Part shown: positions 1 to 64,000 of the stretch, piece by piece | How the letters are laid out: the number at the start of each line of letters is the position of its first letter | Position numbering within the stretch: position 1 is the first letter of the stretch | Assembly (NCBI GenBank): GCA_030295235.1 | Contig: AP026134.1 | Span: 682,001-746,000 of the forward strand | Length of the DNA: 64,000 bases | Origin: Fistulifera solaris | Lineage: Eukaryota | Direction: 5' to 3' | The notes under the pieces: model-generated | Database searches by the model: none | Seen by the model: the letters and a program-made list of their open reading frames with translations, nothing else | Told to the model about the DNA's origin: nothing | Made by a program: the position numbers and the translations under genes

Positions 1-2735
1 TCTTTGATTGCATGTCTTCGGCAACAACAATTTTAGATGCTAGGTTTACCCGTTCTTGAGCTCTGCTTAGGAGTCTACCATCCATATGCACAGGTTCGAA
101 TCGCGTCGACAGGTCCTTCATTATCTTTGCATACATTTTGTCCTCGTCCGACGCAATTAATGATACACTGCATCCCACGGCATCTTGACCAACACCGCGC
201 TGCACGATAAAAAACAAAAAGCACGAGTTAGAGACGCAAAAGTAGTACCTTCACTAAAGGCCAAACTTCGTAGCTCAGACAGCCAAGGGAACAATGTTTT
301 GTCTCTACATAAAGTTTTCAGAGACTCTAGTCCATACACACACTGTGTTCATCAACGCCAAACCCTGCAAAGCTTGACGAACAAGAAGATACTTACCGCC
401 GTACGCCCTGACCGATGAACAAAGGTATCAACCTTTCGCGCAGCATCGTAATGGACGACAGTTGAAACCGAGGGGATATCCAAACCGCGCGCTGCCACAT
501 CCGTTGCAACAACGACAACATTCCCTGTAGCGTTACGAAACGACTCTAATACTTTGATACGTGCTCGCTGTAATTATGATAAAACAGAAACGCATCAGTT
601 AAATTTCAGGGCGAACAATTGAACAATTGAGGCAGCAAGATATCGCGTCAAGGGCTCAGAGATTGTTCACATGACCCTCATGGGAGCGACATAAACAAGT
701 CGTTTTGACGAGCCATATGTCTCAGGAAACAGTTATTTTCCTCACAGCCACATGACAAAGGAGACTAACATCCCAACCAACGTACCTGTTGCATGTTTGC
801 ATGTAGCATTTTGGTTTGTATACCCAACGTTTGCAATGTTGTACCAACACGCTTCACAGCGGCAATCGAATTACAAAATACTAAGCAGGGCCCAGATCTG
901 CCTTCTTTCGTTGTCATTAAATAAGCGTACAAATGGGAATCCTTGTGCAACTGTGTGCACTTTATTTGCTGCAGACGAAGACCCGGTGGCAGGCGAAATC
1001 TGTCATTGGGATCTTTCTTTTGCTTCTTCTTTTCATTGCTTACGGTAGCTTTAGTAGTTGGTTTTTCACTGTGGGAGAGATCAACAATTTTTGCTTTTCC
1101 TCCTGCGTGAGCGATTTCGACAAGTTGAGCGATTGCCCCGTCTAAAACGGATGTATCAGTCCTCTTTCGCTTCTTGGATTTTTCCGAACCAGGTAAAGTC
1201 AGCGTGGCGGAAAAGATGAAGGTTTGGCGATGCACAGGTGGGGATGAAGGCAAACTAATCGCATCCTCATCAGACTCGGATTCATACTCATGCTTTGACT
1301 CCTCTTCGTATTCGTCATCTTTGGGTTTGTTCGCCTCTGCTGGTTCTTGGCGCTGTTTCGCCAGCTCATTCAAGATATTATCACTTAGCATCGTCACTTT
1401 GGCTTCGCCTCGAATTCCTGGCAAACCCAACATGCGATCGCAGTCTTCTTCGTCGACGTCATCCATGTCCTCATCGTCGGATTCGGTCATAGGGTTGGCC
1501 CGATGTACCGCATCCAATATGCGTCTCAATTGTTCGAATGACCCTTGTTGATTCATGCGATCAGCTTCATCCAAGACCAAGAAGCGCAATTGAGACAAAT
1601 CATTTAAATGAGGGTGCTCACGACTCGACATCTGTTAAAAGGCATTCAATGGTGAGATAAGCGAAGGGATACGAGCAATTAATAAGAGTTTGATAGTCTC
1701 CGACAATAATCGGCTCGACATTGTTGGAACTCCGACGGATGTCTAGATTGCGATGTAATTTCTTCTTCGACATAAAAAACCACTCTTTTCATACATTGCA
1801 GACTTACCAACTCCCACAGTCGTCCGACTGTTCCCACCAGAATAGTTGGCCTATCTACATCTAGTACACGAGCCTGTTTGGCTTGAGCTAGCCCTCCTAC
1901 TATACATCCAATCGATGCAAACGCCTTCCCAACCTTTTCAACTTGCAGCGCCAGTTCTCTCGTAGGGGTCAAAATCAGAGCTTGAAGCGGGGAATGTCGA
2001 GATAAATTGGCATCCAGCAAATGCTGCACAATTGGCAGGATGTAGGCCAGAGTCTTACCTGACCCCGTGGGGGCCGCGCCCAAGATATCGCATCGCCCAA
2101 GAATTGCAGCTGGAAGCGTTGCGGCTTGAATCGGCGTGGGGGTCCAAAATTCGTTCTTCAGAAGTGTGTTACAGATCTTGAGATGCAGCAACACCCCACC
2201 AGTTGCACCACACCATGATGATTGTAGAGAAATTGTCTCCTCCGACGTTTCGCCTGTACTAGTAACAGTCTTTGCCGGGACCTCGGTCGACGAATTGCTC
2301 TTACCCTTCGGCTTTTTTCTTCTTGGTTTTCTTCTTTTTGTGTGCGTTAACTTTTGAAGAGGACGTATCTGGTTTTAAGACCCTGTCTTTCTTGTCCTCA
2401 ACAAGCCCTCCGTCTGTATTTCCGACGTCCTGCTTCAATACACTCTGCTTCTTTACCTTTTTTGTGGTGGCCTTCGATGCTTTTTCCGCATTTGGTTTGG
2501 TATGTTTTTCGTTCGGTGAAGGATTATCCAGTATTGTAAATGATGTTTTACCGTCTAGTATTTCAACTTTGTAGGAGTCTCCGCTGAGCACTTCTAACCC
2601 ATTGAAAATGGCGACTTGTTCGCCGGGCTCGACCGGTAAATCTTTGGAACTAACTTTGACATCTGAATGATCGTAATGATTCTTTTCCGAGTCTTCTGGG
2701 TCATCCAGAGAGACGTTTACTTTCTTCCAAGGCAT
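1..2735 (-). CDS. DDX24: DEAD-box RNA helicase DDX24/MAK5-like (ribosome biogenesis); 3' end lies outside the window
   Basis: Motifs [45 protein letters not shown]. Long acidic insert between motifs II and III is typical of DDX24/MAK5. GT-AG introns at 1632-1807, 568-785 and 200-396 restore the frame. One homopolymer frameshift near 2312. Confidence 0.88.
271..360 (-). ncRNA. Intronic box C/D snoRNA, double guide (predicted LSU rRNA sites equivalent to the SNORD53 and SNORD52/snR78 targets)
   Basis: In DDX24 intron 200-396. C box UGAUGA (354-349), D' CUGA (321-318), D CUGA (278-275), short terminal stem. Guide before D is complementary to LSU ACAGCCAAGGGAAC (14 nt, 279-292). Guide before D' is complementary to LSU GACUCUAGU (323-331). 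Confidence 0.88.
653..749 (-). ncRNA. Intronic box C/D snoRNA candidate guiding the LSU A-loop Um (yeast Um2921 equivalent)
   Basis: In DDX24 intron 568-785. Variant C box GUGAGGA (745-739), internal CUGA, D box CUGA (659-656), GGC/GCC terminal stem. A 10-nt guide adjacent to D is complementary to LSU GAUUGUUCAC (661-670). Confidence 0.7.
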
Positions 2736-3427
2736 TGGCAATAATTTAGCCTTAAACCAAAGGATCATCAAGCAAATGGATAGACGATGAGTTTTATGGA
2801 AGTTTTGCGGCAAACAATATGGCAACGAAAATTCGTCTGGATGGATGCAAATAAAGTCGTCTGTCAATCCACCAGGGGATCTTCTCATCTCCCGTCTCGC
2901 GTCTTCGGACATTTTCCGGGACTGGATTTGTTACTTTGATGCTACCGTAACCCGCATGTTATAGGTTCTTGGTCACCCGCAGTAAAAAACACATTTAAAA
3001 CTGTAGTAACTCAATAGCGGTGCATTGGATGTAATCGCTTCAAATGATATCGCTCAAAATACAGCACCAACACGTCCACAATGGAAAGAAACTTGATTCT
3101 CTTGTGAAAGTAATGCGTTTTGAAATACATATTTTATGAGGTACAGAGGCATTTTTGATCGTAATAATTTCCGTGAAAAGTGTCCGGGACTGGGTTTACT
3201 GAGTCACCAATAAGTTACTTTTATAGTTAAAAATTCTAAATAGTAGAGAGCGACGTAAGCAGGTAATAGAGTAAAAGGAATATATTACGGAGTATCTGAT
3301 ATATTATATAATTGAATGACGATTGTCGCTTTTCAATAAAACAAATGGAAAGCCTAAAGAGTAGACGGTTTCATTGGCAGATATAAAACGGCAGTAGGAA
3401 ATCATCTTTTCGTCTCTGAAATCTCAG

Positions 3428-6402
3428 TCATTTTTCAAAACAATTCGTGAAAGAGCTGGGCCCAGAAACAAAGCAGCAGCCCCTTCGACCAAAAAAATCA
3501 GCGTCTTGACGTGAAGAGGACTTGCTTTTTTTCGGCCGACGTTGATTCGTTCTCGGCGATTTGCTTTTATTATAGCTGCTCGGTCCCCACCACCATGAAC
3601 TAGTCCTATTCATTGGTTGAAATCGAGGAAAAGTGGCAGATCGGATTCCTAGCGCACCCTTCACTTGGTCTAGAAATTGTGAAACTCGACCGTCACTCAT
3701 CCATGGATCATAGAGTTGCTGTTTTGGGTTGTTTGCACTTTCAAAATCAGGCGGTGACATATTAGGAGGAATGCTTCGAGCCCATCTTTGCAAAGAAAGT
3801 ATCGGCTCCTTAGTCTGCTTGTCGATAGGAAGAAGTGATTCTGGAAGACATTTTCGCAATAGTAAGCAGACTCGCAATCGATCTGCCATGTCGCTCAAAA
3901 ATTGATGAATTTCCAAATCACTAAGCTGCTGGCGTTTTAACCGTCTGTTTGAGTCATCGTCGTCTTTCTTCATCATGAACACCAATGTCGTCCATTTGCT
4001 TATCGACACTAAATGAAATGAAGTTGTGCTCAATGCTTTGTCTGAACTAACAAAAATCTTCCAGTGGTGAGACGGTCACGAAGCGAAGGACGGGATCGCA
4101 ACGCGAACAGTGATTCGAAGGTCCAGGTCCTGTACACGATCCACCCTGTCCAAGATGAATGAATGTTGGTGGATGCTCGTGCGCCACCAAATCATTTTCT
4201 GTCGCATCATGTATTGTTGTATCTCTGTAAGTGACTGGATTTGGGTAAACCAATTCGGATAATGGGTTCTTTACAAAAGACACATTTGGCTCATGAGCGG
4301 AGATTTGCTCACGGCCCTCTTCTCTCTGAGCAAACACGATGGGCGGCGCTTCGTCGTTTCGAAGATTTCGATGTTCATAATCCTCTTTTAAAGTACCATC
4401 AATGTAACTTTCCTTCCGCGACATTGCCGATGCGGCATGTTGAGCTCGATGCAAGTCGTCATTCTCGTCGTGGAAAGCTTGTTCGAGCAATTCGGTTAAA
4501 GTTTCCCACTCTGAATGTGGCCAGGGAAGAGGAGACTCCGTAATCTCTTGTAAATACTCCATAGCAGTCGTTGCTATTTTCTGACCTTCAAAAGTTTTCC
4601 GCCCCGAAAGACGTGCGTGAGGACTAGGGACCGATGTACCATTTGAATGAGCTCCCGGCAAAACATTTTGCAAGCTCGAAGACTTCGAAGACGCCGAGTG
4701 AATTGTGCTCCGAATGAAAACTGGCGGCCAGCAATCTTGATCTTTGCTCGAATGAACCATGTTGCTCGACAAACAAAATCCTTGCTCTGGATGGAAATTG
4801 GATGTTCCTTCGGCATCCAAGACGACTGCAACTGCTGCAGGTGGCCCGGATAGCTTTTCTTGACAACGAAGGAATTCCAGTATTTCAACTTCCAGATCAT
4901 CGTAACTGTTACTGATTGGAAACTTGGTGTTTACCAGCCCATACGTCGATGAGGCATGAACCCGAGTGCGATCCAAAAATACGGGCAGTGTTGCCAGGAT
5001 TCTTTTGAAACAAGATTCAAGCCACAGAGTTTGGCGCGTCTCTTTTGACTTATCAAATTTGGACATAGCGTGTTGCCATTGACGCATAAGTACAATACTT
5101 TCCAGGAACCTGTAGTGTAACAAACGTAAGTAACTTGAGTGTCGAGACGAATGACGGCTTGCAAGGCGCTGGAAATGATGCGCCGTCACAAGTGCTTTTT
5201 ATCGCATCTGATACTATGTGCAGGGTGGATTAGAAGGTAAACCAGGTGGGTGGTTTCCTTCCGAGTACGAAATACAAAAATAGTCACCCCGCAATGCACT
5301 ACAAAACAATCATGTTACTCACAAACATTGTTCCACCGCAAGAGAAGCCTCCAAAGCAAATTTCCAAGCTTGCACGAGTTGATAGGCGCGTTGGAATAAT
5401 GTAGAAAGAGAAAAGATCTTCAATGGCATCCAGTCGTGCCAGGACCATCCCCATATCGGTAGCTGCTTTCGCCACTGTCACAGTATCCGTCGATTCATGC
5501 AAAGATGCCTGTATTCGGATGAACTCACTTTGTGCCGCAACAAACAGGAGCACGGCGTCAAGTAGCGCACGAACTTTCTGTGCTGCCACGAGGACATCTC
5601 CTTGCGAAGACTCGGTTGCCAGGACGGGCTCGCACAATAAATGCTGCAAGCGAAACAGATCTTGTGTGCATCGTTGATACAAGCCAATCAAAGAAGGATC
5701 ACGACAGCAGTCTGCTGCAAACAGTTCGGCCGCCGCCAGTAGCCAGAATGGAGCAGCTACGAGGCGTTCCCATTCTTTTCTAACGCCAAAGCAGAAGGTG
5801 AATATGGTGCGGAAATAGATGACGAAGGAGATTCGGAAGGGGACGAAAAGGGCGACAATGAGTGGGATGATATAGGGCTAGCAGTCGATAACATTTGTTG
5901 GATGAGTTGCAAAGGCTGAAACACTGGACTTTTCGGCTCACTCAAGTGACCCCTCTGTGAATTTGGCGTGGAAGCCGGACTTTCTGTCTTCTGTAGCCAG
6001 TGACCCGCATAACGTGGGGTCGCCATGGATTCCAACCGCGCACAGGCCTTTGCGACCGAAAAAGGGATGGGCGTCGCCAGATCGTCGAGAAACTCTGGAA
6101 GAACTTGAAACAGTTTCAAGAGAGCTAGAGTCAGAAATGGTCTTGCGTTTTTCGACTCACATTTCTGAGGAGAATGCAAAGCTTGATGGGCTCGGGGATA
6201 AACATTGCTCTCAAGGGGACGCAACACAACATACGGTCCCCCCTTGTCCGGGTGTATCCATGCTGTTCTGTCGGACTAATAATGATCTCCCCAAAGAGGG
6301 AGTAGGAGGATTCACTACACCGAACTGTCGCTTCGATTTCATGGGCAGCTTCCATGAGGGTGAAGCAGGCGTGGCCGGTATTGTATTTGTGCTAGGCGAC
6401 AT
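3428..6402 (-). CDS. KICS2: KICSTOR subunit 2 (C12orf66/DUF2003)-like protein; split by one intron and several frameshifts
   Basis: Colinear blocks resembling human C12orf66: FLDDLATPIPFSVAKA, LLAAAE, IGLYQRC, LLFVAAQSEF, EQCL|FLESIVLM, LWLESCFKRILATLPVFL, AVVLDAEGTSNF, WPPVF, EWETLTELL, SDKALSTTSFHL, QFLSDMADRLR. Intron 5110-5322. Start codon uncertain. Confidence 0.65.
5137..5293 (-). ncRNA. Intronic box H/ACA snoRNA candidate
   Basis: Hairpin 1 (UGCGGGGUG/CACCCUGCA lower stem, GAAGG/CCUUC upper stem), H box AUAGUA (5217-5212), hairpin 2, then ACA (5142-5140). Both upper stems lie about 15 nt from their box. The 3' pocket (AAAAAGC + CGUC) is complementary to LSU GACG-UU-GCUUUUU. Confidence 0.72.
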
Positions 6403-6949
6403 GAGTGCGTAGAATGAAGGAGGCAGTGACCCGTATTTTCAATTGAAAACTTTGCAGCATTGCACCTTCTCTCAAAGCGCATAACTGAGCAGCATCTTTT
6501 ATATCTTCCTTTGAAACGGCGATCTGTGCAGCGCTGATCTACAAAGGCGATCAATAAAAGAGAGAGCTAAACAGTTGCGTTTCCTCGTTCGATCGCGATG
6601 AAGCCAGAGAGGCCCGAGGCCAGAACGCAGAACACCGTCGTCCGAATCATCCGAATTGCGACGAAGGCCTGTCCGTCGTCTGCAAATTGATTTTCATCAG
6701 GCGACCACTATAGCCCAAAGTGTTGGCTGTTTTCGCCACGACTGCATTTCAGTGTGTTTGCGCCTACAACTACAAGTGTCTCTTAAGCCAAGGCAAATAC
6801 ATCAAACCTGGGTGTTTTAAACCTATTATTCCGTATAGTTTCTCTTGTATCATCTTTGGCCAGTTATAAACAAATTTTAAACTTTAGACCTCGAGCAAAG
6901 TTAAAGGGGAGAAAACGTCTCGTTTAAGAGATTCTTTGTATTCAATCAA

Positions 6950-7580
6950 CTACTCATTATGCTCTTCTCCTGTAAGTACACGAAGATGTCCCTTTCGAAC
7001 CCACTCCTCCACATCATTCCAAGGCAAAAGTGAGTCGCCCCAACACGAAATTCAACCGAAACGCCGGAGGCCAGCACGACCGGCCCTTCCGTCGGCGCAG
7101 TGACGACACGAAGAAGCACGCGTTCTGTATTGAGAGGAGGAAGACCCGCATGAGCCCTCAAGTCATCCACGAATGGCAAAGTGTTTTGTGCGTATCTTTG
7201 GTGCAGCTGCTGATAAGCTTGTAAAAATCCTCCTCCGCGGGCCCGAGTTGCTGCGGTTCCTCGTTTTCTTCTTGTCGTGGACTCCAGTATTGCTTCTGTA
7301 TTCGCTGTAATCGTACCCAGTGATATGTGAGCAAACATCGTTTGTTGCGATGAATTGCTGCCTCCTGAAGTAAAATACTCGGTCGGACAGACATACTCAA
7401 CTTCGGCTTTCCGTCTGTGCTGGCATGTTGGTCTCGTGATGCGGCAGCCACTTGATCTCCCAAGGCGCAAACGTGTAAGTTTAAGTCTTGCAAACATGAG
7501 GAAACAAGCGTGTCATTGTAGGCAGCATTACTACGCTTCAGTTCGAGCAATAGTTCTCTTCCGTACCGACCAAAGTCCAT
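6950..7580 (-). CDS. GINS1: DNA replication complex GINS subunit Psf1
   Basis: N-terminus MDFGRYGRELLLELKRS, signature RNKRCLLTYHWVRL, C-terminal THFLPWNDVEEWVRKGHL after correcting homopolymer frameshifts near 7225 and 7028. Confidence 0.9.
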
Positions 7581-8184
7581 GGTGAGCGGTGACTCTTTCC
7601 ACTAGGAGAATGTGTTGTTGCAGCAGTCGTCGATTCGGTACGATATTCACTGAAGGCCACTTGGAATTGTTAGTGTTGATAACTATAACACGATCTTCTC
7701 CGCTCTATTGCACAATCTATTGGCGAGAAGAGCGACTTCTGTTGTTGTCATTGCCATTCAACGATACCAGGTACGGTGCAAGAACGGCAACGCGCGAAAA
7801 GCGAAAAAGGGATAGGGTGGAGTTTTGTGCTGTGTGGGAAAGACTGTAGGCTGGCAGGCCTTTTAAGCACTGATTCCCAATAACACTACGAGCCGATATG
7901 CCCTGACACTGCTCTGTTCATCACCCGTACCGTCACTCACTTCGCCTTTTCATTGCGAGCTGCACTGCACGTGCAGCTTCACAAAAATAAATTGAAGCGT
8001 CCTTGTACCAGGTAATACTCCACAGTCAAAAACTTGCGACAAAAGGCAGTGATCAGCACAATTGCTCAGTAAAAGTCTCCTTTCGAAGTCCAGGAAAAGA
8101 CAAGAAGCGTTCACGGCTCGGATCGCGCTTAACCCTTGTCGATTAACCGCCTCTTCCAAAATGCATGCGTCCAATCTCGTTGCA

Positions 8185-8358
8185 ATGGCCCGAGGGAAGG
8201 GCAAAACGATTCCCATCAAACTATTGAGCTCTGCCGGTACAGGATTTTTCTATACCACACGAAAAAATATTTCCAAAACGCCCGAAAAGGTCTCGTTCAT
8301 AAAGTATGATCCGGTAGTAAGACGTCGTGTAATCTTTAAGGAAGGGAAAATCAAATAA
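8185..8358 (+). CDS. MRPL33: Ribosomal protein bL33 (probably mitochondrial)
   Basis: [28 protein letters not shown]...[18 protein letters not shown], classic L33 signature. Confidence 0.92.
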
Positions 8359-8448
8359 GCTATACTCCGTTTGAATTAGCGGAGATATCAAATCTTGATA
8401 TTAGAAGACACAAAGAAATGTAAAATATTGATAAATTCATGGCTATCT

Positions 8449-9997
8449 TTAACACTCTTCGTCATCGGTATCCTCGTCGCTAGAGGATGACGAGGCATCA
8501 CTCACATGTGACGCTCGTTTTAGCACAATTCTATCCCCTGCAAGAGCGGTGAATGCCTTCTCTTCGTCGTGAAGCAACTGATCCAGATCTTTACCTTTTG
8601 GCTTGTCCGGTTTTTTACTTTTCTGCTTCTTTTCAATGGTTCGTGTTCCGCTTCCCGGCTTTCGTCGGCTAGTTGCTGAAGGTTCGGATCGATCCACTGA
8701 TTTGTGGACTCCAATAGTCGCACGAGGTCGGGCGCCAGTTTTTGAAAATTTCGCGTGAAAAAGCTATAGACCGTACCGTCAAACTTTCGTCCCACTCTCC
8801 CACAACGGTGTATGTAGGTCTCTAGATTTCCGGGAAAGTCGTAGTTGACGACAAATTTGGCGTCCTCCCAGTGGATGCCTCTCGCACACATATCGGTTGT
8901 TAACACAATTCCTTGTAAAGGCTTTTCACGTTCCCTCTGCGTGAGTCGACTGTGGTACTCCATCACTTTTAATTCGGTGAACTTGTTCAGCAGCTGCGAT
9001 ATGTACTGCAATGTAGAAATTTTGGCAAAAAGACTAGCCCAGGCCCGGCTACCTTCGATAGCGTTTTGGTCAATTTGGGGGGCTTTTTATGCTGAGCACA
9101 TACGTGAACGATTTGAGTAACTCGAGTAGGAATCTGGGACCAGATTTCCGTTCCTTCCAAGCGTCGTTTGTTAGATTGGTCGGTTTCGTCCTCGACCTGC
9201 TGCGATTCACTTGTAGGTGCTTTTCGAGTCGACACAACCTGAACTACAGTGACATTCGGAACCAGTCCGAATGCCGGTTCCATCCATTGTGTCCATACTT
9301 CTCGAGAGTTTGAGCTTTGAGTTGCACTGCAAAGTATGACTTTTGCTGGTTTGAGAGCTTTGGTTATATTATGCACTTGTTCCGAGAGCTCCGCATTCAG
9401 AGCTAAACGGTCCGCTTCGTCAAGGACAAGAACTGACAAATCGATTTCGCTATCCGGAAAGCTCTGGAGTATGTCCCACATTCGACCGGGAGTAGCAACT
9501 ATGATTGTGGACGACCCTCGACGCTGTTTGAATTCTGTAAATTGTGACTTCTTATTCACAGTGCCACCATACCAAGCCATTATTGAATGATGTGGACGAG
9601 CCATCCTTTGGCATTCCTGCTGCACCTGTCTGCACAATTCCCGTGTAGGAACCAGAACGACACTCAATTTCGTCTGCAGTAAAGGAAGTCCGTAAGCAAC
9701 GGTTTTCCCGCTTCCTGTCGGTGCCACAATTTGTATGGCAGATTCGTTCCAGGAACTCCAAACGTGTAGCTGAAACAGACTGGGCGACCAGCCAAGCTGC
9801 TTCCAGCAATCCCTCCACGCCGACCAGTGCGGAATCCCATGTGGCTCATCATTTGTTTCGAAATGATGGAGCGCAACCGACGGCTCTGCTGCTACTCCTT
9901 CATTTTCTCCCCCTGAATTCCACGAAGAAACGACACAATGTTCTTCGATTTGTACTTTGGATCTCCTGTTTTTCCTGCTACCACGTCTTTTCCCCAT
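8449..9997 (-). CDS. DEAD-box RNA helicase (subfamily unresolved)
   Basis: [40 protein letters not shown] distributed over three ORFs joined by frameshifts near 9028 and about 8630. Confidence 0.88.
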
Positions 9998-10701
9998 GCT
10001 ACTAATTTGCTTCGTGTCCTTGTTCCACTTCCATACAAAGGACTAGCTTAGTCGCTTGTAATAAGTTTCGGGCGTTGAAAGATGAAACGCAACGACAAGG
10101 GTATTATTTGTCGAAGTTTTTTTTTTGGTTTCTGGTTTCTATCGTGAGTGTGTATGACTGAGGGACAGACGCTCAAGTATATGACGTGGCAAAAGTTTAC
10201 CGAGTACTCCGTACGTAGTTGATAATTTATTTGTAGTTTGTAGTGAATCATGTTGCACTTTCCGCTTGATAGTTCCCGTCCTTGCCGCCTTTTGCAAGTG
10301 GACGCTGTTATTTTCCCCAACCCCCCCGCCATCGCCATCAGCGCGTTACTCCTTTCCTCTTTATAGTGAAAGCGAGGTTCCTTATGAAGAATCAGACCAA
10401 ATCTCTTTTGCACAACAATAGTTTTCTGATTTACCGAAGGCTCAATTAAGTGTTGGCTGACTGCGAAGGAGAAGAGGGAAGTGGCTGTGTAACGGAAATC
10501 AGTTTTGACGACTTTCCATTTCATCAGAATTTGCGGTAGAAGTAGGTGACGCTCTTCTCAACCCAACAACGAACCTTCCATCGTTTAAGCTGTTTACGTA
10601 TTTAGAAGACGAGACACTACGCAAAGAACATCGGCGATTAATTGAATTATTCGATATTTTGATTCCGCAACAATACTGCAACTTCTGAAACATTAAACAT
10701 C

Positions 10702-11619
10702 ATGTCGACTTCACCGGTTTCTGCAGTTACTGAATCCAAGATACCCCCGCCCATCGGAGATATGGCTGGCATTGATTCAGCTCTCATGTCTGCTTTGAGA
10801 GATCCTCGAGAGCGCCTACCGCTCTTTCGTTTGGAGAAGACACTCGTCGAGTGGATGCAAGAAGGCGACGGAGAATGGATCGAAGTAGGCGGCCCCTTCA
10901 ATAGTCGAATATGGAAACAAGCAGAATTTCCACCAAACGACGATATGGTACGAAATGGATCGAGCACTTCGTTCCAGAGATGCGTTCTGCACCGCTTGGC
11001 TGATCGCTTTGGAATTATTCGCGAGCAAGGCTCGTTTGACATGATTCGCTTAATTAGACTCCCAGAGAGCCGAATACCCAACGAACTTTTACAAGATTTA
11101 GATCCCGCTGTCTACAACTCAGCCGATAGTGAGGTCAAGATAAAACCTAGGAAGATGAAGATTATGAAGCGAAACAAGAACCCTGCGGATGGGCCACGGC
11201 AACCTGCGAATCAGGACGGCAATAAGGGAACGAGACAATCTTTATTGGATAAAGAAAAGGCTTATGCTGAAGCTAGAGCCCGTATATTCCAGGAGTCAGA
11301 GTCAGAAGATCTGAGTAGCCGAGATACGACTCTAGACAGTTTAACAGAGGGCCTCTCCGATCTACACACTGGTGAAATTCCGATAGAAAGACAAACGTCT
11401 CGGAACAGTACAGGTTCATTGAATAGCAGTGCATCCAGCAACAATTTTAGTAGCAATACGAACAGCAACATCAACAAGGCTGTTTATCGAAACTATGCTG
11501 AAGAAGTAGCCGATCCTGATTTCCAAAGGTCCTATGTACCAAGGGTCCCTAATTCCAACTTGATGGCCTCGGCACCGGTCTTCACACCCGGTTGCTGGCG
11601 ACCCATGAACGGGAATTAG
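10702..11619 (+). CDS. R3H- and SUZ-domain RNA-binding protein with C-terminal PAM2-like motif
   Basis: R3H motif SFQRCVLHRLADRFGI, SUZ motif KIMKR...EKAYAEARARIF, PAM2-like LMASAPVFTP. Confidence 0.85.
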   Translation: MSTSPVSAVTESKIPPPIGDMAGIDSALMSALRDPRERLPLFRLEKTLVEWMQEGDGEWIEVGGPFNSRIWKQAEFPPNDDMVRNGSSTSFQRCVLHRLADRFGIIREQGSFDMIRLIRLPESRIPNELLQDLDPAVYNSADSEVKIKPRKMKIMKRNKNPADGPRQPANQDGNKGTRQSLLDKEKAYAEARARIFQESESEDLSSRDTTLDSLTEGLSDLHTGEIPIERQTSRNSTGSLNSSASSNNFSSNTNSNINKAVYRNYAEEVADPDFQRSYVPRVPNSNLMASAPVFTPGCWRPMNGN

Positions 11620-11913
11620 TTTGTAAACTATATAATTATGATTTGCAATGGTTTGTTTCGTCCTTGCGGCGGCAGCTTTGAAAAGCAGTTGTTTGTTCTT
11701 TCTAGCAAAACGGTCTGTCCTTAAACCGTAGTAGGAAGAAAATTCCCCTCCCTCTCATTATTATTTATTTAATTTCAGTCCAGTCCCGCACTCCAACCTC
11801 CACGCAATAACGAAAAAGGCGGTGCACGGTGCAACAAAAATTCATTCATTTACTTTGCAACAAGTTGCGCTTGTATTTGTTTGCCTTGTGCATTTATTCT
11901 ATTTTGTTTCACC

Positions 11914-12619
11914 ATGTCGGACAACGAAGACGACACGAAAGATGAAGAGACCGAGATGATGGATATGTTGGATTTGACGTCGAAGAAAAAGAAGAAGAAA
12001 AAAGCCCAAGAAGGAAGGGGAAAAGGCTGCCTCCACTGAAGGAACCTCCGCGGCAACGATGAACGAACAGCAGGCTCTTCTTCAACAGCAAGATGAAGAT
12101 CAGGAGATGGATGACGGCAACGATCGGCGGGCAAATTACTCTTACGACGAGCTCCTTGATCGTGTGGTGGATTTGTTGCAAGCCAATAACCCGGATTTGG
12201 TGGAGAAGAAGCGCACTCGTATCAAACCGCCGCAGCTGCAAATGATTTCAAGTCGAAAGACTCTTTGGGTCAACTATCAAGAGATCTGCAGTATGATGCA
12301 ACGTGACCCTCTCCATGTGTATCAATTTTTCATGGCCGAGCTCGGAACCGAAGGTTCGATCGATGGTAATCAGCGTTTGATCATCCGTGGACGATATTTG
12401 AGCAAGTACATCGAGTCGCTCTTGCGTAAATATGTGGTGGAGTATGTTACCTGTGAAATGTGCCGTTCGGCGAATACTGATTTGGTGAAAGACTCGGGTA
12501 GTCGTTTGTACTTTTGCAATTGCCGCGACTGTGGTAGTAGCCGTTCCGTAGCTGTCATTAAGTCGGGATACCACGCGACGAGTCGTGCGGATCGTCGTGC
12601 AGCACGAAACAACAAGTAG
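11914..12619 (+). CDS. EIF2S2: Translation initiation factor eIF2 beta subunit
   Basis: Lysine box KKKKKK, YSYDELLDR, AELGTEGSIDG, C2-C2 finger CEMC...CRDCG. Frameshift in the A-run near 12000. Confidence 0.95.
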
Positions 12620-13317
12620 TAGTAAATGATTATTAATGCGAGCCTTTGACAGCAGAGAGCGTGCGACTCTTAACTTTGTTGTTGTATGCTATCTAGCCTT
12701 GGTCGTTACCCTCAGTAGCTGTTTTTTCGTTGAGCGTTCGCTCAAACGACGCGAGAAAATTCCAATAACAACTACTGTAATGAATCTCTTGTCCAAACGG
12801 TATCGATCTGGTCTTACTTTAGACGAGAACCTTCATGCTTCAAGTTCAAACTACTGGTGTAGAAAGAATAGGACGCTAATGATGAAACGGAACTGTCAAC
12901 GCTCAGAAGACCGAAATGATAAAACTCAATGCAGGGTCCATTTACTTTGTAGATTAGGATTTGATAGATGACAACAGGAATCAGAGAAAGTCTTTTTAGG
13001 GGGTAAATTTTGTTCAAGTAAGTCATGGATTACGATCTAGTCGCTATCGTTAAGGTGCAGGAGTCTCTAGAGCCCAATACAAAGACTCACAACTCATGAC
13101 TGAAATTCAGTCCTGAGAAACGGTTGCTTACAATTTGGTACTATAGTGAGTTATCGATGTGCAATAAACCGCAAGAGAAATCGCATTGGATCGAAGAAAA
13201 CAACCCGACAGATAAAATACCAGGTACAAGTAATGTATGATTGATGCACTTCATCGTCTTTCGTTTACATCAACTAAGCAATCGAGAATTCACTTTTCTT
13301 CTACGGCATTAGACAGT

Positions 13318-15174
13318 ATGACAATATCGAATATTATTCTTTGTGCACTACTCTGTATTGTCGCGTTGAGTTCATCTGTCAATGCTTCCATCGTAGAATG
13401 CCCCGCCCCTAGTGCAATGCTCGAAGCAATGAACGCAGAAAGTGACGAAAGAAGAAGGATCGCGCAACAAGCGATCGAATGTCACTTGTACTTGGCTGAG
13501 TCAACTATTACTGGCGCTGGATTGGGGATATTTTCCGCCGTCGAAAAAAGGCCAGGTGATAAGGTTGGGCATGGAGATGTTTGTATTCCAGTCATCGATC
13601 TTTACTGGCATAACTACAACTTGGAACCAAACCCTTTAAAGGATTACTTCTGGGCGGGAAAAGCGATGGGAATGCACACAGAGACCGCGACGGAAGATAA
13701 GGAGGCATACTGTCCAGGACTGGATTGCGCCATTAATTGTCACCTCGGTCTCATCAATGTGGGAAAATCAACTCCGCAGTACGATGCCGATGTCGGGGAT
13801 TCCAGTACTCCCTACCACAATGGTACAACCGAAGTAACACGGTATATTCCTGCTGGAGGAGAACTCTTCAAATTTTACGGAGATAGCTGGTTCGTATCAC
13901 GAGAGCGTGTCTTTGGGAAGATACCCTTGTCGGGGAGCTATGATATTGCTATGAAAATACTCAAGGCACTCAGAAGGCTTCCGTTCGACGATTCGCTTCA
14001 TGAGGCCATTTTTGTGCTAATTCATAAAATAAATACTGGACCTTTTGAATCCCGACAGCTCAACGCATTTCCGCCGACGTGGCAACAAGTGAAAGACGCT
14101 ATGGAGATCAATGACTTGGCCAGTTGGCAGCAACCACAACACACGCGGTCCGTCGACTGGTTGAAAGAGAATGGTCGATGCATTGATCACATTCGGCCGG
14201 GAATATCAGAAATCGCTGGTCGCGGTGCCTTTGCTACTCGTTTCTTGCCGAGCGACACCATTATAACGACTTCTCCTCTTCACCACTTTCCCGACAGCAA
14301 CGCGATGAAACTCTACAACATTACGCTCTACGACGGAGATTGGATACGACTTGTTGATGAAGTGGTCGGACAGCAATTGCTGGTAAATTACTGTTTTGGT
14401 CATCATGAGTCGACGTTATTGCTTTGCCCCTATGGCTCTGGAGTGAACTACATCAACCACAGCCGGGAACCCAATGTCAGGATCCAGTGGGCTACGACTT
14501 TCGTGACTGCACACAATCACGACATTGTTACCCAGGGAACGATTGAAAGTTTCAAGGATAAGAAACCACTTGTTGCTTTCGACTACGTCGCTATTCGTGA
14601 TATACAAGAAGGCGAAGAATTATTCATCGACTACGGCGATTCATGGCAACAGGCATGGGAGGATCACCAAAGAAATAACAAAACACCAGACTCCTCCCTA
14701 TTGGCGGTAAAATACAACGCGTTGGTAGAGGATACGCCGCTTCGAACCGTAGAGGAGCAGCAACATGACCCATATCCATCCAATCTGCAGATGCGATGTC
14801 ACAAAGTGCTGGTGTATGGAAAACAGAAGAAAGGTCTAGACTTCCGTCGATACTTGTGGCAGGTTACGGATTATGGAGAATCTTGTCGCGTACTTGAACG
14901 ATTCGAAGAAGAAGGCGTCATTTGGTACACAATCGAAGTGGAGGTGTGGGATGCTCGCAAAGATGAAGACAGGACGAAACAAGAAGCCGAATCACCAGCG
15001 GATACCGTCACACAGCTTATCCGAACCGACGTTCCTTGGTCAGCCATTCGTTTTTTCGATGTACCACAGACAACTCCGGTCTATGCCCAAGACGCATTTC
15101 GCCATTACATTGAAATCCCCGACGACTTGTTCCCGAAACAATGGCGAAACCTTATCCAAACCAATGCTTCATGA
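13318..15174 (+). CDS. Secretory-pathway protein with two SET-like methyltransferase domains (diatom BacSET-like)
   Basis: Hydrophobic signal peptide. SET1: YLAESTITGAGLGIF...NCH...GGELFKFYG. SET2: AGRGAFATR...YINHS...EGEELFIDYG. Confidence 0.8.
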   Translation: MTISNIILCALLCIVALSSSVNASIVECPAPSAMLEAMNAESDERRRIAQQAIECHLYLAESTITGAGLGIFSAVEKRPGDKVGHGDVCIPVIDLYWHNYNLEPNPLKDYFWAGKAMGMHTETATEDKEAYCPGLDCAINCHLGLINVGKSTPQYDADVGDSSTPYHNGTTEVTRYIPAGGELFKFYGDSWFVSRERVFGKIPLSGSYDIAMKILKALRRLPFDDSLHEAIFVLIHKINTGPFESRQLNAFPPTWQQVKDAMEINDLASWQQPQHTRSVDWLKENGRCIDHIRPGISEIAGRGAFATRFLPSDTIITTSPLHHFPDSNAMKLYNITLYDGDWIRLVDEVVGQQLLVNYCFGHHESTLLLCPYGSGVNYINHSREPNVRIQWATTFVTAHNHDIVTQGTIESFKDKKPLVAFDYVAIRDIQEGEELFIDYGDSWQQAWEDHQRNNKTPDSSLLAVKYNALVEDTPLRTVEEQQHDPYPSNLQMRCHKVLVYGKQKKGLDFRRYLWQVTDYGESCRVLERFEEEGVIWYTIEVEVWDARKDEDRTKQEAESPADTVTQLIRTDVPWSAIRFFDVPQTTPVYAQDAFRHYIEIPDDLFPKQWRNLIQTNAS

Positions 15175-15720
15175 GTACTATTCTGTCGCAGCACTTACTG
15201 AACCCTTTGCAAACGATTCGAGTTGATTTAATGTTAAAATTTGGCGGTGATAGAACTGGGCCACGACACCACCGGCCACGTTCGTCGTAATTGCAGCGTT
15301 CTCCTGCAGTTGTATCACATCTCATAGAGGGTTATTTTACTTTGAATAACTTTGGTAGACACAGTTTTGGGGCTCGATTCTCTATCATCGCACTTTAAAG
15401 TGATTGAGGATTCTTATGCATTATTTGAATTCAGTCTAAAATTTAGTTACATCGATCTAGTTTTCGTTTCAAGTGTAGGAAATGGGCCCTGTTAGAGCTT
15501 GTTCACGCCCCATGAAGAGTAGCTGTACGTCCACCGGCCACAACACAAAAGTGTAAATCTAGTTGTTCATGATCAGAATCCATATGCTGGGTACCGGGCC
15601 GTTTAAGTGGGTGCGATACAATTTCTGCAAGCATTGATGTTCTGAAATCACACGAATAGCCACGAATAGCCATGAGAAAAGAAGCAGAAATTGTAACGAA
15701 TGCTCAAAAACAGATTGACT

Positions 15721-16188
15721 TCAAAAGGGATCCCCACTGTCTACCGTCAACGCTGACAACACGCTGAGGGGAACGACCTCATCTTGTTCTTTTTCGTCTT
15801 CATCGAAGGAATCTTCTTCTTCGTGTTCCTCGTCTTCATCATTAAGCTCATAAAGCAAAGCTGACTTTCCGGGAGAATTTTCTCGATATTCTGCCCACTG
15901 CAACAAAGACGATGCTTTTCTTCGAATGGCTTCTTCCTCGTCCTCATCCTGCTTTCGTTCGACCCCATCCGTCTTCTTTTCTTCTTCTGCATGATCGTCA
16001 GTTTCGTTCCGCTGTTGCATGACCTGACGCCGCAGACGAAGAATCTCGTTGGAGGCTAACTCCAATTGTCTCTTCAATGACTCGATTTCTTTCACCTGTT
16101 CCGTGTACTTCGACTGGAAAAAGTTTCGTTCTTCTCGCATACAGAAGAGCTGATCTTTCAAGTCGTTGTGCTGATTGAAAAAGTTCAT
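15721..16188 (-). CDS. Hypothetical coiled-coil protein with acidic tail
   Basis: Open frame with heptad-like N-half (EERNFFQSKYTEQVKEIESLKRQL) and E/D-rich C-terminus. Confidence 0.6.
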   Translation of the reverse strand: MNFFNQHNDLKDQLFCMREERNFFQSKYTEQVKEIESLKRQLELASNEILRLRRQVMQQRNETDDHAEEEKKTDGVERKQDEDEEEAIRRKASSLLQWAEYRENSPGKSALLYELNDEDEEHEEEDSFDEDEKEQDEVVPLSVLSALTVDSGDPF

Positions 16189-16670
16189 TTTCGACAACGG
16201 AAGTTAATTGCCTTATCAAAAATCGAATCAACGAGCAGTGTATTCTAATGTTCCGTTACAACAATTATTGACGAGGCAAATGAAGCATGCAAAAATGGAA
16301 AAGAGGTCGACCGGCGAAATGGTTCGATGGAATGAGAAAACGCCAACCGTCAACGTCGAGCGGAATAGGCTTTTCCGTTGATCGGCTTACATACAAATCT
16401 GGGACTGGACAACGGAAAAGAGCCTCGCTTTTCTTGGAATTTAGAAAACCTTAACACCAATCGTCTCCATTTTTCGGACGAGAGGACAGACAAAAGAGTG
16501 GACGGTGAGGATAAACCAAGAAAACCGACGTCGGAAAAAACAGAACCGCAGCGATTGCGATTGCAGTGTTGCGAAGCAAAAGAGAGGATTGATAGCTCTC
16601 TCTAGAGGTCGTCGCTTAACATCGTCTTACTTCAAGCATCAAACACTGTAAATAGATTGGGAATAGAAGA

Positions 16671-17860
16671 ATGATACGATTGCGTCCTTTTCAACAAAGG
16701 CTTATGTCCACGGCGATGGCGATAGAGTTACCCATCCAACACAGCCGTAAACAACTTCCCCCCGTTTGCACAGATCCGGTGCAACTCAAGGAAATGACGA
16801 GCGAAATACTTCAGGCACCGATAGGGTCTCTATTCTCTTACGATATGCAAGTCACGGAGAAGGATATAGATCGACACCGTGACGAAGCTTGGAACAAGGC
16901 CGATCTGACCGTACAAAAGTGGAATTTCTCTTGCGAGGTCACTCTGCCGGCATTGAGGGCACCATTTGGAACCGTTGGCTCGAACAAAAAGCAACTCATG
17001 ATGATTCTCAAGTTATGCAAAGCTTGTTGGATCGAATATGGCAAGAAGGGCAGGTTTACATGACCATGCGGACGCAGCGTATGGATGAGCTATTCGGGCA
17101 GGAAGAAGACAGTGAGGAAGATTTAGAAGGCATTCACAAAAATATTGAAGAATTGGCTAGAACTGGAACGCTTGAATACGATGGAGGTAGCAGTGAAAGT
17201 GAAAGCGATAGTGATTTTTCCAGTGATGATGAGGATCCAGCTGCTTCCTACGATAACGACTTTGCCTTCCCTGGACCAACGACTGCCATGTATGAGACAG
17301 TTCTTGATTCATTGGCATGTCAGGGCCGCGAAATTCACGCCAGCTGGGATCTTTTACAAGATGTGCTCGGCAGACATAATCTTGATGGGGGCGATGAGTT
17401 CAATACAAATGAATTTACTCGTCCATCGATAGTGTGCTTCAACACTCTGATTCGAGTCGCAGCCAATCATAAGTATGATGCTTCGAAATCAGATGTAAAG
17501 AACCGTGATCATGCGCTTCTACTCGCCTTTCAGTCATACGATGCTCTCAAGCAATGTAAACTGGTGGAAGCGAATAGTGCCACTTATTGTTATCTGCTCC
17601 AGACAGTGTCCAAATACTTTCCGCCCTCGAAAAGCCGAGGGAATATCGCGCACGGGATGTGGCATCAGGCTTGCACACAAGGCTTGGTGGACGATTCGGT
17701 TATCCAAGCCTATTTAAATGTCAATAGCCCGAGTAATGGAAGCGAATTCGACGAGTACATCAAGAATAATTTGGAAGGAAAAACGAGACAGACTGTTCCA
17801 CAAAAGTGGACCCAAATGAGCCGAAAGTTAAGACATGATCTCAAAGATGCTTTCTATTAG
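16671..17860 (+). CDS. Putative mitochondrial protein with degenerate PPR-like helical repeats
   Basis: Arg-rich presequence MIRLRPFQQRLMST. PPR-like units PTTAMYETVLDSLA, PSIVCFNTLIRVAA, ANSATYCYLLQTV. One frameshift near 16915. Confidence 0.6.
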
Positions 17861-17973
17861 AATGTGCTTGAATGCAATAAAGTAAATACACTAAAATTGT
17901 TCGCTTTACTTTCGCAGAAGAGCGAATATCTGCTGGATCTTCATCTTATAGCTTCAATGACATATACATGTTG

Positions 17974-20790
17974 CTAGCGTTGGGTTAGACGAGTGATCAA
18001 ATCTGACTTCTTTCCAGAGACCGAAAGTCCTCTCTTTCGAAGCTCATCCTTTAACTGGGCAACGGTCATGGCGGAAAAGTCTACGACTGGGCTCTCTGGT
18101 ACACTTTCTTCAATCTCCCAGAATGCACCTTTTTCGCTTTCCTCAATTTCCATCAACGCTTCATCGGAAGGTTCTTCATCAGGGTCGAATCGTAATGATA
18201 TCTCGCGAGTTGTCCGTGCTAGTTGCTCTTGATCGAGTCGGTCCTCGTCGTTTTCATAGGTTTCTTTTATTTCATTCTTTCGAGAAAACTCAAACGCCTC
18301 TAAAGCAGCAATAAGATCGGCTCTTTTCCCTTTTGTGGAAAGACCTCTTGTACTTAGCTCCCCTCGTAGTTCGGCTAAACTCATTCCATACCAATCTCTT
18401 ATTTCCTCATTTTCAATTTGCGCAAAAGATTCAAACTGGGAATCTTTTCGGCCAGCTTCTGTGAAAACGTCAGATTCAAAATTTCTACAGCCGCCCGGGC
18501 TGCTGCGGCAAGCGCTTCTTCGTCAAATTCGTCGTCAAGATCCGGATATGGCTGATCCGATGGCACATCGAACATATCCTGTGATTCTTTAGGTGGCGTG
18601 ATTTCATCATCGTTGTCGACATCCATATCATCTTCATCAAACAAATCATTACTATACATCTCGACAGCTGCTCTAGCAGCTGCAGCAATGTCGTCCTCGA
18701 AGCTATTCACTTCGGTGTTCTCCGCCCATAGTTCCTCATCGCTGTGTAAATCTGTTGAGCTTAGGGAGTCGGAGGATTGAAGTCTAGCGATAAGTTCAGA
18801 TTTCTTCCCTGCTGTAGCCAGTCCTCTTCGATTTAATTCTTCTTTTAGCTGAACCACAGTAAATTTTGCCCATTCTGCTCCCCCCCGCAAGTATATCACC
18901 CTCTGCATTTCCCTTGATATATTCTTCGTTCCCCATTATTCCTTCTCCCTGAACTTCAAATTCCTCCAATCTCGCCACGAGATCAGCCTTTTACCAACAA
19001 CAGGGAGACCTCGAATCGAGCATTCTTCGCGAAGCTTTGCTACCGTCATCTTAATGTAGTTGGAGCCGACCTTTGCACTTACGTCGTTTGTCATTTGAGA
19101 GTTCCACTCGTTGCGTGTCGCAAGTTTCTCTTTGTTATTTCATCCTGTAGCTCTTCGTAACTGTCAACAGCAGCGCGAGCCGCAGCCGCAAGGGCCTCGA
19201 TGTCCAGTTCATCTTCGTCATCATCCACGATATCAGACAACGAAGATGCTAGCTTTTCCGCGGCATTCCATTCCGCGTTCTCGTCCTCGTCCGCCATGGC
19301 TTCCGCTAAATTAGCTATTTTCGCTTCTAAGCTCTGTTGAGCTGCACGAATAGAAGCCTGCCAATCATCATCACTAAAGTCATCATCAAAAGCGCGTCCT
19401 CATTTTCTTCAAGAAGCGCAGCTTCCCTTGCTTCCTGTTCCGCGATTAATGCATCTTCAGCTAGCTTCTTCTTCGCCCGTGCGACCTCTGCCAATCGCGC
19501 TTCTTCCGCGAGACGGGCTTCTTCGGCCACTCTCTCCTGCTCAATACGAGCCTCTTCCGCAAGTTGAGCTTCAAATGCAATGCGTTCCCGTTCAGCGCGC
19601 GCTTTTTCAGCTCGTCGAGCCTCTTCTGCAGCTCTTTCCTGTTCCATTCGTGTCTCTTCTGCCATCCGTGCTTCTTGTGCAATACGCTCCCGCTCAATGC
19701 GAGCTTCTTCTGCTAGTCGCGTTTCTTCTGCAAGTCTTTCCTTTTCGATTCGAGCCTCTTCTGCTAAACGGGCCTTTTCTGCTATCCTTTCATCCTCTAA
19801 TCGTTCTTCCTCGGCGATTCTCGCCTCCTCCTCTAGTCGTGCTAACTCGGCACGCTTGGCTTCTTCTAATCGAGCAGCCTCTAGCGCAAATCTTTGTTTA
19901 TCCAGCGCTTCGAAGCGGAATCGTGCTTCCATGAGCGATCTAGATGCTAATTCTGCTTTTTGCTGAGCAGCTTTCAACGCCGCTCTCTGTTTATCACGAG
20001 TTTCGTAGCGAAAGCGGACTTCCATCAGCAATCTCGTTGTTAACTCCACTTTCTGCCGACGACGCAATTCCTGCTCTTTTCCTTCGGCTTCCATCCGCCT
20101 TTCTCTTTGTAATCTTCTTTGCTCCGTGATGGCAGAGATCGCAGCTGGAAGAACGGAATTATCCATCTTGAAAAGCAAATCAGATGTTGCTTTTGCAGCA
20201 TCGAAACTAAGGCTTCCCAGTAAACGGATGACATTTCCCGCTGCGCCTGGTAAAATGGCTGCAACGGCTCCCCCTACGCTGGCGACCCCGGCTGTGACGA
20301 TCCCTTTCCCTCCAATGGCTCCTAATATGGCTGCCGCTAAAGCTGCGCCTTGAATCGTTTTCGAAGGGACTCCTTTTTCAAAATCAGTGGCGGCGAGACT
20401 TTTGAGCCACTCCCCGAATTGTGTAACGACGGTGCGAGCATCATCTTCCTCGAGTCTCGCTACTAACTTTTCTTTCGGGCCATCCGTGGGCAAGTCTCGA
20501 CTGGAAAGCTCTTCGCGCAAACTGCGTTCGGTAAAATCTTCCCATTTCAAGTCGTATGTCTCGCGATCTTTGATAAAAAATAGTTTGTCGGGTGGCGTCT
20601 CGGGCGGGGACGGTTTTCGCCGATTTTCGGGGTCGGACGCAGGAGGCCGCGGAGAAAACCGGCCTTTTGGATCACTGCGCAACTGCGTATGTCTCCGAGG
20701 ACGATGTAATTGGCTTTGTCGATAATGAAACGCAGCCCCGTCTGATATTAGTAGCCAACACAAGGTGGCGAAATGAATGAAAGTTCTCAT
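17974..20790 (-). CDS. Putative plastid-targeted multi-SAP-domain protein with hydrophobic segment and long E/R/A helix
   Basis: Signal peptide ending GAA-F followed by a basic transit-like region. Five SAP motifs (LxxELxxRGLxxxGxKxxLxxRL). Fragments are joined by several frameshifts. Confidence 0.75.
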
Positions 20791-21430
20791 GAAGAAAGCG
20801 GTCCCCTCTGAAACTCTTCTCTATTGTCGTTTTTGTGGCTCTTGCACTCTTGCGGCTGGAACTAGGTAAGCGTCTTTGTCGAAGGTTGCATGCCCAAGCC
20901 GTTTTGGCTGTTATGGTTCTTACCCACTCTATTAGATTGATGAAAGGATGGAAGCTTTGCCAATAATCCGCTAAGCGTCAGCGCTCACTTCTCAACAGTT
21001 TTTGTTTTCAAACTTGAAATGGCTGTTCTCGATCCTTGATCTTGGATCGGCAACGGGTTTGGTACTTCCTTCTTTATAGTCACATGTTTGTCCGACAAGT
21101 ACCGCATGACATCATGATCTTTCTTCAACGACAAAGCAAAACGGAGGCTATCCCTACTCTTAATGGTTTTCGTTTCTTGGTGGCATCAGGCGAGAACAAT
21201 ACCAACGGTCAAGTCTGCCGGATATATAACGTCTATTGCCGAGAATCAACTATAAAATATATACAGATGGATGATTCTTTAGTCACTTATAGGATTGGAA
21301 CTGCATGCTCGAAAGTGGCGAAAGTGCAACGGACATTATGTGGATGAAAAAATAACACACCGCAATATGATTCATTTCAACGATTATACCCCTGGAACAT
21401 TCTGTGGCTTGTGAAAACGCTCCAAGTAAA

Positions 21431-22390
21431 ATGGCATCAACGCTATTACTTCGTATCTTACTTCTATTCGTAGCTATCCCCGCCGCTCGTGGACAGGGAT
21501 GCACGCTGTGTGCGGACGGTTCGGAACCGAGCGGGACGATTGGTGCGGAAGATTGCTCGGTCCTCGCGGAGCAAGCATTGGCCAATGTTCCCAGTGTTTC
21601 GAGTATTTGCACGGATCTTCAAACCAGAGGCTTTCAATTTTGCAATTGCCCGACACTTCCGGAGGGTGCTACGTGCTCGCTTTGTGCCGATGGCTTCTTT
21701 GAAATTGATAATCCGAATCGCGCGATTCCCACCTTCAACACAACCTGCGGAGATGTACTTTTCTCGGTAGAACCCGAACAGTGTCAGCGCAATGTACGGG
21801 CACAGTATTATTGTGGATGCCCCGAAGCTGTCCCATCAACGAATTGCTCGCTCTGTCCGCTGGATCCGGAAGCGTTCGCACCCGACCAAGTCCTTTCGAA
21901 TCCCAACCGTCGAGTGCCGCCCACATTTGAAAATACTTGCCAAGACTACGATGATGCCACATCCATGTTTGATGAGGACACCTGCGGACAGTTGTCAGAA
22001 AATTTGCCGATTAATCTGTCGGGGTACTGTGGTTGCCCCGCCGGGGATGCTTCCTCCGAAGTCTCTTGTACCCTCTGTCCGGAAGGAAGCCCGGTCCTGA
22101 CCGACACAGTGGCATCCACAGCGGGAGGGTTTCAGCAAACCTGCGGCGACATGGCGAGCGTGGCGGAATTTGTGACGGATCAGCAATACTGCGACTCACA
22201 AATCGTTCCATTGCGAGCGACGTGTTGCGAAGGGCAAACCGCGAGTCCTACCGGGGCGCCTGTAGGCTCGCCACCGACCAGCGAGCAAACGAGCCCGACC
22301 GCCGAAACACCAGTGACCGAAAGTAGTCGAGCGTCACAACTGTTGACTTGCTTCGCGTGGGTGCTAATCGCCCTTTGTTGGACGTTGTAG
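21431..22390 (+). CDS. Cysteine-rich secreted, probably GPI-anchored surface protein
   Basis: Signal peptide, four CxLC-initiated repeats ending CxCP or CC, S/T/P-rich stalk, hydrophobic C-terminus. Confidence 0.8.
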   Translation: MASTLLLRILLLFVAIPAARGQGCTLCADGSEPSGTIGAEDCSVLAEQALANVPSVSSICTDLQTRGFQFCNCPTLPEGATCSLCADGFFEIDNPNRAIPTFNTTCGDVLFSVEPEQCQRNVRAQYYCGCPEAVPSTNCSLCPLDPEAFAPDQVLSNPNRRVPPTFENTCQDYDDATSMFDEDTCGQLSENLPINLSGYCGCPAGDASSEVSCTLCPEGSPVLTDTVASTAGGFQQTCGDMASVAEFVTDQQYCDSQIVPLRATCCEGQTASPTGAPVGSPPTSEQTSPTAETPVTESSRASQLLTCFAWVLIALCWTL

Positions 22391-22542
22391 TATATCCCGG
22401 AGTAGAAAGGATCTCTTAGAACACAAAAGAAACGCCCCGCAATTTCTTTCGCCACCTTGTCGATGGGCTTGGTATTTAATTTATTCATAAAAGAAAAAGA
22501 TAATGTTTTCATACTTTAGGCATTTAGTTTTACGGTGATCGT

Positions 22543-25428
22543 CTAGTATTGCATCTCAAGGATAGCCAATTGGCATGTCGTTTCCATGATGGACTTTTAG
22601 GTCATCAGGGCCAAGTACAGACTCAATTTTGTCCTTCTCACTGGAAACAATATTCAATAATTCGATGCCCCGCTTCGCCCAATATTTTGGCGATACGGCA
22701 GAATCCAAACCTGCACTCGTCTCGTCCAAGATTTGTAGTGCCGTCTGACGCTTCTGTTCCAATTGCAGGGTTAGATCGTCCAAAGACGCGGCCATCCATT
22801 CCGCAGTCGACGAGCATACGCTCTGATACAACTTGACGATACCAGGGATGAGATTCGATCGCAGGGTTCCGAGCTCGAGAAGACGCTTCGTATCAGCATC
22901 GTTCTCGAGCACTACCTCGTCCTCCGTAACAAGCCAACCGCCGGGATGTTCCAGAACCTCACGAAGAGCTGACTGAGCGGCATTGGCAGCCGATACAACG
23001 TTGCCACTCACGTCGCGTTTTTGCGATATTAACTGACGGTGTTTCTCCCTTCGTGCAATTTCAAGCTCCTTACTGTTCAACCTGCTTTCATCAAAGAGTA
23101 AGTACCGACAGATGTCGTTGTCGAGGAAGTTGTTTTGACATAGTTCCATTGGTTGTAAGCATTCAATGCATTGAAGTATGCCTTAAATGCGATAAATTCA
23201 GAATGGGCTTGTTTCATTCGTAGTCGTTTTACTTCTTGATCGACAGCAGTAACTTCAACCGCTTCTAGAATCTCAACAAATTTGGACACGTTGTCAAGAA
23301 TGTCAATTGGAAGATTGTCGATAAAGGTATTGGCGCTGATCGTTTTCTCAGCAAGAAGAAACTGACGCAGCAAATGATTTGCAGCAACCAAGGCCTCGCC
23401 GCAATGTCGATCGTCAAAGTTGAGCCAGTCCACGGCCTTCATCTTGAGGTAATCATTTGGGGTTACATTTTTCGGGTCTACCGATTCGTCTTCTTCCTCG
23501 AAAATGATAGAAACAACTCGCTTCAGAACATCCGAGTCCCAGTCGTTACCAGGAAGAAGTTCACGAAGTTGGCGGACGACAACTTCTCTTTCCTGCGGGC
23601 TTTCAATAGATGTCAAGTACATTGGAAGTGATTCAAAAATAAAGGTTTCCGGGAGGAGAGAAGCGTACAATACAATCATGTACCAAAGATCTTCGCGGGA
23701 GGCAAGATGTTCCACATAACGGCTCAACAACTCATTCTTCCAATCAGTAGAGCCGTCTATTGTTGTCTGATTGATCGAAGAAGAGAAGGAATCCATGTAA
23801 AGAGCTATGTGTGTCAGGAATCGGAGACTGGGATCGTCTACTACCTTGCTCATGGCTTCCGACATGAACTGCGATATAGATTCTCTGCCAATGACAAAAC
23901 TAGCGATTGCACGTTCGGTAATATCAGTACCCTGCATGCATTCAAAAGGGGCGGTCTTAAGAATCTGAATGGCATCCGTTTCATTCCATCCAGCGACTTC
24001 AGTAGTGCTCCTCAAATAAGCTGATTCGACTTCCTCATGTTCTGCAACTGGAAAGTAGGGTATCATTCGACGGCGATTGTTATTGCGAAGATGCAACAAA
24101 TCGTCTTCGGTGCGATCCAGCATCGCTCGAATGGTCGCGTAAAGGCCATGTTGCCAGGTTCGACACGAAGCATTGCTTAGCGCCACAGATAGATTCGATG
24201 AGAGCAGCGCCGATATTGCGATTTCATCAGCTAAGCCACCCTTCTGCTCGGAAAGCTTTTGCGCTTGAATCCACATCATTCGCTTCCAAAGAAAACGACG
24301 CGGATTGCCCGTCGATGCACCGTCCTCGGGCGCGCCACCACCCCAAACGGCAGCTCTCCAAGGAATGCCACTATCTCGGGCTAATGATTTCGCATCAGTG
24401 AGACGACCAGAAAGAATGAGCCCCAAGGCGTTTTTCAGTATTTCTGCATCTTTGTCTGTTTCTGGTAAGCCTTCCCGTGTAAGCTTGGCATTGAGAAGGT
24501 ACTTTGTCTTGCGCGGACGTGTGGCGTCGTCGGGCAATACATCTTCAAAGCATTTCTCTAACCATGTGAGAATGCGCTGACGTCGCTTTAAGACCAATGG
24601 ACAACCTGTCCCGTGGCAGAAAAGTGCATCCAAGAGTTCCTTATCACTGCGTTGGATGAAACTAGCTTGGCTTTCCAGATACGATGAAATAATGTTGTTG
24701 TAGCTATGCAAAGCCGAGTAACTGTCATCCCAAAGCAGCGAGGTAGTTCCTTGTTGACGCAAGAAATACAGAAGCAACCAGAAGTTCCCTTCCTTACGAA
24801 AGGAGTCATCGACCGCGTTAGTAGATCGATCCCAACAGGCATAGTTCAATGCACGGAGGAAATCCAATTCAACCTGCGTTTCGTCCTTGATCAATTTTTG
24901 GTCGACTTGCAAGTCCGATCCTTCATTCTCCTCGGCAATTATCATGGCGTCTTGAAGAAGTTCGGCTTTTTCGTTTTGTAAAGCCAGGCGCTCACTCAAG
25001 CGGCGACGATCGCGAAGATAGGTTAGAGAGGCATCGTAGTATCGCTTATAATCCGTGTGCGAGCTTTGGAAGGAAGGGTTGCTGCGACGAACAATAGGAG
25101 TCGTATCTGTTACTGATCGAGATACCCACGGAGATTGAATAGGAACGTAGTCATCCTCATCATCCATCTTGTCGTCCTCCGTCCAATTCGGATCCGAGTT
25201 CATACTAGCAGCTGGCGTACCCATACGCTTTAGTAAGCTCAGTGCGGGTGTCGCGGGAGCAGGAGTAAAGCTGACATGTCGATCATTTGTATCTTCTTCC
25301 ATCAGGTACCGATTCGTATCCTCTTCAAAGCTACGACGTGCTCGGCGTTCCGTGTGTTCGAAACGAGGTGATTGCCAACGGTCAATCTCAGCCGAGATCT
25401 TGGCTGCTTCGTCTTCGTAGTCCATCAT
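22543..25428 (-). CDS. NUP107: Nuclear pore complex protein Nup107/Nup84
   Basis: ILTWLE, LILSGRLTDAKSLARDSGIPWRAA, GNPRRFLWKRM, CRTWQHGLYA, LRFLTHIALY, KMKAVDWL. Frameshifts near 23140 and 22597. Confidence 0.85.
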
Positions 25429-25644
25429 GTCAGAACTATGTCGACAGTTAGATTAAGGAGTGCAGTTTCCTTGAGATGTAAAAGTACTGGTATATTAGAA
25501 GAATGGATGCTTTGGTAAGTGTTTTGGGCAGGTCCATGGTCGCATAGATTGCGTGTCGCGCGCACCCGTCGGTGTTTTGCGATTTGCGATTGTCTGCTGG
25601 AGGTGGACAGAAGGACAGGCTGGGGACACCATTCTCGACTGTAT

Positions 25645-25792
25645 TTGTCATGAGGTCATGAGTCATGAGTGCTACGTAGTGAAGTCATAAAATTGATACT
25701 CCAGATAGAACAATTTGACTGTATAGTGCGTAGGAAAGACAAACACGGAGGAGTCATGAGTCCTTAACGAGTCACGAACCACTGAGTCACAT
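25645..25792. promoter_or_regulatory. Cluster of TCATGAG/TGAGTCA (AP-1-like) elements in a divergent promoter
   Basis: gtcatgaggtcatgagtcatgagt, gagtcatgagtc, gagtcacg and tgagtcac occur within about 150 bp between the NUP107 start and the next gene. Confidence 0.45.
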
Positions 25793-25910
25793 CCAAAGTT
25801 CGTTCCATTTTTTTTCTTTTTCTTGCACATCGCAGCTCGCATTGATTGGGCTACTGTATCGTCTGAGCTAGTTGCAATCACCATTTTCACCAAGCAAGAT
25901 AAGATTACGA

Positions 25911-27026
25911 ATGAGTGCGGCTGAAGATCTAGCGCGGTTGGTTCGAGGGGGAGAAGCAGAACACGAAAAGTTCAGCTCTTTGCTGGACGACCTCGGGAAG
26001 AAGATTGAGAAGAAGAAAGTTCGAGTTGGAGACGTTGCAACGATGATCAAGAGTCTATCTGCAGCTGAGAGGCATTTTCGTTCTCAGAAGAGAAAAGGTT
26101 CTGATCCGAACACATGGAATACTCTATTGACGCGCTCACAACAGTTCTTGAAACTTGCACAAGAAATGAACACATTGGAAGTGCCCACAAACCGGGAAGA
26201 AGAGGATAACTCAGCAGACGGTGAGAATAGTTTGCCGAAAAATATTTCTCAGTATTTGAATCGGTTGAAAAGAGACAAGAAAGAACTGTACAAAAACCCT
26301 CCGGTGCTTCCTCCTCCCAAGATCGTCATGGAGGAAACGTCTGTGAAGTCACCGTCCCGCGACGCGAAAACAGGTCGATTGACTTTTCTAGCCGGAAAAG
26401 ACTCTTCTTTGAAAAAAGTATTGAAAGACTTTCATCCCAATCAAACTCCTGCAGAAGTACTTCGTGGTGGTGGCTTCGGAGGAACATACTTTCGGACCAT
26501 TAAATCTTCGGTCAACAACAAGACATACAACGGAAACGAAGTATTGGCCGATACTATCCCCGAAGACTGGATCAAAGGATTAGATAAGAAACGAATGTTA
26601 ACTTCCTCAACCTATAAAGTTGACGTTAATCGTTACGGGGTTAAGTGTGGTGGTTCTCTCGGGATGTGGGAGGTAAGTATCTGCTTTTGAGCACGACATG
26701 CGATTCATGATTCAACTAACGATCAATCCTGCTGTACTCAGAGCTCAGGTTGGATCTCGGACATAGATCCTTATGGGTGGTTCCAATGGTACTGTCGGTT
26801 CTATCAAGGTCGAAGGTGTTCGGACGATGCTAGACAAATATCTCGATGGCTTGGGGTTGCTGGCCCGAAAGGTCGCTTTCGAAGTCAACTTTGTAATAAA
26901 ATTCTCAGCGCAAATACATCCGTCGACGATGCAGCAATATCTCCCGTCATCCGCCAGACTCTTTTTCATTGGGGTCTTTCGATAACCAATGATATTTTGG
27001 AGGAGCACAAGAAGCGCAATAAATAA
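25911..27026 (+). CDS. Conserved uncharacterised protein (FGGTYFR / DPYGWFQWYCRFY family)
   Basis: PNQTPAEVLRGGGFGGTYFR, NRYGVKCG, GWISDIDPYGWFQWYCRFYQGRR. Intron 26673-26741 with CTAAC branch point. Confidence 0.85.
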
Positions 27027-27986
27027 GACAGGCCGCCGAATTCACAAAACTATTTAAATAAGTACGCATGTTAAAAAATACGCCTTCACTTGTAATATGT
27101 ACATTGAGCAACATAAAAGGTGTGAAACATATTATTAGCCTCTAGAGAGCTAGCCCGAAACCCGATTGAGTCGCGAGTAAGGTTTGTTGTCGGGTCAAAG
27201 ATACATGATGAACTGATGAAAATCATCATCGTCGTCGTCGTCATTAATCATCAATTACAAAACATTGTAAGGAAATTTGCCTAAAATAATACTATGCTGT
27301 TGACTACACAATTAATCGTTAATCAAGTTGGTTGTGGAGCTCGCTAGGACTTCGGATGTCAGAGCGGTATCTTGCAAAGTTCATCATTCTATGTCTTACG
27401 TCACACATTCTATCGTCGACTTAGCGACGTCTTTCCTCCACATGAGTGAAAGTACAGAAGCTTAGTCACATCCTCACCTTATGCACAAAAGGCATATTGT
27501 TATTCCATCCGCCAGACCCGCGCAGCCATCTGTTCGAATCTGTGGCGAAGCTGGTCGTGGTCTCAAATTCGCTTCCTCTCATGATGCACGTAGCGTAACA
27601 CTCACAATTAATTGATCATTTTACTCTTGGCTCTTGGCAGCTTTGGTGCGTGTCGGGTGTTCGATCAAATAATTGAAAGTTATCTTTACCGTTCCGACGT
27701 TAGACCTTTCAAAATTGAGCAATCATTTCCATTCCGCCTACTCAATCAAAGTCATTCCAGCGCGGTTCTTGTTTGACATTTAAATGGGGTGGTTAAAAGC
27801 ACGTTTTATGATATGATTTCGTCACATTTTTGAAACATAATGATGTCTCGATCAATGACACCAATATCCAAAAGCAAGTGCAACAACAAACAAAAATTGA
27901 AAATACTATTGAAGAAAGACAGCAGTTCTATAACAAGCAACTGCTAGAAAGCCACGCTGCGCTTCTATTCCAAGCCTCTCATTGAA

Positions 27987-28385
27987 ATGATTCATTTATT
28001 GCAGGCAATCGGGTTTACGATTTTCTGGCTGATCAATGCGCGAGTCGTTTTTCAGTTGGTGCCGGTCAAGCATGTTGTCATGTTTTCGTTCCGACAAGAA
28101 GTGACTCGAAGTGAAATCAGAAAGGTCGAGCAAGCGCTCTTAAATCTACCAAAAGAAATATCACAAATTCAAGAATTCGAACTGGGGAGTGACTTGAAGC
28201 TGATTGCTGGGCAGATACATCCATCAGGAAAGAATCGAGACTTGTACTGGTCGGCAACCTTTAGTTGCGCATCGGATTATAAAAAATATGATCGGCATCC
28301 CGCTCATGTGGCATTTCTGCAGACATTAAAGCCTCTCATTTTGCCGGGGTCACGCGCAGCGATTCAGTATAAGATTCCGCAGTGA
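27987..28385 (+). CDS. Stress-responsive A/B barrel (Dabb) protein
   Basis: VKHVVMFSF, LLNLPKEI, ELGSD, F...DYKKYDRHPAHVAF. Confidence 0.85.
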   Translation: MIHLLQAIGFTIFWLINARVVFQLVPVKHVVMFSFRQEVTRSEIRKVEQALLNLPKEISQIQEFELGSDLKLIAGQIHPSGKNRDLYWSATFSCASDYKKYDRHPAHVAFLQTLKPLILPGSRAAIQYKIPQ

Positions 28386-28594
28386 CGCATTCGGGACGTG
28401 AGTATTGCATGATGTCGATCACTGCTTTTCTGTTTTATCTTCGTTAAACACTGTCGTGCTTTTGAGTCGTCTAAGATAGAATGCCTCTTCGACGGATAAG
28501 ATGAATACTAAGCGTCTCTTGATGCAAGTTGTACTTGTGTTCGTGTATTAAAAAAGTAAAAGTTGTAAAGTTCAATCAATCGTTCATAATCTGG

Positions 28595-30145
28595 TTAGAT
28601 GTAAGAGGACGACTCGTCCCCATCCCCAGTTGATTCTTCCACAGGATCAGGTAGAGATATCTGCTGCCAAGCCTGAATGGTTCCGGGTGAAAATGTATGC
28701 CCAAAACGTTGCTCGGCCATGACAAGGAGATTGTCTAGATTCGATTGGGCTCCAACGCTGATGTGTTCGTACAAAGACGGAGCACTACGAGAGGGGAAGT
28801 TGCGCGAGTAATGACCGCGCTCAATCGTCGTAGCGACAGGTGGAACACTGCCGTTACTAAAATTAGCATAGTGGTCAGGTACGAAGACAATATCTCTCTT
28901 TGCTCGTTCCTTGAATGCCATATCAACGCGTCTGCTGCTGTTGTGACACGATAGACGGCGCATCTCTGCTCCCAAGGTTTTTGGTATAAACGAGTGACGT
29001 TCAAAGAGTTCGCGGGTGCGGGCCTTTCTGCTCTTCACCTCGTCTTTTGCTTTCATTGCTGGCGCGCCCAAATGACTTTGCGAATGCGCACGACGCTCAG
29101 CACCCGGTGGAGATCCATGTGTTTTCATAGAATGTAGCATCTGACTGATGCGTAGACGCAACTCTGACTTCTCCTTCTCCAATCGAACTATGCGTTTGAC
29201 TAGATTCTCGTGCGCTTGCGCCCCTGTATATTCAGTTTTCAACGCTTTCAATCGACTCTTGTCTCTCTGCAACTTGATGCTATCATCGCCACTTTCTCCC
29301 GAACGCGAATGGGATATGCTGGAGACGGTGGGAGATATCTTGCATTCCGGCTGGTCATTCAATCGAAGTCCTTTGTCAGCGAAGGGTGTAGGCATTAGCT
29401 CGTTCTCGTGCGATTGTATATCTAGGTTTTCTTTTTCAGCCGGTCGACCACCAAGGACGCATTGTAATCGAAACAGATTTTTGATGAAAGACGCCTCGAA
29501 GTCATGCGAAGACTGCGCATAGAACTTTTCCCGCTGTGAGATCCAGAAATACTTGTCCTTCCTCAATATCTGAGCCAATTCCTCTTTGCAATCCCCAGCT
29601 CGATCGCAATTGATTTCATAGGGAAGTCGACCATATCGATCTGTTTCATCAATTGTCTCGGGTGCAACAATCAACAGCATCGAGACCGTGTCTAGTTTCG
29701 CGTTATGACGCAAGGCTTCGTGAAGCGGAAGCTGCAGCTTGTGATCCCGATGTGTGCAGCCACCCGGAAACGCCAGCGCCAGGTGCTTCACCAATCTCTC
29801 GAGCTGAATACAAGAAGGATCATTGTTATCGTCAAATGATAACAGAGCTGAGCATGCGATATGAATGGGTAGCTGCCGAGTCTGAAGCGAGCCATGTTTC
29901 GTATTGCCGACGACCCAGATGGACGCTTCCCGTGGAGTCGTTTTCAGACGACGCAAAGCAGCTTCGTATTTGCGATTCAAAATCAAGCGACCGAGAAAAG
30001 TAGGGGTCAAGTTGCTACGCCTAGCTCGTGAGTTCTTTCTCTTGACAGTTTTCTGCGTGTCGCTTTCGCTTCGACGGGGGTAGTTAGGAGAGACTTCGTC
30101 GACATCCTGTCGTCGTATGCATCCGACGGCTCGAGCCGTTTCCAT
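28595..30145 (-). CDS. Ankyrin-like repeat and coiled-coil hypothetical protein
   Basis: QLPIHIAC, QLPLHEALRH, GRLPYEI degenerate ankyrin units; coiled coil IVRLEKEKSELRLRI; 516-codon uninterrupted ORF. Confidence 0.65.
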   Translation of the reverse strand: METARAVGCIRRQDVDEVSPNYPRRSESDTQKTVKRKNSRARRSNLTPTFLGRLILNRKYEAALRRLKTTPREASIWVVGNTKHGSLQTRQLPIHIACSALLSFDDNNDPSCIQLERLVKHLALAFPGGCTHRDHKLQLPLHEALRHNAKLDTVSMLLIVAPETIDETDRYGRLPYEINCDRAGDCKEELAQILRKDKYFWISQREKFYAQSSHDFEASFIKNLFRLQCVLGGRPAEKENLDIQSHENELMPTPFADKGLRLNDQPECKISPTVSSISHSRSGESGDDSIKLQRDKSRLKALKTEYTGAQAHENLVKRIVRLEKEKSELRLRISQMLHSMKTHGSPPGAERRAHSQSHLGAPAMKAKDEVKSRKARTRELFERHSFIPKTLGAEMRRLSCHNSSRRVDMAFKERAKRDIVFVPDHYANFSNGSVPPVATTIERGHYSRNFPSRSAPSLYEHISVGAQSNLDNLLVMAEQRFGHTFSPGTIQAWQQISLPDPVEESTGDGDESSSYI

Positions 30146-30650
30146 GAGTCTTTGTGAAAGGAACGGGGAATGAGGCAGCTCATGTTATGCCCTAATTACT
30201 CTCGTAAGGAAAGGCAGGCAATGGGAGTGCGAGGTCGCTGCGTTGTGTCTTTGTTCTCGCAGGATTTTTCGTCGACAAACGGATCTTTTTCTTCACATCC
30301 ATCGTCGTGTTCCATCTGGGAACGTCAAAAAAAGAAAAGGCGCCAAAATGTTTCCCGAGTCCCGAGTCCTTCTGGAACTTCTAAAACAAAGGAGTGTCCA
30401 GAAAACCTGGGAGTGTTTTGTTCTACGTTTTACCCCTACAAAGTATACAAAGTATATAGACACTCCTTTGCTTCTAAAATCCGTCTATTTGGTAACTTGA
30501 ACCTTAACAGGTACAGGATGTGTGCGTCCTTTCGTCGACGGGACGAATGCCACTGACCTCAAACAACAGCATGCAACGCGCGACTTCATTTTACCTTTGA
30601 AGAACGCTCCTGAATTACGCTCCATATTTATCCAGAAACAACTAAATATA

Positions 30651-31454
30651 ATGAATCAGCTTTCCGTCAAATTCGCGCGAGCGCTGACATTTGGCCAGTT
30701 TTCACGCCGGGCACTGAGCAGTGCCGCACCTGAACCGGTAGCTTTTCTTCGCCTCAATACTCTTCAGGACAATCCCGGTGCAGTTCATAAGAAGCGTCGA
30801 GTTGGTCGTGGTATCGGTTCATCCAAGGGTAAGACATCTGGTCGAGGTCATAAGGGTCAGAAAGCGCGTTCTGGCGGCAATATTCACCCTAGTTTTGAGG
30901 GCGGTCAAACAAAGTTTTACAAACTTGTCCCCAAGCGCGGATTTAACAATAAAGAACACGAAGCAACTATGGTACCATTGAATGTCGGAACACTTCAAAT
31001 GTATATTGATATGGGACGTATTGATCCGAATAAGGAGGAAATTACGCTTTATGACTTGCAAAAAGCTGGACTTTTCAAGGCGAACGCAGTGAAGCATGGC
31101 GTGAAGTTGCTCGGAGATGAAAAAGCATGCCCATTGCAGCAGCCAGTTCATTTGAAGGTAAGCCGTGCCTCGAAATCAGCCATTGATGCAGTCGAAAAGG
31201 CAGGTGGTACTGTCACAACCGTTCACTACAATCGACTGGCGTTGCGCGCCCTCATGCGCCCGGAAAAGTTTGATCAAGTACCGCGCTTTGCTCGACCACC
31301 ACCGAAATACCAACCTTACTACACGAGCTGGGGTAACCGAGGCTATTTAAATCCACAAGTGCAAATCCGAAATTGGTTGCGAAAGAATCCCGCGCTGGAA
31401 GAAAAATTTGATTCACTCATGAAAAAATTCCAGAAAAAGCAGGAAGAGTCTTAA
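30651..31454 (+). CDS. MRPL15: Mitochondrial ribosomal protein uL15m
   Basis: Presequence, then LQDNPGA...RVGRGIGSSKGKTSGRGHKGQKAR...FEGGQT...PKRGF. Confidence 0.95.
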   Translation: MNQLSVKFARALTFGQFSRRALSSAAPEPVAFLRLNTLQDNPGAVHKKRRVGRGIGSSKGKTSGRGHKGQKARSGGNIHPSFEGGQTKFYKLVPKRGFNNKEHEATMVPLNVGTLQMYIDMGRIDPNKEEITLYDLQKAGLFKANAVKHGVKLLGDEKACPLQQPVHLKVSRASKSAIDAVEKAGGTVTTVHYNRLALRALMRPEKFDQVPRFARPPPKYQPYYTSWGNRGYLNPQVQIRNWLRKNPALEEKFDSLMKKFQKKQEES

Positions 31455-31918
31455 TGTTATTATAACAGCGCACGTTAGTAAATAGCTAAGTTAACTGCGG
31501 CTGCGTTGTTTCGGGAGAAGATATGAATTACTTCGATTGCGTTTGACACATTGCATTTAAAGTAGCTATCTTACAGTATCGTTTCAAATGTACCGTAGGT
31601 TTTACTTAAGTCCGACTCAATGGATGATCAGTCCCGGGTTTTTCGAGTCGTCATTTTTTTTGTTGTTGTTTCTTGACGATAAAACCAAACCTTTGATAAA
31701 ACACTCGTTGCTGCTTCCACCTTTCAGCCCAAGTGTCGTTTGGCTACCAAGCCCCTTCCAGTATAGAGACAAGCTTGAATGGTCTCAAAAAGATCTGGAG
31801 TGTATGGATGTGACGATTGCATAGTGCGCCTATTGTACTCAAATTGGCGTGTTATCCGGTTCTTCTGCTTCAACCTCATCGACCGAGAGTCACTTCTGAT
31901 CAACTCTTTCAGGATACA

Positions 31919-33337
31919 ATGCGACTCTTCTCATTTCGTAGAATGCAGTCTCAGTTGATGAGGCGGCAGGATGTTGCGCGACCTATCTGCTATCATCTTT
32001 TGTTCCGGCATTTTACCGACAAAAACAAAACTTTGAACCAGCCAAAAGTTACAAATCCTGACGATGAGATCCTCCGCAATCTTCAGGGAGTTTCATTACA
32101 GCCACCAGCAGGCGCCTTGTGGCGTCATGATGATTTCAAAGTCAATTCGGTCGATGCTTTGTCGGAATATCATCAGCACGTTTCTTAGAACGAATTCATT
32201 CCTCAAGTGCCGTTGCACAAGGACGATGGTCGATCCCGAAAACGAGTTCTCATGTTGTGCACTGGGGGTACTCTCACTATGGATCAAGACGAAGATGGAG
32301 CATTGGCACCGGTGGAGGGTGCGTTGTCTAAGTATATGAAGGAAATGCATGAGTTGCAGGCTCCTCAAATGCCCGAAGTCGTCTTACATGAGTACTCTCC
32401 CTTTCTTGATTCATCTGATTTGGGACCAGCGGACTGGGCACGGATAGCGCAAGACATTCGCGTGAACTACCTACATTTCGATGGCTTTGTGATTATCATG
32501 GGGACGGATACCATGGCATACGCAGCTACTGCCTTGTCTTTCATGTTAGAGAATCTCGGCAAACCCGTTGTTTTTACAGGAAGTCAAATTCCTCTCTGCG
32601 AGCCATAAAATGATGCCAGACGTAATTTGATCATGGCACTCATCTTTGCTAGTCGCGATACAATCAACGAAGTAACAATTTTCTTTCACGATCGGTTGTT
32701 GCGAGCAAATCGAGCCACCAAAGTCAATACGCATCGACTCATGGCATTTGATTCACCAAATATTGACCCTTTGGCCACCATTGGAATATCCATTGATGAG
32801 AATGAGCATTTAATTTTACCGCCAGCCAAAGGAGCGTTGCGACTGCATACAAGGATGGACACCCGCATCTTAACGGTTCGCTTGGTGCCTGGATTCGATG
32901 ACGCCATGCTCCGGCAGCTGATTGAAATCAGCAAAGAAGAGAAGAAGCTACGTGCTCTGATCCTACAGCGTTACGGAACCGGTAATATACCAAGTGTCAA
33001 ACAATCACTGATTCAGTTGCTCGCGGATGCATCAGATCAAGGGATACTCGTCATGGCTTCGACACAGTGCTATACAGGCTCCGTACTTCTAGGACACTAT
33101 GCCGTCGGCAAAGCACTAGAATCCGCTGGGGTAGTAAGTGCAAGCGATATGACGCTGGAGGCCATTGCGTGTAAGATAGCATATTTGTTCGGTCGCGGTG
33201 ACCTGAATCACAAAGAAGTTGCGTCCCTGATGGGTGTTTCACTTCGAGGTGAGATGACACCCGCTGAAGCCTTGAGTCCCCCACCGCTATCGTCGGCCTA
33301 TCAGAGAGGAATGAAGAAAGGGAAAAAGTATTACTGA
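31919..33337 (+). pseudogene. ansA: Type I L-asparaginase (AnsA-like) interrupted by two in-frame stop codons
   Basis: TGGTLTM, LDSSD, GTDTMAY, KPVVFTGSQIP, RANRATK, YGTGN, SDMTLEA all lie in one frame, with TAG at 32186-32188 and TAA at 32606-32608. The family call is secure; pseudogene status is not. Confidence 0.6.
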
Positions 33338-33428
33338 ATTCCTAATTGATATAAAGTTTTGATTGAACAGAAAATTATTCTTGAATGCCCTTTCTAAACG
33401 CAGAAGAGTCATGATTCAACTGAAGAAT

Positions 33429-34715
33429 TTACAGGCCTCGTCGTCCTTCGGAAAAAAGTGTTTGACACTCTTGCTCCCATGCTAAGCATCCGAGTGGATC
33501 CTCGAAGAAGCAATTGGCATCACCATTCACCCAGCAACATTTAGCAGGCTCACAGAGGTCAGTGCAGCTTTTAAACGAAGCATGTTGCTGCATTTGCTCT
33601 TTCGAATAGAGCTCGGACAAAGCCTTGTGTTCCCCGCATGCCGAAACGACTTCTTCGGTTACTTTGGGTAGCTGATTGTACTGTGGCGCCAACTGAATGC
33701 TCGTCGTCGTAACGTTGGTGCACGCAGCATACGTTAAGCATGAGATAAAATCCAACTGTAAGCAAGTAGAAGAAGGATTTCCGCAGCACTCTGCTTTTCG
33801 ACATGCTTGCGTACAACTCGGTTGTTGCCACAGGCATTGCACATCGAGATCGTCGGGTGCTGTTTCTAAAATGTTTGGACGTTCGGGTCGCAAGTTCTGA
33901 CACGGAGCATAGTCCAAACAAATGTCGAAACTTTCTGCCATACAGTTGTCCGGACCTTTCGAGTAGCAGCAGGCCACATCCTCACAAAGCGACTCGCATG
34001 ACACCGGATCCTTGTCTAGATTTTCGAAACTACAGAGAACGGATAAGGTGGCAGGTGCCGGTTCAATCGATACCGTTCGTTCGTTTCCATTTTCACTCTT
34101 TTGATGCAATTCGTATTCCCCGACAGCTTGGCATCTCGAATAAGACACACAGCCCCTCAGTTCCTTGTCGAGCGAGCAGTTGGTCAAATCCATGGTTCGG
34201 TTCGCTCCCCAGCCGCCATTGTCAGCGTTCTCTGTAATATTACGTGTGATATTCTTCATGGCATCGTACTCGCCAAAGGGATCACAGCACTCGAAGAATT
34301 GAGGTAAGCAGTATTGTTGACAGCGCTGCCCGTCATCTTCGTTGTAAGTGCCGCGGGCACACGCGGCGTTGATCGTGGCCTTTTCCTCGTTGAAGGTGGC
34401 GTTTTCGTCAATCACTGGAGCAGCCGGGGCGTTGTCACTGGTCTCTGAGAAGAAGTAATGCTGCATGAGCATCGATAATGCGATCATGAAGCCGAGCATC
34501 AGCACGAATGTCATAAAAATGCAGCACCATTTTTTCATTTTGGAGTCTTCGCGCATATTCGCAGTCGAGTATTTGAATTGACGACGAGGTTGCTCTTCGG
34601 GGAGCGGATTCTCGTAGTTATTATGTAAAGGTTCATCATGAAATTGATCGTCATCGACGTAATGTACGTTGTCGTCATCTTCATCTGCAGTGGGTCTGTC
34701 TCCTCGTCGTGGCAT
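33429..34715 (-). CDS. Type II membrane protein with cysteine-rich (CxxxCxxxxCC) extracellular repeats
   Basis: Acidic N-terminus, one TM helix (WCCIFMTFVLMLGFMIALSMLM), four repeats such as CESLCEDVACCY...CLDYAPC, several N-glycosylation sequons. Confidence 0.8.
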   Translation of the reverse strand: MPRRGDRPTADEDDDNVHYVDDDQFHDEPLHNNYENPLPEEQPRRQFKYSTANMREDSKMKKWCCIFMTFVLMLGFMIALSMLMQHYFFSETSDNAPAAPVIDENATFNEEKATINAACARGTYNEDDGQRCQQYCLPQFFECCDPFGEYDAMKNITRNITENADNGGWGANRTMDLTNCSLDKELRGCVSYSRCQAVGEYELHQKSENGNERTVSIEPAPATLSVLCSFENLDKDPVSCESLCEDVACCYSKGPDNCMAESFDICLDYAPCQNLRPERPNILETAPDDLDVQCLWQQPSCTQACRKAECCGNPSSTCLQLDFISCLTYAACTNVTTTSIQLAPQYNQLPKVTEEVVSACGEHKALSELYSKEQMQQHASFKSCTDLCEPAKCCWVNGDANCFFEDPLGCLAWEQECQTLFSEGRRGL

Positions 34716-35289
34716 CGTGTAGATTGTGGTTTCTAGAACAGATAGATCGAAAGCAACGAAGTGTGAGTTGATTGACGTGATTAATGAGCACTCTATGGCC
34801 GGTATCGGGCCGCTCTGGTGCACTTACATTATTTCCAGGTTGATTCAAGAGAATGTATAGATGCTTTCAACAGGATTATAATAGCAGGAACGGAAGCAAA
34901 AGGGATAAAAGAGTCAACGATGTGAAATATTTTTGGTTCTTCGATAAACGGTGTGAAAAAACATGATAGTACACATAACCGCACAGTAAAAGAGCTTATG
35001 CCCGCGGTCATTATGACCCTTGTTTCGGTCATTTGGTCACAGAAAAAGTGAGACGTGAAGGTCCTGATCGATCGGTAATCAGCACTCATGATTGAATTCA
35101 GTCTTGGTGAAAAACGAACAACACTTTTGGCTATAGTACTATTGAACCGGTACCCATGGACTCATGATTGAATGCATTTTTTTCAATCGCCTTCATGTTC
35201 TCTTGTTGTCTTTGCCGTAACCTTACCTGGTATTTTGTTTGCATGAATTTACTTAATGGTCACTTCATTCTCTGGCGTTCATTTGAATC

Positions 35290-36110
35290 TTAATGACAGC
35301 ATTCACTAACAGTACTGCAGCAGCCATCAGAAAAGCACCCGATTCGGTCGTACCTTCTGATGTTTGCGCTGCTTCAGAAGGGCTACTGGTGCCAACTCGG
35401 TAAGAGTTGGTACCACAGGAGAATCTGCTGGCGTGCTGACACTTGGTGCTGCAGGGTATTCTACCGGTGCAGATCGATCAGAGCATTTCAAATATTCCGT
35501 CTGAATGAGAACACAAAGCCATTTAATGGAAGACCACCTGTTCCATCTAGAACCAGATGACCAATATCTCTTGAATCTACCGGCGCACATTCCTGAGTGG
35601 ATTCATGCACCTTTACGCGGACGCGATTTTGCGCGTAATACCGCAAAGGTAGGCTGCAATCGACTGGCAAAAGATTGGTCCATTATTCTTGGGAACAACA
35701 TACCACCACTGGTCAGCAAGCAGAGCCTGATCAACAAAAATGCAATAATGTTGTGTGAGACCACAGCGCAACCCCTGATGTTTGTACTTTGCAAATAGAA
35801 CTTGCTCGGTCGAGAAATAAAGCCTTCAAGTTGTCGTCAATCAATCGAGCACCACGAGAGTCAAACCGCCAAAAGTCAACAGGAAACACTGTTTCGCCAT
35901 TACACTCGTCATTGTAAACGCCCGGTTTACAGTAGTTGAAGTAAGTATTTGCTGGAACGGTGGGATACTCGTCATAAATTGTTAATGTCGTCTGAGTACA
36001 ACAGAGGCATTCCAAGCTCTTCCGTGGTTCGTAGACACCAGAGCTCGATCGGATCGTCGTCGCTTATTTCAGCGTAGGATTCTCCTGTCATCGAGTAATC
36101 TGAGTAATCT
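35290..36110 (-). pseudogene. Degraded remnant of a probable secreted/GPI-anchored protein gene
   Basis: Protein-like fragments in shifting frames ending in a P/S/T stalk (APVEYPAAPSVSTPADSPVVPT) and hydrophobic tail (GAFLMAAAVLLVNAVI). No start or signal peptide found. Confidence 0.35.
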
Positions 36111-36941
36111 AGCTATAGGTGCATGTTCATGATTATTTGGTCGGAAAGTATAGACGAAACTACCTTTATCGAAATATAGCCGGGTTCTTGATGACTGAAT
36201 TTCACTTACTTGTGTAAATCTATTCTGATTACTTCGTAGTTCTACTTGATTTACTTGATCAGCATCCAGCAAATAGAAACAGAGCGTATTAGTCGGCTGA
36301 GACTGTCACCCGTCACTGCTGTGCGCGGAACTTAAACGGCATTTACGGCGGCAATTCTACGTAGCGCGATTGTTGTAAGTTGTAATAAATAGAAAAGAAA
36401 ACACATTCTGATTCGGCGGACGACGTTGAATCATTTGGTTGCACCTAAGCCATTTGCTGACCAGCCGTCAATACAGCCCTCAGAATCAATTGGTAAAATG
36501 TGAAAATCGCCTAATCGATGCGCATCTACGCCGAGTAATGCCATTTGCTGATGAACGGATGAGCACCAAGCCATAGCGACTCAGGACTCAAGAAAGAGTC
36601 CAGTCACGGAAAAATTCAAATATTCTTTAACCTTAATGATCGCTAAACTCATGACTTTGACGACATCGTTTCCTTACGATGTTGTGGTGCACCCTGGTGT
36701 CATATTTCTTGCCATTGATGGGATGACAAACAAAGGCATGAAAACTGTAGTGCTTTCATCAATTAACTCTTCATTCTGTCATTTGTCAGTTTAGCCCGTC
36801 CTTTCTTTTGCCGGTAGAAGAGAGGAAGTCAAAGACAATCATTATAAGACGGCTCTTCAAAACCTTCTCTCTGCCTCAAAACTTGAGTGAAAAGGAGTTA
36901 AACGCAAGTCTTGGTCATTTCTAGGGTAAACGTCCATCACC

Positions 36942-39900
36942 ATGCGATGCTCATTAATCCGTCCTAGGGCGAAACTCGCCGATGATATTTCCGAGACTCC
37001 TCATGCTATTGTCATTCGATCTTTGCGTCGACGGCTCTGTCAGGCGTTTTGCGAAGGCAATGCTATCAAGGCTCTATGCATTTACAAAGCCCAACGCTCG
37101 GACTGGGAACGCTGGGCGGAATCGGAAAAAGAGGCTGCTCAAAAAGCGCTTCCAACGATCTGAGTCGTCAAACCAGTAACTTGACAATGCAGCTCACCAA
37201 TGATTCACAAGACGAAATCGGTTTGTTGCAATCGGAAATGAATCCCTCGGAATTTTTTTTGTGCTGACGACTACTTCAAACCGAATGATCCGTACAATGA
37301 TGAGATAAAAGAAGCAGTTGTACCAACGCCACTGCCCAAGCCAAAACGTCGAGAGCCCTTCTCAATGTTTCGATTCGGCGACAAGGGAAAGAAAGAAGAC
37401 GACAATACGAGCGGAAACGATGACAATAAGCTACATATGACAACTCCACTACACGAGGCTGCACGTTTAGGGTGCGGAGAACTAGTGCGCTTAATGTTGG
37501 CACACGACTCTGTCGATTGTCAGAAGCGAAACGGTCAATATAGAACTCCCTTGCATATGGTAGCGGGTGGGATAGCCAAAGAAGACCACGTCGGCATTGG
37601 ACCTCTGATTTCTCCAAAGGGAGACTCGAAACCAGTGGGTACAAGTGGATCAAAACTGAGAACCTTTTTTCGTCGAAAGAGCAAGTCTGATGTTGTTAAG
37701 TTCAAGTCCTTGGCTGTTGCCTGTTCCATGGACAGTCGAGTTGATGCACTACGCGCAATTATATCGTGGTCTGAACAACGAGAAGTGCTCTCGACGAATT
37801 CGGTAGATAGCGACGGTCGGACGGCTTTACATTATGCTGCAGAGCTGGGTCGAGAAAAGATTTGTCATGAATTATTGTCGTCGTTTGGAGCCAATCTAAC
37901 TATTGTCGACAGCATGGGAATGAATCCTTGCGAGAAGGCGGCTGAACAAAACTACCATGATTTAGCTGCGTTTCTGGAGGCTAAAGCTGTCTTGTATATT
38001 GATCCGTTCGGTATGGACAATGAGTTGTACGAAAGCAACTTGGGACTGCAGCATTTAAATGGATTTTCGCGGCAAACTCTGACTACCCCCTTTTCGTGGT
38101 TTGAAACGCTGGTCGATGTTCAAAAGAAAGAGAACGAAGAAGGGATATAATGGAAAACAAGATGAAAAAGATCTTGTCGCTGCGTATTGAAAAGGAAGAA
38201 TTCAAGGCGAGGATACTTGCGCGCGGCACCATGGACGATGAGGTTGAATGGTCCGCCACAAAAACTGTTGAAAAGAGCTCGGACACCCCCAGTGGAAAGC
38301 CAGAGTCCTTGTTAGACGCACTCCGCTGGTTTCTGGGGCGAGTACGCAGCTGTCATGCGGATAAATTGCTTTCGTTGAACGAATGGAACCTAAAGCGTTG
38401 TGTTGAGCGTTTCTACATTGACCCGATCCAAATGTTGAAAGATGCAGGCCTTCACTTTCAACCTGATTCATCAGATGAAGGGAACAAAACCCAGGATTTC
38501 CAAACGTGTTTGATATGTTGCGAAGAATTTAATGCGCAATCTGCGAAGCGGGAGCGACTAAGCAACTGCTTACATCGATTCTGTCGTGATTGTCTATCAG
38601 ATTACGTTTCAAATTGTGCAAAGTCGGGCATGTCGTGCTTTAAAGTCACCTGTCCACATCACGAGTGTAACTCTCCGTTACTGCAGTCAGAGCTAGCTGA
38701 TTTCGCGTCGGACAGTGACTACGCATTATTGGTGGATACCTCCAATGCGGATTTCGTAGTTGGTGCTTACGATGTACGCTACTGTCCTCATCCCGGATGT
38801 GCGGGTGTGGTACAATTCAATGCGTCTGTTTTCAGAGAGTCTATCGAGGACCATTTGACAATACACAAGACGGTAGGCGCTGTTTGTACTTATGACAGTG
38901 GTGGGGACCACCATGGTCCCCTGACCTATGAGGGGTCTGCGACACAGCCTATTACGGGACGCTGAAGCAACCCAAACTAGCCCATCGTTTCTGCTTTAAT
39001 TGCGGAGAAAGCATGCACTGGCCAGTCTCTTGCCGTCAGCTAGAGGAATGGAATGAAGTGGTGAAAGAGCACGTTCAAGAGGTTTCTGGTGTCGAAGATT
39101 CTGACGATTACAAAGATGTGGCTCAAAAGCTGTGGATGCGAGCGAATACACGTCCATGTCCCAAGGTAGGTACTTCATCGACCTATATCTACTTATTTTT
39201 GGAGTACCAGGTACTTCTTACATTGATGAAATGACCACAGTGCCAAGCTCCCATCCAGAAGAGTGATGGCTGCAATCACATGACTTGTCGAGGCTGTCGA
39301 TACGAGTATTGTTGGATTTGTTCAGGCGACTGGAAACATCACACCACTGAGACGGGAGGTAAGTTTGATAACAATCCGCACAATGCTTTCGTCTTTCAGT
39401 CATTTTATATAGTCTAAGTATCGCTATTTCGTGTAAGGGTTCTTTCGTTGTAATCGTTGGATAGATCAAAAAGATCACGAAGCGTATGGTGGACTGAAAC
39501 CAGATGCTGCCGACATCGCTGCCGCAAAGTACATTACTGATGAACAGTTAGCGGATCCCACCAAAATGGAAGTGACATACGGTACAGCTATGCATGAAGC
39601 GCGCGTTTCTCGTAGTCGCACTCGGGAGATGGGTCGGTTCCTACACCATTATCGACGTTGGAATGCCCATTGTGAGAGCGCAGTCTTGGAACGCAATATG
39701 AGAGATTCGGCTATTGAACGACTCGCTCCCGTTGTGAAAATTGCTAGTCAGTTTGTACCCCCATACAGTGGTGATTTTAATTTTGGTGGACAAGGACTGT
39801 CCTTCATACACGCTGCCTTCACGGAATTACTTGAATGCCGTGCTACTTTGCAACACAGCTATGCTTACTTGTACGTCCAGTTTGACACCAAGCCTGGGGT

Positions 39901-40495
39901 TCGCGGAAAGTTATCTAAACAACTACGCACGGAAAAACGCGCAGTTGAGAGAATCCAGGCTGAACTTGAGACGATGACTGAACAGCTCAGTGATGTTGTC
40001 GCTCGGTCGCACCTCCGAGCAACTCAAATGCAAATATTGTTTCTTACTTCTGCCACGGCGGAAAAGAGGAAAGAATTTTCAAGTTGCATGATCACTATCT
40101 TGGCAAAGCAGCTTAAGCGGAGCTCGAAAGATGGTACTCAAGCCAAGAGTGCGTCTCGGGATGGCAGAGAAGGAAATTTCATCAGAAATGATTCCGCTAA
40201 TGGCGATAAAGCTAAGCTACACCGACGGTCATCTAATGGCAGTGACGACCTTGTTGTCGGCGATGGAAGCTCCAGAGAGGACATAGAAGCTGATATACGG
40301 GCAAGTCTCGCCCGCTTCATGAAAAACACTGGTGAATTAGATGTACTAAGGATTGAGAGCGACAACTGCGAAGATGCTTTTGATGATAAAGAAACACAAG
40401 GAGACTGGCCTTGTCTTACTTGTACTTATGTTAATTGCCAGGGATTCCATTGTGCTATCTGTGGCACATCTCGTCGCGAACTTTCTGGGGTCTAG
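36942..40495 (+). CDS. ANKIB1: Ankyrin-repeat Ariadne-type RBR E3 ubiquitin ligase (ANKIB1-like) with C-terminal RanBP2/NZF finger
   Basis: Ankyrins (TPLHEAA, TPLHMVA, TALHYAA), RING1 (CLICC...CLHRFCRDC), IBR (YCPHPGC...HRFCFNC...HWPVSC), RING2 (CPK|CQAPIQKSDGCNHMTC), Ariadne domain (RFLHHYRRW...LLECRATLQHSY), WPCLTCTYVN...CAICG. Introns 39166-39240 and 39359-39437; several frameshifts. Confidence 0.85.
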
Positions 40496-40651
40496 GGACT
40501 TGCCCTGGGGCTTCGAACCCAATGAGCCGCTATCTTCGCTTAGTGAATGTATTCATGTTGCACCTTTAGAAAATCTAGTTGTCTATTACGGAGTACATTT
40601 ATGAAGAGAGAATTGCACGCGCCAAACTTATTTATTGTGCTATTAGACTGT

Positions 40652-43600
40652 CTAACCACCTGATGTAAAAAGACTGCGCCTGCGTGCGAACCGACGTTTC
40701 TTGCCGTTTTCTTTGTTTCGCTCTTCTTGTCTTAATCTCTCAGCTTCTTCTTCGTCACGTAGCTTGTAATTCAACACCAACTCAGCAACAATCTGTACCC
40801 CCTTGCTTTCCCACTCATTTCTGTTGTTGATTGCATAGTTTAAGCACTCCTCGCTGCTGACACCGAATACACCGCACTCTTTTAGCTTTTTGCCAAGGGA
40901 ATCACATAAGAATCAAAGAATTTAACTTCACCGTCAACCCAAAACTCGCTAGGATCTTTCGCCATTCGGCCGGCACGGTACGCCGTATAAAGTTCATCGA
41001 ACAACCGACGATTCCATTTCTGGTACACATGCCAGTGTTGCATACTGTGTGCTACATCCGATGCCTGAACGATATGCTCAATTACTATCGTTGCCTTGCG
41101 ATTCGGAGTGTCGTCGTCTCTCTCAGTGAAAGCCTTTTCCCACCGCGCTTGTCGCATAGCCAAAAGTTCTGGATCAAAAATATCTGTAGCCATCACAACG
41201 TTCACCACAACCTGACGGAACCGGTCAAGCTCAGATTGCGTGGCAAACATGCATTTGAGTAGCTCACCATACTCCTCCTCATCCATCAGCAAGTCCCAGG
41301 CTAGGTCGACCGAATTTTGCTCAGCAACACTCTTATTCTGATACTTTTCAGCGATAGGAACACCCTCTTTTACTAGCTGCTGATTCGACACCCCCAATGG
41401 TCGCAATCATGAATGAGTGCCGCGAAGACAATCGCTAGCTGTGTCAACGGGTCGGAAGTGATGCCATAGGTGTAATGATGTAAATCTGAGGCGAGCTCTT
41501 TGCCCCCCATTTGCAACGATCTACGCCGGACTTTCATTTCGGGGGCCACAATACGTTGCAGTAATTTATTCACGCTCATCGTCACATGACTAGCATGCTC
41601 GAAATTGTGAAAGGATTATTTCGATACATTGCCGCGATCACGGCAACGTATCGCTTCAATTGAGCCTTCACTGCAGGTCCCAAATTGATCGTGTCGGGGT
41701 CAACATACCCTTTATAGGCAGCAGCGTCGAATTCCGGCAGAGATATGACTTCGACCACTTCATCAAGAACCTTTACATTACTTTTTTCACGTGAGAAAAC
41801 AGGTGCCGACTCCTGAGTGGCATCAATTTTAGCCAAATTTAACATGCGTCGTTGAGCGATAACCTGACGCAGCAGACCAGCGAGCAGATCAACGTTGTAA
41901 TCAATGAGCCGAATGTGTTTCTGCTTTTGTTGCATGATATCTAATTGGCTGTCATCAGCTTCACCGTCTTCTTGGTTGCCCCAAATATCATCTGATTGTT
42001 TTGTCAAACTATCGTCGGAGATCGTAGAGCTGATACTCCTACGAGAGTTCTGCGGATGAAACCAATAAGTTTGCAGTTCCCCCTTGCCTTTGGCGAGCAC
42101 TTTCTCTTCGCGAGCTCTGATCCAGTGACCTTTACCGGCTTTGGTTACTAAATCCGCTGTTGTCGCTGAAAGCTGGATTTGGTCACGCTGGCCTGTACTC
42201 TCCATTCTCGCTGCCGTATTCACAGTGTCACCAAACAACTGAAACCGGGACTTTTCTCCGCGGAGAACTCCTGCCGTCACGGGGCCGCTGTGCAAACCAA
42301 AACGCATCTTTAAATCGCTAGTGTCGGGACCAAGTGTCAAGTCCAGTGATTGCGTAATGGCATTCATTTTAGCACGACAGTCTCGAGCAAAGCGACACAT
42401 GATCAACGCATGATCTTCTTGTGGATCTGGCAAGCCCGTCACTGCCACATAGCTATCGCCAATTGTTTCCACCTTAAATACTCCTCTCTTCCGTGCTATT
42501 TTATCAAAAGCTTGGTACACGCTTTCCAACAACGTGAAAACCTGAGCTGGATCTCGTACACTAGACCAAGCAGTGAAGCCACTGATGTCTGATATATTTG
42601 TAAGGTCGAGTTAGGACGGAAAGTGTTAGATACTTGATTGGATGTTGCGATTATTTTTTGTCAAAGATCTTCAGAATCGTAGCCTTACCCGCAAACTGTA
42701 ATTTTTAGAAGGAATTAGAAGCAGAAAGTAAGAGAAATGTTAAGACAAAAAGCAGAAATGTTTCATCAGATGTGAACGCACCAAAACTGTGCAATTGGGA
42801 AACAAATCAGCAATTGGCTTCAGTCCCCCTCCCTCTGATATGGGAACGTCTCCGTTGTGGTCCAAGAAAGAACGCAGCCGTTGCTTTGTAGGCTCAAAAA
42901 CTACTAAAGTAGAGTCGTCCTGCGTAATGTCCTCGTCGAGACTGGGATCGCCATTTTCGCCCAGACTCTCACGACGAAAAAGTCGATCGTGAACTTGCTC
43001 GGGAAACAAAGAGCTCAAAATAGCCCGACTTTGAACAGCATGTTCGAGCACAATTTTTGACGTTTGGCAACCAACAGGTCGTACCAGGCAAACATAGAAG
43101 CAACCAAGGCAAACCCTAAGGCTGTCACGAAAGCGAGCCAAAAAGCATGGTGACTTTGAGTCGACGAATTAGATGGGTAGAAATCGACCGTGTAATTACA
43201 AGAAGCTGAAGGTAGTTTCAACTCAGAATGTAGCAACATATCCCTATGCTTCGATGTATCGCGGTTCCAGCCTTGAAAGTCTCCTTTGTTTAGGTCGATT
43301 GTGAGATTGACGCCCACTTGGCAGGAATCTCGAACGACGGCCAGCACGTTAAGCGGAGACGAGGTTAGCCCCTCTCTCCGCAACAAAGATCCCCAAGAAG
43401 ACAAAAGTACAACTATGGCTTTCACCTCTGTACTATTCTTGTCGCTCAAAATGGGATGGAGGAATGCCGAAACAGGAGAGAGATTTGCCTCGCCCGCATC
43501 CAAGATGGGTCCCCACGTCGGCTTTGCCGTATTAAGAACGTCCAGGAGGGGTGCTTTCCAGTCCTCTAAACTGAACAGATTCAAATTGACCAAGTGACTT

Positions 43601-44291
43601 GCTTCATCCGCCGGAAACATCTGCCACATGGGCGCAAGGGTCCATTACCGACGGTGGGGCTTCCGTCGGCATTGAAAATGTGGGGTCGGATTGATACTAG
43701 CTTTCGTGCAGTTGCCTCCTCTACATTGTATCGAAATCTTAAATTAAGCTTGTCCGATACTTTGGAAGGAATCCAGTCAACGTGATGGGGTGCGTAATCT
43801 TCCCATTCTGCTATATTTTCTTTCGTGACTAAAGGGAACCACCAAACGCCGGAAAGGTTCAAAAGATCACGGACTGTTTGAGTGGTAGAAGGAAAATCAG
43901 GTGTAGTGACGGTAGGATATTCTTCCTGAAGTATATTCGCAAGACGTGAAATGTCATTGGCTAATCCGTTTGCTGCGGTAGCGTGTTGATGGGTCCATGA
44001 CTCTTGCAGTCGTTGTTGTACTTGAGACGCTTGCGAATAAAATAAAGCCGCAGCTATCTTTTTCTGCCTTTGGACAGTCGATTGGTACACGAATTCGATA
44101 CTGATGACAGCAGTGACGAAGAGGATAATCATGATTCCTTTCCTAACATAAGCAACTGCCCGATTTTCGCTGGTCGCGAGGCCTTCGGCCGTTCGGTCGC
44201 GCTGAATCGCGTCTTCCCCGCTTTCGATCGATCCTAAAGAGCCCTCATCGGCAAATGAAGTGCCATCGTCGTGTGTCGGTGGTTGACTCAT
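40652..44291 (-). CDS. Membrane receptor-type nucleotidyl cyclase fused to class I phosphodiesterase (GC/PDE)
   Basis: Two TM helices flanking a CHASE-like ectodomain. Cyclase motifs VL|FA|DISGFT, KVETIGDSY, GLHSGPV, FGDTVNTAARMES. PDE motifs NPFHNFEHASH, IHDCDH, MATD, QASDVAH. Introns 42696-42781 and 42589-42688; several frameshifts. Confidence 0.9.
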
Positions 44292-44860
44292 ATTCTGTGA
44301 AAGAATTAATAGTGCTAGAATGCTCCAATTGAAATGGAGCAAGACCATTGACGATGAGACGAAAGATTCTTTCGCTTTCGCTTTTGTCTTCAGTCGTTTC
44401 GTCAAAATGCCCTCGCCTGATAATCCAGCCCAACAAAATATCATCATCAGTGACACAGTAGTACAATGAAGCAAAAGACCCACAAAAAAGAGGTCACAGT
44501 CACAAAGGACGGATTGGATTGTTAAATAATGGCGTTGTGTACCGGTACAGTACCGGTAGCTGGTATCGTCGCGTGATGTCCCCGGCTTTTCCGTCTGTCT
44601 TTGTCAGACGTCGAAGATTCGCGTTTGTTCTTTCAATGAATAAATAATAATCATGAAAAAACTATTTCAGCTTGCTGTACGTCCCTACCTAGTTAAAGAG
44701 GAACCTCACTCAATGATTGAAACTCGACAAAGCTTGTGACTGAGGATCAGTGGAGGAGGAGTCGATGAATTTTATGTGTAAGATGTCTGTTGACTATTTA
44801 TCGTTAGAAGAATTATTCATTTTCATTGAGATTTTATGGCAGGGGCATTGTTTTTGTTGA

Positions 44861-47273
44861 CTACACGTGCTTATTGGCAACCGCGCATCGCCGACGTTCT
44901 ATGGCTAGTTCTCCATAGCGTTTCTGCAGTTCAGACTCTCGGACTTTCAAAGCAGCGACTTCTTCCTTCAGCCTTTCAATGCGCTTTTTTTGCAGCGGCG
45001 GTCTCGATAGACTCGAGCAAGCCATAAACGGACTCCTCAATAACTGCATCTTTCAAGCGACCAAACGTTTCTAACAATTCATCGGCAAACTCTTTCGACC
45101 GTTTGCTGTAACCCCCATTCATCACCTCAAGCTTGGATGCCAACTTAGAGTTCTTTTTGGCGAGAGCTTCCGTTGCGCTTTGCAAAATGTCAAACTCACG
45201 ACTAAGATTCTCAATGCATTTTGCTTTCGACGATGCATTGGGGAAGTCTTGCGATAATCTGAAGTCGAAATCAGAACCTCTATTGAAACAAGCCTTCGAC
45301 GTTTCCAGATGGAGCACTTCAATGGCGTCTTGACGGTTCTCCGCCTTCCCGTCTCGAATAACAGCCACCGCGCGCTCGTTTACAAGTAACTCCGACTCTC
45401 TCTGCAAAAGCAATTTCGCTTGCTGAATTTGGCTGTCAGATAAATTTTCAAGCACAACTGGAATTGTCGACGGAAGCGGAGTTGGTGTTGAACCTTTCTT
45501 TTTCTTTAGTTTTGAGTCTTCCTTTTCGTACGGCTTAGCTTCCATTGGGTACATATAGGCGTCGTGCTGGATCAGTCGAAGCATCTCTTCACGCACCAAA
45601 GTCCTTGCCTCGCTCTCCTGTTTTGTCTGCACCATATTAGAAGTCGGTCGAGGCAAATCAGTTCGCTGCAGAACAGTGGATCGCTCTCGAAACTTTCTTT
45701 CCGCCTCTGATCGTCTCGCCTCTTGCTCCGCGGCTTCTACATCTGCCTGATCAGGCAATGTGACGACGCCCTCCATTTCTTCTCCTTCTTCAACCGTAGT
45801 TGGTACAGCAAGCTCATATTCGTATTGCGGGGAAGGCAACGCGGCAAGAGCAGCCTCCAGCTCCATGCGTGCTTTCTTAAGCATGCGGCGTTCTTGTCTT
45901 GCTAATTCACGAATAGAATAATGAGTAGTGGCAAAGGTGCCCCCGCTGACGGAAGCCGCATCACTCGGTAGATTCAACCCCAGTTCATCTCGACGCGGCA
46001 ACGGAGTGGCTCCAACTCCTCTGCGATCCGGCATAGCAGGAGTCCGTACAGCAGCTAACTTTTGATCTATGTCATCCACCAGATCTTCGGCGTCCTCAAA
46101 CTCAGTCTCCTGTCCCGGTAGCAAGGGTGTTTGAGCTTGAGATAGTTTCCGCAGCTGGCTGGCTTCATGTACTAGGTCTCTGCGAGCAGTCGCAGGGGTC
46201 CGCATCGGAGTAGGAAGGGGACGATCTGTGTAATCACCTAATAAAGCTAACGTCGCACCGCCTCCTGAATCAGCAACCAAAGAAGCCTCTTGTTCCGCGG
46301 TAACAAGTTTGGCCATTTGTGCCAACTCTGGATCAGTCATTGTCGGATCTGGAAGTTGGAGCATGCCGCGGGGTCTGCGCTGCAACTCAATATCTTCTTC
46401 GAGCCTCTTGGCTTGTTGTTCGTACTTGGCGTTGGTTTCCTCCAAAACACGCATACGTGCTTCTTCACGTTTCTGAGCCGCAGCCGCAGCCTTGTCCCGT
46501 GTTCGATAGATATTCTCATTCACCTGATGAAAATTAACCGCTTTGAGACGCTTCTGTCGGAGTGCCTCACTTCGCGCAGCTTCACTCGTAGTATCATGAA
46601 AACCCGCGGCAGCTGGTTTGTAAAAGGGAATTTCGGCTCCCAAATCAATATCCCTGCTACGCTTCTTCCGTTTGGGTTGCGAACTTAATAGTCCGGCCTG
46701 TTTGAGCTCTCGTCTTTTCTGAAGATCAGCAAGGCGCTTTGCCTGTGCAAGCATCCTTTCACGTTCTTTGCGCTTGGCTTTTTTACCCTGCGTGTTCGCC
46801 AGCCTCGCGCGTGCTTCTTGAAGCATTTCCATTTCATCTTCATCCATGTCAATCGGATCAGGACGAGCAGGTTTCGTCTCGGGATGCGAATCAATCTGAC
46901 CTGGACGTAATTGATGTTGCTGACGGACATCTGCGGCACTGTTACCCGTAGCAGCTTGGTCCAGCAACTCTTCGTAGTGCTCTTGACACTGCGTAGCAGT
47001 TCTCCCAACCAGCGGAGCAATTGTTTTCCATTGTGCTGGCATCAACTTTGCCAAATGCAACAACTTCTCATCTTCCGTGCGCGTCCATTCTGCCTTTTTA
47101 ATACTAGGATCAAGCCACTCGTGCCATCGTGCTTTTGCTTGTTTAGCTGTCTTTCGATTGAGAAGAGACGCAACTCGAGCCCATTGCTGTTTTCCGTATT
47201 TTTGCACAGCTGCTTTGAGGATTTCATCCTCGCTGTTTTTCCAGACGCCACCTTTGAGCTGTACTCGGACCAT
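44861..47273 (-). CDS. CDC5L: Pre-mRNA splicing factor CDC5L/CEF1 (Myb repeats)
   Basis: KGGVWKNSEDEILKAAVQKYGKQQWARVASLL, PETKPARPDPIDMDEDEMEMLQEARARLANTQGKKAKRK. Frameshift in the T-run near 44988. Confidence 0.96.
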
Positions 47274-47857
47274 CTTTCTTTACCTCCTCTTGCAGTCTTT
47301 ATTTATGACAAATGCAAATCGATCTTATTTGTCATAAATGGGAACGATAGACATGCAACATGCAACATACAACATAATACCTGGTACCAGGTACTAAACT
47401 TGTTTTATGTGTGTTTCATCTTGCGGCTGGTTGCTTTGTGGCGACGCGGTCAGACGTGTCATTCTTGAGTACCACAAAGACACGGTAACCACTCGGATCT
47501 TGTTGCAATTGATAAGTCTTATTATTTCTAGATTCTCCAGGTCTAGGGCCTGAGTGCAAAGCATAATTTAGCGTTTTAGCCTATGTACACTAAGTCTCAG
47601 CATTGTCGGCACTCGTTGAAGGTTCGTCTAATCGAATATGCTAATAGCAACGCGTTTAGTTTTAAGATAAGTGGCAGGGAGTGGCACAGCGAGATTGTAT
47701 GCGACGCGAGCCGAACTCTCTTCCATAACAAGAGCTCCAAGATACTGAGCGCTAGATCGACGAGCACTGCTGATCTCCTAGAGTTTAGAAAGCGGATTGT
47801 GCAATTTGTCGCTTGACCGATAGCAAATAAACTACGTTCTTAAGATGGCAACGACGA

Positions 47858-48355
47858 CTAAGGGCGCCATTGATAGCACAATGCCAATTCTTTGCGCTCG
47901 CCGATGTAGTAATCACCCCGGTCGACTAAATCACAACCCTGTGTAGTGTAAAACTTGGCGGATCTGGCGCGTTCTAGAACCCAAACATTCATAGTTCTTA
48001 CTTGCGCGATACGGTTTAACTCAATGGCGCGATTCCAAAGTTGCGATCCAACACCCTGACTCCATCTTTCCGGAGTGATGTAGAGACTTTGTAGCTCACT
48101 TTGACTCCCCGCATTCCAGCCAAGCTTGGCGTATCCACAGATGACGCCATCCACTTCAGCCACCAGGGTTTCCGTGCGTACAAACTCCGAAGCAGACCAA
48201 GTCCTTCGCTCCTGCGTTTTGCCTAGAAAGTAGCGCTCTATTTCACACTCCTCGTAGATGTGACCATAAGCGCGCTTCCAACAAAGAAATCGAATATTAT
48301 GAAGCACGGATGTGTCGTGATTCATTGCTCTTCGAATGACTACATTCCACGCCAT
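47858..48355 (-). CDS. GNAT-family N-acetyltransferase
   Basis: LVAEVDGVICGYA, ELQSLYITPERWSQGVGSQLW (acetyl-CoA motif A), VWVLE...KFYTTQG. Confidence 0.85.
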   Translation of the reverse strand: MAWNVVIRRAMNHDTSVLHNIRFLCWKRAYGHIYEECEIERYFLGKTQERRTWSASEFVRTETLVAEVDGVICGYAKLGWNAGSQSELQSLYITPERWSQGVGSQLWNRAIELNRIAQVRTMNVWVLERARSAKFYTTQGCDLVDRGDYYIGERKELALCYQWRP

Positions 48356-49509
48356 TTCTTTCGGCAATTCCAGATAGTCTCAAAACTAGGCATTTACGCC
48401 ATTTGATCAGCAGGTTTACAAACGGTTCGGCGGACTATGCATACGAGAATGTCCTCAATTTGTTTATCTCATTATATTATTGACCATCATCTTCATGTCC
48501 AGGTCCATCGCCAACGTTTCGTGCTGGTTCAATCAGTTTTTTCTATTAGTGAGCATCGACATGCAATCGGGACCCGGAGAAGTACCAGTTCGCCTGACTA
48601 TAGACCACAGTGTAGCCTCAACTTTACCACGATTGGGTTTCAGTCATGAATTCACATTTCCCGAGCCAGCCTGCTAATCAACCTCCGTAAGTTTTGCTGA
48701 CTTGGAATGCTGCATAAGTCTTTTCAATGGTGAAATAGTCAATACGAGCATTTACTATTCACGTCTCGATTGTTAACGTCGGATGTCTTGTGAAAAATCG
48801 TTGTCATGCGTAGTCCACAAGCCAAATAATGCCACGAGTCATGAATTAATATTCATCCGAGCCAAAGAGCTATTGTGTCATATGCTTGTCTTTTGTCATA
48901 ATTTACTTTAATGTCATTTTGAAATTCACAAATCAAACTTTGTGAAATCGAAAAGCCATGTGTATTGTTGTCTTTCGTATTACTATATACCAAATGTGGT
49001 TGCGACTTTTCGCCACGACTAAGTTTCAGTGTCTCAGTCATGAGACAAGTACTAGGAGTATTTATTGAAAGAAATGTCCATGTGATTGCCTTTCTTTCCC
49101 ACTATCACATTATCCAAAGCTTCCTCATGGAACACTGAGCATACCACATTATGGAAAGTTGGTTGGTCGTCCTGAGTAAACTATAATAGTTTTATAAGGG
49201 CAAAGGCCAGACGCTCACGAAATCAGGAATCGTCAGGACAACAGGGAGACAGGGAGAAATGACGACACGTGGAAGAGAAGGACAGCGCCGTCTATTGTAC
49301 AAGGGCGTATCGTACCGGCGAAAATGTACGTCATCATCGCTTTCCTCCGCTCCGTCCCCCGTTTCGCTTCGGCTTCTCTTCGTTTCTCGCGCAAGATACA
49401 AGTACATGCAGCCACACAAAATTTTACCGAGTTCGATTTCCGCTGTTTTGTTTGTCATAAAAGCGACGAGTAAACCTATTCCTTTCAAGAGTTCAATAAC
49501 TTACACACA

Positions 49510-49963
49510 ATGTTCCGATCGCGTGTAAGTGTTCTGATCACGAATACACGCTTAGATTCTGGCGATTTGTATTCCCGATCTTTGTCGTTGCGACGAATAC
49601 TGCGAGCCGTGTAGTGAACTTGTGATCGATGGAGATCTAACATTTCGAATTTTGTCTTCTTTCTTAGGCGCTTCTTCGTTCATTGGCTCCATTGGGAGAC
49701 CGTGTCTTAGTGCGAAGGGCAGCAAAAGAGACACAAACTGCTTCAGGTATCTTTTGCCGGCCGACAAAACGAACGATCCAAATGAGGGAACTGTAGTCGC
49801 CGTCGGTCCGGGTGAAAAAGACGTGACGGGCGCCATGCACCCCACGACCTTGAAATCTGGCGATATGGTCCTTCTTCCTGAATATGGCGGTCACAAAGTG
49901 AAGATCGACGACGAGGAACTGTTTCTCTTCCGTGAGTCGGACATTCTGGGAAAATTTGAGTAA
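49510..49963 (+). CDS. HSP10: Mitochondrial co-chaperonin Hsp10/GroES
   Basis: MFRSR|ALLRSLAPLGDRVLVRR...TASGIFLP...GTVVAVGPG...LLPEYGG...ESDILGKFE. Intron 49525-49667; frameshift near 49753. Confidence 0.95.
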
Positions 49964-50070
49964 TTATTTATGGATTGCTCGCCCTATTTCCTTTTTAGAA
50001 TGTTTAAACAGAAGAGATTTTAGCTTAGAAACTTTTAGGTCAAGCGATCTTCTTGTCTTTTCAGCTATTG

Positions 50071-51507
50071 TTAATAAATTGACTCGTCTTCAGCTTGTCT
50101 CTCTTGAAAATTTGGACCTTTTCGTCCACTATTACTTCTCTGTCGATCTGGATGATTGATGGTCGTCCTCCTTCTCTGTTGTCCTTGCCAATCCCTTTCT
50201 CTATCATTCGGCAATGCGTCATCTTTTCCAAGCCTGCGGTCGTCGCGTCGCGCTCTTTCTATGCCACGATCACTGTCTTGCCACCGCTCACCTTTTCGTT
50301 CTAATGAAAAGCGTTCTTTGTAAGACGCGCTTCCTCTGTCAAATCTATCCATATCGTCGCCGTCAACGGGTCGTCTTCTCCTGGGACGGTCTCTTCGAGG
50401 TTCGTCGTCCTCCGAACTCGAATTGTTCTGTTGATTCATAGCCCTTAAAATCACTTGTTGATAAAACAGGGTAACACCGGCAGTGACACGATCTCGTATA
50501 CGATGCTGGCGATCCAAAAACATGAGTCGGTCGAAAAGACGCACTGCCAAGACTGTCAGTTGCTGACGTAATCGCAACTCCATTGCCACCTGCCAAAGTT
50601 CTTGCAGCAATCCCACCACTCGCATACCGGCGGTGCGCACAAGATCTCCCAGGGCAGACGACTGTGTTGCCAAATAAGCAAAGAAGCCCGCGCCCAATAG
50701 TCCTCCCAGCCATTTTGGGACCAATGGAACGTTGCCGCCAACGGTACTACCGACAATGGCAATTGATATTAGAGTGTACATCATGTTAAAGGAGGGAGCA
50801 TTGGAAGAGGGTTGATAATTCCACGGGTTGCTTGCTGGAGGATAAGGGCGACGAGGACCAGCTCGTATACATGCCTTTATATGTCTCCATGTTGGATACA
50901 CTTTCCATACTCTGCGAGATCTGTGCATGGTCCACAGCATCGCCAAAGCTAAAGAGCGGACGCAGTCGCCAAATGCGCCTCGAACCAAGTAGCCGATAGT
51001 AAAAGCCAGTGCACCTGGGTGCCACCAACCATGTAAGAAAAATGCACTTAGCAAGGCACCTGTTGAAAGAGCACTAACAAACAACAACATACGGCCGCGA
51101 AGTGTGGACTGAAATAGCGTCACTGGGTCTCGTCGTGCAGATGCATATTTAGGTATTTTCCCCTCTCTTGACTCGCTATATTCGTCAAGAGCTCTTACAT
51201 TTCCGTCTTTTTCAAAAAGATCCTCGGGTTCCGTAGCTTTGGATCGGAAATTATAATGTATCGGAGTTCTTGCGGTAAAAGCAGACGCAGATTGTTGTGA
51301 TGGCGGCGGCGGTGGCGGTCGATTTCTCCGTTCATCTGGTAAATCTTCCTGCCAGCGAGCATTATAGTAATCGCCAGGACGGTATGGGCCGTCATTCATT
51401 GGATACGATGCCGGGACACCATTACAGTATACAATGCTGAGAAGGGACACGAGAAGTATGAACCCCACAGTCGACTTTCGCCTTGTTCTCATGACCATTG
51501 TGTACAA
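50071..51507 (-). CDS. Hypothetical membrane protein with signal peptide and R/D-rich tail
   Basis: Signal-like N-terminus, two related hydrophobic blocks each followed by GDxVR (FGDCVRSL, LGDLVRTA), charged C-terminus. Confidence 0.65.
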   Translation of the reverse strand: MYTMVMRTRRKSTVGFILLVSLLSIVYCNGVPASYPMNDGPYRPGDYYNARWQEDLPDERRNRPPPPPPSQQSASAFTARTPIHYNFRSKATEPEDLFEKDGNVRALDEYSESREGKIPKYASARRDPVTLFQSTLRGRMLLFVSALSTGALLSAFFLHGWWHPGALAFTIGYLVRGAFGDCVRSLALAMLWTMHRSRRVWKVYPTWRHIKACIRAGPRRPYPPASNPWNYQPSSNAPSFNMMYTLISIAIVGSTVGGNVPLVPKWLGGLLGAGFFAYLATQSSALGDLVRTAGMRVVGLLQELWQVAMELRLRQQLTVLAVRLFDRLMFLDRQHRIRDRVTAGVTLFYQQVILRAMNQQNNSSSEDDEPRRDRPRRRRPVDGDDMDRFDRGSASYKERFSLERKGERWQDSDRGIERARRDDRRLGKDDALPNDRERDWQGQQRRRTTINHPDRQRSNSGRKGPNFQERQAEDESIY

Positions 51508-52078
51508 AGTATTGGCTCTAATACTTCTGTTTCAATAATTTGCCGTTTGACAGTATTCCGGTGCTGTTTAAGCGAAGGACACTATTCCTTAATCATAAAA
51601 TGAAACGACAAAAAGTAATTATGGACAACGAACCGTGGCAATGTTGGAGGACGACAACAAGAAAGCTCTACCTTCATCCATTATTATTTATTTTCCCTTG
51701 CAATCATCCCTTGCAGAATTTTACGGATTATAGATAGGAGAACGGCACGGACTGGATTTAGCATTCTGAAACCATTTTGGACTCTGGTCGAATATGTAGG
51801 CGATTGTCCATATCGAGAAACTAACATTGCTCAACCTGTTAAGGATAAGGATATCTTTAGGAAGAAGCGATACATTTTTATTTCGAAAAGATGAAAGGAC
51901 GTTAAAATTCTGCCTCTCAGTACAAGATTCTACGTAGCGTCTACGACGAGGCAGAGTTTTAACGCCGTTCCATGATGTTGCGTGGTAGAGTAGCAAGACC
52001 AAAACTATAAAAACCGATTCGAAACGATAAGAAGTTTAGAATAAACATACAACAATCGACAAAGCAGGTTGAATCCTT

Positions 52079-54363
52079 TTAATTATCATAGTTTTCTCCT
52101 CTAGGGACCATCCGGTTGATGGAAATATCACAGTCATGGGTGAGAGGTGGCGATAGGCCGCCATAAAAGAAATCAATACACACAACAGCATGCTTCAGGT
52201 CACTTTCTTCAATGTAAATACTCGGATTCGGCAGCATTCTGACCAGTTGAGGGTACGGTTTGCCACTAGTCGAGATCGATAAACCTGCTTTCAGGAAGTC
52301 ATACTCGATCCAAAAAGACGACAGCGTCTACTTGTCCCGTTCTTTTGAATTGTTCCATTGCGCCAACACGCACGCCATCCAAGGGCGTGTTCGCTCCCAT
52401 TTCGAAAGAATCCATCAGAAAATCATCGGTGAGCCTCTTGTAATCAAACTGCCAGAAAAGGGGTATCGATAAATCATAACGGGTGAAGTCTCCTGCGGTT
52501 GAGTTAAGGTGTGTATGGTCCAAGCCGAGAATACATTCGTCTCGATCACCGCATCGAGAATATGCAGATCTGAGCTGTTCGCTTTCAATGACACACGCCA
52601 TTATACGGAAGGAAGAAGGTAGAAAAACTGTTTGGTCAGAAATCATGTTTTCACGTCGCAGCGAACGGCATTTGTAATAAAAGTTTAGACTTTCTTGTAG
52701 ATGCCACCCTTCGAACACATGGTAGTAATCGGCTATAATGATGTCAGGAAATTGACCCCATAAATCGCTCACTGTCAAGTTTTCTAAATGACTGGGAATG
52801 ACGTCAAATTTGGCGGTCGAACCATTGCTGGTCAGGGGTAGACCATTGCCACATTGTGCGATGCGAGCTGCCATAATTGCCAGCTCCTCCGAATTACTTT
52901 CAACGGAAATAACATTGGTTGCTCCCAATACAGCAGCTAAACACGCACCCCACCCTCCATCCGAGATGTCGAGAATTCTTGCCGCTTTGCCATTCGGATG
53001 TGCTGAAAGAGAATACTCCAAAGCAGTCTTAAAGACGTTTAGTCGAGTGTTGTCGTTAAGCTGGTATGCACGAAGAGGAGAAATTAATGCAGAGTATCCA
53101 TCGCCGTTCATTTCAGATTCCACTACCACGCCCTTCCATATTGCTTCGACCAAAACTCTTTCATCGTTGTGAGAAAATTTTAATGAGATCGTATCTTGAG
53201 GCATTGCATCCATTTGGTTTCCACCTGGCAACAGTTGTAGGCACTGATGCCAGTGGTCTTGAAATGGCTGTTTTCCTGGCTCGCAAGAGTATGTAATATC
53301 TTCCCAAAGGTCTAGCTCCCACCAAAGAAGCACTCCAGTTACTGTTCCTTGCGTTTTCACTGAGAAAGCAGTAGAATGTCGACGACCATCAATACCAATC
53401 ATTGCGGCATCTCGACTTGTAAAGTCGAACGCAAACACGGGAACAGCATCTGTAAGACTAATTAACTCATTTGTTTCGAAGAGCTTCTTTGCGTGAACAG
53501 GTATTTGCACGTGACGTGCATCGAGGAGAAAGACCCGATCTGCTAGAATTCAAGCTCCAACGCAACGGTTGACGATAGCCATCTCCGAAGCATTTCGCAA
53601 TCTTATCATTGTGTGGCCCAAAGAAATCTTTCAACCAGTTTTGCCCTCCCTCTTTACAGCCGACAAGTTGCGCAAATACTCTAGCCCGCTGGGGAATCAT
53701 GATGGCATCATCTTGCAAGTGTCGTTCCCATGCATCTCGCACGGCGGGAAGTATGCCCTCCCCAAGTAAACCACTTTCCAAAAGCTCCGATACGCACAAG
53801 TCAGCCTTGGGAGACAAAGGCGGAAGCTCACACGAGTGACCTTCTACTAGGTTTATGACATCGGATAAACCGTTGTCTTGAATCGTCTGTGTCGCTACAC
53901 TTGCCATCTCTTGGGCCATTTCGATAGCAACCACTTCCACTTTGTATGTTTTCAGTGTTTCTTGAAAGGCTTTGGCAGCCAACATGCCCAGTAAACCCGT
54001 GCCACAGCCAATATCGAGTACACGACACGTGCGATTGATGGACTCGCTTTCATTATGAACTCGTTCTTTTAGCTTCTCTACCGCGCTTTGTATTGCCTTT
54101 TGATACATTTCGTTTCTGGTGACATCATTCAGCATGGGAAAGACCCATCGCTTGGTTCGAAAGAATTGAGTGGTAGGGTTCGTGAAGTACTTTCCTCCCA
54201 TCAAGTTTATCCACTGAATTCCTCCATTTTTCTCATCCAAACAAGCCAACAAGACAATGTCGTTTTTGTTGCCGTGCTCATCGGTAGAGCTAATCCGAAC
54301 AAATTCATTGTATCGCGCCGCTTCAAGAGCTTTCGCTAGGTCTTTGGGTATTTCTTCACTCAT
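52079..54363 (-). CDS. PRMT7: Protein arginine N-methyltransferase 7 (tandem PRMT modules)
   Basis: MLNDVTRN, VLDIGCGTGLL, VSELLESGLLGEG, DHWHQ (PRMT7-type THW loop), and a degenerate second module (LNDNTRL, ILDISDG). Frameshifts near 53515 and 52315. Confidence 0.88.
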
Positions 54364-55549
54364 GGTTACTGGTACGTCGCATTGCAGATGATTCTTCGGA
54401 TTCCAAGATTTCACGGCATCGAAAGGATCTCATTATTATTATTTTGTTGTTGATGATGCCAAAGAGTGGCGGGAAAGTTTTACTCTCTAACCTTAAGCGA
54501 CACAACCACGGACTGAAACGCAGTCGTGGTTTCCGAGAATAATCAACACTTTGGCCATAATCAAAATAATACAAAATGTTTAAAATACAATTATGTATAC
54601 TTGAGGCGTGCATTTGAAATAGATATGAGTATGACTTACCACATTTAACGGGATTCAAAATTGAAACAATTGTGTAATGCATAACTCGGAAAATCAAAAT
54701 TCATGCTAAATGACTCATGACTGAAAAGCCCGGTCGTGCTTTTGTTGAGACGTCACTTTGGTCTATACCTGGTACTTTGTATAGTAAACAGGGAAGGCAA
54801 TGATCCTCAAGGATTTCGCTGTAAGAATCGATACTTGTATAAGAAGTGCTGTTAAATCGCAGTACAACAAATGAGGGTTAACAAGATTGCAGAACGAGCG
54901 ACGGTTCACGGCAGTCTGGCTCAACCAGTCATGGATTCATGATTGAAACGCAGTTGTGTTAAAGTCCCTCCTCTCTAGACTTCGGTTCTACCAGGTATGT
55001 TCTATAGTAGCAACTGAAATTAACGTTGAAATCTTTTCGACACACAGAATCCATGCTTGCGTTGCAAATGTAGCTGGGATTCATGTTTCAGGCATAGAGT
55101 AGACAACTTCATCAACAAATGCGAAAACTCAGCGATTGTGACCCAAGACTGGCGCAAGGCGACTTTGAGACAAAAGAAAGCTTCTCAACTAAGACAATCT
55201 CCGAAAAATATTGACAAATACAAGACAATTGTCCAACAGTCGAAATTGAAGTAATTGGTCGAAGTCAGGAAATTCGCGAAGTGCTAGCTCCCCCTGTTGG
55301 CAAATTTGTCGACTGCGAAATAATGTCGTCGTTCGCATTAACGCGCGAATGAGATCGAAAGAGAAGTTACACCCGCACACAAAGAGTGGCTGCAAGATCT
55401 TGGCGATCTGGTTGAAATTACTATCTTAGATTCGACTCAGACACAAATCGAGTTCGCTGGTTTCAAAACATCGATTGATCCAAACGAGAGAGAACAGAGA
55501 TTAAGGAACAGATAAAAAGACAACATTATCATTACCATGTGTGCCAATC

Positions 55550-56513
55550 TCATCGCTGCTGCCCTAGTAGTTGGAGAAGAGAAAGTAATGTCTGAGCCTC
55601 CGGAGTTTGGTTCTGATTCATTCGGAGGCGATTCCGGAGGAGTAAGTCAGTTAGATGTTGAACGCGCTGTAATTCCTCTAATAGTTCCGCTACAGACAGA
55701 TTTTGGGGGATAGGCGTATGTAGCGAGAGCAGGAAGGGAAGCAATTGAATCAAGTCATTGGTATTCGTCCCTCCCGCGGACGCCTGCAATAACTGCTGTA
55801 GCTGCGAACCTAGATTGGCGCCGCCATCCGACGAAGGAGGAGGCGCCTGCGCATTTTGCTCACGAGAAAGTTCGGTGTGCTGCGGTAAACGCGGGTCGAC
55901 GCTCGGTTTGGACGGTGTAGTGCGTGCCGGTCTTTCCGACGACGCCAGTCTTTCTTCTGCCGCTTCACGAATTAGTTTTTCACTGTATTCTCCCATTTCT
56001 TTCTTGTACCGTGCTCTGTCCTTCTCTGCAGCCTCTTCATACTTCTGTTTCTGTTCTTCTGAGAGCGCTTTCCACCTCGTTCCTATAGCTGCACTCATTC
56101 CTGATGCGCGGATTCGATTTGTTGAGCAAGGAAATCGCAGCCACGAGTAGACACAACAGTATAACATGCATCTCAGCACACTTCATGCTCACCTAGAAAT
56201 GGATTTTGTCCTTCAAAATCCTTGTCATCGCGCTTTTCTTCCAACCACTTGACACGCTCTTCTTTGAAAAGAAATTGTACGCGGAAAGGGGACGCGATGG
56301 ATAGCCATCGGGCTTTTTTGCCTTTTTTCGCTTCTTTTGTTTGTTGTCGGCTTCGCCCTCGTCACGGGGCCTTTTTCCGTCGTGATCCGAGTCATGGTCC
56401 GAATCGGGATGATCTTCTTGGTCCGACGACGAGGATGCAGAGGAAGAACCGTCCGCAGCGGTAGCTCCGTTCTCCAGCGACGCCAACTTTTCGTTGGCTT
56501 CGTTCGATGCCAT
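55550..56513 (-). CDS. HMG-box DNA-binding protein
   Basis: PSRPLSAYNFFFKEER...|MSAAIGTRWKALSEEQKQKYEEAAEKDRARY. Intron about 56101-56192, one frameshift near 56268, Q/L-rich tail. Confidence 0.88.
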
Positions 56514-57481
56514 TATTTGAAAGAGTCCGGTCGGTAGTTGCTTGAAGGTAACGTATGAAAGCCCAAGATATCTGGAAATAAAACGGAAGCGAAATAGAAG
56601 ACGGAATGAATGTACTTGTACTTGTACGTGTCACGTGTCATGTTGTGCTTCTTGCGGTCTTCGATTTTGTTGTTGACTGCATTTCTGTATCACTTGGCTG
56701 TCGTCATCAACTCATGACCTATCATTACCACGTCATTGTCTCGTGTTTTAAAAATTCGGGAGCCGTGATTCGATTAATCATTCATCATTCATCATTCGGC
56801 GTTGAGTGTGATGAGAAAAGATGAATGAATAAGTGTGACCAACATCATTATTCTATAATGGTAGTATTATGTGCTTTGTGCTTTGGTGGTGATAAAAGTG
56901 CTGACTTTCGATCCGAAAAAGGCTCTTCTAGGTTGAAAAAAGTTGAACTCGCAGCCATCATCACCAGAGAGCACAAGAATGCTCCACCAGAATGAACTAA
57001 TGAACATAATTGTCTTGATGTTCCATAAAAGTTTTAGAATTGGGGCCGATGTTGCACAGCCCAACAACAACAGATGGTGAAATCGAATGGCATCATATCC
57101 GGGTATCCCCTACATCGACAAATTTCTTACCAGGCCTACGTGAATTTCCAGTAGAATTTCGAAGCGTTGCATCTTTTGAGCTCCAATTACCAGGTAATGT
57201 CGATTAACGTTGAACGATACGCATGTTTAATGATTGTGAAAGATAGAAGGACTTTTGCGACATGTAGATTCGACAAATGGTGAGGAGTTAAAAATGTCTC
57301 ATATCCGGGTTCGCCCTACGTGAGTTATAACTTGCAAATCGAATTTAAAACCTATTTGCCCGATACAAAAGTACTCGCCCTCCATAGCACTACAGAGCTT
57401 CTAACAACATCATCAGAAGGCAAAGAAATCAGTTTTGAAGATAGCAGAAAACGAAAGATTCTGGGTGGAGGGCTGCAAAGA

Positions 57482-58492
57482 ATGAGATTTAGTCTCCACG
57501 GTCTAATCTATTTCATGCTTCTCAAGCAAAAAGTTGTCCAGTCGTTTCTATCGATTTCTTACACCAAAAATAATATCAATAACTATTCCAGGATCACCAT
57601 GGGAGTCGGGTCCTATATGGATGCCTTATCCGAAGCCGCTTCCGAGGCCCTGCAACGCCCTGTCAAGCTACAATCGACTTCGGGTGGAGGCTTCTCGGGC
57701 GGAGGCGGAGCTTCGACTGCCGCTGTGAAAGATGCGGAAAGCGACACCAAATATTTTGTCAAGGCCGCATCGCATGGCGACAAAATGTTGAAAGCCGAGT
57801 TTTTAGGAGTGAAGGAAATGGCTGAGACCAACACCATCCGTGTTCCGACGCCGGTGGCATTTGGCAATTATCAAAATAAAGCGTTTGCCATCTTTGAGTA
57901 TTTGGATTTTACCGGAGGCGGTTCACAGTACGAACTGGGTCAACAATTAGCAAAAATGCATCGGCATTACTCGAATCAGGGATTTGGATTTCATGTAGAT
58001 AATACCATTGGTGCGACTCACCAACCCAATTTACCGTGGATGGACAATTGGGCTGACTTTTGGGACACACATCGATTGGGGCACATGCTAAAGCTCACAA
58101 ATGATGCCGGTCTGAGCCACGACAAAGTAGAGAAGCTTCGTCAAAAGACAAAAGAACTAATGTCGCACAACCCACCACCAAGTTTACTACACGGTGATCT
58201 TTGGGGCGGAAATAAAGGGTTTTGTCGAGATGGAGGAAAAGTTGTCCCCGTCATTTTTGATCCAGCTACCTATTATGGCGATCGTGAAGCAGATGTTGCC
58301 ATGACGTATCTTTTCGGAGGATTCAATGGGGACTTTTACAAAGGATACGAAGACGAATGGCCGCTGCCAGTGGGGCACGAGAAACGACGAACTGTGTATA
58401 ACCTGTACCACATTCTCAATCATGACGTCCTCTTCGGTGGTGGTTACATTAGTCAGGCTCGTGGAATGATTGAACAGATTCTCAGAGATTGA
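57482..58492 (+). CDS. FN3K: Fructosamine/ribulosamine 3-kinase family protein, probably plastid-targeted
   Basis: YFVK, TIRVPTP, FGFHVDNTIGATHQPN, SLLHGDLWGGN, IFDPATYYGDREADVAM, YNLYHILNH. N-terminal signal ending VQS-F. Confidence 0.92.
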   Translation: MRFSLHGLIYFMLLKQKVVQSFLSISYTKNNINNYSRITMGVGSYMDALSEAASEALQRPVKLQSTSGGGFSGGGGASTAAVKDAESDTKYFVKAASHGDKMLKAEFLGVKEMAETNTIRVPTPVAFGNYQNKAFAIFEYLDFTGGGSQYELGQQLAKMHRHYSNQGFGFHVDNTIGATHQPNLPWMDNWADFWDTHRLGHMLKLTNDAGLSHDKVEKLRQKTKELMSHNPPPSLLHGDLWGGNKGFCRDGGKVVPVIFDPATYYGDREADVAMTYLFGGFNGDFYKGYEDEWPLPVGHEKRRTVYNLYHILNHDVLFGGGYISQARGMIEQILRD

Positions 58493-58535
58493 TTTAGAAA
58501 AAAACGTATCCTAGCTAGAGAATTATTATGAAGCA

Positions 58536-60464
58536 TTACTGTAATCGATTTGCTGGACCCAATTCTGAAGCCCGTTCGTCATTTGGCAAGTAAACTTTTT
58601 GATCCTTGTCCTCAGCAAATTGGATATCGTATACTTTGTGCTGAAATACGTAGCGGATCCGCAGAGCATGTTTCTTCTCTCTAGCATGACCTTTATTCTG
58701 TTCCGACTGTTTAGTGATTTGTCTTATTGCTCTCCATATTTGATTCCAAGTGTTGCTAGCTACATCTTGTTCATGGTCTGCTCCAACCTTGGGAAGCCAT
58801 TTCGTAACTTCCGCCATGGGTATTAATAAAGTACTGTCCACCACCCAAAATTGGAGAAATGAAGTAACATCAATTGTACTGTCACTACCAAATGATGCAC
58901 CAGTTGGGATTTCCCACCATGCCGACAAAATGACCAGACCGCCCTCCACCAAATTCTCTTCAGCACGTCGTTTCTTAGCTGCAACCATTCCAATGACGCC
59001 CGAAAATTGTGTGAAGGGCGCGACAAGTTCACCCGTCTTTGCTTGATCTCCGCCATCTGTAACATTAGAACTTTCCATAGACAATTCCGATTTGGCCCAA
59101 AAGTTCTCTAAAAATCGATCGCACCATTGGGAGACGAGCAATGTCAAAATGGATGCGACCGGCCATACATTCCGTGGAAACAAAGAAATCGGTAATCGTA
59201 TCGTCCAGATACTGCTGTGTAGTTGGAAGACAAATGTCCACAAGCTCAAAGCACCAGGCTGATAGAAAGCTCGTCCATCAAACTTAACGCCGTACTTGAG
59301 CGTCCAATCACCATGATCACCTCCCAATTGTTGAATCCACGCCACTTTCAATTTTGAGAAAGTGACGCCCCACGAATAGGCAATGTACGGTGTATCTACT
59401 TCAGCACTCTGGTAACTGATTTTGAGTGGAAATGTTCCCAACCCCGTGCTGCATCTCCACTGAGGAAACTCCCGCGTTTTAATGGTCGCCAGAGCTTGCT
59501 GAAATTCTCCTAACCACGGTTTGAAACTCAATCGCCACGACGCCTGTAGCTTCCTGGGCGGTTCCTCCGCGTTGCCCGAGTCCCATAGCAAATTCCGATA
59601 AGAAACAATGGAGTACGTCCAAGTTTGTCTCGATTGTAAATTCCCACCCAACCCGGCCACGACAAAAGTCCCATCCGCCATTTGACGACTGCTCCGGAGG
59701 GCCACGTTCGGGAACGGCTGTCCCGGTCGAAACGACGAGTCCATGGTCACGTGTGTCCCTCGTTGTGGTTGATAATCGGCGGAAAGACTGGTGCTCGTGT
59801 CGGCCATGCCCGTTCGCTGCATCGACGCATTCCCTCCGATGGTGCAACTCCATTCATCTCCTTTCCGTAGCCGCGATTGAAACTGCACGGCCGTTGACGT
59901 CAATTCCGCTTTGTGCTGATTATTGTATTCATACGGAAAAGTGACATTTGTCGATAATTCAGCTGTCGCATGTTCTGTTGATTGCCGTGTCCATTTGTCC
60001 TGGTCTACAATTTGTTGCAACAAGGACACGGCGTCTTCTTTGGTTTTAGCTTTCTGCAGCTCCTTGTACAAATCGGAAGAGGAGCCGTTGTTCGAAGAAG
60101 CCTGCGATCGTTTGATCAGTGCTACAAGTCGTAAGCCACCGTATTCATAAGCCATACGCAGAATGGGATCTACCAAAACATCGTGGGCTTGTTTGATGGC
60201 GACAAATGTTTTCTGGGCATCCACTATTTTCGAAGGTGATTTGTCGGGATGAAACACACGTGATAGTCTCTGTGACGACAACAAGAAGGAAAGGGCTGTG
60301 AGCATACATTTCTTCGTAGAGGAATCACGCAATCAACACACTAACGAGAATGCTCCGCTCACCTTATACGAACGCTGAATGTCGGTAGCAGTTGCCGAAT
60401 GGGATAGATTGAGTAGAGCGTAAAGATCCTCCTTGTCGTTATCTCCGAGCGTATTCATTGCCAT
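58536..60464 (-). CDS. DNAJC11: DnaJ homolog subfamily C member 11-like
   Basis: J domain DLYALLNL...IQRSYK|RLSRVFHPDK (intron 60270-60362), beta-rich middle, C-terminal GLVILSAWW...IDVTSFLQFWV...LRIRYVF typical of DNAJC11. Confidence 0.85.
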
Positions 60465-60808
60465 CAGAGCAACGTACAAGTCGACGACTATCGCGTAATT
60501 TTTATGTCTCCGAAAGGAAATAAATAGCCGCGTATTATTTCAGATCAAGTCAAACACTCGTTTTCACAATATCATCATTGCATAAAACCTCGTGGTCGCA
60601 CCAAAAGATGAATGGTTGACGTCGTCAACACTTCACACCACAGTACAAAGTACATTGAACGATATAGCAGAAAAGTCATTAGGTTCATTTTCGTGACTGA
60701 TTTCGGTCACGGACGGTGGACCCTGAAAAAATAATGAAAAGAACTACGGAGTACCGTACCCTGTAGAATACACAACTCTCACGTATCGACGGACAGAAAC
60801 AGAAATTC

Positions 60809-61228
60809 TGTCAACCAAGTCGCTACGTTTCGCAACAACAGAAGAGGAAGTATCTGGTAGAGCTAAGACGATAAACAGTCAAAGTTTTCCAAACAACAAT
60901 ATTATGAAGCCTTTACAAATCCGACAAATGAACAAGGTGGAATCTCACTGGGTGATGGTTCCGCCCGAGAATGTCACTGCCATCGGACTAGGTCTTGTTT
61001 TATCTTGAAATTCTGAGCTCACGTATGTGGCTCTAACATTCTTGTATCGCGTTGCTTGCAAACCTTTCACGCCTTCACGATCAACCCAAATCGTGCAAAG
61101 ACCCTTGGGCCTCGCCCAAGAGGTTACATTCGGATGCTTCCGATTTGGGGATCGGAATTCGCATTAGGTCGTGCGGCCATATTGGCTGAGTCCCTAGTAG
61201 TCTGCCCGCTATCCGCATTTCCGTGACA
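60809..61228 (-). repeat. 3' LTR (about 420 bp) with TGTCA...TGACA termini
   Basis: Polypurine tract GAGAGGGAG (61237-61229) immediately precedes TGTCA. A matching inverted TGACA ends at 60809. An alternative end near 60972 cannot be excluded without the 5' LTR. Confidence 0.7.
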
Positions 61229-64000
61229 CTCCCTCTCAGACGAAGAGGGATCACTTTCAACCCAACCCATTAACTTGTCTCGAAGATAGGTAAACGTTTC
61301 CCTAGGCAATCCTTTCGTCATGATATCCGCGAAGCTGTTCTTTAGTGTCAATCTTGTTGATTTTCAATTCACCACTTTGAACATGTTGTCGGAAGAAATG
61401 ATATTCGTGCCATAGTGCTTCGAGCGAGGGGTCATCCAGCGGAATTGTAGCAAGAGTGAGCTCCATTGTTGTCTTCAAATACATCCGAATGGGCAATGCT
61501 CTCGACTTGGTCTTCTCCAGTAATAGCCTTAGCAACAGCAGTAACAAGTCTTCGCATCGGCAAAACATCGCGCATGGCGGTACTCAATGCGACATATTCA
61601 CTCTCCATCGTACTTAGAGAGATTTCAGACTGTAGCTTCGATACCCAAAGTAGGGGGCAATTGCCGAGCGTCAAAATATAACCAGTACGCGACTTCACAC
61701 TTATCGGATCTTCAGGATCTTCCGCACCCCACAATCCGGCAAAGTCGGCATCAACAAAACAATCAATTTTCAACTCTTTCGTCGGACACATCACCAAACC
61801 ACGATCGGCCGTTCCTTTTAAATAACGCACTATTCTCTTGATTGCTTTAGCATGACTTTGCCGTGGCGAATGAGTGAAGCGAAGCGCACTGGTGGACAGC
61901 AAATGCAATATCCGGTCGAGAGTTTGACGACAAGTAGAGCAACATTCCGACAACCGAAGCATAATTCCAAGACTCGGCAAACGCAGCACCAGCCAAATCT
62001 TTTCCCAATGGCTTGTTTTCAGCAGGCGTGTCGCAAGAATTACAATCAGCCATGTCGGTGGCTTCGATGACGCGTTTAATGAGACCTTTCTGGGTCAACT
62101 CGATAGTATCTCCACGACGGGTAAACTGAATTCCCAAGAACGCGGAAACATCTTTCGACTCCACAGTTAAAGTTAAAACCTTGTCAATAGTGTCAATCAT
62201 GTCATCCATGCACTTTTCATCGAGACTGAACCAAAGGCAATCATCGACATAAGTCAAACAAATAATTTTCGTGCACGAACAGGCAAGCATCGATGTCGAC
62301 CAACTGTTTGAAACCATGCTTCTCCAAAGTGTCCTTCAACAAGTTGAAGAATCGGAGTGGACTGTCGGACTTTCCGTAAAGCGTCTTCTGGAGCATCAAA
62401 ACAGTGTCTTCGCCATCGTCGTGAAATCCTTGAGGCATCTCAATGTAGCACTCTTCAGTAGGTGGCAAAGGGGCTTGAGCAAACGCATTGACATAATCAA
62501 CTTGGCGGGTATGCATTCCGTGGACGATGGACATAATTAACAGCAACCGAACTGTGGACCACTGTACGACAGGAGAGTAGGACTCGAAGTAGTCTACTCC
62601 TTTTATCTCCATGTCGCCACGAACACAAAACCTCGCCTTGTACTTCGTGGGTGTCCCATCCGGTGAACGTTTAAGCCGAAACGCCCAAGTGGATTTTATC
62701 ACGCGCTTATTCGCAGGTACTGAAGCTCGCGGAATTTTCTTCCACGTCCCCATCATCTCCAACATTCGAATTTCTTTCACCATCGCCTCTTGCCATTCTC
62801 GATATTCGGCAGACGACATTGCTTGATGATACATTGGATAGTCGGGATCGGAACCTTTCTTTGGCTTCTTTGCACGCTGCATAGCGGCAAAAGCAACAGG
62901 GTCGCGCAAATCAAACTCGCCGATCTCCGAATCCCAACAAGCAACAAGGCCGGAATGAATCGACGCAATAAAAGAGAAAAGTTTCGCGAGGAATCGGCGC
63001 AAGAACAACCGAAGCAACGTTTGTAATAAATTCATTGAATCTCTTTGGAGCACGTCTCTCGCGAGTGGATCGGCGAGGTTCGGCAGGAACAGCTGGTGTC
63101 TTCTTCCGCGGCGAACTTGATGGAGGCTTGGCATCCACAGCAACCTTTGGAGCAGGAATCGGCTCAACCGGCTTTGAAATAGGCTCAGATAATTTAACAG
63201 GAGTAGTAACTGTCTTTTGTTCTGGCTCCCTCTGCAATGTAGGCTCGTTTGAACTCTTTTCAGTTGTAGGCTCGGCATCGGTTCGTAATCGCTGGTGCAC
63301 TTTGTCGAAATCAACTGGAGGGCTAGCAGTGTCTTGGACGCCCGAATTTTGCGAGATCGCTCTTGAATTCGAACATGCAACTCATCTTGACTCAACCATT
63401 CATCATCCAAGTCGATCGGATCATCCTCATCGAAAAATACCTGAAAGCGAGATGATGCGAAGATGTCGGCCCAAGTCTCCGGATCGACAGAATCATCCTC
63501 ATTAACGACAGTCGGAAACAGTGGCAAACCAATCATCAACAACAACATGGAACTGCGCGGAAATCCGGTTTGTTTCTAGGTTCAGAACGACAGGAACATT
63601 CGATGCATGCCGCTTTGACAAACCCAAGAAAACGCCAGCGTCTCGAGCGAGGTTCAAATTTTGGAATCTTGTGCCCATCTTGCAATTGAGGGTTCAAAAT
63701 ATACGCGGGTGATCCCCATACATGCATATCAGCAAACACTTTTCGATCGGTCGTTGTTCTGAAGATCATATCAGCCGGAGATGAATTATTTTCGCCCGGG
63801 TCCGTAGTTGAAATTTTGAACGACATAATCGATCGCCTGAGGCCACAAATCCGAAGAAATCGCTTTCGGCCAACGCAGTTTAGCATGTAGCATCGTGGTG
63901 CGTGCAAGAGATATAATACTTCCGATCGCGCGCTCAGCAACAGCATTTTGGTGGTGAGCACCAGGTCCACTGAGAGTCATCGACTGGTAGTTCGTATCAA
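60809..64000 (-). mobile_element. Ty1/copia LTR retrotransposon (CoDi-like), 3' part: integrase end, RT, RNase H, PPT, 3' LTR
   Basis: Integrase HQNAVAER, RT YKARFCVRG / QVDYVNAF / LYG / YVDD, RNase H FVDADFAG / STMESEY / EDNNGA / ADIMTKGL, in copia order IN-RT-RH. Numerous frameshifts. Confidence 0.95.

Follow-up and report, generated by a model that had tools for sequence, protein, structure and literature searches.

A candidate double-guide box C/D snoRNA in an intron of a diatom DDX24/MAK5-type helicase gene

We analyzed a window of 64,000 nt (64 kb) from the diatom Fistulifera solaris (assembly GCA_030295235.1, contig AP026134.1, positions 682,001 to 746,000). The start of the window holds a DEAD-box helicase gene on the minus strand, whose exons and introns are listed in Table 1 together with the snoRNAs that lie within them. 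The edges of intron A are fixed by its GT (396-395) and AG (201-200) dinucleotides, and by collinearity with homologous helicases; the intron interrupts helicase motif VI between HRSGRTA and RGVG. One host exon shares 100% identity with an NCBI protein entitled 'ATP-dependent RNA helicase DDX24/MAK5 [Fistulifera solaris]', as expected from the DDX24 host named by a first-pass annotation of this DNA, and several JGI homologs of the gene bear the same name. Together with its DEAD-box motifs (including HRSGRTAR), these closest named relatives support the assignment of the host as a diatom DDX24/MAK5-type DEAD-box helicase, where the names are automatic annotations and the assignment goes by name.

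Table 1. Helicase gene parts and intronic snoRNA features, in window positions
Feature	Position	Strand	Remarks
Helicase exon downstream of intron A	2..199	-	Runs off the window start
Host intron A, 197 nt	200..396	-	GUAAGU donor, CAG acceptor; tblastn of homologs P0005 and P0017 collinear over the junction
Predicted box C/D snoRNA A, double guide, ~90 nt	271..360	-	Sequence; Rfam snoZ157 match; kept in orthologous introns
Terminal stem, snoRNA A	UGGC 360-357 with GCUA 274-271	-	4 consecutive in-register pairs
D box CUGA	275..278	-	Invariant in diatom-type alignment
3′ (D) guide GUUCCCUUGGCUGU	279..292	-	14 bp with LSU ACAGCCAAGGGAAC; CCCTTGGCTGT invariant in diatom-type alignment
C′ box UGUAGA, degenerate	304..309	-	TG..GA pattern kept across aligned diatom-type copies
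D′ box CUGA	318..321	-	CUGA or CCGA among orthologs; degenerate in L060
5′ (D′) guide GGACUAGAGUC	323..333	-	Pairs with LSU GACUCUAGUC(C/U); invariant in diatom-type alignment
C box UUGAUGA	349..355	-	TGA.GA invariant in 7/7 aligned diatom-type copies
Helicase exon flanked by introns B and A; holds motifs V and VI	397..567	-	
Host intron B, 218 nt	568..785	-	
Second box C/D snoRNA (B), in intron B	653..750	-	Guide and D box identical in 5/5 orthologous introns
Parts of snoRNA B	C box GUGAGGA 745-739, D′ 725-722, C′ 680-675, guide GUGAACAAUCU 670-660, D 659-656	-	
Upstream part of DDX24/MAK5-type helicase gene	786..2930	-	Includes intron C, 1632-1807

In a box C/D snoRNA, a C box (RUGAUGA) is expected toward the 5′ end and a D box (CUGA) toward the 3′ end. 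Reading the minus strand from 360 to 271, we found all of the described box C/D elements: the C and D boxes lie near the two ends, a short terminal stem is present, and antisense elements with at least 10 nt of complementarity to eukaryotic LSU fragments sit just upstream of D and D′. The first-pass annotation had reported boxes C, D′ and D, a terminal stem and two antisense elements at this location, all of which we recovered, and had left the strand unstated. The flanks form a duplex of -7.1 kcal/mol, compared to -4.6 kcal/mol for shuffled sequences (z = -1.28), while folding the entire molecule gives no stability beyond that of its shuffles (z = +0.6), as is usual among C/D snoRNAs. The weak points of the molecule are a U at the R position of the C box, a degenerate C′ box and a short terminal stem; the same U occurs in three metagenomic relatives (L012, L050 and L123).

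The two guides match neighboring conserved segments of the LSU rRNA, as had been claimed, forming duplexes of 10-11 bp (D′) and 14 bp (D) with the eukaryotic LSU fragments used for the comparison. A326, the fifth nucleotide upstream of D′, pairs with the U in GAC[U]CUAG, and G283, the fifth nucleotide upstream of D, pairs with the C in ACAG[C]CAAG, exactly the two sites named beforehand by the D+5 rule. The predicted D′-guided 2′-O-methylation would fall on the U that corresponds to U2422 in Arabidopsis, U3925 in human and U2421 in yeast, and the predicted D-guided 2′-O-methylation on the C that corresponds to C2366 in Arabidopsis and C3869 in human. Using an rRNA pattern scan, we found the two target segments 43 nt apart in 24/24 loci, and all four of the loci tested with Rfam were LSU_rRNA_eukarya. 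A separation of 43 nt between segments places the target nucleotides 56 nt apart, which equals the spacing from Cm2366 to Um2422 in Arabidopsis and from Cm3869 to Um3925 in human. Human Cm3869 is assigned to SNORD53/53_92, human Um3925 to SNORD52 and yeast Um2421 to snR78, and the site names given earlier (SNORD53, SNORD52 and yeast Um2421/snR78) agree with these assignments and with the spacing. For Arabidopsis, PMC8583080 assigns both Um2422 and Cm2366 to AtsnoR37-1, with both sites mapped by RiboMethSeq. Our literature search found no diatom RiboMeth-seq work.

A scan of metagenomes for the two-guide core identified at least 123 loci with at least 142 matches and at least 74 distinct cores, which share a single architecture: the U-site guide before D′ and the C-site guide before D. 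Across 78 distinct members, the terminal stem has a mean of 4.06 consecutive in-register pairs, compared to a mean of 1.57 and a maximum of 2.03 over 500 trials of partner-swapped controls, and its pair types covary. At five independent diatom-like loci (L024, L061, L079, L060/L043 and L034), an orthologous helicase with exon identities of 41-67% carries the snoRNA in the same intron; by best named protein match, these loci are raphid-pennate-like or belong to Thalassiosira-, Cyclotella- and Eucampia-like lineages. In an alignment of seven diatom-type copies, the boxes and guides are invariant, with the exception of the D′ box, while the remaining intron is variable, and both guides hold the exact D+5 register in 7/7 copies. 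The comparison of orthologous introns that had been proposed as a check found the snoRNA at all five loci, with the D′ box degenerate in L060. A further locus, L116, was dropped as a helicase ortholog for its weak match (39% identity). Many relatives contain an element, GGGUAGUAGC, between D′ and C′ that is missing from the window copy; a search of the partial LSU fragments for its complement yielded none, the sole match being a 1-mismatch in one locus.

The closest Rfam family is snoZ157 (RF00333), which matches snoRNA A over its full length, with both guides aligned and in matching order (35.2 bits, E = 8e-5). The Rfam search suggested by the first-pass annotation returned a full-length top match that falls short of the family's gathering score (55 bits), and no gathering-level match was obtained for the window. 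Diatom orthologs score similarly (34.7-49 bits, with snoZ157 as their top match), whereas plant-like loci score 66.9-88.7 bits; among 20 loci scanned, the threshold was passed by three plant-like loci only. The snoZ157 family (Z157/R69/R10, clan CL00063) has both antisense elements and all boxes in the order of snoRNA A, but its plant model has a hairpin in the D′-C′ linker where snoRNA A has a short GUCUC/GAGAC stem. One diatom genome paper lists one snoZ157 match.

Similar two-guide RNAs are known from other eukaryotes. Arabidopsis AtsnoR37, which has three gene variants (At3gCDbox88.1, At4gCDbox88.2 and At4gCDbox88.3), is a double-guide C/D snoRNA for 25S Um2422 and Cm2366, according to PMC8583080, and these are the predicted sites of snoRNA A. 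Comparing AtsnoR37 by its site assignments, and not by sequence, we infer that it is equivalent to Rfam snoZ157. In the plant-like metagenome loci, this snoRNA type lies in tandem snoRNA clusters, whereas the diatom RNA is a single copy within a protein-gene intron. Tetrahymena TtnuCD15 (RF02291), whose expression was confirmed by primer extension (PMC3273799), shares the two-guide arrangement, with GACUAGAGU before D′ and CCCUU.GCUG before D. However, this ciliate RNA lies outside helicase introns, its 3′ guide consensus differs by two bases, and snoRNA A scores 31.8 bits against its gathering score of 75. The target nucleotides are also common to human SNORD52 and SNORD53/SNORD92 and to yeast snR78, and SNORD52 and snoZ157 share an Rfam clan. 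Different snoRNAs are listed for the two sites in human, while snoRNA A is predicted to serve both. The architecture agrees with the earlier proposal that one RNA covers the sites of two vertebrate snoRNAs, but the novelty of that proposal was overstated, as AtsnoR37, snoZ157 and TtnuCD15 precede it. The two-guide arrangement is already known, and snoRNA A adds a diatom representative.

On the basis of its sequence, we consider it highly probable (roughly 0.85) that the window, from 360 to 271 on the minus strand, encodes an intron-borne double-guide box C/D snoRNA, the diatom counterpart of snoR37/snoZ157; the boxes and guides, their geometry and their retention by orthologous introns agree with the intronic double-guide snoRNA originally proposed. 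The helicase pre-mRNA would be spliced, and the intron then debranched and trimmed by exonucleases until trimming is halted at the terminal stem and the C/D kink-turn, shielded by Snu13, Nop56, Nop58 and fibrillarin. These steps are established biology for intronic C/D snoRNAs in general, and we infer them here. The two antisense elements would then pair with neighboring, highly conserved segments of LSU rRNA domain V, with the D′ guide bringing fibrillarin to the U in GAC[U]CUAG and the D guide bringing it to the C in ACAG[C]CAAG. Expression of snoRNA A would be tied to a gene for 60S biogenesis.

One other reading of the locus is that the resemblance is due to chance, or that an antisense rDNA fragment was inserted into the intron. 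The plus strand does contain both rRNA-sense segments in rRNA order, as an rDNA fragment would. However, the combined motif GACTAGAGT-N20-50-CCTTGGCTGTCTGA occurs once within the window and in 0/100 of its dinucleotide-preserving shuffles, and the 32-nt stretch between the segments has no similarity to the 43-nt rRNA spacer. A scan for 8-mer complementarity to LSU found extended overlapping runs at the two guides only, and the rDNA-fragment idea is rejected because of this confinement; isolated matches of 8-9 nt elsewhere are few and consistent with chance. Adding the precise box placement and the conservation in orthologous introns, this reading is effectively refuted.

Alternatively, the RNA could be a snoRNA-derived relic, which has kept its motifs without a stable snoRNP or use, while another copy (for example, on a homeologous chromosome set) does the work. 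Its 4-bp terminal stem compares to stems of 5-8 bp in four of six other scored helicase-intron copies (the remaining two have 3 and 2), the z-score of its flank duplex compares to a family median of -2.22, and the apparently degenerate U24-like snoRNA of intron C is a precedent for decay within the same gene. In a relic, one would expect changes of the kind seen in intron C; instead, the two guides, the four boxes and the register of boxes to guides are all intact and match orthologs whose helicases have diverged to 41-67% identity, which leaves decay an unlikely account. It is somewhat more improbable still that the RNA is functional with one methylating guide, while its other element acts as an accessory or chaperone pairing that folds the nearby rRNA. 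Such a role would suit targets merely 56 nt apart, a D′ duplex that is shorter than the D duplex, and a locus (L060) that has retained the guide beside a degenerate D′ box; in the site table of PMC8583080, the yeast column for Cm2366 is empty, with only the U site entered as methylated in yeast. Nevertheless, Arabidopsis and human carry methylation at both sites, and neither guide departs from the D+5 register in any aligned diatom-type copy.

The adjacent intron B contains the second conserved C/D snoRNA. For snoRNA B, the LSU complement of the guide, GAUUGUUCAC, was found in 10/23 LSU fragments, a set in which many fragments stop short of the site; no Rfam family was found for snoRNA B, its best match being snoU61 (19.2 bits, gathering score 55). 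Relatives carry a U24-like snoRNA in a third helicase intron, which in the sequence of Fistulifera intron C appears degenerate. In the preferred reading, the diatom helicase gene bears several snoRNAs directed at the LSU, one intron after another: toward the 3′ end of the gene, these may be U24-like, GUGAACAAUCU-guide and snoR37/Z157-like C/D snoRNAs, and further copies, or additions that are U14-like and SNORD52-like, may occur in some lineages. We tentatively propose, at slightly less than even odds, that the DDX24/MAK5 gene has since ancient times been a dedicated host, across all diatoms, for guide RNAs directed at the LSU. If true, a 60S-assembly helicase and guides for the same subunit are coupled through one transcript. 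The conserved link between such a helicase and LSU-directed guides offers a tidy case of co-evolution between host genes and snoRNAs. The literature that we searched holds no description of the DDX24/MAK5 gene as a multi-snoRNA host.

To our knowledge, almost nothing has been charted of snoRNAs and rRNA modification in diatoms, which here gain a well-supported candidate snoRNA, for which two rRNA methylation sites are predicted, beside a second conserved snoRNA. Many eukaryotes share the two-guide design of snoR37/Z157, and the plant-trained Rfam model misses non-plant members at its threshold; the understanding of snoRNAs in general is unchanged. A crude scan of the window for further guides, with 10-nt LSU complementarity next to NUGA, gave about 10 matches, none with a convincing C box, a number that we roughly estimate chance would give. 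The deposited protein for the host gene (656 aa) ends within the snoRNA-bearing intron B, and the resulting gene model consequently omits helicase motifs V and VI, an error that can be corrected.

The minus strand at window 360..271 carries the complete set of box C/D snoRNA elements (snoRNA A), which confirms the C, D' and D boxes, terminal stem and antisense elements described in the first-pass annotation: 5'-UGGCG-UUGAUGA-(16 nt)-GGACUAGAGUCU-CUGA-AAACUUUA-UGUAGA-GACAAAACAUU-GUUCCCUUGGCUGU-CUGA-GCUA-3'. Its two antisense elements end 1 nt before the D' box and before the D box, respectively. The combined guide motif is found once in the 64-kb window and in 0 of 100 dinucleotide-preserving shuffles. 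Folded as a whole, the molecule does not exceed its shuffles in stability (z = +0.6), as is usual for C/D snoRNAs, and this carries little weight either way. The flank duplex has a free energy of -7.1 kcal/mol versus -4.6 for shuffles (z = -1.28; family median z = -2.22), and the four pairs of the terminal stem equal the family median.

Positions of the snoRNA elements and host-gene introns in the window
Feature	Window position	Strand	Basis
C box UUGAUGA, snoRNA A	355-349	-	sequence
D' box CUGA, snoRNA A	321-318	-	sequence
C' box UGUAGA (degenerate), snoRNA A	309-304	-	sequence
D box CUGA, snoRNA A	278-275	-	sequence
Terminal stem (4 bp), snoRNA A	360-357 with 274-271	-	sequence
Intron A (197 nt, GUAAGU donor, CAG acceptor; holds snoRNA A)	396..200	-	collinear homologs
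Intron B (holds snoRNA B)	785..568	-	collinear homologs
snoRNA B, C/D type	about 750..653 (intron 785..568)	-	sequence and orthologous introns
Intron C	1807..1632	-	collinear homologs

The host is a DEAD-box helicase gene that occupies the window up to about position 2930 and runs past position 1 at its other end. Its exon at 786-1634 encodes 283 residues that are 100% identical to the NCBI entry 'ATP-dependent RNA helicase DDX24/MAK5 [Fistulifera solaris]', and the next-best matches are diatom proteins with 45-58% identity, several called DDX24/MAK5 by JGI; the earlier description of the host as a diatom DDX24 gene thus holds, the DDX24/MAK5 names being automatic annotations. The Mayamaea and Nitzschia homologs are collinear with the window across both downstream junctions, and therefore fix introns A, B and C. 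Intron A splits helicase motif VI between HRSGRTA and RGVG, and ~75 nt separate the D box of snoRNA A from the 3' splice site that follows it, a spacing that resembles the one favoured by vertebrate intronic snoRNAs. In the segment at window 765-1634 (minus strand), the deposited F. solaris DDX24/MAK5 protein (656 aa) reads through the intron B donor and ends ...MQQVRWLGC. Therefore, the deposited protein is without the last two exons (397-567 and 2-199), which contain motifs V and VI.

A search of prokaryotic assemblies with the reverse-complemented guides of snoRNA A gave 24 loci (L124-L147; 23 of them re-found by script) with the two segments 43-44 nt apart in every case. All four loci tested with Rfam matched LSU_rRNA_eukarya, and the 24 loci are therefore eukaryotic rDNA contaminants in prokaryotic assemblies. 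The 24 contigs are filed as bacterial genomes or MAGs, and one has a group I intron in addition to its eukaryotic LSU rDNA. The target context in the eukaryotic LSU fragments is CCACAGCCAAGGGAACGGGCUUGG...GAGCUUGACUCUAGUC(C/U), with 14 Watson-Crick pairs to the D guide and 10-11 to the D' guide. The D+5 rule predicts ACAG[C]CAAG and GAC[U]CUAG as the targets. The two nucleotides are separated by 56 nt, which is exactly the spacing of Arabidopsis Cm2366/Um2422 and of human Cm3869/Um3925. In a published site table, these two pairs of sites are equated, and Um2422 is yeast Um2421 (PMC8583080). Of the human sites, Cm3869 belongs to SNORD53/53_92 and Um3925 to SNORD52 (PMC5597630); yeast Um2421 is assigned to snR78 (PMC5699541). 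The targets originally proposed, the SNORD53 site and the snR78/SNORD52 site, are therefore right.

Two kinds of conservation bear on snoRNA A as a real family member, and conservation in the orthologous gene tells more than the terminal stem. For 78 distinct members with usable flanks, among the matches listed, the in-register stem has a mean of 4.06 consecutive pairs; exchanging 5' and 3' flanks among members lowers the mean to 1.57, with 2.03 as the maximum of 500 trials. At pair positions 3-4 of these members, AT, TA, CG and GC occur in similar numbers. Using tblastn with the window's helicase exons against the 123 metagenome loci listed, we identified orthologs of the helicase in L024, L061, L079, L034 and two near-identical contigs, L060 and L043 (exon identities 41-67%); L116 was later dropped, its match being weak. 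Each ortholog locus carries the snoRNA in the same intron, between the counterparts of the window's exons 397-567 and 2-199. In a seven-copy alignment, TGA.GA, GGACTAGAGT, the TG..GA of C' and CCCTTGGCTGT plus CTGA are invariant, while the terminal stems vary in sequence and retain pairing. The best named protein matches are raphid pennates for L024 (Mayamaea, an 'Amphi...' MMETSP sample and Epithemia; 53-58%), Thalassiosira for L061 and L079 (71-72%), Cyclotella and Stephanocyclus for L034 (80-82%) and Eucampia for L060 (58%). The snoRNA thus keeps its intron position over a broad range of diatoms. The comparison of orthologous introns suggested by the first-pass annotation thus came out in its favor, and its reading of an intronic double-guide C/D snoRNA is supported, at the sequence level, by anatomy, LSU complementarity and ortholog conservation.

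The double-guide design is already known and widespread, and is not new. The Arabidopsis site table lists Um2422 and Cm2366 as targets of AtsnoR37-1 (PMC8583080), a single RNA for the same two sites predicted for snoRNA A. The top Rfam match of snoRNA A is snoZ157/R69/R10 (35.2 bits, E = 8e-5), aligned over its full length, and the family's consensus contains both guides in the same order; TtnuCD15 from Tetrahymena comes second, with the same layout. Both scores are below the gathering thresholds, and the window has no gathering-level Rfam match. snoZ157 is likewise the top match of all the helicase-intron orthologs, also sub-threshold (34.7-49 bits), and the genome paper of the diatom Thalassiosira rotula has one snoZ157 match in its Rfam table. 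A metagenome scan with the pattern GACTAGAGT-N20-50-CCTTGGCTGTCTGA yielded at least 141 matches in at least 123 loci (at least 142 with the window's own) and, window copy included, at least 74 distinct core sequences. Of the distinct sequences examined by script, all except five have a C-box-like TGANGA upstream; one of the five is cut by a contig end and the others are without a match. By composition and context, the matches listed include tandem snoRNA clusters that look plant-like, protist-like sequences rich in GC or in AT, and others; only plant-like loci passed the snoZ157 threshold (3 of 20 scanned, 66.9-88.7 bits). From AtsnoR37-1, the Rfam consensus sequences and the metagenome matches, it follows that one RNA for both sites is a widespread eukaryotic design, and that separate snoRNAs, as listed in human, are one alternative arrangement. 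snoRNA A is a further member of this known type. Three points are of modest interest: a 60S-biogenesis helicase gene has a conserved role as a multi-snoRNA host in diatoms, its deposited gene model is truncated, and the snoZ157 model, trained on plants, has a blind spot.

From established snoRNP biology, intron A would be spliced out, debranched and trimmed to snoRNP-protected ends, and fibrillarin would then act on the rRNA, methylating at its 2'-OH the nucleotide that pairs with the fifth position before D' and before D. The basis for this predicted snoRNA is its anatomy, its complementarity to eukaryotic LSU rRNA and its conserved boxes, guides and register. Our literature search returned no paper on RiboMeth in diatoms and none on box C/D snoRNA in stramenopiles.

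A second predicted C/D snoRNA, snoRNA B, occupies intron B of the same gene. Its boxes read GUGAGGA (C), CUGA (D'), UGAGGG (C') and CUGA (D); the guide GUGAACAAUCU directly precedes the D box, and the terminal stem is GGCU/AGCC. Five of five orthologous helicase introns have an identical guide and D box, and across them the stem covaries (GGC/GCC versus GGU/ACC). The guide's complement, GAUUGUUCAC, is present exactly in 2 of 23 LSU fragments, many of them too short to reach the site, and with one first-position mismatch in 8 more; the predicted target is GGAU[U]GUUCAC. An Rfam search with snoRNA B matched no family.

Intron C of four diatom-like relatives contains a C/D snoRNA whose guide, UUGCACGUCAGU, stands directly before CUGA and which we take to be of the U24/SNORD24 type. 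Two further loci, both protist-like, have a SNORD24 match above gathering beside Z157-like snoRNAs. The guide has no match in the 64-kb window with up to 2 mismatches allowed, and the aligned stretch of the window's intron C has CGGA where CUGA would stand and lacks a canonical C box; this U24-like snoRNA therefore looks degenerate in the window.

A conserved GG(G/A)GUAGUAGC between the D' and C' boxes is common to many relatives (L001, L003, L013, L023, L034, L035, L043, L044, L046, L060, L061, L079, L095 and L116); it is absent from this linker in the window copy and in L024, and its complement was not found in the partial LSU fragments. L024, the closest metagenome relative, has a further Z157-like snoRNA in a downstream helicase intron (2600-2700, 33.8 bits), with an altered 3' guide register and the D box CCGA; the corresponding region lies beyond the window. 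The orthologous intron A of the Cyclotella-like L034 (L034:1-402) holds two tandem Z157-like copies, and that of the Thalassiosira-like L079 (L079:1617-2157), ~510 nt long, holds three C/D snoRNAs: Z157-like, U14-like (38.8 bits) and SNORD52-like (27.1 bits).

Follow-up and report, generated by a model that had tools for sequence, protein, structure and literature searches.

A candidate intronic box C/D snoRNA with a predicted A-loop methylation guide in a DDX24/MAK5-type gene of the diatom Fistulifera solaris

Introduction

The uridine of the ribosomal A-loop is reported to be 2'-O-methylated in bacteria, yeast, human, Arabidopsis and Dictyostelium, and is described as belonging to the very small set of ribose methylations in rRNA that bacteria, organelles and the eukaryotic cytoplasm have in common. 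Published accounts assign its installation to a protein in bacteria, to a snoRNA together with Spb1 in yeast, and to a snoRNA in Dictyostelium. In yeast, snR52 guides the methylation of 25S Um2921 redundantly with Spb1, and the appeal to this redundancy in an earlier note on the present locus agrees with the literature. In Dictyostelium discoideum, CD25 is given as the guide of 26S Um3254, the equivalent of Um2921, and of 17S Am612; on this account, the guided route to the A-loop is not confined to yeast. The account for Arabidopsis lists the A-loop uridine as methylated and its guide as not found, and one review ascribes the human site to FTSJ3, so that the site can apparently do without a snoRNA. 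For diatoms, we found neither an rRNA methylation map nor a catalogue of box C/D snoRNAs in the literature.

Here we describe a candidate box C/D snoRNA in an intron of the pennate diatom Fistulifera solaris. The analysis covers one continuous stretch of 64,000 nucleotides, hereafter the window, and all positions are numbered from its first letter.

Results

The candidate element lies on the minus strand. Read from 749 to 653, it consists of GGC-U-GUGAGGA, a 13-nt spacer, CUGA, a hairpin, AUGAGGG, a 15-nt spacer, CUGA and GCC (Table 1). The earlier note had named the GGC, GUGAGGA, internal CUGA, guide, second CUGA and GCC elements, and each is found on the minus strand exactly where it had been placed; the boxes, spacers and stem bear out the box C/D anatomy with a GGC/GCC stem that had been claimed for them. 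The terminal stem comprises 3 bp; 1 nt separates it from the C box, and it directly adjoins the D box. Four sequence features of a C/D guide are present: C box, D box, terminal stem and an antisense element with a target at the fifth nucleotide. The hairpin between D' and C' is only one possible fold, because the minimum free energy (MFE) fold pairs the region partly differently. The MFE fold also sequesters part of the 5' end of the guide (z = -2.0; 7 of 200 shuffles fold equally well). The D' CUGA is well placed. The C'-like box, which does not figure in the earlier note, stands 6 nt away from the internal hairpin. Since box and stem are not flush, a canonical C'/D' kink-turn is doubtful.

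Table 1. Features of the candidate snoRNA and its host gene
Feature	Position	Strand	Description	Basis
Candidate box C/D snoRNA	653..749	minus	97 nt, 5' stem arm to 3' stem arm	Sequence read
Terminal stem, 5' arm GGC	747..749	minus	Pairs with GCC 655-653	Ends paired in MFE fold
C box GUGAGGA	739..745	minus	6/7 positions of the consensus RUGAUGA; G for U at position 5	
13-nt spacer before D'	726..738	minus	AAAUAACUGUUUC; orphan guide	
D' box CUGA	722..725	minus	Well placed	Sequence read
Internal hairpin between D' and C'	688..721	minus	GACAUA 721-716 pairs with UAUGUC 693-688	
C'-like box AUGAGGG	675..681	minus	G at position 5, as in the C box	
Antisense element	660..670	minus	GUGAACAAUCU; 11 bp with GGAUUGUUCAC of LSU helix 92	
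D box CUGA	656..659	minus	Near the 3' end	
Terminal stem, 3' arm GCC	653..655	minus		Sequence read, MFE fold
Host intron	568..785	minus	218 nt, GUACGU..UUACAG (GT..AG), phase 0	Spliced RNA contig joins 567 to 786
Upstream host exon	786..1631	minus	282 codons, DDX24/MAK5-type DEAD-box helicase	Pfam DEAD
Exon between the two snoRNA introns	397..567	minus	57 codons	Helicase_C, Pfam PF00271, E = 2.2e-16
Intron hosting the Z157-like snoRNA	200..396	minus	197 nt	Spliced contig joint 199/397
Intronic C/D snoRNA like Rfam snoZ157/R69/R10	267..362	minus		35.2 bits (gathering score 55)

The C box had been called non-canonical; its sole departure from the consensus is a G in place of U at box position 5, which leaves both GA dinucleotides intact. 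The sequence at position 3b of a kink-turn modulates ion-driven folding; for the kink-turns of box C/D and U4, metal ions by themselves do not bring about folding, whereas binding of an L7Ae-family protein does. By the published nomenclature, box position 5 would correspond to position 3b, so that a G-U would replace the usual U-U at 3b:3n (PMC5689011). Both G-A pairs of the kink-turn are kept and the same G recurs in the C'-like box, and we read the change as probably tolerable and not disabling.

The 10-nt guide GUGAACAAUC occupies 670-661 on the minus strand and is followed by one U (660) and then by box D. With this U included, the element forms an 11-bp duplex with GGAUUGUUCAC, comprising 10 Watson-Crick pairs and one G-U pair (-14.8 kcal/mol). 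In the Rfam LSU_rRNA_eukarya consensus, helix 92 is a hairpin of 5 bp with UGUUC as its loop, and GGAUUGUUCAC covers its 5' arm together with the loop. Counting back from box D, the fifth nucleotide is A664, and its partner in the duplex is the first U of this loop. The register thus supports the A-loop uridine, equivalent to yeast Um2921 and E. coli Um2552, as the predicted target, in accord with the assignment made before, the target sequence being that of the Rfam eukaryotic LSU consensus and of the LSU of an unrelated eukaryote, which may differ from the host's own rRNA. The spacer before D' had been left with no convincing target, and its best match in a 361-nt piece from the 3' part of the foreign LSU likewise amounts to 7 bp including one G-U, which we attribute to chance.

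The candidate resembles snR52 in its predicted nucleotide (the first loop U of helix 92), in being a C/D guide and in following the fifth-nucleotide rule. It differs in the G at position 5 of its C box and in the lack of detectable homology in the Rfam search (E<=10). It is also intronic in a protein-coding gene, unlike snR52, which is an independently transcribed gene. CD25 is likened to the candidate by its assigned target alone, as a non-fungal C/D snoRNA given the same A-loop uridine; it is reported to have a second target in the small-subunit rRNA, whereas the D' spacer of the candidate matched none in the 361-nt LSU piece. E. coli RlmE/FtsJ, yeast Spb1 and human FTSJ3 are described as modifying the same nucleotide as the one predicted here, with the same presumed role in the function of the A site and peptidyl-transferase centre and in 60S maturation. 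These are, however, stand-alone enzymes without a guide RNA, whereas the candidate is a predicted RNA guide for fibrillarin.

To weigh these features against chance, we counted their occurrences in the window. The 10-mer of the target-guide pairing has 4 matches with at most one mismatch, against 6.4 expected, and hence displays no enrichment. A D-box-adjacent match of at least 10 bp (10-11 bp) to any part of the 361-nt rRNA piece is found at 3 of the 463 CTGA sites. The guide match by itself is therefore weak evidence; the longest register-locked match among all of them is the guide at 660..670. The combination of C box, D box and stem alone is found 5 times, against 2.6 expected. The other such matches (42768..42671, 44102..44205 and two short ones) look like chance occurrences; one of them runs across what looks like an ..ACAG acceptor site, and one is located in acidic coding-like sequence. 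The full C-D'-C'-D architecture with a 3-bp stem is encountered once in the window, in the candidate itself, compared with 3 of 300 dinucleotide shuffles. Combining the shuffles with the counts of CTGA sites gives a rough estimate of about 5e-6 per 64-kb window for the joint occurrence of the architecture and a known modification site. That such an architecture should meet a known methylated nucleotide, in sense orientation and within an intron whose neighbour also bears a snoRNA, goes far beyond what chance would produce.

The candidate lies in its host intron in the sense orientation, beginning 36 nt past the 5' splice site and ending 85 nt short of the 3' splice site. The exon junction across this intron (MQQ/RAR) is colinear with the orthologues P0004 and P0017. 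The host had been identified as DDX24, and this assignment stands: the gene encodes a DEAD-box helicase with DEAD and Helicase_C domains, the protein of the upstream exon is 100% identical to a Fistulifera solaris protein named DDX24/MAK5 by NCBI, and several JGI relatives are named likewise, the label itself being the name given by these NCBI and JGI sources. Orthologues of DDX24/MAK5 are represented in other pennate diatoms (Mayamaea, Nitzschia, Seminavis, Cylindrotheca and Epithemia) and in the centric genera Thalassiosira and Cyclotella. Searches of the PDB returned no match for the upstream host exon, and none of the best 60 of 115 matches to the N-terminal host exon was named DDX24/MAK5. 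The public model of the host gene is truncated because the snoRNA-bearing intron went unrecognised. Ribosome-biogenesis-type genes are a usual class of snoRNA host.

The next intron of the same gene, with a junction (GRTA/RG) also colinear with the orthologues, holds a snoRNA similar to the Rfam family snoZ157/R69/R10. Its E value is 8e-5 in a search of 3 kb. Searching the whole window raises this to 0.0017, with no other Rfam match at E<=1, and both guide elements of this snoRNA agree with the family consensus. This neighbour resembles the candidate in length and in its short terminal stem of the GGC type, belongs to the same host gene and strand, and starts at a comparable distance from the 5' splice site (34 nt, against 36 nt in the candidate). 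Unlike the candidate, it has the canonical C box UGAUGA and kinship to an Rfam family, and its guides are different. With a second C/D snoRNA of this gene recognisable by Rfam, the proposal of a multi-snoRNA host gene is a reasonable one. The third intron (1807..1632) is without an Rfam match and folds no better than shuffled sequences do (z = +1.15).

Rfam searches at gathering thresholds yielded no matches, and the candidate falls into no named family. When 3 kb were searched at E<=10, the sole match on the candidate was a partial one to snoU61 (SNORD61), in which the 5' part of the model weakly aligns with the 5' 45 nt of the candidate, covering the C box and the D' spacer region. We rejected membership in this family: at 19.2 bits the match falls short of the gathering score (55), its E value is 0.94, and it leaves the 3' half unaligned. 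The snR52 family is included in Rfam 15.

Assembled contigs of three sequencing runs correspond to the locus: one DNA-like run covers the intron in unspliced form, and two RNA-like runs represent spliced mRNA. Among the runs listed, the DNA-like one is the sole run containing the intron, and none recorded as RNA contains it. The intron is uncovered in the RNA-like runs, the contigs of which cannot reveal the ends of small RNAs and are thus silent on small RNA. A metagenome scan with a pattern from the upstream exon returned at least 587 stretches, and one relative (L001) was confirmed among the matches listed. This relative is AT-rich, and because it is distant (51% identity), has its introns at other positions and contains no snoRNA, it is uninformative on conservation. 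A pattern combining the guide, D box and C box had one match in the viral_contigs collection, none there with shorter spacing, and none in the prokaryotic genome_contigs collection; the viral match, located where a 155-codon ORF ends, was dismissed as chance.

Discussion

The element at 749..653 on the minus strand is probably a genuine intron-encoded box C/D methylation-guide snoRNA of about 97 nt. This reading is favoured by the boxes, the spacers of 13 and 15 nt, the flush 3-bp stem, the rarity of the architecture and the D+5 register, as well as by the sense placement in a verified intron, the snoRNA in the adjacent intron and a host of the ribosome-biogenesis type. The candidate would be transcribed within the pre-mRNA of the DDX24/MAK5-type helicase, and the spliced RNA contig shows that the host intron is removed. 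Snu13, Nop56, Nop58 and fibrillarin would assemble on a C/D kink-turn in which the GGC/GCC stem is followed by a 3-nt bulge, the tandem G-A pairs, and then G-U and G-C, and exonucleases would trim the excised intron down to this RNP. In pre-rRNA, the 11-nt element would pair with the 5' arm and loop of helix 92, and the first loop uridine, opposite position 5, would be 2'-O-methylated by fibrillarin. A Spb1-type protein enzyme probably acts in parallel, as in yeast.

Both the chance of motifs falling together in an ordinary intron and the decay of a former snoRNA would leave a similar sequence without a functional RNP. In the case of a relic, the altered C box and the poor C'/D' would prevent assembly, and the intron would simply be degraded after splicing. 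The non-canonical C box and a C' box not flush with its stem are in keeping with such an origin, as are the lack of an Rfam family match on the candidate, the uncovered intron in the contigs of the RNA-like runs and the distance of the sole confirmed relative. Chance also gains from the abundance of guide-length matches beside CUGA (at least 10 bp at 3 of 463 sites) and from the combination of C box, D box and stem, with 5 occurrences against 2.6 expected; even at the rate estimated above for the joint event, a very large scan could yield an occasional chance case. Yet the full architecture appears in just 3 of 300 shuffles, and, independently of the architecture, D+5 falls on the exact nucleotide that is universally methylated. 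The element is also on the sense strand of a ribosome-biogenesis host, and its offset is like that of a bona fide snoRNA in the neighbouring intron. In a relic, the guide or the short stem should have decayed as readily as one position of a box. We consider the absence of a functional RNP unlikely.

The element might instead form a real and stable C/D snoRNP for which methylation of the A-loop uridine is neither the main nor the sole role. The uridine would then be modified chiefly by a protein of the Spb1/FTSJ3/RlmE type, and the snoRNA would serve as a chaperone keeping helix 92 open during pre-60S assembly, or act mainly through its D' guide. The redundant coverage of the site by Spb1 in yeast, the reported methylation in Arabidopsis with no guide detected and the ascription of the human site to FTSJ3 in one review fit this division of labour. 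The 13-nt D' spacer is well placed, its comparison with possible targets covered just 361 nt of a foreign LSU, and dual targets have precedents in snR52, which has a second target, and in CD25 as described. The geometry of the pairing is nonetheless that of a methylation guide, with 11 bp starting from position 1 and the target at position 5. Nothing in the sequence indicates a role restricted to that of a chaperone, and the best match of the D' spacer in the 3' piece of LSU reaches just 7 bp. We regard such another role as quite improbable, even more so than the lack of an RNP, and retain the methylation guide as the preferred reading.

Guides for the A-loop uridine have been described in yeast (snR52) and Dictyostelium (CD25), and the diatom candidate would add a further member. 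If true, a stramenopile guide would make a third distant lineage with an RNA-guided route, which allows one to ask whether the redundancy of snoRNA and Spb1 is ancient. The prediction is testable, as CRISPR RNP genome editing has been reported for Fistulifera solaris. This species is also reported to be allodiploid and would thus carry the gene in a second, homoeologous form. The annotation of diatom genomes would also gain from the recognition of intronic snoRNAs.

A more far-reaching reading joins two propositions: that RNA-guided methylation of the A-loop is ancient and no fungal peculiarity, and that the C and C' boxes of the candidate represent a working G-U variant of the kink-turn. We put this forward tentatively, and doubt that both parts hold together. 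If they do, a kink-turn in which G-U, not U-U, follows the G-A pairs in C and C' would be nearer to the type of U4 snRNA. A-loop guides would be distributed over fungi (snR52), Amoebozoa (CD25) and stramenopiles, with no known one in land plants and animals, and the guided and Spb1-type routes would have coexisted early, with one or the other repeatedly lost.

Box C/D architecture of the candidate

The candidate occupies an intron of a gene for a DEAD-box helicase and has the gene's own orientation. In the interval 749..653 a short stem closes a series of C box, guide, D' box, loop, C'-like box, guide and D box, as expected of a box C/D snoRNA. Every element described in the earlier note was found on the minus strand at the coordinates given there. 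The minimum-free-energy fold (-28.7 kcal/mol, z = -2.0; 7 of 200 shuffles are equally stable) pairs the GGC and GCC ends but engages the guide's 5' end as well; folds of free RNA say little about an RNP.

Coordinates of the candidate's elements and of the neighbouring snoRNA-like element (window positions)
Feature	Position	Strand	Basis and remarks
Terminal stem 5' arm GGC, then a single U	749-747	(-)	sequence read
C box GUGAGGA	745-739	(-)	sequence read
13-nt spacer AAAUAACUGUUUC before D'	738-726	(-)	sequence read
D' box CUGA	725-722	(-)	sequence read
Possible 6-bp hairpin, GACAUA with UAUGUC	721-716 with 693-688	(-)	sequence read
C'-like box AUGAGGG	681-675	(-)	sequence read; absent from the earlier note
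15-nt spacer UCAUGUGAACAAUCU before D	674-660	(-)	sequence read
D box CUGA	659-656	(-)	sequence read
Terminal stem 3' arm GCC	655-653	(-)	sequence read
Z157/R69/R10-type C/D snoRNA	362..267	(-)	Rfam; in intron 396..200, next downstream in the gene

The boxes were mapped by hand onto the established kink-turn scheme. On that mapping, GUGAGGA and CUGA would form the C-stem GGC/GCC, a U-G-U bulge, two G-A pairs, a G-U replacing the U-U pair, and then a G-C pair. In the standard motif, tandem G-A pairs follow a bulge of 3 nt, and the next position in box C/D kink-turns, 3b:3n, is U:U (PMC5689011). According to published work, folding in metal ions is controlled by the 3b:3n pair; ions by themselves do not fold the box C/D and U4 kink-turns, but binding of an L7Ae-family protein does. 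We infer that the change in the candidate's C box, a G-U at 3b:3n, is tolerable. The C'-like box carries this G as well; it stands 6 nt off the internal hairpin, so a canonical C'/D' motif is doubtful.

Predicted pairing with the ribosomal A-loop

For a target reference, a 15-nt form of the A-loop motif was searched in IMG/VR contigs. Only one of the 46 stretches recovered, in the contig L021, is followed 105 nt downstream by the sarcin-ricin-loop motif, and Rfam identifies positions 1-361 of this contig as a eukaryotic LSU rRNA 3' end (126.8 bits, E = 1.7e-31). L021 is listed among viral contigs yet starts with this rRNA, and is probably a eukaryotic rDNA fragment misfiled as viral. The family consensus in the alignment reads uGGAU-UGUUC-ACCCa, a hairpin of 5 bp closing a loop of 5 nt, in which capital letters mark highly conserved positions.

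Candidate positions 670-660 form 11 bp (10 Watson-Crick, one G-U; -14.8 kcal/mol by RNAduplex) with GGAUUGUUCAC, a target taken from the Rfam consensus and from L021, an unrelated eukaryote's LSU. The fifth nucleotide ahead of box D pairs with nt 9 of L021, the U directly preceding the loop G, so the register proposed earlier, with D+5 on the A-loop U, is correct. Published equivalents of this U are E. coli Um2552, yeast Um2921, Arabidopsis Um2922, Dictyostelium Um3254 and human Um4498 (Um4468 by older numbering).

For the D' spacer, 726-738 (-), the 361-nt LSU piece offers no target; the best match there is 7 bp with one G-U. This match, GAGACAG at nt 54-60 of L021, is placed some 45 nt beyond the A-loop U on its 3' side; we judge it to be chance, though it might conceivably add accessory pairing close to the main target.

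Host gene and neighbouring introns

Pfam places DEAD on two exons upstream of the candidate and Helicase_C on the exon immediately downstream of its intron. The NCBI entry 'ATP-dependent RNA helicase DDX24/MAK5 [Fistulifera solaris]' matches the upstream exon with 100% identity, and this exon has 163 relatives at E<=1e-10, mostly diatom. A spliced contig from an RNA-like run connects 567 with 786, skipping 218 nt that run GT..AG in gene orientation, and 199 with 397; a joint 1631-1808 was seen in another run. Compared with the window, this contig differs at 40 of 657 positions in 786-1442 and at none of 171 in 397-567. It probably derives from a second, diverged gene copy with the same exon structure, or else would be chimeric. 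Fistulifera solaris is described as allodiploid, which would account for such a copy.

The Mayamaea and Nitzschia orthologues are continuous exactly across the inferred exon junctions (..MQQ/RAR.. and ..GRTA/RG..). The public protein model of the gene, P0001, continues past the snoRNA intron's 5' splice site (765-785 (-)) and ends ..MQQVRWLGC; it lacks the Helicase_C exons (397-567 and 2-199) because it enters the intron and stops. Continuation of the gene past this end is shown by the orthologues and the spliced RNA contig. Farther upstream in the gene, the helicase frame switches from ORF 2301-2930 to ORF 1679-2374, and one letter at window position 2313 is missing in all three sequencing runs compared; this is probably a 1-nt homopolymer error or a variant in the lysine-rich N-terminal region.

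The next intron carries the Z157-like element, the only Rfam-like ncRNA in the window at E<=1. It reaches 35.2 bits where the gathering score is 55 (E = 8e-5 in a 3-kb search, 0.0017 in a 64-kb search). The UGAUGA box is canonical, and the two guide elements fit the family consensus. The neighbour begins 34 nt and the candidate 36 nt after the 5' splice site, and they end 67 and 85 nt, respectively, before the 3' splice site. With two C/D-type elements of similar size, placed alike in successive introns, this helicase gene of ribosome biogenesis shows a multi-snoRNA host pattern. The third intron, 1807..1632 (-), gave no Rfam match and folds no better than its shuffles; at 176 nt it has about the length of the two snoRNA-bearing introns.

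The candidate has no detectable homology to any Rfam family. Among the listed sequencing runs, none recorded as RNA contains the candidate's intron; the comparison used assembled contigs, in which the ends of small RNAs are not visible. Among the matches listed by a metagenome scan for the host gene, one distant relative was confirmed (51% identity), which is AT-rich, has introns elsewhere and carries no snoRNA. Pattern scans of viral and prokaryotic collections gave nothing beyond a single match, inside a coding frame and taken as chance.

Signal, chance and alternative readings

The main rival reading, which we consider unlikely, is a relic or chance constellation that forms no stable RNP. 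The guide match by itself is not beyond chance: the guide 10-mer occurs once exactly in the window and four times at <=1 mismatch, against 6.4 expected, and, of the 463 CTGA sites counted over both strands, 3 show register-locked pairing of >=10 bp (<=1 G-U) with some part of the 361-nt LSU piece. The two other matches fall in non-conserved parts of the foreign rRNA and are therefore attributed to chance; the candidate is the sole 11-bp case among the 463 sites and the sole one on a known methylated nucleotide. A real snoRNP with a main role other than A-loop U methylation is the more improbable of the two alternatives.

Architecture is the stronger evidence. The pattern required a TGA[TG]GA box with CTGA 60-130 nt downstream and a flush 3-bp Watson-Crick stem, together with a D' CTGA 10-20 nt past the C box and TGA[TG]G ahead of the D guide. 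The full pattern matches once in the window, at the candidate, and at least once in 3 of 300 dinucleotide shuffles. Dropping C' leaves one match (shuffle mean 0.12), and C box, D box and stem alone give five (shuffle mean 2.6). The product of two probabilities, that of the architecture per site and that of an 11-bp match on one of ~110 rRNA positions known to be methylated, gives a joint chance of ~5e-6 per window. The figure of ~110 follows published yeast, human and Arabidopsis counts, and the estimate is rough, assuming independence of both events. The candidate is probably a genuine intronic box C/D snoRNA that would guide 2'-O-methylation of the A-loop U.

In its predicted guide for the same U, the candidate functionally resembles snR52 and CD25, the guides described for yeast, with Spb1 as back-up, and Dictyostelium; CD25 additionally targets small-subunit rRNA. 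A 2024 review gives no snoRNA for the Arabidopsis site and the protein-only methyltransferase FTSJ3 for human. A 2020 paper states that, until its own study of Ostreococcus, Chlamydomonas and Euglena were the only unicellular algae with characterised snoRNA families. Literature searches found neither a diatom box C/D snoRNA catalogue nor a diatom rRNA methylation map. If the candidate is real, the RNA-guided route for this universally conserved A-loop modification would extend to stramenopiles.

Follow-up and report, generated by a model that had tools for sequence, protein, structure and literature searches.

Box H/ACA snoRNAs carry an H box of consensus ANANNA in the hinge between their hairpins and end 3 nt after the ACA, and the base of each upper stem, where the target uridine is held, lies 14-16 nt from the H or ACA box. 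SNORA21 (ACA21), a box H/ACA snoRNA located in an intron of RPL23, has two targets, the second of which we take to be U4470, the A-loop site. In the Discussion of PMC5552212, it is said to guide human 28S U4401, and its second target is given as U4480. Supplementary Table 2 of Streit and Schleiff (2021) lists Arabidopsis 25S U2844, in the domain V region with the peptidyl-transferase centre, as a mapped pseudouridine (Sun et al. 2019, as cited there) equivalent to human U4401, with no yeast site and with the snoRNA entered as ‘nd’. The same table gives snoR82 as the guide of Arabidopsis psi783 and lists this site as yeast U766. A full-text search of the literature, judged by its listings and abstracts, returned no catalogue of diatom H/ACA snoRNAs.

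The element described here lies in the window, the whole 64,000-nucleotide stretch of Fistulifera solaris DNA that was analysed. Very likely, one of its introns encodes a box H/ACA snoRNA of about 160 nt, the 3' pocket of which guides the LSU uridine homologous to Arabidopsis psi2844 and human psi4401. It resembles SNORA21 in class, in its predicted intronic expression and in an equivalent predicted target position (human 28S U4401), but displays no detectable similarity to it (Rfam cmscan, E up to 10), is hosted by a KICS2-like gene rather than a ribosomal-protein gene, and has a 5' hairpin unsuited to the A-loop site. The predicted target position is also the one expected of the Arabidopsis psi2844 guide entered as ‘nd’. 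Judged from its sequence and from that of its relatives, the element is a genuine H/ACA snoRNA, conserved among diatoms, and adds one more member to a class already known.

Intron boundaries and H/ACA anatomy

Read on the minus strand from 5322 to 5110, the intron starts with GUGAGU and finishes with CUACAG. Spliced contigs lacking exactly these 213 nt are present in X2 and X4, two of the four runs X1-X4, which carry no record as RNA and are only presumed to be RNA. The shorter side of the skip is covered by 56 nt in X2 and by 26 nt in X4; as placed, the skip lies at 5107/5321, and it can be moved by +2, to 5110-5322, where its plus-strand ends are CT..AC and its minus-strand ends GT..AG. Across the junction the spliced frame runs from ...LAVEQCL into FLESIVLMRQWQH, and P0005, an annotated protein of Fistulifera solaris, has an identical junction. 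Within 3400-6400 this was the sole intron seen, and the seeming frame breaks there are 1-nt indels of the window.

The whole intron folds with a minimum free energy of -66 kcal/mol (z -4.47), a stability reached by none of 200 shuffles, and the 163-nt core with -50.5 (z -3.37). Between 5137 and 5299 the order is hairpin, AUAGUA, hairpin, ACA (Table 1), the 5' hairpin alone contributing -26.5 kcal/mol with its pockets held open. From upper stem to box the distance is 14 nt in the first hairpin and 15 nt in the second, within the 14-16 nt of the H/ACA rule. The class features found in the intron are the hairpin-hinge-hairpin-tail arrangement, the H box, the box spacing and a bipartite 3' pocket. 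A sequence-only reading of this DNA had proposed both the intron and this fold with a spacing of about 15 nt; the splice sites agree with the contigs of X2 and X4, and the computed fold reproduces the arrangement. Rfam gave no match, either at the gathering threshold over the whole window or, with E values as high as 10 admitted, over 4900-5500. Over 5070-5277, run X1 shows a sole difference, G>A at 5185, which falls on the bulged C of the 3' hairpin.

Table 1. Features of the intron and of the predicted snoRNA, with positions in the window and in intron numbering
Feature	Window positions	Strand	Intron numbering	Description
Host-gene intron	5110..5322	minus		213 nt; spliced contigs of runs X2 and X4, junction shared with P0005
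Predicted H/ACA snoRNA	5137..5299	minus		~157-163 nt; from the fold; 5' end approximate, 3' end by family rule
5' hairpin (hairpin 1)	5219..5293	minus	lower stem 30-38/96-104; upper stem 61-91	lower stem 5285-5293/5219-5227 (9 bp); upper stem-loop 5232-5262 (12 bp, one bulged A)
5' hairpin, 5' pocket strand	5263..5284	minus		finishes ...GUACUC beside the upper stem
5' hairpin, 3' pocket strand	5228..5231	minus		AAUC, 14 nt ahead of the H box
H box	5212..5217	minus	106-111	AUAGUA, fits ANANNA; one nt past the 5' hairpin; read from sequence
3' hairpin (hairpin 2)	5144..5208	minus	lower stem 115-121/173-179; upper stem 131-165	lower stem 5202-5208/5144-5150 (6 pairs and one U-C mismatch); upper stem-loop 5158-5192 (7+5 bp, bulged C)
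3' hairpin, 5' guide	5193..5201	minus		UAAAAAGCA, pairs with LSU GCUUUUUG
3' hairpin, 3' guide	5151..5157	minus		CCGUCAU (CGUC pairs with LSU GACG), begins 15 nt ahead of ACA
ACA box	5140..5142	minus	181-183	one nt past the lower stem of the 3' hairpin; read from sequence
Intron tail	5110..5136	minus		3' of the predicted snoRNA, 27 nt to the 3' splice site

Predicted pairing of the two pockets with rRNA

The 3' pocket pairs by 4+8 bp with GACG-UU-GCUUUUUG (CGUC to GACG, UAAAAAGC to GCUUUUUG), a duplex of 4+7 Watson-Crick pairs and one G-U in which the 3' guide contributes just 4 bp and one guide nucleotide per side stays unpaired beside the upper stem. When the complete rRNA set of locus L097 (SSU, 5.8S, LSU) is scanned, this is the top site of the 3' pocket, with a score of 11.5, and the LSU of L088 and that of L080 give the same site; these rRNAs come from unrelated eukaryotes, not from this diatom. 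The score was attained by 3 of 400 shuffled guides. The predicted target tract is GACGUUGCUUUUUG. Among the matches to the LSU motif in genome contigs, 36 of 68 stand in a common LSU context, and five of these 36 loci, together with two full rDNA stretches, score with the Rfam model LSU_rRNA_eukarya; the single locus found in viral contigs is not rRNA. The pairing of 4+7 nt around the UU of a conserved LSU segment, AGCGACG-UU, which had been proposed from the letters of the window, was recovered with the G-U as an additional pair, and the segment is a real LSU motif.

The predicted target uridine aligns to Arabidopsis 25S psi2844 and human 28S psi4401. When the first U of the pair is set as Arabidopsis 2844, the six other Arabidopsis or human pseudouridine positions of this region can be placed as well; five of them are U in 26 or more of 28 LSU loci, and the sixth, located in a variable stretch, is U in 11 of 28; with a register shifted by one base, two pseudouridine positions land on C in the L080 sequence. 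In the proposed mechanism, modelled on the established H/ACA pathway, splicing and debranching of the intron would be followed by exonuclease trimming to a particle with Cbf5/dyskerin, Nop10, Nhp2 and Gar1, and the pocket of the 3' hairpin would pair with the LSU rRNA on either side of the UU. The first U, 15 nt from the ACA, would stay unpaired where the upper stem begins and would there be isomerised to pseudouridine by Cbf5. This U is the homologue of the Arabidopsis and human sites and belongs to domain V, close to the peptidyl-transferase centre. The snoRNA most likely directs the conversion of this one uridine near the catalytic centre of the ribosome; we infer that the RNA accumulates with the predicted ends, binds these proteins and brings about the modification.

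The 5' hairpin, also conserved, probably guides a second site. Its pocket pairs 5+5 with UGGAU-UU-GAGUA or 6+4 with UGGAUU-UG-AGUA in fungal-type LSU, and 57 of 400 shuffled guides do equally well; the LSU match of the 5' pocket is not above chance, and the sequence-only reading was right to call this target less certain. The best candidate would be a U in the LSU tract UGGAUUUGAGUA, adjoining the site of Arabidopsis psi783. The yeast counterpart of that site, U766 in the table, is presumably psi776, with snR80 as its guide. The top match of the 5' hairpin lies in the same UGGAUUUGAGUA tract that snoR82 and snR80 address, but in the canonical register the predicted U falls short of coinciding with the known site, lying 1 or 2 nt to its 3' side. 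Placed by hand on the exact psi783 position, the hairpin would require a non-canonical spacer of 3 nt beside the upper stem, and this placement was rejected. So was the A-loop site (human U4470 equivalent), where the 3' strand could, by eye, pair with GGAUUG and the 5' strand makes just 1 bp.

Conservation in other diatoms and rival explanations

The host family comprises 76 representatives, those named being Fistulifera solaris, Mayamaea pseudoterrestris and Entomoneis paludosa. Conservation was assessed by degenerate back-translation of read-through ORF calls in the orthologous intron, not on DNA, a sample with a selection bias since such calls exist solely where the intron is free of stops. 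It consists of 19 N-terminal overhangs reading into the intron, eight of them of at least 34 aa. The succession AAAAGC, 34-51 nt, CCGUC, 8-11 nt, ACA (gaps of 36 and 10 nt in the window) is codon-compatible in seven of the 19 overhangs, which are also seven of the eight of at least 34 aa, with frequencies of 0.02-0.05 each in peptide shuffles. The shorter succession CCGUC, 8-11 nt, ACA is codon-compatible in nine of the 19 peptides, including two shorter overhangs, P0004 and P0039. The composite motif is absent from 10 of the 19, most of them too short to inform and one, P0046 (48 aa), a real miss. In P0003, 11 of 11 residues match over intron nt 148-180, the adjoining protein being just 59% identical, and AAR stands in place of the ACA of the window.

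Upstream, GUACUCGG, the guide of the 5' hairpin, is codon-compatible in three of the four peptides that reach that far (P0084, P0086 and P0037), at 69, 69 and 75 nt from the 5' guide of the 3' hairpin, respectively, for 69 nt in the window. AUAGUA as a conserved H box was not retained, being codon-compatible near the expected place in P0037 alone. The intron tail of the relatives keeps neither sequence nor length, the ACA standing 27-89 nt ahead of the exon. In metagenome contigs, a protein pattern for orthologous DNA gave 97 matches, none of which was confirmed, and the 17 loci obtained with an 18-nt pattern from the snoRNA are all unrelated to it outside the 18-mer; these patterns were too narrow, since orthologues do occur in JGI contigs. 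A search for protein homologues of the exon with the in-frame intron (lengths 100-321 aa) found none.

The bare box-and-stem architecture occurs seven times in the window and 3-9 times per shuffled window, the one point that speaks for a chance fold in a long intron, an explanation to which we give hardly any credence. Among 265 chance architectures from 40 shuffled windows, 5 are as stable per nt as the element, which places it in their top 2%; its predicted target is a known pseudouridine site, and it is conserved. By itself the architecture is at chance level. Taken together with stability, guide score, known pseudouridine site and conservation, it is not, and the case for a snoRNA rests on this combination of features and on conservation, not on the bare architecture. 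Another explanation is a conserved structured element of the intron with a different role, such as the control of host splicing or expression, and H/ACA-like in appearance alone. Its recurrence across diatoms at this one intron of the host gene suits such an element, but what is conserved is what a guide needs, namely a pair of short single-stranded tracts with complementarity to rRNA, a distance of 8-11 nt to the ACA and 69-75 nt from hairpin to hairpin, and we consider this role very unlikely.

Somewhat less improbable, while still unlikely, is that the RNA is a genuine H/ACA RNA with a fortuitous LSU match, its true target being another rRNA site, an snRNA (scaRNA-like) or none (orphan). 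A guide score of at least 11.5 is found somewhere in rRNA for 11 of 147 chance architectures, the 3' guide is short at 4 bp, the rRNA scanned is that of other eukaryotes and the 5' hairpin is without a significant target. The match nevertheless coincides to the nucleotide with a pseudouridine known by mapping from two kingdoms, and in distant diatoms the guide strands and the distance between them are kept, in contrast to the tail and to parts of the stems. A pseudouridylation guide, as the element had been read from its sequence, is the best-supported interpretation, its predicted target being a pseudouridine mapped in Arabidopsis and human and its two guide strands, their spacing and the place of the ACA being codon-compatible in other diatoms.

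Significance and identity of the host gene

The element provides a concrete guide-target pair, as predicted, for a domain V pseudouridine common to plants and humans and unlisted for yeast in the table cited above. It also shows that read-through ORF calls, where a host intron is conserved, allow such guides to be followed from one diatom to another, and is apart from that an ordinary example of a well-understood class. A bolder and unlikely proposal is that throughout the raphid diatoms the snoRNA and its host are fixed partners, the guide being made solely when the KICS2-like gene is transcribed and spliced; the element would then also represent the missing type of guide for plant psi2844. 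Modification at this LSU site would then be tied to nutrient signalling, through a putative amino-acid-sensing brake of TORC1, and not to ribosomal-protein expression as in animals.

The designation of the host as KICS2-like is tentative, and its role in the TORC1 pathway is conjectural. The sequence-only reading had taken the host for a KICS2-like gene, putatively of the TORC1 pathway, rather than a ribosomal-protein gene; it was right that no ribosomal-protein gene is involved, and the likeness to KICS2 proved weak (E 3e-4). Pfam returned nothing for the exon translations of the window or for P0005. A profile of seven host-family sequences matched KICSTOR subunit 2 in PDB at this E-value, with 22.3 bits over profile positions 187-390, and one of the seven members matched PF09404 (C12orf66_like) at E 0.008.

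The intron and its predicted snoRNA

The 213-nt intron placed at 5110-5322 by the sequence-only reading is real, since contigs of X2 and X4 skip exactly 213 nt and the same junction is annotated in P0005, a 920-aa Fistulifera solaris protein. The skip lies at 5107/5321 and is movable by 2, giving 5110-5322 with GT..AG on the minus strand; it is the single joint seen over 4000-6400 in the four public runs X1-X4. On the minus strand (5322 to 5110) the intron starts with GUGAGU and ends with CUACAG, and the joined message reads ...LAVEQCL followed by FLESIVLMRQWQH. P0005 clusters with P0002, whose identity to the exon of the window is 81%. No second intron of the host gene was seen in 3400-6400.

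The whole intron folds at -66 kcal/mol (z -4.47), far better than shuffles, and its 163-nt core (5137-5299) at -50.5 kcal/mol (z -3.37). The anatomy matches the arrangement proposed earlier, hairpin, AUAGUA, hairpin and ACA with about 15 nt from upper stem to box, the distances being 14 nt for the H box and 15 nt for ACA.

Anatomy of the predicted snoRNA, in intron coordinates
Feature	Intron position	Description
5' hairpin, lower stem	30-38/96-104	9 bp
5' hairpin, 5' pocket strand		22 nt
5' hairpin, upper stem	61-91	12 bp, one bulge
5' hairpin, 3' pocket strand		4 nt; one nt then AUAGUA
H box AUAGUA	106-111	
3' hairpin, lower stem	115-121/173-179	6 pairs and one mismatch
3' hairpin, pocket strands		UAAAAAGCA and CCGUCAU
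3' hairpin, upper stem	131-165	7+5 bp
ACA box	181-183	one nt after the 3' hairpin

A lenient detector (two stems per unit, 14-16 nt spacing, ANANNA, ACA) found seven H/ACA-like architectures in the window, every one of them on the minus strand. Ten dinucleotide-shuffled versions gave 3-9 each, 6.4 on average; therefore the architecture alone proves nothing. Among chance architectures, 11 of 147 (25 shuffled windows) had a guide pocket scoring at least 11.5 somewhere in rRNA, and 5 of 265 (40 shuffled windows) were as stable per nt as the snoRNA (-0.32). The case for the snoRNA lies in the joint occurrence of stability, guide, placement in an intron, conservation and a target site that is already known. 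The element is most probably a genuine box H/ACA snoRNA, conserved and encoded within an intron. It would add one more guide, of modest interest, to an already known class; literature searches at the level of listings and abstracts found no catalogue of diatom H/ACA snoRNAs. The six other architectures, on the minus strand (55668-55841, 47330-47492, 30308-30479 with two ACA positions, 19988-20158, 12683-12836), have best guide scores of 7.5-11, and their number equals the shuffle expectation.

Predicted targets of the two guide pockets

Because the window contains no rRNA, the 17-nt LSU motif of the sequence-only reading was searched in other sequence collections, and was found at no fewer than 68 genome_contigs loci, an extended context being common to 36 of 68 matches. 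Sampled loci score as Rfam LSU_rRNA_eukarya and are therefore eukaryotic rDNA carried in prokaryote assemblies; among loci L018-L085, 36 of the 68 matches are such contaminants, often on short low-coverage contigs. The scan used a complete rDNA unit (L097; SSU, 5.8S and an LSU interrupted by a group I intron) along with a divergent unit (L088), both from eukaryotes unrelated to this diatom. The L097 intron (8854-9196; Rfam, 109.5 bits) lies in a fungal-type LSU. In another rDNA locus, L080 (1-1057 and 1540-4017), a very short spacer of only ~480 nt separates the 3' end of the LSU from the start of an SSU.

This snoGPS-like scan required the target U and the base after it to be unpaired and the flanks to be paired with both pocket strands, and allowed 0-1 free guide nt at the upper stem. 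The best site of the 3' pocket in every LSU scanned, none of them this diatom's own, was GACG[UU]GCUUUUUG (4+8 bp, score 11.5), a score reached by 3 of 400 shuffled guide pairs over the full set of other eukaryotes' rRNAs; the pairing around the UU of a conserved LSU segment, proposed earlier, is at this top site. Arabidopsis 25S pseudouridines have been mapped at U2816, U2833, U2844, U2855, U2870, U2884 and U2913, with human and yeast counterparts (Streit and Schleiff 2021, Supplementary Table 2). With the first U of the UU taken as 2844, each of five among the six remaining positions is a U in no fewer than 26 of 28 LSU loci; U2884, which lies in a variable stretch, departs from this (U in 11 of 28). 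With a register moved by one base, the L080 sequence would have C at both U2833 and U2855. By this fit the predicted target is Arabidopsis psi2844, equivalent to human 28S U4401, and the 3' hairpin most likely guides its diatom counterpart. Psi2844 is without a listed yeast counterpart, and its Arabidopsis guide is given as "nd" (Streit and Schleiff 2021, Supplementary Table 2). Human SNORA21, in an RPL23 intron, is described in PMC5552212 as guiding U4401; going by that description, one of its arms has the same job as the predicted 3' guide, but the diatom snoRNA is not detectably homologous to it.

The target of the 5' pocket had already been called less certain, and so it proves: its best match, the tract UGGAUUUGAGUA of a fungal-type LSU (5+5 or 6+4 bp), is equalled by 57 of 400 shuffles. 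No other site in the rRNAs used, none of them this diatom's own, matched both halves of the pocket together. In the canonical register the predicted U is the tract's second or its third. The first is psi783, whose yeast counterpart is psi776. That first U is listed as psi783 with snoR82 as guide and U766 as yeast counterpart (Streit and Schleiff 2021, Supplementary Table 2).

Conservation in diatoms and a second version of the locus in X1

Two metagenome-contig scans provided no orthologous DNA. Many host-family hits are contig ORF calls whose N-termini begin before the conserved exon start, in sequence that corresponds to the intron of the window; in properly spliced full-length models the junction (slash) has the form ...C[LRQH]/[FLH]... 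instead. Overhangs of 21 proteins were taken, with P0084 and P0086 standing in for P0018 and P0033 as longer members of their clusters; P0016 and P0027 (below 8 aa) were scanned and too short for scoring, leaving 19. P0031, P0050, P0062 and P0076 (at most 10 aa) were left out, and 44 of 76 representatives also fall outside the sample. An overhang was compatible if some codon choice allowed AAAAGC, 25-60 nt, CCGUC, 8-11 nt and ACA.

Read from back-translated ORF calls, in a sample biased towards stop-free introns, this composite motif was compatible with 7 of 19 overhangs, that is 7 of the 8 with at least 34 aa (P0009, P0032, P0037, P0038, P0055, P0084, P0086), with gaps of 34-51 and 8-11 nt (36 and 10 in the window). 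When these peptides are shuffled, 2-5% of the shuffles allow the motif. The P0046 overhang was not compatible with the composite motif; the shorter P0004 and P0039 allow CCGUC then ACA, P0003 keeps CCGUC with AAR at the ACA position, and the remaining seven (8-33 aa) are uninformative. The same nucleotides recur as peptides in different frames, e.g. KST(S)CD and RGAV. Over intron nt 148-180 all 11 residues of P0003 match the window, although the protein is only 59% identical. In P0084 the reading frame runs on from the upstream exon across the entire intron, ~190 nt. For GUACUCGG, the guide of the 5' hairpin, the compatible distance upstream of AAAAGC is 69 nt in P0084, 69 nt in P0086 and 75 nt in P0037, against 69 nt in the window; in P0055 it is 46 nt. 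Worked out by hand from degenerate codons, the upper-stem 5' strand of P0003 and P0004 would have GGUNC, as their MVP start implies, where the window has GGCGC; the T of P0004 implies an A opposite the U of that GGUNC, which would be a compensatory change.

In X1, 5070-5277 is covered by a single contig with one base unlike the window, at a bulged C of the upper stem; its depth (31.9) is the highest among the X1 records listed (others 12-22). A second haplotype shows 17/201 and 20/240 differences in the flanking exons. This suggests, without proving it, that the snoRNA hardly differs between the two genome copies. The second X1 version, at 4512-4712, 5248-5487 and 5458-5709, carries ~4-9% differences (17/201, 20/240, 11/252) beside a window-identical version, and fits a hybrid or highly heterozygous genome, of the kind that F. 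solaris has.

Host gene identity

The host gene (~3430-6400, minus strand) had been described as KICS2-like and putatively part of the TORC1 pathway. A 7-member family profile matches PDB KICSTOR subunit 2 chains (E 3e-4) and one member touches Pfam C12orf66_like (E 0.008); neither the window's exons nor P0005 match Pfam. The name stands for a remote homology with weak support, and a role in the TORC1 pathway is putative. The family, without a Pfam family of its own, comprises 76 representatives in an exhaustive protein search, its three named members, from F. solaris, Mayamaea pseudoterrestris and Entomoneis paludosa, all being diatoms. The remote similarity to KICSTOR subunit 2 lies in its N-terminal half; the strongly conserved blocks of its C-terminal half have no match.

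The gene's apparent frame breaks are due to 1-nt differences between window and reads (4052/4053, 5411/5412, 5775/5778, 6238) and to a further single-base difference site in the T-run near 3494-3500. These are insertions or deletions, mostly in homopolymer runs, which break the frame in the window only and look like assembly error of long-read type.
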